DNA of 32,000 nucleotides, taken from Candidatus Nanopusillus sp. (lineage in GTDB: Archaea; Nanobdellota; Nanobdellia; Nanobdellales; Nanobdellaceae). This document shows, piece after piece, positions 1 to 32,000 of this stretch; position 1 is the first letter of the stretch, and each line of letters opens with the position of its first letter. A program made the position numbers and the translations under genes. The notes under the pieces are model-generated. The model was not told the DNA's origin and ran no database searches. It saw only the letters and a program-made list of their open reading frames with translations. Location of the stretch: NCBI GenBank assembly GCA_028275775.1, contig JAPWTZ010000003.1, forward strand, positions 1 through 32,000, in the 5' to 3' direction.

Positions 1-299
1 TTCTATTTGGTTTTAAAAAATATTTGGATAGTATAAAAGAAGATATGGATAAATTAAAATCTGAAATTGAAAATAATAAAGCAGAAAATAAAAAAATAGA
101 AGATAGATTGAATTTGTTAGAAGATAAATATAATAACATTTCAAATGATATAAAAAATATATATAATTTATTAGATGAAATAAATAAAAAGATAACTGAA
201 ATAAGTAAGAAATTAAATGAGGAATATATAAATGAGAAAATAGATAATTATAGATATAAATTATTATTGGAAAAATTAAAGGAATTGGATGGTATATAA
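1..299 (+). CDS. coiled-coil protein of unknown function, probably 5'-partial at the window edge
   Basis: Track ORF 24..299 starts at a TTG. The same frame is open back to nt 3, and the first ATG is at 45. K/E/N/L heptad-like sequence (KLKSEIENNKAENKKIEDRLNLLEDKYN). No family recognised. Confidence 0.4.
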   Translation, partial: LFGFKKYLDSIKEDMDKLKSEIENNKAENKKIEDRLNLLEDKYNNISNDIKNIYNLLDEINKKITEISKKLNEEYINEKIDNYRYKLLLEKLKELDGI

Positions 300-642
300 A
301 TTAGTAATTGTAGTTAGAAAAGATTTGGATATTGGAAAAGGAAAATTATGTGTTCAAGTAGCCCATGCTGCTGTTGAAGCTGTTTTAAACCAATTGGAAA
401 AGGATAAAGATATTGTAAAAAAATGGAGAGAAGAAGGTGCAAAGAAAATTGTCTTATATGTAAAAAATTTAGATGAATTAATGAATATATATAATCAATC
501 TATATCAGAAAATTTAAATACTGTTTTAATAAAAGATGCTGGATTAACGCAATTAGAACCCGGAACTATTACTTGTATAGGTATAGGTCCAGATATTGAA
601 GAAAAGATTAATAAAGTAACTGGTTCATTAAAATTATTATGA
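289..642 (+). CDS. pth2: peptidyl-tRNA hydrolase, archaeal/eukaryotic Pth2 type
   Basis: 117 aa with the typical Pth2 pattern: VVRKDLDIGKGKLCVQVAHAAV ... KIVLYVKN ... LIKDAGLTQLEPGTITCIGIGP. ATG at 289 overlaps the upstream stop. Confidence 0.85.
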   Translation: MVYKLVIVVRKDLDIGKGKLCVQVAHAAVEAVLNQLEKDKDIVKKWREEGAKKIVLYVKNLDELMNIYNQSISENLNTVLIKDAGLTQLEPGTITCIGIGPDIEEKINKVTGSLKLL

Positions 643-989
643 GTGAAGAATTAAAAGATGTATGGAATGTAGAAATAAAAACATCTTTTGATGTTGATAA
701 TATAATTTATGAAAAAAAGGTTTTAATTATAATTAAAAATCATTCTCCATATATTAGAAAATTTGAAGTAGGAACTAAATATATAAATATAGAAGATCAA
801 TATGAAGCATTAAAATTTAGAATGCACTATAATTTAATTTCTCCTATAGTAATATCTATAGATAAATATAGGAAAGAAACTATCGAAGTTCTTATACCAA
901 AAATAAATCATCATTTAGGAGATAATATTATATTTTATGTAAAGAATCTTGATAAGAATGAAGAAAAAGAAATACAATACAATCTATAA
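639..989 (+). CDS. hypothetical protein
   Basis: 116-aa ORF. ATGA stop/start overlap with pth2 at 639-642. No recognisable motifs. Confidence 0.45.
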   Translation: MSEELKDVWNVEIKTSFDVDNIIYEKKVLIIIKNHSPYIRKFEVGTKYINIEDQYEALKFRMHYNLISPIVISIDKYRKETIEVLIPKINHHLGDNIIFYVKNLDKNEEKEIQYNL

Positions 990-1266
990 AAATATAGCAA
1001 AAAGAAGGATTTTTGAATTATATAAATTAGCTTTAGAAAATATAGATAATATTGAATTAGCTAGAAGATATATATTTATACTATGGAAAATAAAAAATAA
1101 AGCAAGGATAAGATTACCAAAAGAATTGAGGAATAAATTTTGTAAAAAATGTTATACTCCATGGATTGTTGGAAAAACATTACAAATAAGGATAAGAAAA
1201 GGTAGAATTATATATAAATGTTTATATTGTAATAGGGTAAAGAGATTTATAATAAGAAAAGTTTAA
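958..1266 (+). CDS. rnp4: RNase P protein component 4 (Rpr2/Rpp21 family zinc ribbon)
   Basis: ARRYIFILWKIKNKARIRLPKELRNKFCKKCYTPWIVG...YKCLYCNRVKRF matches the Rpr2 layout, with a CxxC...CxxC zinc ribbon. The track start at 949 is TTG; the first ATG is at 958. Confidence 0.75.
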   Translation: MKKKKYNTIYKNIAKRRIFELYKLALENIDNIELARRYIFILWKIKNKARIRLPKELRNKFCKKCYTPWIVGKTLQIRIRKGRIIYKCLYCNRVKRFIIRKV

Positions 1267-1269
1267 AAA
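1262..1269 (+). promoter_or_regulatory. candidate TATA box for the 5S rRNA gene
   Basis: TTTAAAAA is centred about 27 nt upstream of the first paired base of 5S helix I (about 1293). This is the usual archaeal TATA-to-start distance. The AT-rich background makes this weak. Confidence 0.3.
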
Positions 1270-1291
1270 ACATTCATTTTTAAAATAATCT

Positions 1292-1407
1292 TAGGGCGGC
1301 CAAAGTGGCCGGGAAACACCCGTACCCATTTCGAACACGGAAGTTAAGCCGGCCCACGTCCGTGTGAGTACTGGCGATGGCCGGGAAAGCACGGAAGCCG
1401 CCCGCTT
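1292..1407 (+). rRNA. rrf: 5S ribosomal RNA, stand-alone (no 16S/23S in the window)
   Basis: GC-rich island in AT-rich DNA. Terminal helix GGGCGGC (1294-1300) pairs with GCCGCCC (1397-1403). Contains the conserved archaeal 5S core CCCAUUUCGAACACGGAAGUUAAGCC. Followed by a T-rich tract (AATTTTG). Confidence 0.93.
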
Positions 1408-1439
1408 AATTTTGTAAAAATTTAATATAATAAATACCT

Positions 1440-2438
1440 ATGAATGATGGATATATAATGTTTAATAATTATAGAAAAATAACTTTAGATGAAATTTTAA
1501 AATTTATAGATAAAGAAGGGAGGTTAAAATTTGTGATTCCAACTTATATAGCATTACCTAATATAACAACATTGATTATATTGTTATATATTGGAAAAAT
1601 AATAGATATGTATAGTAATAAAATAAAAGAAATAGATGTAGATATTTTACAATGGGGAAGTAATACAAAACCTTTGGAAAATATAGAGAAAAGGATATTT
1701 ATTAAACCAAAAGTATTATATAAATCTGGAGATGTAATCTTAAGAGGGCGTAAAGAATATTATATTGCATTTCAACCAATCCAGGTATTATACAATAAAA
1801 AGGGTATGGAAATAGATGAAGTAAAATTAAGTATTTCTAAAATAGAAGAAATGATAAAAGAAACAAAATTGGAATATTTAAATGAAGCTCTAAATCATTT
1901 AAAGAGAGAACGTAAAATAATTGACGAAACAGTAAATATATTGGATTTTTGGGGAATAGCAATGTTACATTATATATCTGAAATATTAAAAGATATATTT
2001 GGAATTGATAATTATAAAATAATAATAAGAAGTTTTTATGATATGATAGATTTAGATAAGAGGACATATAATATATTTGGATATCAACTATTATCTGAAT
2101 ATAAAAGGGTAAAAATTAGATTTAGAATATATAATGCAAGTGATATTTATCAAAAAGAAAATAGTAAAAATGAAATAAAAAAGTATTATCCTATAGATCC
2201 ATATATAGCTTTATCATTATATTCAGCAAAAGGATATATTTTATTTGAAGAAAAGCAAATAAAAGAAAGATTTTCAAGTTATCCAATAACATTATTTGAA
2301 ATAGATAGTAAAAAATTAATAGGAAAATTAATAGAAGAAAAAGTAATTAATAATGAAGATGATTATGTAAGTTTTATAGGTAATAGAGAGTATATGGATT
2401 ATATAGTAAATAATATAAAAGATATATATGGATTATAA
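1440..2438 (+). CDS. hypothetical protein (one N-proximal hydrophobic segment)
   Basis: 332-aa ATG-initiated ORF kept open in stop-rich AT DNA. No family recognised. Confidence 0.5.
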   Translation: MNDGYIMFNNYRKITLDEILKFIDKEGRLKFVIPTYIALPNITTLIILLYIGKIIDMYSNKIKEIDVDILQWGSNTKPLENIEKRIFIKPKVLYKSGDVILRGRKEYYIAFQPIQVLYNKKGMEIDEVKLSISKIEEMIKETKLEYLNEALNHLKRERKIIDETVNILDFWGIAMLHYISEILKDIFGIDNYKIIIRSFYDMIDLDKRTYNIFGYQLLSEYKRVKIRFRIYNASDIYQKENSKNEIKKYYPIDPYIALSLYSAKGYILFEEKQIKERFSSYPITLFEIDSKKLIGKLIEEKVINNEDDYVSFIGNREYMDYIVNNIKDIYGL

Positions 2439-2491
2439 AAAATTTTAAATTTCCTCTTTAAAATAATAAGGATTATTATACTAAATTTTAT

Positions 2492-2550
2492 AAATTTCAG
2501 TTTGCCCATCAGTCATCACTATTCAGATCGTTGATCCATCATCATTGTTC
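2492..2550 (-). ncRNA. C/D box sRNA (2'-O-methylation guide)
   Basis: The minus strand reads AUGAUGA (C, 2545-2539) - 12 nt UGGAUCAACGAU - CUGA (D', 2526-2523) - AUA - GUGAUGA (C', 2519-2513) - 12 nt CUGAUGGGCAAA - CUGA (D, 2500-2497). All four boxes are canonical, with the archaeal 12/3/12 spacing. It lies in the 154-nt gap before rps17. Confidence 0.78.
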
Positions 2551-2592
2551 TATAAATATTATTTTTAAATCTATTTATAATTTAATCATAAA

Positions 2593-2928
2593 ATGGTACA
2601 GAAGACTCATGTTAAGAATATAGGTATTGAAGGTATAAATCCACCAGAAAAGGTTTGTGATGATAAAAAGTGTCCATGGCATGGAGAAATAAGAATTAGA
2701 GGATTTTTATTTGAAGGAAAAGTTGAGAGAGTTAGAAGAAGAATTGCATTAGTAACCTTTTATAGATATTATTATATTCCAAAATATGAAAGATATATGA
2801 TAAGAAGATCAAAAATTAAGGCTCATATCCCAAAATGTTTAGATATTAAAGAAGGAGATGAAGTTATTATTGGAGAAACAAGGCCTTTATCAAAGACAAT
2901 TCACTTTGTTATAATTAATAAAAAATGA
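2593..2928 (+). CDS. rps17: 30S ribosomal protein S17
   Basis: CDDKKCPWHGEIRIRGFLFEGKV...GDEVIIGETRPLSKTIHFV, typical archaeal S17. Sits in the conserved position upstream of L14. Confidence 0.9.
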   Translation: MVQKTHVKNIGIEGINPPEKVCDDKKCPWHGEIRIRGFLFEGKVERVRRRIALVTFYRYYYIPKYERYMIRRSKIKAHIPKCLDIKEGDEVIIGETRPLSKTIHFVIINKK

Positions 2929-3329
2929 AACCAATTAGTGCAAAAGTAACTAAGGGAATTAGTGTTGGTACAATTTTAAAGGTTGCAGATAATTCAAAGG
3001 CAAAATTGGCAAAAGTAATTGCTGTAGTTGGATATAAAGGTGTAAAGAGAAGATATGCAAGAGCAGGAGTTGCTGATATGGTTTCTGTATCAATAATAGA
3101 TGGAGATCTATCTTTAGTTGGAAAGGTTATGAAAGCAGTTATAATTAGACAAAGAAAAGAATATAGAAGAAAGGATGGTACAAGAATAAAGTTTGAAGAT
3201 AATGCATGTGTAATTATAAAAGATGAAAAAACTGGAACACCAGCAGGCACAATTATTAGAGGACCTGTAGCAAGAGAAGTTGTTGAAAGATGGCCAGAAA
3301 TTGGAAAAATTGCAAGTATGGTTGTATAA
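2925..3329 (+). CDS. rpl14: 50S ribosomal protein L14
   Basis: LKVADNSKAK...VGYKGVKRRYARAGVADMVSVS...IKFEDNACVII...GTIIRGPVAREV. ATGA overlap with rps17. Confidence 0.93.
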   Translation: MKPISAKVTKGISVGTILKVADNSKAKLAKVIAVVGYKGVKRRYARAGVADMVSVSIIDGDLSLVGKVMKAVIIRQRKEYRRKDGTRIKFEDNACVIIKDEKTGTPAGTIIRGPVAREVVERWPEIGKIASMVV

Positions 3330-3330
3330 A

Positions 3331-3855
3331 ATGGTTCTAAAAATAAAAAATATTGATTATAATGATTGGAGTCCATCATGGAAATCTTCTAAAAGTTCTA
3401 GAAAACAAAGGAAATATATAATAAATGCACCTTTACATATTAGGGGCAAAATGATTTCTTCAATGTTATCAAAGGATATAAAAAAATTAATTAATATAAA
3501 TTCTTTACCTTTAAGGGTTGGAGATTATGTTAAAGTTTTAAGGGGTAAATATAGAAATACTGAAGGATTTGTAATATATATAGATAGAAAAAGATACAAA
3601 GTATATATAGATAATGTTAAATTTACAAACAAAGCAAATAGAGAAGTATACAGACCTATTCATAGTTCAAAATTATTAATATTAAGATTAAATTTAAAGG
3701 ATAAGAAGAGAATAGAAATTATAAAAAGGAAAATGAAGGCAAAAAATATTGAAGAAAATAAAATAGAAGAATTAATAAATCAATTGATAAATAATTTCTC
3801 AGTAAAGGAAGATGAATTGGCTAAAGTGATGGAATTGAATAAAAAATTTAAATAA
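3331..3855 (+). CDS. rpl24: 50S ribosomal protein L24 with a C-terminal extension
   Basis: KOW motif GDYVKVLRGKYRNTEGFV and SRKQRKYIINAPLH. The track ORF starts at 3280 inside rpl14. The in-frame ATG at 3331, 2 nt after the rpl14 stop, is the more likely start. Confidence 0.85.
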   Translation: MVLKIKNIDYNDWSPSWKSSKSSRKQRKYIINAPLHIRGKMISSMLSKDIKKLININSLPLRVGDYVKVLRGKYRNTEGFVIYIDRKRYKVYIDNVKFTNKANREVYRPIHSSKLLILRLNLKDKKRIEIIKRKMKAKNIEENKIEELINQLINNFSVKEDELAKVMELNKKFK

Positions 3856-3891
3856 GAAATATTTTAAAAATAATTATTAAAAAATAATAAA

Positions 3892-4623
3892 ATGGCTCAT
3901 GTTTCAAATAAAAGGCATTTAAGAAATATTGCAATACCAAAAACATGGCCAATAAGTAGAAAGAAATATTATTGGATTATTAGACCATCAACAAATGGAT
4001 ATAAGTTTGAATATGGTATGCCAATATTATTATGGTTAAGGGATTATTTAAAAATTGTAAAAAATAAGAGAGAAGCAAAATATTTATTAAGAAATGAAAA
4101 AGTTTTGGTAAATAATAAGAAAATAAAGGATTTGGGATATAATGTTGGAATTTTTGATGTTATATCAATTAAAGATTTAAATAAAAATTATAGAGTTGTT
4201 ATGTCTAATAATTTAAAATTAAAATTAATTGAAATTCCAGAACAGGAGAAGGATCTAAAAATAATAAAGATTGTAAGGAAGAATCTTGTTAAAGGAGGAA
4301 AAATACAGGTTACTGGAATTGATGGAAGGAATTTTATAATTGATGATAAAGATATAAAAACAGGAGATAGTATATTATTTAATACAAAAGAAAATAAAAT
4401 AGAAAAGATAATAAAAATGAATAAAGGAAATTTAATATATATATTTTATGGAGCAAAGGTAAGTACTATTGGAAAATTAGAAAATATAAAAATATTAAGG
4501 AAACCTTTCGGACATACAAGATTTATAGAATATATAAATATAGATAATAATAAGAAAGAAGAAACAATATTTGATTATTCAATTGTAATAGGCGAAGATA
4601 AACCTTTAATTACTGTAAGATGA
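3892..4623 (+). CDS. rps4e: 30S ribosomal protein S4e
   Basis: KRHLRNIAIPKTWPISRKKYYWIIRPS...GMPILLWLRDYLK, a typical S4e N-terminus. In the expected operon position. Confidence 0.92.
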   Translation: MAHVSNKRHLRNIAIPKTWPISRKKYYWIIRPSTNGYKFEYGMPILLWLRDYLKIVKNKREAKYLLRNEKVLVNNKKIKDLGYNVGIFDVISIKDLNKNYRVVMSNNLKLKLIEIPEQEKDLKIIKIVRKNLVKGGKIQVTGIDGRNFIIDDKDIKTGDSILFNTKENKIEKIIKMNKGNLIYIFYGAKVSTIGKLENIKILRKPFGHTRFIEYINIDNNKKEETIFDYSIVIGEDKPLITVR

Positions 4624-5150
4624 ACTCAAATAAAAATAATATAATGAGAAGAATTGTTATTGATAAAGTAACAATAAATATTGGGGTAGGTAAACCTGGT
4701 GAACCTTTAGAAAAGGCAGAAAAATTGTTAAAAAAGATGTTTCCTGATCTCAAACCTGTTAGAACAAAGGCAAAGAAAAGAGTACAGGCTTGGGGGATTA
4801 GACCAGGATTGGAAATCGGGGTTAAATTAACAATAAGGGGTAAGAAAGCAGAAGAAGCATTGAAATGGTTATTAAAAGCAGTAAATAATACATTAAAAGA
4901 ATCACAATTTGATAAATATGGAAACTTTGGATTTGGAATAAAGGAATATGTATGGATACCCGGTATGAAATATGATCCATCAATTGGTATATATGGTATG
5001 GATGTTATAGTAACTGTTAGAAGACCTGGATATAGAGTAATGTATAGAAGAATTAAGAGATCAAGAATACCTGAAAGACATAGAACTACAAAAGAAGAAG
5101 TTATAGAATATTTAAAAAATAATTTTGGTGTAAATATTGTAAAAGAATAA
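4620..5150 (+). CDS. rpl5: 50S ribosomal protein L5
   Basis: IDKVTINIGVGKPGEPLEKA...RTKAKKRVQAWGIRPGLEIGVKLTIRG...GNFGFGIKEY. ATGA overlap with rps4e. Confidence 0.92.
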   Translation: MNSNKNNIMRRIVIDKVTINIGVGKPGEPLEKAEKLLKKMFPDLKPVRTKAKKRVQAWGIRPGLEIGVKLTIRGKKAEEALKWLLKAVNNTLKESQFDKYGNFGFGIKEYVWIPGMKYDPSIGIYGMDVIVTVRRPGYRVMYRRIKRSRIPERHRTTKEEVIEYLKNNFGVNIVKE

Positions 5151-5181
5151 TTTTTAATATTTTTTATAATATAAAGATAAA

Positions 5182-5715
5182 ATGAGAGTTCCAATTATGA
5201 TTGATTATGTAGAAATACCAAATGGTGTAAATGTATCAATAGAAGATGGAAGAATATATATAAGGGGACCTAAAGGAGAAAAATATAGAAATATAAATAA
5301 TAGAAATATTTTTGTTGAAATAAAAGAAAATAAAATAATATTTAAAGCATATTTTCCTTCAAAGAAAATAATTAGAGATATGAATACAATGATTGCACAT
5401 ATAAAAAATGATATTGAAGGTGTAACAAAAGGTTTTGTATATAAATTAAGGGCTGTCTCAATACATTTTCCATTAAAATTAAAATTACAAAATAATAAAT
5501 TAATAATTGAAAATTATATGGGTGGAAGGGATATAAAAGAAATAGAAATTCCTAAAGGAGTAAAGGCTACATTAAATGAAAATGAAATTACATTAGAAGG
5601 ACATGATATAGAATTATTGGGAAATTTAGCAGGATTGATAGAAAATTCAGTAAAGCCAAGGGAAAAGGATTTAAGAAAGTTCCAAGATGGAATTTATATT
5701 GTTCAAAAACCATGA
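5182..5715 (+). CDS. rpl6: 50S ribosomal protein L6
   Basis: VEIPNGVNVSIEDGRIYIRGPKGE...YKLRAVSIHFPLKL...KFQDGIYI. An alternative ATG lies at 5197. Confidence 0.9.
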   Translation: MRVPIMIDYVEIPNGVNVSIEDGRIYIRGPKGEKYRNINNRNIFVEIKENKIIFKAYFPSKKIIRDMNTMIAHIKNDIEGVTKGFVYKLRAVSIHFPLKLKLQNNKLIIENYMGGRDIKEIEIPKGVKATLNENEITLEGHDIELLGNLAGLIENSVKPREKDLRKFQDGIYIVQKP

Positions 5716-6089
5716 TGAATAAATTATTAAAATTAAGAAAAATAATTAAAAGAAAAAAACCAGATTATTTTAGATATCAGTGGTGGAAAGTAATAAAATT
5801 GAGGAATAAAAAAGAATCTTGGAGAAGACCAAGGGGTATACATAATAAGATAAGAAAAAAATTGAAAAGTAGAGTTTCTATGGTTGAAGTCGGATATGGT
5901 TCTCCAAGAGAAGTAAAAGGATTATTGCCAAATGGAAAGAAACCTGTATTAATACATAATGTAGAAGAATTGGAAAAAATAGATAAAGAAAAAGAATGTG
6001 CAATAATTGCTTCTAATGTTGGAAAAAGGAAAAGAGAACAAATAATAAATAGGGCAAAGGAATTAAATATTGAAATTTTTAATATCTAA
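5712..6089 (+). CDS. rpl32e: 50S ribosomal protein L32e
   Basis: KKPDYFRYQWWKVIKL...SWRRPRGIHNKIRKK...GYGSPREVKGLLPNG...IASNVGKRKR. ATGA overlap with rpl6. Confidence 0.9.
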   Translation: MMNKLLKLRKIIKRKKPDYFRYQWWKVIKLRNKKESWRRPRGIHNKIRKKLKSRVSMVEVGYGSPREVKGLLPNGKKPVLIHNVEELEKIDKEKECAIIASNVGKRKREQIINRAKELNIEIFNI

Positions 6090-6628
6090 TATTTATACAA
6101 TTTGAAATAATCTATTACAAAATTTTTTATTTTTTCAGAATCATTATATAAATCTCTTCCAGACATTTCTATTAATTTCTTTTTTCCCCTAACTTTTTCT
6201 AGATTAGATTTCATTAAACCTAATACTTTTGAAAACCCTAAACTCAATAAAATTTTTTCAGTTGTACTAGCTTTACTTATATCAAATTCTTTAAATTCTT
6301 CTACATTATGAGAACTTTCTATACTTACATCTAAATCACCAATGGATGTATTTATATTATAAGCATTAATTATTATTGTTAATTCAACTTTCCAATCAAT
6401 TTTTGGTTCTTCTTTCCAATAATTTTTATAAGCTTCCCATTTGGCTTCTACAAATAACAAACCTTCCGGAGTTAATCGATGAAAATAATATTTTTCATAT
6501 CTATCTTTCTTAAATATTCCTTCCCATTTTTCACCTTCAAGGAATTTTTTAAATTTTTCATAAAAATCCTGTGGAATAAATTTTATTTTTGATCTTACTC
6601 TTGTTTTATATATTGTTTCCCAGGTCAT
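6086..6628 (-). CDS. hypothetical protein, distant tandem paralog of 6625..7110
   Basis: 180-aa ORF. Its stop overlaps the rpl32e stop (CTAA at 6086-6089). No known family recognised. Confidence 0.5.
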   Translation of the reverse strand: MTWETIYKTRVRSKIKFIPQDFYEKFKKFLEGEKWEGIFKKDRYEKYYFHRLTPEGLLFVEAKWEAYKNYWKEEPKIDWKVELTIIINAYNINTSIGDLDVSIESSHNVEEFKEFDISKASTTEKILLSLGFSKVLGLMKSNLEKVRGKKKLIEMSGRDLYNDSEKIKNFVIDYFKLYKY

Positions 6629-7110
6629 AGTTTAAATGATGCTGTAAAGTCTTTTGCTAAATTTAGAAAATCATCTGCAATTTTTCCAACATTTTTCTTA
6701 TGATCCTTTAATTCGCTATCATATAAATACTTTTCAAATAATCCCCTAAGAAATATATTAAATGGTTTATCTCCAAAATATTTTTGATAATCTGTTATTA
6801 AATCTCCATTTATTTTTATATTTAGATTTTCTGCATATTGTTTCATATTATCCAATAATTTTAAACTATCTATTGTAATACTTATATCATAACTATATGT
6901 TACATAATCTGTTATTTTCTTCTCTGTATGCCATTCTAAATTTATAGATCTAGATCCATCATCTTTTACTTTTTCTTCATGTTTATTTTCAAAAAAGTCA
7001 AATCCCTTACTATCCCAAAATTCTTTCATTGATTTATAGAATTTTTGGAAGTCAATTAGTCCAGTATATGAGAATGTTTTACCATCAACAATCCTCTCCT
7101 TTGGTGGCAT
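6625..7110 (-). CDS. hypothetical protein, distant tandem paralog of 6086..6628
   Basis: 161-aa ORF. ATGA overlap with the downstream gene at 6625-6628. The order of weak motifs is shared with its neighbour. Confidence 0.5.
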   Translation of the reverse strand: MPPKERIVDGKTFSYTGLIDFQKFYKSMKEFWDSKGFDFFENKHEEKVKDDGSRSINLEWHTEKKITDYVTYSYDISITIDSLKLLDNMKQYAENLNIKINGDLITDYQKYFGDKPFNIFLRGLFEKYLYDSELKDHKKNVGKIADDFLNLAKDFTASFKL

Positions 7111-7154
7111 AATAAATAAAAAAACTTTAATAATTAAAAGTTAAACTTTCTATA

Positions 7155-7541
7155 ATGTATAGGATAATATCTTTTTTATATAGGTTAAGGGAGAAAAAGG
7201 ATTCTATTATAATTGTAGAAGGTAAGAGGGATAAGGAAGTATTAAAAGAATTTGGATTTAATAATGTATATACAATATATGAATTAAGAAAAGATGATGG
7301 AATATTTTTAAATTATAGAGAGGCAATTATATTAACAGATAATGATAATAAGGGAAGAATTTTATATAAATATGTAAGGAATTTATTAGAATCTGATGGA
7401 ATAATTGTAAATGATATTGAAAGGAGAAAATTCTTTAAATATTTTAGAGTAAGGGAAGTTGAAGATTTAAGAAAGCATATTGAGGAAATTAAGTTCTATA
7501 TTAATTATTTTGAGAATCCTGAGAAGATTTTATACTTTTAA
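7155..7541 (+). CDS. small Toprim-domain protein (RNase M5 / small primase-like family)
   Basis: Toprim signatures: IIIVEGKRDKEVL (conserved Glu) and AIILTDNDNKGR (DxD). 128 aa. Confidence 0.7.
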   Translation: MYRIISFLYRLREKKDSIIIVEGKRDKEVLKEFGFNNVYTIYELRKDDGIFLNYREAIILTDNDNKGRILYKYVRNLLESDGIIVNDIERRKFFKYFRVREVEDLRKHIEEIKFYINYFENPEKILYF

Positions 7542-8892
7542 TTTTTTTAATTGGATATGATAATGGATTTTTAATTAAAGAACAAATATTATCTGGAGTA
7601 CATACCCCAATATCTTTATAATATATCTCATTATCGCAATTTGGAGTTAGATATTTTTTATTATTTTTATATAATTTCTTATGCCATTCTAATTGATATT
7701 CTATATATCTATCCTTCAGTGGATCTTGTAAATTTTCATTCCATTCTTTTATATATCTTTCAATTTTATCCCAATCCCATCCAATATTTGCAAAGAAATT
7801 TATTAATATAAATAAAGATCTTTTTCTTCCATCATCCATTTCTTTATTATTTAATATGTTTTTTATACATGGTGGGAATAGATCTTCATTTATTTCTATT
7901 TTTCTCTTCTTTATTTCTTCTACATCTTTCTTTGTCTCTTCAATTCCTTCTTGATTTTTATAATTTTCTGCTAACTGACTAATTTTTACTGCTTCAAATT
8001 CATTTTTTATTTTCCATAATAATGAATCATTAATTAATTTCTTTAATTCCTTAGATTCTTTTCTTTCCAAATCTTCTGTTAAATATGGTATACCTTCATA
8101 TGAATAATTATTTATATTAGAATCTTCAGGATTTAATTTTTCTATATAATTTTCTTTTATTGGTATAGATAAATTTCCTGTTTTTTCATTTATTGAATAT
8201 AAACATCTAATTAAATGTCTTGATGATATTAATATTGTATCTATTTCAATTATATCATATGGATTGAATTTTTCTATATCATTTACCCCATAATTTTTTA
8301 ATTCCTCTTCACTAAATTTTAATAGTACTATTTTCTTTAATTTCTCTTCTATTTCTTTTGATATATATAATGCCAATATTCTTGCAAGATCTGGAAATAA
8401 TTTCCTTGTTTCTTCTTCTACAAGATTGTCCTTTTTATATATATTTATTGTTTCAGGAAATATTTCCCATGGAATTGCTATATGGAATCCTTTTCCCCCG
8501 GAATATTTTATATATATTGGTTTAATATTTTTTTCTTTTAAATAATCAAAGATAATTCTTGCAGTAACTTTTGATAAATCTAAAGATTTTGCATCAATAT
8601 CTATTATAAAATCCCATCCCAATCTATATTCATTTAAATCTTTCTTTGAAACTTTTTCACTTAATATATTTAAATCAATCCATCTTTCAATTGATATATG
8701 AAATGAAATAGCACCTTTTTTAATATAATTTATTATATCATCTTCTGTTTCTATTTTTGATGGTCTATGTCCAAAATTATTATTTGATAATAAATACCCA
8801 ACTTCTCTATTTTGTGAAATTTTTACCATATCTTCCAAAATCTCTTTATTATTTTGATAGAATTTAATTAAATTATTTAACATTATACTCAT
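7501..8892 (-). CDS. priS-priL: archaeo-eukaryotic DNA primase, single-chain fusion of the PriS catalytic domain and a PriL-like Fe-S C-terminal domain
   Basis: AEP motifs: DFIIDIDAK (DxD), YSGGKGFHIAIPW (SGxGxH) and RHLIRCLYSINEKTG. The C-terminal 120 aa carry PPCIKNIL...RKRSLFILINFF...TPNCDN...GVCTPDNIC, i.e. four Cys laid out as in the PriL-CTD. Confidence 0.8.
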   Translation of the reverse strand: MSIMLNNLIKFYQNNKEILEDMVKISQNREVGYLLSNNNFGHRPSKIETEDDIINYIKKGAISFHISIERWIDLNILSEKVSKKDLNEYRLGWDFIIDIDAKSLDLSKVTARIIFDYLKEKNIKPIYIKYSGGKGFHIAIPWEIFPETINIYKKDNLVEEETRKLFPDLARILALYISKEIEEKLKKIVLLKFSEEELKNYGVNDIEKFNPYDIIEIDTILISSRHLIRCLYSINEKTGNLSIPIKENYIEKLNPEDSNINNYSYEGIPYLTEDLERKESKELKKLINDSLLWKIKNEFEAVKISQLAENYKNQEGIEETKKDVEEIKKRKIEINEDLFPPCIKNILNNKEMDDGRKRSLFILINFFANIGWDWDKIERYIKEWNENLQDPLKDRYIEYQLEWHKKLYKNNKKYLTPNCDNEIYYKDIGVCTPDNICSLIKNPLSYPIKKIKSIKSSQDSQNN

Positions 8893-8960
8893 AATAATTT
8901 TTTATTGCAAAAAAATAAAAATTACAAAGATTTATAAAAATTTATAAAATCATTCTAATA

Positions 8961-9506
8961 ATGTTTTATGAAGTCCAAATATATGATGTAGTAAGAGTAC
9001 CGCCAAATGAAATAACAGATAATGTAAATGAAATGATAGAAAAAATATTATTAAATAATTATGTTGGAATGGGTGGGAAAGAATATGGGATAATTGTAAC
9101 AATAAAATCTATAGATGAAATATCTGAAGGTATAATGGTTTTTGAAGATGGGGGTGTATATTATAAAGTAAAATTTACTGCAATTTCATATTTTCCAATT
9201 ATTTCTGAACTAACATATGGATTTGTATCATCTATAACGGAATTTGGAGCATTTATAAATATAGGACCTATAGATGCATTGGTTCATATTTCTCAAATAA
9301 TGGATGATGAAGTATCTGTTTCTGGAAGAGAAGCTTTAATTGGAAAAAATAGTAGAAAAGTATTGAAGGTAAATGATATGGTAAAAGCAAGAATAGTTAC
9401 AATAAGTTATAAAGGTGTATCAAATGTAAGGATTGCGATGACAATGAAGCAACCAGGGTTGGGAAAATTAGAATGGCTTGAACAAAAGAAAAAATCTAGT
9501 AAATAA
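8961..9506 (+). CDS. rpoE: DNA-directed RNA polymerase subunit E' (Rpo7/Rpb7 homolog)
   Basis: The N-terminal Rpb7 fold begins MFYEVQIYDVVRVPP. S1 domain: GFVSSITEFGAFINIGPIDALVHISQ. Followed by spt4, as in most archaea. Confidence 0.85.
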   Translation: MFYEVQIYDVVRVPPNEITDNVNEMIEKILLNNYVGMGGKEYGIIVTIKSIDEISEGIMVFEDGGVYYKVKFTAISYFPIISELTYGFVSSITEFGAFINIGPIDALVHISQIMDDEVSVSGREALIGKNSRKVLKVNDMVKARIVTISYKGVSNVRIAMTMKQPGLGKLEWLEQKKKSSK

Positions 9507-9709
9507 TGGCATATAGAAAACCAAAAAGAAAAATTTGTAGAAATTGTAAAGCAATAATTGATAAAGATGTAGATAGATGCCCATATTGTGGTTCTACAGA
9601 TTTATCTGAAGATTATTCTGGATTTATTATAATTGTAAATCAAAATAATTCTGAATTCTCTAAAAGATTAAATTTAAAAGAAGGTAAGTGGGCAATAAGG
9701 GTATTATAA
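9506..9709 (+). CDS. spt4: transcription elongation factor Spt4 / RNA polymerase subunit E''
   Basis: 67 aa. Zinc ribbon CRNC...CPYCGS, then DYSGFIIIVN...S...GKWAIRV. TAATG overlap with rpoE. Confidence 0.8.
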   Translation: MAYRKPKRKICRNCKAIIDKDVDRCPYCGSTDLSEDYSGFIIIVNQNNSEFSKRLNLKEGKWAIRVL

Positions 9710-9710
9710 A

Positions 9711-11423
9711 ATGGATATAAATAAATTAATAAGAAAATGGGTTTTATATAATAAATATAAGTATGGAAATGTAGATTTAAATTCTGTTGTATCAAAAATA
9801 GTATATGAAAATCCGGATATAAAGAAAAATATAAAAGAAATAATTCCAAAAGTTAAAGAAGAAATAAATAATTTGATTAATATATCCAGAGAAGAAGCTT
9901 ATAATATATTATTAAAAGAATATCCAGAATTATTAGAAGAAAAAAAGAAAGAAGAAAGAAAAGGATTACCGGAATTAAAGAATGCAATAGAAGGCAAAGT
10001 TAGGACTAGATTTGCTCCAAATCCTTCAGGATATTTACATATAGGTCATGCAAGGGCAATTATATTGAATTATGAATATGCAAAAATGTATAAAGGAAAA
10101 TTTATATTAAGAATTGAAGATACGGATCCAAAGGTTAAAAAACCAGATCCAGATGTATACGATTCAATAAAAGAGGATGTTGAATGGTTAATAAATGATA
10201 AAGTAGATGAATTTTATATACAGTCTGAGAGATTAGATATATATTATAAATATATAAAAGAATTAATTGAAAAAGGATTTGCATATGTAGATCTTTCTCC
10301 AAAAGAAATAATATCAAAATATAGAGCAGAAGGAATTCCTACAGAATATAGATTGAAAGAACCTGAATGGCATTTGGAACAATTTGAAAAAATGATAAAT
10401 GGATATTATGAAGAAGAAAAAGCAGTAATAAGAATTAAAACTGATCTAAATCATCCAAATCCATCTGTAAGGGATTGGATTGCATTTAGAATTGTTAATC
10501 CAAATAAAAATCCACATCCATATTTATTAAAAAAATATGGAGAAAATTATGTAGAAAAATATTGGTTATGGCCAACATATAATTTTTCTGTATCTATAGA
10601 TGATCATTTAATGGGAATAACGCATGTTTTAAGAATGAAAGAACATGAAGTAAATGCATATAAACAAAAATATATTTATGAATATTTTGGATGGGAATTT
10701 CCAACAGTAATAAATTATGGAGCATTATTAGTAAAAGATTTACCATTACATAAATCTGAAATAAGGAAATTAATAAAAGAAGGAAAAATATCTGGATGGG
10801 ACGATCCATTTTTACCAACATTAAGAGGATTGAGAAGGAGGGGAATTGATAGAGAGGCAATAAGAAAATATATTTTAGAAATAGGTCCAAATCCTGTAGA
10901 TGTAGTTATAGATTGGAACAAAATATATGCATATAATAGAGAAATATATGATAAAAAGGCTAAGAGATTTTTTATAATAAGAAATCCTGTAAAAGTTATA
11001 ATAAATGATTTACCATTAAATAAAGTAATAAAAGTTAAGAATCATCCTGAAGTAGATTTGGGATATAGGGAATTTATAATAAAATCTAATATAATTTATA
11101 TAGATAAAAATGATATAAATAATAAATATTTAAGATTATTTGAAGGATTTAATATTGAAATAATAGATAAAAAGGAAGATTATATTATTGCTAAATATAT
11201 ATCAGATAGTATAGAAGATGCGAAAAAATTGAATGCAAAAATTGTTCAATGGGTACCTGAAGAGTATAAGATTAATATAAAAATATGGGAAAAAGATGGT
11301 ATAATAGATGCAATTGCTGAAAAATATGTATTAGAATTAACAAAGGATGGAGAAATAATTCATGGAATAAGGTATGGATTCTTTAAGAGGGAAAAGGATT
11401 ATTTAATATATATGCATAAATAA
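9711..11423 (+). CDS. gltX: glutamyl-tRNA synthetase, archaeal type
   Basis: RFAPNPSGYLHIGHARAIILN (HIGH motif), LRIEDTDP and WPTYNFSVSIDDHLMGITHVLR. 570 aa. Confidence 0.93.
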   Translation: MDINKLIRKWVLYNKYKYGNVDLNSVVSKIVYENPDIKKNIKEIIPKVKEEINNLINISREEAYNILLKEYPELLEEKKKEERKGLPELKNAIEGKVRTRFAPNPSGYLHIGHARAIILNYEYAKMYKGKFILRIEDTDPKVKKPDPDVYDSIKEDVEWLINDKVDEFYIQSERLDIYYKYIKELIEKGFAYVDLSPKEIISKYRAEGIPTEYRLKEPEWHLEQFEKMINGYYEEEKAVIRIKTDLNHPNPSVRDWIAFRIVNPNKNPHPYLLKKYGENYVEKYWLWPTYNFSVSIDDHLMGITHVLRMKEHEVNAYKQKYIYEYFGWEFPTVINYGALLVKDLPLHKSEIRKLIKEGKISGWDDPFLPTLRGLRRRGIDREAIRKYILEIGPNPVDVVIDWNKIYAYNREIYDKKAKRFFIIRNPVKVIINDLPLNKVIKVKNHPEVDLGYREFIIKSNIIYIDKNDINNKYLRLFEGFNIEIIDKKEDYIIAKYISDSIEDAKKLNAKIVQWVPEEYKINIKIWEKDGIIDAIAEKYVLELTKDGEIIHGIRYGFFKREKDYLIYMHK

Positions 11424-11452
11424 TTTTTAAATGAAATTTATAATATATAAAA

Positions 11453-11809
11453 ATGGTTAGTGAAGAAGAAATTGCATCAAAGTATGAGGAGTTTGAAAAT
11501 CTAAGACAAGCATATTTATTAATAGAAAATAAAAGACAAAAAGTTTTACAAGATTTAGCTGAAACAGAAAATGCATTAAAAGAATTATCGAATTTACCAG
11601 ATAATAAAAAGGTTTATTATATGATAGGGAATGTATTAATAGAAAAGGATAAAAAAGAATTGATAGATAAGTTAAATGAAGATAAAGAAATATTAAAGGT
11701 TGAAGCAGAGAAGTTAAAAAAGCAGTCTGATATATATAAAGAAAAGTTAAATTCTTTAACAAAGGAATTAAATGATTTATTAAAGAGATCTAATTTACAA
11801 TCTAAATAG
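11453..11809 (+). CDS. pfdB: prefoldin beta subunit
   Basis: 118-aa coiled-coil/beta-hairpin/coiled-coil layout (ETENALKEL...KVYYMIGNVLIEKDKKELIDKL). Confidence 0.8.
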   Translation: MVSEEEIASKYEEFENLRQAYLLIENKRQKVLQDLAETENALKELSNLPDNKKVYYMIGNVLIEKDKKELIDKLNEDKEILKVEAEKLKKQSDIYKEKLNSLTKELNDLLKRSNLQSK

Positions 11810-11878
11810 ATAATATCATAAAAGATAATCAAAAATAATAACCAAAGGCATAAAAATGGTAGAAAGATATATATTTAT

Positions 11879-12271
11879 ATGGTATCTTTGGGGAACATAT
11901 TTAAGTCAAAGAAGAAAGAATCTTCTGATCAGTATGTAGAGGTAATACCTACTCAGAAGGCTGAGGAGGTAAAGATTTATGTTAGAGTATTTAGGATAAA
12001 AGATCCATCAGAAGTTAAAGCTGTTGTAGATTCATTAAGGGAAAGAAATTATATAGTATTTGTAGATATATCAGGATTAAGTGGAAGTAAGGATCTTGTA
12101 GAAGTAAAGAGAGTTGTATCTAGAATAAAATCTGTTGTAGATGCAATTGGAGGGGATATAGCTGCTGTAAATAAAGATTGGATTATTGCTACACCTCCAT
12201 ATGTAAGGATTTGGAGAGGACATCAAATGTCTGCAATTGAAGAAGTAAAACAAGAAAGTCAACAATCTTAA
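11879..12271 (+). CDS. sepF: cell division protein SepF (FtsZ membrane anchor)
   Basis: N-terminal amphipathic MVSLGNIFKSKKK, then DQYVEV, IVFVDISGL and AIGGDIAAVNKDWIIATPPYVRI. This matches the archaeal SepF/DUF552 layout. Confidence 0.78.
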   Translation: MVSLGNIFKSKKKESSDQYVEVIPTQKAEEVKIYVRVFRIKDPSEVKAVVDSLRERNYIVFVDISGLSGSKDLVEVKRVVSRIKSVVDAIGGDIAAVNKDWIIATPPYVRIWRGHQMSAIEEVKQESQQS

Positions 12272-12756
12272 TATATTTTTGACAATCCCTTTTCATCTTC
12301 TATTATTATAGTTAATTCTTTTTTATTATTTAATACATCTTCTATATAGTTTATCTTTTCTATTATTTTATTATATTTTTCTTTATCATCAGAATATAAT
12401 ATCTTAAAGCTTTCCAAATTATTTTTTACATTCATTAAAAAATCATCTATTGCTCTAATTTCAAATTTTGATTCAATACCCGGAGTTATTTCTATTTCAA
12501 TTTCTTTTAATATTATTTTTGCATAAGGAGATTTCAAAAGTAATTTTCTTGCCTTTTCTATATTATCTATTTTATATTCTATTTTTATATAACCTTTATC
12601 TTCTAGTGGTATTATTTCAAATGTTTTATAATTGCAAGAATTACATTTAAATACATAAAGTAATGACTTACCGATCTCTGGAAAATCATATTCAATTGTT
12701 TTTATTTCAATATCCTTTGAATTACAAACTGGACAAGAATTTGTTAAGATTATCAT
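12268..12756 (-). CDS. ZPR1-type zinc-finger protein
   Basis: CPVCNS...DFPEIGKSLLYVFKCNSCNYKTFE, followed by a beta-rich domain. Its stop overlaps the sepF stop. Confidence 0.7.
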   Translation of the reverse strand: MIILTNSCPVCNSKDIEIKTIEYDFPEIGKSLLYVFKCNSCNYKTFEIIPLEDKGYIKIEYKIDNIEKARKLLLKSPYAKIILKEIEIEITPGIESKFEIRAIDDFLMNVKNNLESFKILYSDDKEKYNKIIEKINYIEDVLNNKKELTIIIEDEKGLSKIY

Positions 12757-12922
12757 ATATTTTTAATAATCTAAATATTAAATTCATTTGAGCTCTTGCC
12801 TTTGATATATCTTTTTTATCAATTATTATATTATTATTTTCAATTTTTATTCCTTCTTGAGATTCTAAAAATTTTAATATATCTATTAAATCTTTATCTT
12901 CAATATTAATTATTATTTTCAT
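12722..12922 (-). CDS. small conserved-operon protein, possibly KEOPS subunit Pcc1 (uncertain)
   Basis: 66 aa. ATGA overlap with the rpoP stop. The C-terminal helix DISKARAQMNLIFRLLKIY loosely resembles the Pcc1 helix. The family assignment is weak. Confidence 0.4.
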   Translation of the reverse strand: MKIIINIEDKDLIDILKFLESQEGIKIENNNIIIDKKDISKARAQMNLIFRLLKIYDNLNKFLSSL

Positions 12923-13059
12923 ACAGCTTTTATTTTTTTAATTGTATTTGGTCTTAATTTTACCAATATTTTTGATCCACAATATATACATTTAACCTTC
13001 TTCAATGCAGTTTCGCCATCTATTATTCTTTTGCAATTTATACAAATATATTGTGTCAT
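12919..13059 (-). CDS. rpoP: DNA-directed RNA polymerase subunit P (Rpo12/Rpb12 homolog); not in the supplied ORF track
   Basis: My manual minus-strand translation is MTQYICINCKRIIDGETALKKVKCIYCGSKILVKLRPNTIKKIKAV* (46 aa, CxxC...CxxC zinc ribbon). ATGA overlaps at both ends (13056-13059 and 12919-12922). The L37ae-RpoP linkage is conserved. Confidence 0.8.
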   Translation of the reverse strand: MTQYICINCKRIIDGETALKKVKCIYCGSKILVKLRPNTIKKIKAV

Positions 13060-13274
13060 TGTATACTATAAGCTTTTCCAGTAAATTTTTTGCCACAATG
13101 TGTACAATACCATATTCCATAAGATAATCTTTTTACTGATATATTATTACAGAAAGGACATTTTAATTTTTTATTCCTATATTTTTTCTCAATTTCAATT
13201 AAATTTTCCCTTATTCCTTTTCCATATCTAGAACCAAATCTTGCAACAGGACCTAATAATTTAGTATGACTCAT
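13056..13274 (-). CDS. rpl37ae: 50S ribosomal protein L37Ae (L43e)
   Basis: GPVARFGSRYGKGIR...KCPFCNNISVKRLSYGIWYCTHCGKKFTGKAY. Confidence 0.9.
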   Translation of the reverse strand: MSHTKLLGPVARFGSRYGKGIRENLIEIEKKYRNKKLKCPFCNNISVKRLSYGIWYCTHCGKKFTGKAYSIQ

Positions 13275-13317
13275 AATTTACATATATTTTAAAAATGTTT
13301 TATAAATATTGCATATT

Positions 13318-13827
13318 ATGGTATCTGTAAGAGATGTAAATGGTCAAATGCTTGTAGAAAGATTAGCTAAATATTTATTCGAAAATTATAAAGATATAAT
13401 AAAACCACCAAGTTGGGCATTTTTTATTAAAACAGGACCAGATAAAGAGAGAAATCCTGATTTTCCACCAGATGTAGATTATAATGGAGGACCTGGATGG
13501 TGGTATTATAGAGCAGCATCAATTTTAAGAAAAGTATATTTATATGGACCAATTGGTGTTTCTAGATTAAGAAGAAAATATTCTGGATTAAGAAAAAGGG
13601 GAATGGAACCTGGAAAAGTTGTAAAAGGATATGGAAAATTAATAAGGGAAATATTGCATCAATTGGAGAATGCAGGATTAGTTATGAAAGTAAATGAAGG
13701 AAAGAAAAAGGGAAGAATTGTAACAAATAGTGGAAGAAGTTTATTAGATAAATTAGCTAATGAAATATATAAAGAATTAAATAACGAAAATAAGAATTTA
13801 ATTGATTATATAAAATCTGTTTCATGA
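13318..13827 (+). CDS. rps19e: 30S ribosomal protein S19e
   Basis: PSWAFFIKTGPDKERNP...WWYYRAASILRKVYLYGPIGVSRLRRKY. The track start at 13309 is TTG; the first ATG is at 13318. Carries a short insertion (DFPPDVDYNGGPG) before the WWYYR motif. Confidence 0.9.
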   Translation: MVSVRDVNGQMLVERLAKYLFENYKDIIKPPSWAFFIKTGPDKERNPDFPPDVDYNGGPGWWYYRAASILRKVYLYGPIGVSRLRRKYSGLRKRGMEPGKVVKGYGKLIREILHQLENAGLVMKVNEGKKKGRIVTNSGRSLLDKLANEIYKELNNENKNLIDYIKSVS

Positions 13828-14294
13828 GAGGTATAAGTTTATGGATTGAATTTTTAATATATACAGCATTTGCCATCTCTATATTATCTTTTGTATTATA
13901 TTTTGTTCATTTAACAATTCAAAATCAGCAGGATGAATTAAACTTAAAATATATTGTAAAATTATTGACAAATTTAAATTATCAAATAGAGACAATCGGA
14001 TCTTGTTATTCATGTAATTATAAAGCTTATGATAATTTACCAACAAAAACAATTATATATATTTATCCAGGAGAAATAATGTGTATATATTATTCTACTA
14101 TAAATTATTCTTTACAAGTTCCTCCATATATAAATTTAAATATAACTCAATTATCTGCATATGATTATGAATATAATTTTACTGTTAATACAATTCCATT
14201 TAATATAATAAATGGTCCTAATCTTACAATTACAAATAATTTATGTCTATTGTTAAATAAAAACCAATCAGGTTTATATATTAGTTTATGTTAA
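13824..14294 (+). CDS. secreted/membrane protein with a prepilin-like (class III-like) N-terminus
   Basis: MRG|ISLWIEFLIYTAFAISILSFVLYF, then an N/Y/T-rich region with 5 N-x-S/T sequons and 5 Cys. ATGA overlap with the rps19e stop. Confidence 0.5.
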   Translation: MRGISLWIEFLIYTAFAISILSFVLYFVHLTIQNQQDELNLKYIVKLLTNLNYQIETIGSCYSCNYKAYDNLPTKTIIYIYPGEIMCIYYSTINYSLQVPPYINLNITQLSAYDYEYNFTVNTIPFNIINGPNLTITNNLCLLLNKNQSGLYISLC

Positions 14295-14731
14295 ATACAA
14301 AAGAAATTAATATAATAACTATTAGAATTATTTACATTATAGCAAAAACAAATCCAGTTTGGTGGACTATATAAAATAAAGTTTTCATTACAATATTTTA
14401 ATATGCTTTGATTTACAATAAAAAATCCTTTAAAATAATAACAACAATTTATATTATTCTCATTACATTCTTGAATTGATAAATTATATGAAGATATACA
14501 AATGAAAGAAAAATTATAATTAATTTCTTTTGTATAATTTTCAAAATATAATGTATAATTTGATATATAATTATATCCAAAATTTTGATATGTATATATT
14601 ATTTGGTCTTCAAAATTTTTTCCTATTAAATTTGGATTAATACTATTTATTGGGGAAAGATTGTAATATGTAATAAAAGATAAAATAATAATAATTGCAA
14701 TTGTTGCTAATAATATATATTGAGATTTCAT
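14291..14731 (-). CDS. secreted/membrane protein, N/Y/C-rich, N-terminal hydrophobic anchor
   Basis: MKS|QYILLATIAIIIILSFITYY, then a sequon- and Cys-rich region. ATGA overlap with the upstream gene at 14728-14731. Confidence 0.5.
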   Translation of the reverse strand: MKSQYILLATIAIIIILSFITYYNLSPINSINPNLIGKNFEDQIIYTYQNFGYNYISNYTLYFENYTKEINYNFSFICISSYNLSIQECNENNINCCYYFKGFFIVNQSILKYCNENFILYSPPNWICFCYNVNNSNSYYINFFCI

Positions 14732-15048
14732 CCAAATATAATTAATATATATGGATTAAAATAATTTTGCCCCGCATATAAATATTCAAATATTGGTTCA
14801 TAATTTTCTATATATGTAGAATTTACTTGTTTTCCAAAATAGCATATTGTAATATTATTATTCGTTAGATTTATTATTTCATATATATATAAATTATTGT
14901 TGCATGAAGAATTTAGATAAATTAAGTTATTTGGATCAAAAGTATAAATATTGTAATTGTTATATTTGCTATAATAAGTATATAAAAAGAAAAAGGTCAA
15001 TAATATTATTGAAAATGCTAATTCTACCAGTATTATCCAGCTTCTCAT
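14728..15048 (-). CDS. small secreted/membrane protein with a prepilin-like N-terminus
   Basis: MRS|WIILVELAFSIILLTFFFLY, then an N/Y-rich region with sequons. ATGA overlap at 15045-15048. Confidence 0.5.
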   Translation of the reverse strand: MRSWIILVELAFSIILLTFFFLYTYYSKYNNYNIYTFDPNNLIYLNSSCNNNLYIYEIINLTNNNITICYFGKQVNSTYIENYEPIFEYLYAGQNYFNPYILIIFG

Positions 15049-17264
15049 TTTATATATATTGTTAATTGATCTTTATATAATGTATTTACCATTGTTGTAT
15101 TTAAAACATATATATTAAAGTTTTCTGAATATGTATAATTATTTACAATATTTCCTTGATATATTGTTCCATTAAATATTGTTATGTTTAAATTATTAAA
15201 ATAAAAATATGCATTTTGATAATTTTCTGATAAATTAATTAAATTATTTAAATTTATTACATTTATTGGTTTAATATAATTTATCTCAATATATGGAATT
15301 TGAGTAGAAAATGCTAAATATAATGCGGTTTGTTTATCTAAATTTGGATTTGAATATAGATAGAAGTAATAATTTTGATAATTATAATTATTATTTAATG
15401 TTGCATTTAAGAAATAAAGATTATTATAATTATAGTTATTATATGAGGAAATATATGAAATATATATTGTTGGATTATAATTTGTATATAATATAGAATC
15501 TAAGTGTCCAGAACAAGTAATAGTCTCTATAAAAGTTTGTATATTATATTTATAATATTTTCTTAATATTATACCATTCTCATATTCATAATAAAAATAT
15601 CCATTATATAAATTGTTTAGGTCAAATATTTTATTATAAATATTAGTTGAGTCTAAAATAAAACCATAATAAGATTGCGAAGTATTCCAAAATATCATAT
15701 TATTTGAATTGTAGTATTTTTCTGTATTAAATATATACCAATAAGTATTAGAAAATATTATATCCTTTATAGATAGATTTGTAGAATTATATAGATATAA
15801 TAAGGCTAATGAGTCATTGTAAACATAGGGAGTTAAATTATAAGGCTCATATTGGGAAGTATAGAAAGAAAAACCAATAAATGTATATAAACTGCATATG
15901 TTTAAATAACTTGATGGAATAGAATAGTAGTTGTTACCATAATTATCTGTTAGATAAGAAAAGTATGCTAAATTCATACCATTATTATTATATATTGCAA
16001 AGTCATTATTATAATTCAATAGTGGAATTTCTCCACTACCTAAATCATTATATTGAGAAAAGTCATAAGTTAAATTCGGACCTATAATAAATTTATAATT
16101 ATTAGTTAAATTTGGTTGATAAATAATTTTTATATTTGGTATTACATTATATGGAATTATATTTATATAATATGCAATAATATTTTGACCATATATTTGT
16201 AAATTAGCGCTATTATCATTATTATAACAATAATAAACATATAAAGAATTTGGATTTCCAGAAGATGGTAGATTTATATTACAATTATCTCCTAATTGTA
16301 TATAAGCATTATAAAGACTACTATTTTTAATATTAAATAATATTAAATAATTGCCTTTAGGAATACTATTTTTATAAGTAATTTTAAAGTTATTATACTG
16401 TGTACTGTAAATATAATCTCCAGGATTCATATATATAATATTTATAGGGGTATTATTTATCCAATATTGACTAAACTGTTGATAATTTTGATAACTAAAA
16501 TTATCATATACCGGAAATATTTCTTTTCCATCAACTGAATAACTATTTGTTCCATTTATTGGAGAAATGTTTAATACTACATAACTATTTGGAGAAATAT
16601 TTAAATCAATCCAAATTCCATAAGCATTATTATTAAAACTATTACAATTTAAATTATTATTTAAATAACAAAAATAATAATTATTTCTATTTAAATCTTC
16701 TACAGATAGATTATAACCATTTTGTAACCAATAAAAAATATCGGTAGAAGTTATAAATACAGGATAATTAGTTAAAGGTTGATTTGAAGGATTTGAAACA
16801 TTTATTAAAACATATTGTGGTTGATTATTGTTTATATTAAAATTTAGAAAGTTTGCATAAAAAAATATTCCAACATTTGGATCTAAATATGTATTATTTG
16901 TATTATTTAATACTCCAGAATAATTTGTTAAAAAGGATATATTTAATGGATAATATATTGGAAATGATGTACAAAAATCATTATATGCATTTTCATAAAT
17001 TGAATTATTATATATTGGAGAATTTTGTAAACATTGATAATACATAGATAATGGTATTGAAACATTTAATGACAATAAATAATATTTAGTTTCAATTGAA
17101 TTTAATATATTGTTTATATAATCATTATAATAATTTATTTGATCATAATTATTGATATTGTTTATTATGTATCCTCTATACATTGCTAAATAAAATGTTA
17201 AAAATGAAATAAAAATTACTATTGCAATTATACCTTCTATTTCCTTTACTATCCCTCTAACCAT
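15045..17264 (-). CDS. large extracellular N/Y-rich protein with a prepilin-like N-terminus
   Basis: A 2.2-kb frame stays open in stop-rich AT DNA. The track start at 17306 is TTG; the first ATG at 17264 gives MVRG|IVKEIEGIIAIVIFISFLTF. I counted about 27 N-x-S/T sequons by hand, and there are very few Lys after the anchor. Confidence 0.6.
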   Translation of the reverse strand: MVRGIVKEIEGIIAIVIFISFLTFYLAMYRGYIINNINNYDQINYYNDYINNILNSIETKYYLLSLNVSIPLSMYYQCLQNSPIYNNSIYENAYNDFCTSFPIYYPLNISFLTNYSGVLNNTNNTYLDPNVGIFFYANFLNFNINNNQPQYVLINVSNPSNQPLTNYPVFITSTDIFYWLQNGYNLSVEDLNRNNYYFCYLNNNLNCNSFNNNAYGIWIDLNISPNSYVVLNISPINGTNSYSVDGKEIFPVYDNFSYQNYQQFSQYWINNTPINIIYMNPGDYIYSTQYNNFKITYKNSIPKGNYLILFNIKNSSLYNAYIQLGDNCNINLPSSGNPNSLYVYYCYNNDNSANLQIYGQNIIAYYINIIPYNVIPNIKIIYQPNLTNNYKFIIGPNLTYDFSQYNDLGSGEIPLLNYNNDFAIYNNNGMNLAYFSYLTDNYGNNYYSIPSSYLNICSLYTFIGFSFYTSQYEPYNLTPYVYNDSLALLYLYNSTNLSIKDIIFSNTYWYIFNTEKYYNSNNMIFWNTSQSYYGFILDSTNIYNKIFDLNNLYNGYFYYEYENGIILRKYYKYNIQTFIETITCSGHLDSILYTNYNPTIYISYISSYNNYNYNNLYFLNATLNNNYNYQNYYFYLYSNPNLDKQTALYLAFSTQIPYIEINYIKPINVINLNNLINLSENYQNAYFYFNNLNITIFNGTIYQGNIVNNYTYSENFNIYVLNTTMVNTLYKDQLTIYIK

Positions 17265-18547
17265 AATCTTTTTCTTATTAATGTAGGATCTGCACCTCCA
17301 TGCCAAGAAACCCTCGGTTTCATTTGAACAGGATATATTCTTTCAGATTTATCATCTAAAATTAAAGCAGCACCTTTTTTCTTTGGTAAATTTTCATTCA
17401 TATATATATCAATATCCTGTGCAGTAAAATTCTTCATTATTTCATTTAAAGATTTTAAATCTCTTTCTGCAGTTACTCTATGTGATATAACTATATCACT
17501 TTGGGTAATTACATCTGTATGCATTTTACCAGGTTGCTGTGTTGCCAATACTAATGTTATACCAGGTTGCCTTCCTTCTCTTATTATTTGTATTAAAGGT
17601 TCTGTTGCTGGTGTAATTGAATCATTTGGAATTGCCTCATGTGCTTCATCAATTGCAATCCATATTAATGGAAATTCTCTTGTACCCAATTCTTTTGAAA
17701 TATATATTTCTTCTAATTCTTCTACTTTTCTATATATTAATCTTTGATAAAATATTTTCTTAGATATTAATCCAATTACTAAATTTTTTATTGACCATCC
17801 CCCAGTTATTGCAGTATATAAAGATATATCTAATATATTTATATAACCTGGCTTTGTTAAATTTCTTATACTTTCAGCTTTTTCAGAAAATAATCCCCAG
17901 CTATCTGCATTTTCAAAATATGTAGTTATAGCATTTTTCATATTACTATCTATATCTAATTTTTCAGTATAATTTATTATATCCTGTATAGAATATCCAT
18001 TATTGTTTTCCTTCATTCTTTTTATAATTTTTTGTATATATAATGCAATATTTGATGTTGGATCTAAATTAAATGTTAAAACCCATTCAATTCCTGATAG
18101 ATCTGATGGATTTAATTGAAAAACATCATCTATAGGAATATTTATTTTTCTATATTCATCTAATAAACCTTTGGGAACCAATATTCTACAGTTTTTTATT
18201 GATTTTGGTTTTAAACCCCATTTTTCTAATAATTCAGCATCTCTATAATTTGGAAATTTCATTGTCCAAAATATTCCCATTGTATCAAATATTAATCCTG
18301 AGAAATTATTTAATAAATCTTTTTCAAGATCAGATAGACTTTCAAATATTGAAGCTAATGTATAACTTTTTCCTTGTCCCCTTTTTCCAGCAATTAATAT
18401 TAAATGTGGAAGATTTACATCTAAATAAACTGTATTTGCTAAAGACAAAGCATTTTCCATTTTTATATATTCTTTACCTATGAAAATTGATCCTTTCAAT
18501 CCATATTTTTCTAAATCATCTAATGATCTTCCTACAATAATATCCAT
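17249..18547 (-). CDS. HerA/FtsK-superfamily P-loop ATPase (DUF87/COG0433-like)
   Basis: VYLDVNLPHLILIAGKRGQGKSYT (Walker A), PLIWIAIDEAHEAIP (Walker B), GRQPGITLVLATQQPGKM and IVISHRV. 432 aa. The 3' end overlaps the next gene by 16 nt. Confidence 0.8.
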   Translation of the reverse strand: MDIIVGRSLDDLEKYGLKGSIFIGKEYIKMENALSLANTVYLDVNLPHLILIAGKRGQGKSYTLASIFESLSDLEKDLLNNFSGLIFDTMGIFWTMKFPNYRDAELLEKWGLKPKSIKNCRILVPKGLLDEYRKINIPIDDVFQLNPSDLSGIEWVLTFNLDPTSNIALYIQKIIKRMKENNNGYSIQDIINYTEKLDIDSNMKNAITTYFENADSWGLFSEKAESIRNLTKPGYINILDISLYTAITGGWSIKNLVIGLISKKIFYQRLIYRKVEELEEIYISKELGTREFPLIWIAIDEAHEAIPNDSITPATEPLIQIIREGRQPGITLVLATQQPGKMHTDVITQSDIVISHRVTAERDLKSLNEIMKNFTAQDIDIYMNENLPKKKGAALILDDKSERIYPVQMKPRVSWHGGADPTLIRKRLWLEG

Positions 18548-18584
18548 ACATTTTATGTAAATTTTTATAATTAATAAATTAATA

Positions 18585-19193
18585 ATGCAAAGTAAATATA
18601 CAGCTTTATTGATTGGTAGATTTCAGCCATTTCATATTGGTCATTTGAATAGTTTATGGAAAATTCTAGAAAAATATGATGTAAATAATATAAAAATTAT
18701 TGTTGCTAGAAAAGAAAATTCTAGATTAGATAGTAATCCGATACCATTAGATGTTACAATAGATAATATATCAAAAGGTTTAGAGATGATATATGGAGAA
18801 AAATATAATATTGAAGTATATGGTATTTACTATAAAAATTTAATTGATCTCTTTGTTAAAATTGGAAATATTCTTAATTATAATAAATGGAAAACAGATT
18901 ACATAATAAATACTGGTGATATAAAACGTTTAATAATGTTTAAAATAGTTAGAATATTTTATAAAATAATTTATGATATAGACCTTAAGGTTATTTATAG
19001 TCCTAGAATTATTAGTGGAAAAGAAATTAGGGAAAATCTAAGAAATGGAAATATAAAATATGTTAAATATATAGTTTATCCAGAAAAAGAAATAATAAAT
19101 TATATTATGCACCCGCCGGGATTTGAACCCGGGTCGCGGGCTTGGAAGGCCCGCATCCTGCCACTAGACGACGGGTGCAATATATATTCTTAA
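18585..19193 (+). CDS. nadM: nicotinamide-nucleotide adenylyltransferase, archaeal type
   Basis: ALLIGRFQPFHIGHL motif and ISGKEIRENLRNG. The last ~28 codons (HPPGFEPGSRAWKARILPLDDGCNIYS) are simply the antisense of tRNA-Gly. Confidence 0.8.
   Translation: MQSKYTALLIGRFQPFHIGHLNSLWKILEKYDVNNIKIIVARKENSRLDSNPIPLDVTIDNISKGLEMIYGEKYNIEVYGIYYKNLIDLFVKIGNILNYNKWKTDYIINTGDIKRLIMFKIVRIFYKIIYDIDLKVIYSPRIISGKEIRENLRNGNIKYVKYIVYPEKEIINYIMHPPGFEPGSRAWKARILPLDDGCNIYS
19108..19178 (-). tRNA. tRNA-Gly (anticodon UCC)
   Basis: Minus strand: GCACCCG-UC-GUCU-AGUGGCA-GGAU-G-CGGGC-CUUCCAA-GCCCG-CGAC-CCGGG-UUCAAAU-CCCGG-CGGGUGC-A. Full 71-nt cloverleaf, no intron, CCA not encoded. Confidence 0.93.
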
Positions 19194-19317
19194 TAAGTTT
19201 AATATTATTAAACTTTGTAATCTTATCAATTGAATATTTTAAAGGAGAGAATAATGAAAATATAACTTTGTAATTAAAATTATTTATATTTTTAAAGCAT
19301 ATTAAATATGATTAGTT

Positions 19318-20034
19318 ATGGACAATATTCCAAAACACGTAGCAGTTATACCAGATGGTAATAGAAGGTATGCTAAAAAATATAATTTATCTATCTATGA
19401 AGCATACAAAATTGGTTCTGATAAAGCTGTGGAATTTTTAAATTGGTGTATAGAATTTGGTATAAAAGTTGCTACAATTTTTATTATTTCATATGACAAT
19501 TTTATAAAAAGACCAAAAGAAGAAGTAGATCCTATACTAGAATTATTAAGAGAAAAATTAAAAATGGTAAGAGAAGATAAAAGGATTATTGAAAATGAAG
19601 TAAAAATAAAGATAATTGGTAGGACATATCTTTTACCAGATGATATTCAGAAGGAAATAAAATTAGTAGAAGATCTGACAAAAAATAATTCTAAATATTA
19701 TTTAAATTTGGCAGTTATATATGGAAGCAGGCAAGAAATAATTGATGGTATTAAAAAATTATTTGAAGATTTTAAAAAAGGTATTATAGATATTAATAAT
19801 TTGGATGAATCATTATTTATGAAATATTTATATTTTGATGATGAAATTCCATATCCAGAGCCAGATTTAATAATAAGAACAAGTGGAGAACATAGAATAA
19901 GTAATTATCTATTATATCAGGCTGCATATTCTGAATTATATTTTATAGATAAATATTGGCCAGAGATTACAAAAGAAGATTTTATAAACGCAATTGAATG
20001 GTATAAGAAAAGGGAAAGAAGATTTGGAAAATAA
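19318..20034 (+). CDS. uppS: undecaprenyl/polyprenyl diphosphate synthase (cis-prenyltransferase)
   Basis: HVAVIPDGNRRYAKK and IIRTSGEHRISNYLLYQAAYSELYF...WPE. Confidence 0.92.
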   Translation: MDNIPKHVAVIPDGNRRYAKKYNLSIYEAYKIGSDKAVEFLNWCIEFGIKVATIFIISYDNFIKRPKEEVDPILELLREKLKMVREDKRIIENEVKIKIIGRTYLLPDDIQKEIKLVEDLTKNNSKYYLNLAVIYGSRQEIIDGIKKLFEDFKKGIIDINNLDESLFMKYLYFDDEIPYPEPDLIIRTSGEHRISNYLLYQAAYSELYFIDKYWPEITKEDFINAIEWYKKRERRFGK

Positions 20035-20106
20035 TGGACCCGCCGGGATTTGAACCCGGGATCTCCGGCTAGCCAGGCCGACATCCTACGACTAGACTAC
20101 GGGCCC
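20035..20106 (-). tRNA. tRNA-Ala (anticodon GGC)
   Basis: Minus strand: GGGCCCG-UA-GUCU-AGUCGUA-GGAU-G-UCGGC-CUGGCUA-GCCGG-AGAUC-CCGGG-UUCAAAU-CCCGG-CGGGUCC-A. Has the G3:U70 alanine identity pair. 72 nt, CCA not encoded. Abuts the uppS stop codon. Confidence 0.9.
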
Positions 20107-20131
20107 AATAAATTTTAAATATCCTTTAAAT

Positions 20132-21382
20132 TTATATATAATATGCCGGAATAGTATATACTTTTGTATTATAAATATCTCTCACTTCAAATTCATCTAA
20201 AGTTATTATTAATCCTTTCTCTGGTTTATATTTTTTAATAAATGTGTAAAAGCCCCTATTAATTCTTCTAGATGTTTTTACTTCTATTGGAATAATTTTA
20301 TCTCCTTTTGTTAAAATAAAATCTATTTCTGCCTTTCCAGTTGTCCTCCAATAATTTATTTTCCAATCTGAGAAATTTTTTAATAATTCAATATAAACAA
20401 AGTTTTCTAATAATTGTCCTTTATCTGTTCTTTTATCATATTCTAAAAAATTATCTATAACAGAATTTCTCAAACCCAGGTCTATAAAATATATTTTTTT
20501 AGCTTTTTTTAATTCTGTTACAATATTTTTATGAAAAGGTTCAATTAGATCTATTATATATGTGTGTTTTAATATTGTTATATAATTTTCAACTTTTCTA
20601 TAACTTATTTTTAATTCTTTAGAAACTGAAGAAATATCTAAAATATTTCCTATTATAAAGGATAAATATCTAGTAAGATCTATAAATTTTGAAGAATCAT
20701 AAATATGGAAAAAATTTACAATATCCTTTTCAATATATAAATTATATAGATTTTTTAATAATATTTTCTTTTCTTCAAAATCTTTTGCTATAGAAACTTC
20801 TGGATATCCTCCATATATTAAATATTCTTTTAAATATTTTACTATTTCCTCATTAAAAGATGGTTTTTTAATTTCATCATCTTTTTCTAAAAATTCCCTT
20901 AAAGATTCCCTTTTTTCTTTTACTAAATTTGCAAGTCCTTTATCTTTTGATAATAAAAATTCATAGAAATTAAAAGGATATAAAGTAAATAATATTAATC
21001 TTCCAACCAAATCTGGAAGTATTTTTGTATTAATTTCTAATGTTGAAGATCCAGATATAAAAATTTTAATATCGTCAAAATTATCATATATTATTTTCAA
21101 TATTTTTCCACCATCCTTTAATTTTTGAATTTCATCTAAAAAAAGAAATAATTTCTTTTCATCTTTATATCTTTTAATAAAATCTATATAATTTTCTTCA
21201 AAATTTTTTCTATATTCATCTATATACATATCAATATATACTTTATTTTCATTGATTTTTTCATAAATATTTTTTAATAATGTAGTTTTTCCAGCCTGTC
21301 TTGGTCCTCTTATTCCTATTATTTCCTTTCTTCCGATAAACTTATTTATTTTTTCTTCTATTTCTCTATTTATATATGTCAT
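20132..21382 (-). CDS. AAA+ superfamily ATPase, COG1373 type (AAA_14 + DUF4143-like)
   Basis: IIGIRGPRQAGKTTLLK (Walker A) and LFLFLDEIQ (Walker B). The C-terminal half is typical of the archaeal COG1373 family. Confidence 0.8.
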   Translation of the reverse strand: MTYINREIEEKINKFIGRKEIIGIRGPRQAGKTTLLKNIYEKINENKVYIDMYIDEYRKNFEENYIDFIKRYKDEKKLFLFLDEIQKLKDGGKILKIIYDNFDDIKIFISGSSTLEINTKILPDLVGRLILFTLYPFNFYEFLLSKDKGLANLVKEKRESLREFLEKDDEIKKPSFNEEIVKYLKEYLIYGGYPEVSIAKDFEEKKILLKNLYNLYIEKDIVNFFHIYDSSKFIDLTRYLSFIIGNILDISSVSKELKISYRKVENYITILKHTYIIDLIEPFHKNIVTELKKAKKIYFIDLGLRNSVIDNFLEYDKRTDKGQLLENFVYIELLKNFSDWKINYWRTTGKAEIDFILTKGDKIIPIEVKTSRRINRGFYTFIKKYKPEKGLIITLDEFEVRDIYNTKVYTIPAYYI

Positions 21383-21431
21383 AATAACTCTATTATTTTT
21401 TCAATCCTTATAAAAATAACTCTATTATTTT
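21383..21431. repeat. two copies of a 17-nt direct repeat in a divergent promoter region
   Basis: AATAACTCTATTATTTT occurs at 21383-21399 and again at 21415-21431 (32-nt period), between the COG1373 ATPase start (21382) and the AOR start (21487). Confidence 0.6.
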
Positions 21432-21486
21432 ATCAAATATAGTTAGAATATTAAATATTTTTTAAGTATGAAAATAATTATAATTT

Positions 21487-23391
21487 ATGGTTTATGGATA
21501 TATGGGAAAGATTTTAAGAGTAAATTTAACTGAAGAGAAAATTTCTATAGAATCTTTACCTTCAGAAGATATATTGAGAAAATGGTTGGGAGGAAGGGGA
21601 ATTGGTACATATTATATAATAAAGGAAGTACCACCCAATGTAGATCCTTTAAGTCCCGAAAACAAATTAATTATTGCTACAGGACCTGTAACTGGAATTA
21701 CTGGAATTCCAACTGCTGGAAGATGGTCTATTGTTACGAAATCTCCAATAACAAATACAATTTATGAAGGAAATGCTGGAGGAAAATTTAGTGCAGAATT
21801 AAAATTTTCAGGTTTTGATTTTATAATAATTGAAGGAAAAGCAAATAGACCTGTATATTTATGGATATATAATGGAAAAGCAGAAATAAGAGATGCAAAA
21901 CATTTATGGGGAAAGACAGTTTATCAAACTGTGGATTTAATTAGGGAAGAACTATCATCAATTGTAGGAAAGGATGATGCAAAAAATATTAAAGTAATTA
22001 GTATAGGACCTGCAGGTGAAAAATTAGTTAAAATAGCTGCTGTAATAGAAGATAAAGGAAAAGGTGCTGTTGGAAGAGGTGGAATTGCAGCTGTATTTGG
22101 AAGTAAGAATTTAAAGGCAATTGCTGTGAGAGGAAATTTAAAACCTCAAATTGCAAATCAAGAAAAATTCAGAGAAGTTATTTTGAAATCTTCACAATTT
22201 GTAAGAAATTCTACTATTACATCTATAATATTACCAAAATATGGGACTGCAGGATTCTTAGCAAAAGCCTTAGGAGAAAAAGGTATGATACCTGTAAAAA
22301 ATTATCAAACAAATGTATTTTCAGATTTTAATAAATTATCTGGAGAAACTATTGTAAAAGAATATTTAGATCAAGAAAAAACAAGAGAATCAATATGTTG
22401 GGGATGTCCAATAGGATGTAAAAAATATACAAGGGTTGATAAACCATTATTTAGTACAGAGGGAGAAGGTCCAGAATATATGGGTGTATGGGGATTTGGA
22501 TATAATCTAAATAATGATAATTTACCTTCTGTTTTAAGGGCTTACCATTTATGTAATGAATTAGGTTTAGATATTGTTGGAACAGGTCATGTTATTGGAA
22601 CATTTATTGAATTTGTTGAAAAAGGAAAAATACCAAATGAAAAATTGGAAGGATTAAAAGTTAATTGGGGAGATCCAGAATTAATTATTGAATTAATATA
22701 TAGAATTGCAAATAGAATTGGAATTGGGGATGATTTATCAGAAGGTACAAAGGAATTTGCAAAGAAATATAATGCAGAAGAATATGCAATGATAAATAAA
22801 AGGGGAATGCCTTTGTTTGGTTTTGATCCAAGAGGAGCACAGGGTTATGGATTATGGTATGCAACAAGTAATACAGGTGATTATGATCAATTAGGATTAT
22901 TTAAAGAAGTTACAGAACCAACTTATTTAGGAAATAATAATATTAATAGATTTGAAACAAAAGGAAAAGGAGAATTAATAAAAAAAGAACAAGATTTGGC
23001 TGCAGCAATTGATAGTATGATTGTATGTAGATTTTCAAGGTATGCATTAAATGAAGAAATATATGCTGAACAATTATCTTCAGTTACTGGATGGGATATT
23101 AATCCTCAAGAATTATTAAAAATTGGAGAAAGAATATGGAATGCAGAAAGGGTATATAATATTTTAGTATTTGGAGATAATTCAGAATATGATAATTTAC
23201 CAAAAAGATTCTTAGAAGAACCATTTAAAGAGGGACCTTCTGCAGGTTATGTAGTAAAAATTAATGAAATGTTACCTGAATATTATAAAGCGAGAGGTTG
23301 GATAAATGGAAGACCTACAAGAGAGAAGTTAGAAGAATTAGATTTAAAATGGTTAGCAGATATTTTAGAGGAAAAGCATTTATTACTTTAA
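21487..23391 (+). CDS. aor: aldehyde:ferredoxin oxidoreductase family (tungstopterin enzyme)
   Basis: The N-terminal domain begins GKILRVNLTEEKISIE. 4Fe-4S ligands are ICWGCPIGC plus the downstream MIVCRFS. 634 aa. Confidence 0.9.
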   Translation: MVYGYMGKILRVNLTEEKISIESLPSEDILRKWLGGRGIGTYYIIKEVPPNVDPLSPENKLIIATGPVTGITGIPTAGRWSIVTKSPITNTIYEGNAGGKFSAELKFSGFDFIIIEGKANRPVYLWIYNGKAEIRDAKHLWGKTVYQTVDLIREELSSIVGKDDAKNIKVISIGPAGEKLVKIAAVIEDKGKGAVGRGGIAAVFGSKNLKAIAVRGNLKPQIANQEKFREVILKSSQFVRNSTITSIILPKYGTAGFLAKALGEKGMIPVKNYQTNVFSDFNKLSGETIVKEYLDQEKTRESICWGCPIGCKKYTRVDKPLFSTEGEGPEYMGVWGFGYNLNNDNLPSVLRAYHLCNELGLDIVGTGHVIGTFIEFVEKGKIPNEKLEGLKVNWGDPELIIELIYRIANRIGIGDDLSEGTKEFAKKYNAEEYAMINKRGMPLFGFDPRGAQGYGLWYATSNTGDYDQLGLFKEVTEPTYLGNNNINRFETKGKGELIKKEQDLAAAIDSMIVCRFSRYALNEEIYAEQLSSVTGWDINPQELLKIGERIWNAERVYNILVFGDNSEYDNLPKRFLEEPFKEGPSAGYVVKINEMLPEYYKARGWINGRPTREKLEELDLKWLADILEEKHLLL

Positions 23392-23428
23392 TTTTTAAAA
23401 ATTTAAAATAAATAAAAACTTTAAATTT

Positions 23429-23623
23429 TTATGCTTGTAATTTGTCTCCTACCTTCTTTATTGATCCTTCTCTTAATAATCTTGATACTAATGCTTTTAT
23501 AACTCTAACTCTTGTTCTTGGTCTTTTAGATTTTACTGCTTTTACTAATTCATCAACGGTTTTTGGAGTTTTTAATAATTCTAATAAAAGCTCTTTTAGT
23601 GTTTTTCTTCTTCTAGCTGCCAT
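23429..23623 (-). CDS. small basic winged-helix-like DNA-binding protein
   Basis: MAARRRKTLKELLLELLKTPKTVDELVKAVKSKRPRTRVRVIKALVSRLLREGSIKKVG. Helix-turn-helix-like pattern. More protein-like than the overlapping + strand ORF. Confidence 0.55.
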   Translation of the reverse strand: MAARRRKTLKELLLELLKTPKTVDELVKAVKSKRPRTRVRVIKALVSRLLREGSIKKVGDKLQA

Positions 23624-23712
23624 ATATTAATATTGTTGAAATTAATTTATAAATTTATATCAATAATTTTTAAAAAAATATTTTATTTTATGTTTCTAAA
23701 ATATTTTATATT

Positions 23713-24447
23713 ATGGATAATAAAATAAAAGAATTAATAAATAAATCTAATATATTACTTGAAATATTGGATGCTAGGTTTCCAAAATTATGTAGAGTAA
23801 AATATATAGAAAAATATATAAAAAATAAAAATAAGGACCTAATATTGGTTTTAAATAAATCTGATTTAGTAAGTGAAGATTTTCTAAAAAAAGTGGTAGA
23901 AGAATTTAGTAAAGAATATATAACAGTATATATGTCAGCAATATATAGAAAAGGAAGTAGAAAGTTAAGAGAGGCAATAAAAAAAGTTGGAAAGAAATAT
24001 GAAAAAGCATATATCGGGGTATTTGGATATCCAAATACTGGAAAGTCTTCAATAATAAATATATTGGTTGGAAGAAGAAGTGCTGGTACTTCTCCAAAAC
24101 CAGGATTTACAAAGCATTTACAAATAATTAAATTATCTAGAAAATATTATTTAATAGATTCTCCAGGTATTGTTGAAACAAAAAATAAATATTTATTATC
24201 AATTTTGGGAGCATATGATGTAGATAAATTAGAATATCCAGAAAAGGCAGTTTTATATTTATATAAAAAGATAGGTAAAAAACCATTTGAAGAATATTAT
24301 AATATAAATATAGAAAATATAAAAGATTTATTTATTAAATTAAGGGAGAAGTATAATATAAAAAATGATTTTGATTGGATAAAAAGGGTTTCAAAAATTA
24401 TATTATATGATTGGCAAAAAGGAAAAATAAGAGCTTTTTTTCTTTAA
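23713..24447 (+). CDS. circularly permuted GTPase (YlqF/RbgA-like ribosome biogenesis GTPase)
   Basis: Permuted motif order: LVLNKSDL (G4), then GYPNTGKSSIIN (G1), then LIDSPGI (G3). Confidence 0.85.
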   Translation: MDNKIKELINKSNILLEILDARFPKLCRVKYIEKYIKNKNKDLILVLNKSDLVSEDFLKKVVEEFSKEYITVYMSAIYRKGSRKLREAIKKVGKKYEKAYIGVFGYPNTGKSSIINILVGRRSAGTSPKPGFTKHLQIIKLSRKYYLIDSPGIVETKNKYLLSILGAYDVDKLEYPEKAVLYLYKKIGKKPFEEYYNINIENIKDLFIKLREKYNIKNDFDWIKRVSKIILYDWQKGKIRAFFL

Positions 24448-24500
24448 CCGCGGTGTCACCAGCCTCATACTCGGAATCCCTCATTGATCAGGAGGTGCGA
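24448..24500. ncRNA. unclassified GC-rich element, probable small structured RNA
   Basis: CCGCGGTGTCACCAGCCTCATACTCGGAATCCCTCATTGATCAGGAGGTGCGA is an isolated GC-rich island between convergent genes. In this window the other comparable islands I noticed are RNA genes. I could not derive a tRNA, C/D or H/ACA architecture. Confidence 0.4.
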
Positions 24501-24537
24501 TAATAATTATATACTTTTTTAAATTATAAAATTATAT

Positions 24538-24586
24538 ATGAAGAAATCGATGTCGACTGAAAGATGATGAAAAGAGGGTATTCAGA
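24538..24586 (+). ncRNA. candidate C/D box sRNA with degenerate terminal boxes
   Basis: AUGAAGA (C-like) - 12 nt AAUCGAUGUCGA - CUGA (D') - AAG - AUGAUGA (C') - 12 nt AAAGAGGGUAUU - CAGA (D-like). It has the same 49-nt 12/3/12 geometry as the sRNA at 2497-2545. The terminal boxes each deviate by one base but keep the GA dinucleotides. Confidence 0.45.
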
Positions 24587-25528
24587 TTATAAAAATTCAG
24601 ATATAATTATTGGCAATATAATTGTTATATCCCCCCATATATTTACATGTTTTGCATTTTTTCTAATTTTTTTCCAAGTTATTGCTTCTTTTGTTTTTGC
24701 TCCAGATAAACTTCCATCTAACTCATTTGCAGAACTAATATATATTGCATATTCTAATCCTCCAGAAAATTGAGCCCACCATATTGTATGATGTTTTGAT
24801 ATTCCTCCTCCTAAAATTAAAGCTCCAACCTTTCTTTCTCCAAAGAATTTTGATGCTAAAAATTTTTCATCTTCCCATACAGATACTTGTATATCTGGAT
24901 AATCATATTCTTTCATTAATATTTGTGTTCCAACTGCACCATCCGTAATTCCAGGTACAATTATTGGTATATTATTTTTATATGACCAATATATTATACT
25001 TTCTTCTTTTTTATCAAATTTTTCTAATCTTTTTCCAATTTCAAATATTAATTCATGAGTAGATATTAAATTCCTATTTTTATTTTTTAATTCTTTAAAT
25101 ATATCATCTAAAATTGGTCTTAATGTATTTTCAATTGCTATACCATAATTTTCTTCTGGTATATATATGTTTCCTAACCTTAATATTCCTTCTTCCCTTA
25201 ATTTTATATCATCAGAATCAAAATATCCCAAATAATAATCTTTTGTTAGTCTTGCAATATCATGATCTAATGTTCCAGCTGTTGTAATAATTATATCAAA
25301 TAACTTATTTTTAATAATATCCTTAATTATACCTCTAATTCCTGTTGCAATAATATCTGCAGGAAAACTTAATACTTTAATTGTATTTTTATCATTTAGC
25401 ATTTCTTTTAATATTTCATATCCTCTATATAATTCTTGTGCCTGAAATCCTCCTATATATTTAAATTGCTCTATTAAATCTCTTATTTTCATATCTTTAT
25501 TTATTTTTAAATCTCTCACAGGATCCAT
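24587..25528 (-). CDS. dys: deoxyhypusine synthase
   Basis: LSFPADIIATGIRG...IITTAGTLDHDI...ILGGGISKHH, typical DHS motifs. 313 aa. Confidence 0.92.
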   Translation of the reverse strand: MDPVRDLKINKDMKIRDLIEQFKYIGGFQAQELYRGYEILKEMLNDKNTIKVLSFPADIIATGIRGIIKDIIKNKLFDIIITTAGTLDHDIARLTKDYYLGYFDSDDIKLREEGILRLGNIYIPEENYGIAIENTLRPILDDIFKELKNKNRNLISTHELIFEIGKRLEKFDKKEESIIYWSYKNNIPIIVPGITDGAVGTQILMKEYDYPDIQVSVWEDEKFLASKFFGERKVGALILGGGISKHHTIWWAQFSGGLEYAIYISSANELDGSLSGAKTKEAITWKKIRKNAKHVNIWGDITIILPIIISEFL

Positions 25529-25556
25529 TTATAAAATTTAAATAAAAAATTTTAAA

Positions 25557-25886
25557 ATGGATTATATAACAATAGATGAATTCTCAAAAATAAAATTGGT
25601 TGTTGGAAAGGTTATAGATGTACAGGATCATCCAAATGCAGATAGATTATATATATTAAAAGTTGATTTGGGAAATGAAGTAAGACAAATTGTATCTGGA
25701 ATAAAACAATGGTATAAAAAAGAAGAATTATTAAATAAAAAAATAATAATTGTTTATAATTTGCAACCAAAAAGTTTTAGAGGAGTAGAATCTCAAGGGA
25801 TGTTATTAGCTGCAGAAGATGGAAAAGGTAATTTATCATTATTAACAGTTGATAGAGATATAAAGGAAGGATCTTTTGTTCATTAA
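25557..25886 (+). CDS. stand-alone tRNA-binding domain protein (Trbp111/CsaA/MetRS C-terminal-like)
   Basis: VVGKVIDVQDHPNADRLYILKVDLG...RQIVSGI...NLQPKSFRGVESQGMLLAAED. Confidence 0.85.
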   Translation: MDYITIDEFSKIKLVVGKVIDVQDHPNADRLYILKVDLGNEVRQIVSGIKQWYKKEELLNKKIIIVYNLQPKSFRGVESQGMLLAAEDGKGNLSLLTVDRDIKEGSFVH

Positions 25887-25890
25887 AAGT

Positions 25891-27174
25891 TTAATCTTTA
25901 TTAAAGTTAAATAATTCATAAGAGCTTCTTTCATTTATTTCTCCAGCAATATTTGTTAAAAACATTTTTTTAACTTCTTCGTAATTTTCTGTATGTCCTA
26001 AAACATACATTAATTTTACATATGCTGTTTCTGGATGCATATCTTCTGCATATATAACTCCTAAATTATATAATAATCTTGCATTACTATATACAAAAGG
26101 ATTTGTTCTTCCAAATATTGTTTGAGATGTCATAACAAATATTGTACCTTTTTCTATTCCATATTTTATATTTTCAATCCACGAATATTTTTTATCTGTT
26201 GGACTTGTTGGTACATGCCCAAATCCTGTTCCTTCTATTACAATCCCTTTGTAATTTTTATCTACATAATATTTTATTATATCAGGATCAGAACCTGGAT
26301 ATGTTTTTATTAATGCAACCTTTTTACATAATTTATCATCCAAATATGGATTATTATTATTATTTCTTTTTCTATAATTATTATCGATTATTTCAATCTT
26401 TTTATTATATGGAAATATCTTTGCCAATGGTAAAGAATTTATTGATTGAAATGCATCTCTTCTTTCTGTATGCATTTTTCTAACTTTTGTTCCTCTATGT
26501 GCATATGAAAAAATATCAGAACTGCTTCCATGCATTACAACTGCTATTTCTGCTATATCAGAATTATCATATACTGCAGAAGATAATAAATTGAAAAATG
26601 CATCTGAGGATGGTCTATCAGAAGATCTCTGGGATCCAGTAATTGAAACTGGTTTATTTAAATTTTTTACAATAAAAGATAATGCTGCTGATGTATAATG
26701 CATTGTATCAGTTCCATGTAATATTGTTACCCCATTTATGTCATCATTTAATAACTTTACTAATATTTTTCCAATTTCTATCCAATTATCCGGTATCATA
26801 TCTTCTGAAGCAATTGAAAATGGTATTTCTATATTTTTAATTTCAACATAATCTAATAGATCTGGTGCTAGATCAATTAATTCTTCAGGTTTAGTTAACA
26901 TATGAACTCCACCAGTTCTATAATCTATTTTTGATAATATTGTTCCGCCAGTGGCTAATATTGATATTTTATTCTTCTTACTTTCTAATTTTTTATATTC
27001 TTTATTCTCATATTTTGATTCTATTTCTTCCTTATTTAATTCTAAAATATCATCATTTTTTATTCCAATATTATAACCGTTCTTTAATTTTATTATTATA
27101 AATTCAGATGTTTCATTTACTAAATAACCTTCAAATACTTTGTTATCTTTCGTTCTTATTTTTGCATATTTCAT
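25891..27174 (-). CDS. gatD: glutamyl-tRNA(Gln) amidotransferase subunit D
   Basis: N-terminal GatD-specific domain, then an asparaginase-like core (ISILATGGTILSKIDYRTGGV, ILHGTDTMHYT). Confidence 0.92.
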   Translation of the reverse strand: MKYAKIRTKDNKVFEGYLVNETSEFIIIKLKNGYNIGIKNDDILELNKEEIESKYENKEYKKLESKKNKISILATGGTILSKIDYRTGGVHMLTKPEELIDLAPDLLDYVEIKNIEIPFSIASEDMIPDNWIEIGKILVKLLNDDINGVTILHGTDTMHYTSAALSFIVKNLNKPVSITGSQRSSDRPSSDAFFNLLSSAVYDNSDIAEIAVVMHGSSSDIFSYAHRGTKVRKMHTERRDAFQSINSLPLAKIFPYNKKIEIIDNNYRKRNNNNNPYLDDKLCKKVALIKTYPGSDPDIIKYYVDKNYKGIVIEGTGFGHVPTSPTDKKYSWIENIKYGIEKGTIFVMTSQTIFGRTNPFVYSNARLLYNLGVIYAEDMHPETAYVKLMYVLGHTENYEEVKKMFLTNIAGEINERSSYELFNFNKD

Positions 27175-27228
27175 AAAAGTTTAATATAAAAAATATTTTA
27201 ATTTTTTATTATAAAAATATTTAACAAA

Positions 27229-27522
27229 TTATTTTAATGGATAAATATAATTTGTTCCATTTATATTACATATAATATCTGTTGAATTATAATAGCAATT
27301 TACATATGTTTGATTTATGCTATTTAAATAACATTGAGAAAAATTATAAACTTGTCCTAAAAATGCATAATTTATCATATTCTGTGCGCAATCTGCATAT
27401 GCTATAATATTTGAATCCATATGAATAATATTTGTCGATAAATATTGAGTGGTAGCTACTATTGATGCTGCTATAATTAATGCTGGTAGTATAAACATTG
27501 GTAAGGTAGATTCTAACTTCAT
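27229..27522 (-). CDS. small secreted/membrane Cys- and sequon-rich protein
   Basis: Hydrophobic N-terminus LPMFILPALIIAASIVATT, then an N/Y/C-rich region (NFS, NQT, NST, NGT sequons; 5 Cys). Composition resembles the 14.3-17.3 kb proteins. Confidence 0.45.
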   Translation of the reverse strand: MKLESTLPMFILPALIIAASIVATTQYLSTNIIHMDSNIIAYADCAQNMINYAFLGQVYNFSQCYLNSINQTYVNCYYNSTDIICNINGTNYIYPLK

Positions 27523-27807
27523 AATAATAATAGTTATAATAAATTTTATAAATTTTATCTTTTCTGATTATCTTATAATTTATTTAATAGCAATGATCTA
27601 TGTAATATTTAAAAATTTATTTATTAATGATTATCTTAACATGATTTTTTTACTATTCAGAAAAATTTGTTAAGTATTTATATAATTTATATATTTTATT
27701 ATTTTATGTTAAAAGCTATCTTAAATTTATGAAAATTCACTAAGACCTTCAAAAAACACTATTTTTTTATAGAAATATTTTTAATATGCGAAATGCCATA
27801 ACTATAA

Positions 27808-28893
27808 ATGGCAGAAGCTAATAATAAAATGGAAGATGAAATAATAGGAGTATCGCCAGGAGAGGAGTTTAAATTGTTGCCAACAATAAAAATAATAGGT
27901 GTAGGCGGGGCAGGATGTAATATGGCAGATTGGTTATATAGAATGAATATAAAAGGTGCTGAAGTAATTGCAGCAAATACAGATTATGCTCATTTAAAGA
28001 TAGTTAGAGCCCATAAAAAAGTTCTATTAGGTAAAGAAGTTACAAGGGGATTGGGTGCTGGAGGATTGCCATCAAAAGGAATGGAAGCTGCAAGATCTTC
28101 TCAATCAGATATAAGGAAATTATTAGAAGGTGCAGATATGGTTTGGATATTATTAGGTTTAGGAGGAGGAACTGGTACAGGAGGAGCACCAGTTGTTGCA
28201 CAAATAGCAAAAGAAGCTGGAGTACCACTTGTAGTAGCAGTTGCAACATTACCTTTCTATAATGAAGGTGTAGTAAGAAGAGAAAAAGCAGAAGAGGGTC
28301 TAGCACAATTAAGAAAATATGCAGATAATGTTATATTAATTGATAACAATAAGATATTACAATATGCAGGTAATTTACCATTTACACAAGCATTTGGATA
28401 TGCAAATAATTTAATAGGACAAATGATAAAGGGTTTAGTAGAAACATTTGATAAAGCTTCATATATTAACTTAGATTTCGCAGATGTAAAAACAGTATTA
28501 GGTGTAGGTGGGGCTTCAATAGTAGGTATTGGAATTGCAGATGATGAAAAGAGAGCAGTAACTGCTGCAAAGAGGGCATTAGAATTACCATTATTGGATG
28601 TTGATTATAATGGTGCAGCTGGTGCTTTAGTACATGTTGAAGGAGGACCAGATATGACATTAAATGAAATAAATGAAGCAATGGAATATATAAAACAACA
28701 TCTAGGAGAAGATGCATTAACAATAATGGGTGCAAGGCAATCTGAAGAAATGAAAGGAAAGATTAAGGTTACAGTAATTATATCTGGAGTTAAGAGTCCA
28801 TATATATTAGGAAAATGGAAGGAAGAATGGGAATCTGGAGAATTAACAAAAGTAAGGAAAGATGTGAATCTAGGTATTGATGTACTACAATAG
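27808..28893 (+). CDS. ftsZ: cell division GTPase FtsZ
   Basis: IKIIGVGGAGCN and the tubulin signature GLGGGTGTGGAPVVAQIAKE. 361 aa. Confidence 0.95.
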   Translation: MAEANNKMEDEIIGVSPGEEFKLLPTIKIIGVGGAGCNMADWLYRMNIKGAEVIAANTDYAHLKIVRAHKKVLLGKEVTRGLGAGGLPSKGMEAARSSQSDIRKLLEGADMVWILLGLGGGTGTGGAPVVAQIAKEAGVPLVVAVATLPFYNEGVVRREKAEEGLAQLRKYADNVILIDNNKILQYAGNLPFTQAFGYANNLIGQMIKGLVETFDKASYINLDFADVKTVLGVGGASIVGIGIADDEKRAVTAAKRALELPLLDVDYNGAAGALVHVEGGPDMTLNEINEAMEYIKQHLGEDALTIMGARQSEEMKGKIKVTVIISGVKSPYILGKWKEEWESGELTKVRKDVNLGIDVLQ

Positions 28894-28923
28894 ACTTTTT
28901 TAATTTAATTTTATATATTTTTT

Positions 28924-30618
28924 ATGGAGTTTGCGAAACTTGCTGAGGTATTTAGGAAATTAGAATCTGTTTCTGAAAAAAATCAAAAAACAGAAATATT
29001 AGCTAGATTTATTAAGGAAATAGATAAAGATTCTTTAAAAGAGACTTTTATGTTATTACAGGGAATGATTTTTTATCCATGGGAAGATAAGGATATAGGA
29101 ATAGCTGAAAAATTTACTATTAGAGCTTTATCTTTGGCTACAGGTTATGATAAGGATTATATTGAAAGTTTATTTGTAAAAACAGGAGATCTTGGGGTAG
29201 TTGCAGAAAAATTAGTAGCGGAAAGAAAACAAAAATCCATATTTACAAAGAAATTAACTGTAAAGGATGTATACAATACTTTTAGGACAATAGGAGAATT
29301 GGAAGGAGAAGGAACACAAGATAAAAAGATTAAATATCTGGCTAATTTATTTATTTCATCATCACCAATAGAAGCAAAATATATTGCAAGATTAACATTA
29401 GAGGATTTAAAAATAGGTGTTGGGGAGGGAATTATAATAGATTCTATAGCTATGGCCTTTGGTTTACCATCAGAAAATGTAGAAATTGCTTATTCAATTT
29501 TGAATGATTTTGGTGAACTGGTAAAACAAATTTTAGAAAAAGGAAAGGATATTGTATTTAAATTAGAACCAATATTAGGAAATCCAATTAGAGTAATGTT
29601 AGCAATAAAAGCGGAGAGTGCTAAAGAGGCTTTAGATGTTGTTGGAAGACCTGCACAGGTTGAATATAAATATGATGGATTTAGGGTTCAAATACATAAA
29701 AAAGGTGATCAAATATCTTTATGGACTAGGAGATTGGAAAATGTAACAAAGCAATTTCCAGATGTAATAGAATATATTAAAGAATGTTTTCCAAATGATA
29801 AGGACTTTTTAGTTGAGGGAGAAATTGTTGGATATGATAAAGAAAATAAAAAATATTTACCATTTCAGAGGATTTCTAGAAGAATTAGAAGAAAATATGA
29901 TATAGAAAAGATGGTTAAGGAAATACCCGTTGTTGTTAGAATCTTTGATATAATTTATTATGATGGAAAATCTTTAATAAATACACCATTTAAAGAAAGA
30001 AGAAAGATATTGGAATCAATAGTAAAGCAAGATATAAATAAAATATCATTATCAGAAAGTATAATAACATCTTCAGATGAAGAAGCTCAAAAATTTTTTG
30101 AAGAGGCAATTAGTAATGGTTTAGAAGGTGTTATGTTTAAAAAATTAGATGCGCCATATCATCCTGGAAGAAGGGTTGGTTATATGGTTAAATTAAAACC
30201 TGTAAAAGAGTCTTTAGATGTGGTAATAGTTGGTGCTGAATGGGGAGAAGGAAAGAGAAGTGGATGGTTAACATCCTTTGTGATTGCTGTTAGGGATGAA
30301 AAAACAGGAAAATTATTGGAAGTTGGCGAAGTAGGAAGTGGATTTAAAGAGAAAAAGGAAAGTCCAGATGATGTAACATTTGAGGAAATGACAGAAATGT
30401 TAAAAGATTATATAGAGGAGCAAAATGGAAAGTATGTAAAGATTAAACCAAAAATTGTAATAGAGGTATTGTATGATGAAATAGAGAAAAGTCCTAAATA
30501 TTCTTCAGGTTATGCACTAAGGTTTCCTAGGTTTATAAGACTTAGACCTGATAAATCTGTTGAGGATGCTGATACTATTGATAGGTTAGTAGAACTATAT
30601 AAAAGCCAAAAAAAGTAA
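28924..30618 (+). CDS. lig: ATP-dependent DNA ligase
   Basis: Adenylation motif I EYKYDGFRVQIH, plus EGEIVG, EGVMFK and the OB-fold region LKPV...DVVIVGAEWGEGKR. Confidence 0.95.
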   Translation: MEFAKLAEVFRKLESVSEKNQKTEILARFIKEIDKDSLKETFMLLQGMIFYPWEDKDIGIAEKFTIRALSLATGYDKDYIESLFVKTGDLGVVAEKLVAERKQKSIFTKKLTVKDVYNTFRTIGELEGEGTQDKKIKYLANLFISSSPIEAKYIARLTLEDLKIGVGEGIIIDSIAMAFGLPSENVEIAYSILNDFGELVKQILEKGKDIVFKLEPILGNPIRVMLAIKAESAKEALDVVGRPAQVEYKYDGFRVQIHKKGDQISLWTRRLENVTKQFPDVIEYIKECFPNDKDFLVEGEIVGYDKENKKYLPFQRISRRIRRKYDIEKMVKEIPVVVRIFDIIYYDGKSLINTPFKERRKILESIVKQDINKISLSESIITSSDEEAQKFFEEAISNGLEGVMFKKLDAPYHPGRRVGYMVKLKPVKESLDVVIVGAEWGEGKRSGWLTSFVIAVRDEKTGKLLEVGEVGSGFKEKKESPDDVTFEEMTEMLKDYIEEQNGKYVKIKPKIVIEVLYDEIEKSPKYSSGYALRFPRFIRLRPDKSVEDADTIDRLVELYKSQKK

Positions 30619-30653
30619 TTCTATTTTTAAGCTTTTTATTATATAGATAAATT

Positions 30654-31490
30654 ATGGTTATAAGTGAAGAGTTGGTAGAGAAGATAAAGTCATCTTTTAA
30701 TTTGAATACTTATGAAGCTAGGATATGGTTGGCCCTATTAATGAAAGGAGTTGCGACTGCTGGAGAATTGGCAGATATTGCAGATATACCAAGGTCAAGA
30801 GCATATGATGTTTTAGAATCATTAGAAAAGAAAGGATTTGTAATCATGAAACTTGGAAAACCAATAAAATATCTTGCTGTTCCACCTACAGAAGTTGTTG
30901 AAAGAGTAAAAAGAAGATATGAAGAAACAATGACAAGAAAAATTAATGAATTGGAAAAAGTAAAGACTTCTGACTTAATTAAAGAATTAGATGCATTACA
31001 TAAATCTGGTGCTGGATCAATAGATGTTTCTGAAAAATCTGGAGCAATAAGAGGGCAGCAAAATATAATAAGTCATTTAGAATCAATGTTGAAAGAAGCT
31101 GAAAAACATGTAAATATTGTTACAACTCAATTAACATTTGTTAGAGATGCAATTGCATTGAAGCCAATATTTTATGAATTAAGAGAAAGACAAATACCAG
31201 TTAGAATTATAACACCAATAGATGAGGGAAATGCAAAATATGTACAAGAATTAATGAGTGTAGTTGAAATATATGATGCTGGAGATTATAGGGGAAGAAT
31301 TGTTACAATTGATTCTGAAGAAATATTAATGATGTTGTTTGATGAAAAAGAAGTTCCATCTTCAATGGATGTTGCTGTTTGGTTGTATGCACCAGCATTG
31401 GCAAAATTCATAGATGATATGATTGAAGTATTATTGCCAAAATTAAAACCAGCACAACAAAGTTTAGTTGAAAAGAAATTAATAATATAG
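30654..31490 (+). CDS. trmB: TrmB-family transcriptional regulator
   Basis: YEARIWLALLMKGVATAGELADIADIPRSRAYDVLESLEKKGFV (TrmB wHTH) plus a C-terminal effector-like domain. Confidence 0.85.
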   Translation: MVISEELVEKIKSSFNLNTYEARIWLALLMKGVATAGELADIADIPRSRAYDVLESLEKKGFVIMKLGKPIKYLAVPPTEVVERVKRRYEETMTRKINELEKVKTSDLIKELDALHKSGAGSIDVSEKSGAIRGQQNIISHLESMLKEAEKHVNIVTTQLTFVRDAIALKPIFYELRERQIPVRIITPIDEGNAKYVQELMSVVEIYDAGDYRGRIVTIDSEEILMMLFDEKEVPSSMDVAVWLYAPALAKFIDDMIEVLLPKLKPAQQSLVEKKLII

Positions 31491-31491
31491 A

Positions 31492-32000
31492 TTATATTTT
31501 TTCTAATACTTTCTTAAAATAATCTGTTATATTTTTTATATTTTTAAACAAAGGATAGAATTGTGGTTTATATACTTTGTTTCCCCATTTTTCAAAGAAT
31601 ATTATATCATATAAATTTGGTCTAATGGATTCTTTTGGTTTTTCATTTGGATATCCCATTGCAATTATAATATGTATATTTTTATCTTTTGGTATTTCTA
31701 ATAAATTCTTTATACTTTCTTCGTCAAAAGATCCTATCCAACATGTTCCAATATTTTTATCTGTAGCAGCTAATAATATATTTTCTGCTATTGCAGCAGT
31801 ATCCTGTATTGCAAAAATTTGTCCTTTTTCTCCATATAATGATTTTAATTTATTATCATCAGATACAATAATTATTAATGTATTTGCATCTTTTATAAAA
31901 TCCTGACCTGCAAATTCAGAAATTTTTCCTATTTTTTCAGGATCTTTTACAATGATAAAATAATAATGTGATATATTTCCAGCTATTGGTGCTAATATTC
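31492..32000 (-). CDS. nitroreductase-family flavoprotein, 5'-truncated by the window end; not in the supplied ORF track
   Basis: My manual minus-strand translation is ..ILAPIAGNISHYYFIIVKDPEKI...IQDTAAIAENILLAATDKNIGTCWIGSFDEESIKNLLEIP...IIIAMGYPNEKP...*. The stop is at 31492-31494. No start codon lies inside the window. Confidence 0.8.
   Translation of the reverse strand, partial: ILAPIAGNISHYYFIIVKDPEKIGKISEFAGQDFIKDANTLIIIVSDDNKLKSLYGEKGQIFAIQDTAAIAENILLAATDKNIGTCWIGSFDEESIKNLLEIPKDKNIHIIIAMGYPNEKPKESIRPNLYDIIFFEKWGNKVYKPQFYPLFKNIKNITDYFKKVLEKI

Follow-up and report, generated by a model that had tools for sequence, protein, structure and literature searches.

The window analysed here, a 32,000-nucleotide stretch of a Nanopusillus genome, includes a group of genes that was originally predicted, from the sequence alone, to encode a non-canonical surface or translocation module powered by a HerA/FtsK-class ATPase. 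An ORF check returned the coordinates exactly as first described:

17249 to 18547, minus strand: ORF for the ATPase, 432 aa
15045 to 17264, minus strand (ATG at 17264): ORF for a large protein, 739 aa
14728 to 15048, minus strand: ORF for a small pilin-like protein, 106 aa
14291 to 14731, minus strand: ORF for a small Cys-rich pilin-like protein, 146 aa
13824 to 14294, plus strand: ORF for a small pilin-like protein, 156 aa, converging on the cluster

The ATPase and 739-aa genes overlap by 16 nt, overlaps of 4 nt occur at 15045–15048 and 14728–14731, and a TTAA stop/stop overlap at 14291–14294 was read directly in the sequence. The overlaps are therefore as predicted, but the single minus-strand operon deduced from them is less secure. 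In this genome, overlap is found in 12 of the 25 neighbour pairs on the same strand, and several convergent gene pairs share 4 nt; hence, overlap alone is weak evidence for an operon. The 156-aa gene has the same orientation as the gene for ribosomal protein S19e and an ATGA overlap with it at 13824–13827, and thus belongs to the S19e transcription unit, not to that of the ATPase. Among the window ORFs scanned or annotated via the near-identical contig L088, a set short of several small ORFs at the ends, none has a T2SSE, T2SSF or A24 peptidase domain, consistent with the absence of a platform protein and prepilin peptidase first noted. ORFs and hydrophobicity revealed no gene for a polytopic membrane protein at the locus.

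The ATPase is a compact HerA-clade P-loop member of the FtsK/HerA superfamily, referred to below as mini-HerA. The motifs on which its placement in this superfamily had been based, GKRGQGKS, IWIAIDEAH and ATQQPG, are all present (Walker A GKRGQGKS, Walker B IDEAHE and REGRQPG...ATQQPG), with ~45 residues ahead of Walker A, and the placement is supported by Pfam matches to DUF87 (HerA central, 2.4e-11) and HerA_C (3.4e-5). The AF2 model has a mean pLDDT of 91.5, and the top 50 Foldseek matches in the PDB are all of the HerA family, the best being T. kodakarensis HerA-NurA (9x1m, 3.8e-20). With the NCBIfam HerA equivalogs the score is only ~29 bits, where the cut-offs are 800–970; the best PADLOC match is mad8 (5.2e-21, full length), and weak NCBIfam matches are to EssC (3.7e-5) and CedD (0.008). 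The Nanobdella orthologue is labelled 'DNA double-strand break repair helicase HerA' by NCBI. The ATPase lacks both a TM segment and a VirB4-like N-domain, and the locus encodes no channel protein.

Homologues of the ATPase number 4321, and 578 genome loci were matched. Mini-HerA is conserved throughout the sampled Nanoarchaeota-type DPANN (Nano-, Woese- and Pacearchaeota), at 43–50% identity and mostly without pilin-like neighbours. In this identity range, ~75 loci have housekeeping neighbours and no pilin-like partners, and in L092, where the ATPase is 59% identical, a radical-SAM gene stands where the large protein would be. A nurA gene beside the ATPase, which the original prediction had named as evidence against a module, was found in none of the loci examined, and no mre11 or rad50 neighbour was seen in them. 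T2SS genes lie within 8 kb of the ATPase in 4 of ~85 loci (~5%), and the number expected by chance, a rough estimate that was not computed, is of the same order. Genes for envelope proteostasis recur beside the ATPase in other DPANN, namely HtpX M48 peptidase (8 identity clusters), PpiD/SurA-like PPIase (6) and signal peptide peptidase; Trm5, surely an unrelated gene, is found beside the ATPase just as persistently as HtpX.

The four partner proteins stand out sharply in composition. They have 3.2–4.8 N-x-S/T sequons per 100 aa, as compared with a window mean of 0.4, 1.9–3.4% Lys as compared with 11.6%, and 8–9% charged residues as compared with 29%. A Kyte-Doolittle scan found in each a single hydrophobic segment that begins within the first few residues; 2–3 residues, at most about 11, are exposed to the cytoplasm. 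The composition, the N-terminal helices and the AF2 model of the large protein agree with the view of the partners as extracellular and glycoprotein-like, with N-termini of the pilin type. They are found in Nanoarchaeales only, and their sequences change much more rapidly than that of the ATPase. None matches a pilin Pfam family, and homology between them is undetectable (hhalign probability at most 10%). The likeness to class III signals held in part: in the strict FlaFind check, the large protein has retained its E-G-[IV]-I tetrad in 30 of the 33 distinct N-termini, whereas the families of the 156-, 146- and 106-aa proteins have the tetrad in 6 of 14, 0 of 7 and 1 of 7, respectively. No prepilin peptidase was seen; two nanoarchaea reportedly have no identifiable one (PMC4858521).

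The leader of the 739-aa protein is MVRGIVKEIEG/IIAIVIFISFL (here and below, a slash marks the end of the putative leader). The protein has 3.7 sequons per 100 aa and 2.4% Lys, and no Pfam or NCBIfam match. Its AF2 model, of low confidence (mean pLDDT 61.6), comprises a helix at residues 2–56 followed by beta strands and has no significant fold match in the PDB. All 59 homologues are from Nanopusillaceae, and in genome L008 the protein is 82% identical as compared with 96% for the ATPase; diverged homologues directly follow the ATPase gene in L091, L012/L089 and L093. The 739-aa protein is thus a fast-evolving surface protein and a candidate pilus-associated adhesin with a class III-like leader.

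Conservation in each small protein is highest in the N-terminal helix, which carries an invariant Glu or Gln. The 106-aa protein (MRS/WIILVELAFSIILL; 3.8 sequons per 100 aa, 1.9% Lys) has E9 invariant across its orthologues, including a 92-aa protein of L091, and the position of its gene after that of the large protein is conserved in Nanopusillaceae and L091. The 146-aa protein (MKS/QYILLATIAIII; 4.8 sequons per 100 aa, 5.5% Cys) has invariant Q4, A9 and five Cys. The 156-aa family (13 cluster representatives, 146–163 aa) is best conserved at M[RK]G/[IV]SLW[IV]EFLIYT, with D or N at position -1 in some orthologues.

The gene order, which the original prediction had proposed to compare with relatives, is conserved in Nanopusillaceae and in L091, where the ATPase is 68% identical. 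The L091 order is M48 peptidase, ATPase, a 541-aa homologue of the large protein, and small-protein homologues of 92 aa and 130 aa, the latter at the same position as the 146-aa gene. This operon is immediately followed by two convergent T2SSF genes, which the 130-aa gene directly abuts, and a divergent T2SSE gene; no further pilin candidates are present in this type IV filament (TFF) cluster. Loci found with the L091 T2SSE have, in this order, T2SSE, a KaiC-like ATPase, two T2SSF and one large N-anchored, sequon-rich protein (539–1829 aa). In L101, a locus reaching far enough, several small N-anchored proteins follow the large one, including a bona fide pilin of that cluster, MYGNKG/ISFTLEAII, which has the G/IS...E pattern in common with MRG/ISLWIEF of the 156-aa protein. 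Thus, the sister TFF clusters have a large adhesin and small pilins downstream of the platform genes, the same layout as the cassette in the window. On contig L104, which has a GC of 26% and resembles Nanopusillaceae in gene content, a T2SSE gene (Pfam 1.6e-33) is preceded by one for a 96-aa protein, MRG/QLLLEQ..., which indicates that three-residue leaders are normal in this lineage. A PF01917 archaellin-type protein is encoded beside the ATPase-adhesin pair in L089.

From the observed gene content, folds, distribution and synteny patterns, we infer that the locus is composite, a reading to which we give about an even chance: the partners would be the adhesin-plus-pilin cassette of a canonical TFF system, and mini-HerA a separate protein that is not their assembly motor. 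In this cassette, a single large adhesin, beta-rich, heavily N-glycosylated and evolving rapidly, would be accompanied by two or three small subunits resembling pilins. Sec would insert these proteins into the membrane, where the N-terminal helix would hold them whether or not a very short leader is removed. An ATPase of the T2SSE type (PilB/FlaI family) would then extract and assemble them via T2SSF platform proteins. To judge from relatives and the literature, the TFF core of Nanopusillaceae is probably encoded elsewhere in the genome, as opposed to next to the cassette in one relative. The likely product would be a short pilus or tip complex in which the adhesin is presented for host-cell contact, and mini-HerA would be a compact hexameric translocase-type ATPase.

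The self-contained machine originally proposed, with the HerA-type ATPase itself driving the assembly or export of its four prepilin-like partners, was not upheld and is now very improbable. It would account for the tight overlaps and the conserved order of the ATPase, large, 106-aa and 146-aa genes, and FtsK/HerA-superfamily ATPases (VirB4, EssC) do power protein or DNA export elsewhere, as the weak EssC and CedD matches recall. However, with so few cytoplasmic residues on the partners and no polytopic protein to couple it to them, a soluble hexamer would have nothing to act on. Moreover, the ATPase is conserved across DPANN without the partners, and its top fold matches are all HerA DNA translocases, not VirB4, VirD4 or FtsK. 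A canonical PilB/PilC-type locus, the alternative that the original prediction had set against its module, would largely account for the partners, given the TFF core adjoining the cassette in L091, the sister clusters, L104 and published accounts (PMC6142677). It is also unlikely that the partners are N-anchored or Sec-secreted surface glycoproteins, S-layer-associated or for host recognition, with no TFF assembly, brought by an accident of compaction next to an unrelated housekeeping HerA paralogue serving, for example, DNA repair or segregation. The lack of pilin family matches, the mostly missing tetrad in the small proteins, the D or N at -1, the absence of TFF genes among the window ORFs covered, the NurA-partnered archaeal HerAs nearest in fold and the name of the Nanobdella orthologue are all consistent with this, and in Nanopusillaceae gene order is in any case conserved across the whole region, which takes in ribosomal genes, SepF and GluRS. 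Nevertheless, the T2SSF/T2SSE genes beside the L091 cassette, the identical layout and common N-terminus in the sister clusters and the archaellin-type protein in L089 argue for filament assembly; conservation is higher in the N-terminal helices than in the ectodomains, a pattern unlike that of cleaved Sec signals, and the low equivalog scores and the neighbourhoods free of nurA, mre11 and rad50 count against a repair HerA.

The ATPase stop overlaps the large-protein start in every Nanoarchaeales locus seen, and the two genes have stayed together in three different genomic settings (Nanopusillaceae, L091/L012 and L093). This adjacency is an ancestral feature of Nanoarchaeales and exceeds what compaction alone would predict, which leaves room for an accessory coupling, although co-expression in a compacted genome may be all that lies behind it. 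Mini-HerA might therefore have a true accessory role in the TFF/adhesin system of Nanoarchaeales, either as a cytoplasmic hexamer docked at the T2SSE/T2SSF base or as a nucleic-acid translocase acting on material taken up at pilus-mediated host contact. In the former role it would replace the KaiC/ArlH-like ATPase, which the L091 cluster lacks and the sister clusters L101 and L102 possess. The latter would be analogous to the Ups pili and HerA-clade CedB/CedD ATPases of Sulfolobales, where such ATPases cooperate with T4P-mediated contact (PMC11868833). The envelope-proteostasis neighbours in other DPANN clades point the same way. This accessory role is nonetheless improbable, given the ~75 loci with neither TFF nor pilin neighbours, the near-chance frequency of T2SS genes, the equal persistence of Trm5, the missing TM segment, VirB4-like N-domain and channel protein, and a genome in which overlap is the rule, the S19e/156-aa pair included.

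The composite reading, in which the ATPase is a widely conserved DPANN protein and would not be a new kind of pilus motor, can be compared with the nanoarchaeal systems described to date. The YNP Nanoarchaeota have two T4P systems and an archaellum, with four FlaJ/TadC homologues, and their 'hypothetical external' proteins have a high density of non-synonymous SNPs (PMC6142677). These published descriptions match the adhesin-plus-pilin TFF layout.

The ATPase gene and its four partner genes were found in the window at the positions originally predicted:

17249-18547, minus strand: compact 432-aa HerA-clade ATPase (mini-HerA), heading the operon
15045-17264, minus strand: 739-aa large protein
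14728-15048, minus strand: 106-aa small protein
14291-14731, minus strand: 146-aa small protein
13824-14294, plus strand: 156-aa small protein

The predicted overlaps were confirmed on re-reading, namely 16 nt between the ATPase gene and the gene for the 739-aa protein, ATGA at 15045-15048 and 14728-14731, and TTAA at 14291-14294. Overlap is the norm in the window (GC content ~23%), being present in 12 of 25 same-strand gene pairs, and convergent pairs also share 4 nt. The 156-aa gene has the same orientation as the gene for ribosomal protein S19e and overlaps the S19e stop codon in ATGA.

Each of the four partners has one hydrophobic segment, located at the extreme N-terminus, and the composition claimed for them was borne out: they contain 3.2–4.8 sequons per 100 aa and 1.9–3.4% Lys, against 0.4 sequons per 100 aa and 11.6% Lys in the rest of the window. 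Charged residues make up 8–9% of the partners versus 29% elsewhere in the window. All four are bitopic, exposing 2–3, at most ~11, residues to the cytoplasm. No multi-pass protein is encoded between 13.8 and 18.6 kb of the window. Among the window ORFs scanned, neither genes for the type IV filament (TFF) ATPase (T2SSE) or platform (T2SSF) nor a prepilin (A24, PibD/FlaK/EppA) peptidase was found; an identifiable prepilin peptidase is reported missing in two nanoarchaea (PMC4858521). A 97-aa ORF of partner-like make-up (MKLESTLPMFILPALIIAASIV...; 27229-27522, minus strand), with 4.1 sequons per 100 aa, 2.1% Lys and 4.1% Cys, adjoins the GatD gene. A 97–98-aa gene with no Pfam match occupies the same place in Nanobdella (L001) and in NZ13-N (Nanoclepta, L003), and the 97-aa ORF may encode another small secreted or pilin-like protein.

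Two tRNA genes lie on the other side of mini-HerA:

19107-19179, minus strand: tRNA-Gly(TCC)
20034-20107, minus strand: tRNA-Ala(GGC)

A mechanically called ORF at 18585-19193 (CTP_transf_like, probably a nucleotidyltransferase) crosses the antisense of tRNA-Gly; hence its C-terminal ...PPGFEPGSRAWKARILPLDD is almost certainly not protein, and the true end lies earlier. No gene is called in the counterpart of this stretch on the near-identical contig L088 (7948-8717). Between mini-HerA and a GTPase gene, positions 20132-23391 encode an aldehyde:ferredoxin oxidoreductase (AFOR_N/AFOR_C, 634 aa) and an AAA_14/DUF4143 ATPase (416 aa), both absent from this place in Nanobdella (L001) and NZ13-N (L003). 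The region is syntenic apart from these two genes, which are an insertion specific to this lineage in a strongly reduced genome. A single 463-aa ORF at 7501-8892 (minus strand) combines DNA_primase_S and DNA_primase_lrg in a fused PriS-PriL primase, a fusion also found in two relatives (L093 and L094).

The three ATPase motifs named in the original prediction are present in mini-HerA, and both profile and fold place it in the HerA clade of the FtsK/HerA superfamily. The protein matches Pfam DUF87, the HerA central domain (2.4e-11, 44.6 bits, cut-off 23.2), and HerA_C (23.1 bits, cut-off 22). An alignment of 78 sequences has 54 invariant columns, and GKRGQGKS, IDEAHE and REGRQPG are unchanged throughout. 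The AF2 model built from these sequences (pLDDT 91.5, pTM 0.91) gave 50 best Foldseek PDB matches that all belong to the HerA family (3.8e-20 to 1.5e-12), headed by the NurA-partnered archaeal HerAs 9x1m (3.8e-20) and 4d2i (2.4e-19); VirB4, FtsK and TrwB do not occur among these 50. Sequence matches in the PDB are likewise all of HerA type, the best being the anti-phage HerA 8xau (4e-10). The scores against the NCBIfam repair-HerA equivalogs were only 29.6 bits for NF040937 (cut-off 800) and 29.1 bits for NF040819 (cut-off 970). EssC and CedD of NCBIfam match weakly, far under their cut-offs (CedD 14.8 bits, cut-off 600). Mini-HerA has no TM segment. As only ~45 residues precede Walker A, modelled as a short helix and a β-hairpin (E20-30, E33-43), its HAS-barrel is probably rudimentary at best. 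Mini-HerA is a member of the HerA clade by profile and fold, yet not a repair-HerA equivalog, and it is not of the CedB, CedD or VirB4 type. In PADLOC, the best match is the short ATPase mad8 (5.2e-21, residues 36-424, i.e. full length); a defence-island reading based on mad8 or anti-phage HerA was ruled out on genomic context. An inovirus-like (Zot/pI) assembly module was also rejected, as the Zot matches span ~60 residues at Walker B and the gene is core and DPANN-wide.

Homologues of mini-HerA number 4321, are typically ~437 aa long and share 43–50% identity across Woese-, Pace- and Nanoarchaeota, and 578 stretches of the genome collection encode a relative. The window ATPase is 96% identical to that of the MAG 'Candidatus Nanopusillus sp. 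RSNS12' and ~81–82% identical to that of the cultivated Nanobdella aerobiophila. In a flank survey with ORFs called in 88 loci, N-anchored partner genes followed mini-HerA in Nanoarchaeales loci only, and the neighbours in the remaining ~75 loci were housekeeping or clade-specific genes. Outside Nanoarchaeales they include genes for a PpiD/SurA-like membrane-anchored PPIase (divergent, upstream), an HtpX-type M48 peptidase, Trm5, TyrRS, signal peptide peptidase and a soluble protein of ~100 aa. The PPIase, a parvulin, recurs divergently 0.2–0.7 kb upstream in 6 of 20 mini-HerA identity clusters and the M48 peptidase at varied positions in 8 of 20 (loci L006, L024, L048 and others of Woesearchaeota type; L013, L020, L050, L058, L091 and others). 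The peptidase stop codon overlaps the ATPase start in L012/L089 and L091. The PPIase, HtpX and signal peptide peptidase neighbours form an envelope-proteostasis theme around mini-HerA, which is only a lead because Trm5 is an equally persistent neighbour. An ATPase partner conserved across DPANN was sought and rejected, as the synteny detected (HtpX, the PpiD-like PPIase, Trm5, TyrRS and the ~100-aa soluble protein) is confined to individual clades.

The ~100-aa soluble protein (MAFSKSF...ALFEKRASH.IYWKE...) has no Pfam match. Its gene directly follows mini-HerA on the same strand in nine Woesearchaeota-type loci and lies no more than three genes away in 14 loci altogether (L006, L007, L015, L048 and others); in L005 another protein, of 99 aa and with the pattern C..C...C.H, stands in its place. 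In those lineages, the ATPase may have the ~100-aa protein as a small partner. The Pfam domains of NurA and Rad50 were not detected near mini-HerA in 12 annotated loci, and NurA/Rad50 were not among the 25 commonest of 76 families matched by 135 downstream neighbours; no nurA, mre11 or rad50 adjoined mini-HerA in the loci examined. Two short Metallophos proteins encoded near the ATPase in L089 and L092 are too small for Mre11, and in L092 (ATPase 59% identical) a radical-SAM enzyme gene comes after the ATPase. A literature search joining DUF87 with DPANN returned no paper, and the literature searched holds no description of the function of the 430-aa DPANN HerA-clade ATPase.

The four partners gave no match in Pfam, NCBIfam, PADLOC or PHROG, and orthologues of the 156-aa protein gave none in Pfam at E up to 10. 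All 59 homologues of the large protein are from Nanopusillaceae. Identities to the window are 82% for the large protein and 96% for the ATPase in L008, 53% and ~81% in Nanobdella, and 36% and 67% in NZ13-N (Nanoclepta). The large protein diverges much faster than the ATPase, and divergence of the small proteins relative to the ATPase is likewise fast. The family of the 156-aa protein has 13 cluster representatives of 146–163 aa, including one 90% identical to the window protein (P0180). The three small proteins concatenated as a query found nothing at E ≤ 0.01, despite genes identical to those of the window on JGI contig Ga0392389_00203 (L088); the word-index search seems to fail on such low-complexity N/Y/I-rich sequences. 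Paralogy among the four partners was rejected, with hhalign probabilities of ≤10%.

AF2 models the large protein with a 55-residue N-terminal helix (residues 2-56; pLDDT 48–77) followed by β-rich domains; the model is of low confidence (pLDDT 61.6 overall) and has no meaningful fold match in the PDB. A DUF2341 assignment of this protein, suggested by a motif seen by eye (I.ISN...L.NYPV...FCY...IW), was dropped when hhalign on the expected region gave E 0.09 and a probability of <1%. In another Nanopusillaceae genome, the mini-HerA locus has genes for a 461-aa DUF2341 protein and a 152-aa protein immediately upstream of it (L094 5677-7517, minus strand). The window-type genes are not discussed in the main text of the Nanobdella surface paper.

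The N-terminal helices are the best-conserved parts of the partner proteins. Invariant residues are S5, L6, W7, E9 and F10-T14 in the 156-aa protein, E9 in the 106-aa protein, and Q4 and A9 in the 146-aa protein. A class III signal was sought as a short charged leader with G/A(/S) at position -1, followed by ~20 hydrophobic residues. The FlaFind tetrad for such signals, [KRDE][GA][ALIFQMVED][ILMVTAS], is said to come from Szabo et al. 2007. In the large protein, MVRGIVKEIEG/IIAIVIFISFL offers a better candidate site than cleavage after MVRG, as proposed originally; the tetrad E-G-[IV]-I (residues 10-13) persists in 30 of 33 distinct N-termini, even where R-G at positions 3-4 has been lost. The strict tetrad was found in 6 of 14 distinct N-termini of the 156-aa protein, 0 of 7 of the 146-aa protein and 1 of 7 of the 106-aa protein, and [KR][GAS] within the first eight residues in 11/14, 5/7 and 6/7, respectively. 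Most of the small proteins have [KR][GS] at positions 2-3.

Four lines of evidence together point to a link between the partners and canonical type IV filament machinery: gene adjacency in L091, sister clusters, contig L104 and the literature. Homologues of the cassette adjoin type IV filament genes in one diverged relative, L091 (GCA_054017035.1; ATPase 68% identical), whose gene order is:

gene 1: M48 peptidase
gene 2: mini-HerA
gene 3: 541-aa homologue of the large protein
gene 4: 92-aa homologue of the 106-aa protein, with N-terminal LEAAIAI... and C-terminal PALILIG
gene 5: 130-aa homologue of the 146-aa protein, with MKSQ... and the C-terminal Cys pattern
next genes: two T2SSF platform genes (convergent), then the T2SSE ATPase gene (divergent)

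This TFF cluster contains no other pilin candidates and, unlike its sister clusters, no KaiC-like ATPase. A metagenome scan with the L091 T2SSE gave 35 loci, the longer of which encode T2SSE, a KaiC-like ATPase, two T2SSF and then a large N-anchored sequon-rich protein of 539–1829 aa, one with a β-helix and CBM96 and another with Big_1. In L101, several small N-anchored proteins come next. Two of them match DUF7266 and DUF7288 weakly (under Pfam cut-offs), and another, MYGNKG/ISFTLEAII, has the G/IS...E pattern in common with the 156-aa protein (MRG/ISLWIEF). On contig L104, with a GC content of 26% and Nanopusillaceae-like gene content, T2SSE (Pfam 1.6e-33) is preceded by a 96-aa protein that starts MRG/QLLLEQ; three-residue leaders thus occur in this lineage on pilins beside a TFF ATPase. 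According to the archaeal TFF literature, subsystem 4A is present in some Nanoarchaeota. The YNP Nanoarchaeota are reported to have two T4P systems, an archaellum and four FlaJ/TadC homologues, and their N-anchored 'hypothetical external' proteins show raised non-synonymous diversity (PMC6142677).

In L089 12499-13952 and L090 4305-6964 (ATPase 69% identical), NTPase_1 and small ferredoxin genes follow the ATPase-adhesin pair. Next come a 146-aa protein of archaellin type (PF01917) and a second N-anchored 146-aa protein, both ArlF/ArlG-like by eye, and then a 594-aa protein that is DUF2341/LamG-like by eye. The PF01917 profile matches only the former 146-aa protein. An ArlF/ArlG reading of the window small proteins was rejected: they have no Pfam match, and tblastn with the L089/L090 PF01917 protein finds nothing in the window. 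The ATPase stop codon and the adhesin start overlap in all Nanoarchaeales loci seen, and the flanks of these loci are of three unrelated kinds (Nanopusillaceae, L091/L012 and L093).

The observations of the original prediction stand, and its interpretation does so in part. That the HerA-type ATPase itself powers a non-canonical surface or translocation module is very unlikely. Three features that define Ced- or T4SS-type systems were looked for and are absent: an ATPase with TM helices or a VirB4-like N-domain, a channel of the VirB6 type and a hairpin pilin like VirB2. A HerA hexamer, being soluble, has no direct way of acting on the partners, because these expose few residues to the cytoplasm and no polytopic membrane protein accompanies them. 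TFF ATPases work via the T2SSF platform. The simplest account is thus a detached cassette: the four partners would be adhesin and pilins of a canonical TFF system, and mini-HerA would not be the motor that assembles them. The cassette resembles the archaeal TFF pilin/adhesin sets in its way of working and is probably one of them. It is lineage-specific and fast-evolving, and is a good candidate for host contact. As the evidence stands, the locus is an ordinary TFF accessory cassette beside a conventional-looking, uncharacterised DPANN-wide ATPase.

The main rival, in which mini-HerA is an accessory ATPase of the cassette or of the TFF system, is unlikely; it is retained because the overlap of the ATPase stop and adhesin start persists across the three flanking contexts in Nanoarchaeales and because the L091 cluster has no KaiC-like ATPase. 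T2SS genes lie within 8 kb of mini-HerA in 4 of ~85 loci, which is of the same order as the chance expectation, roughly estimated. It is distinctly improbable that mini-HerA serves the pilus/adhesin cassette of Nanoarchaeales as a contact-dependent translocase and, more broadly, that the DPANN-wide family is an unrecognised envelope-associated motor, an idea that stems from the recurrent HtpX, PpiD-like PPIase and signal peptide peptidase neighbours. In the translocase scenario, the host would be bound by a type IV filament tipped with the adhesin, and its nucleic acid (or a protein cargo) would be drawn in or processed at the junction by the HerA-clade hexamer. This would suit a symbiont with nearly all biosynthesis missing, as reportedly described by Wurch et al. 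2016. Functionally, the arrangement would parallel, in stripped-down form, the Ups pili and Ced of Sulfolobales (PMC11868833).

On the preferred reading of a detached TFF cassette, the fast-evolving adhesin and its small pilin-like partners, which are retained in cultivated Nanobdella, Nanopusillus and Nanoclepta, are a concrete, testable host-contact candidate that bears on how nanoarchaeal ectosymbionts recognise and hold their hosts. The 430-aa HerA-clade ATPase, whose position is conserved among the sampled Nanoarchaeota genomes and which has thousands of homologues, represents a sizeable part of DPANN 'dark matter', and its coupling to pilus or envelope biogenesis, if true, would be new biology. 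The conserved ATPase-adhesin pairing merits attention.

Compared with known systems, mini-HerA resembles archaeal HerA, the DNA end-resection translocase of HerA-NurA (4d2i, 9x1m), in its core, a RecA-like ASCE fold that carries a helical insertion, and in its HerA-type Walker A, Walker B and arginine-finger motifs; archaeal HerAs are its best structural matches (E 1e-19 to 1e-20, TM 0.6–0.68). However, it has 432 aa versus ~500–580 aa and ~19% identity, the ~45 residues before Walker A appear to replace a full HAS-barrel, nurA, mre11 and rad50 are not adjacent in the loci examined, and equivalog scores are ~29 bits. Short defence HerA ATPases (PADLOC mad8; anti-phage HerA with Sir2 or DUF4297) include its best full-length profile match, mad8. 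Unlike these, mini-HerA is encoded by a single-copy gene whose synteny is conserved in a symbiont genome of 0.6 Mb and in thousands of DPANN genomes, and no Sir2, DUF4297, methyltransferase or nuclease partner adjoins it. The Ced/Ted systems of Crenarchaeota with Ups pili also combine a HerA-clade ATPase and pilin-like proteins in one genome region, and in an organism living by cell-cell contact (PMC11868833). In contrast to Ced/Ted (CedA/CedA1/CedB/CedD), mini-HerA has neither TM helices nor a VirB4-like N-domain; in contrast to Ced/Ted and T4SS, the window locus encodes no CedA/VirB6-like polytopic channel; and each partner has one N-terminal helix where VirB2/CedA1 form a two-helix hairpin.

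Archaeal TFF clusters (system 1/subsystem 4A) comprise two platform proteins, an ATPase, pilins and an adhesin, as described by Makarova et al. (2016) and by Sivabalasarma & Albers (2026). The Nanopusillaceae cassette differs from them in lying apart from the core genes, amid ribosomal and housekeeping genes, in putative small-protein leaders of three residues only, in having no match to a pilin Pfam family, and in the HerA-clade ATPase gene that heads the operon, of which the two TFF surveys consulted make no mention. Like these clusters, it consists of one large N-anchored glycoprotein and several small proteins, and the small proteins, like TFF pilins, have a short basic putative leader, a small residue and ~20 hydrophobic residues. 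The N-terminus of one window small protein resembles that of a pilin of the L101 cluster, and in L091 the homologous cassette adjoins two T2SSF genes and one T2SSE gene.
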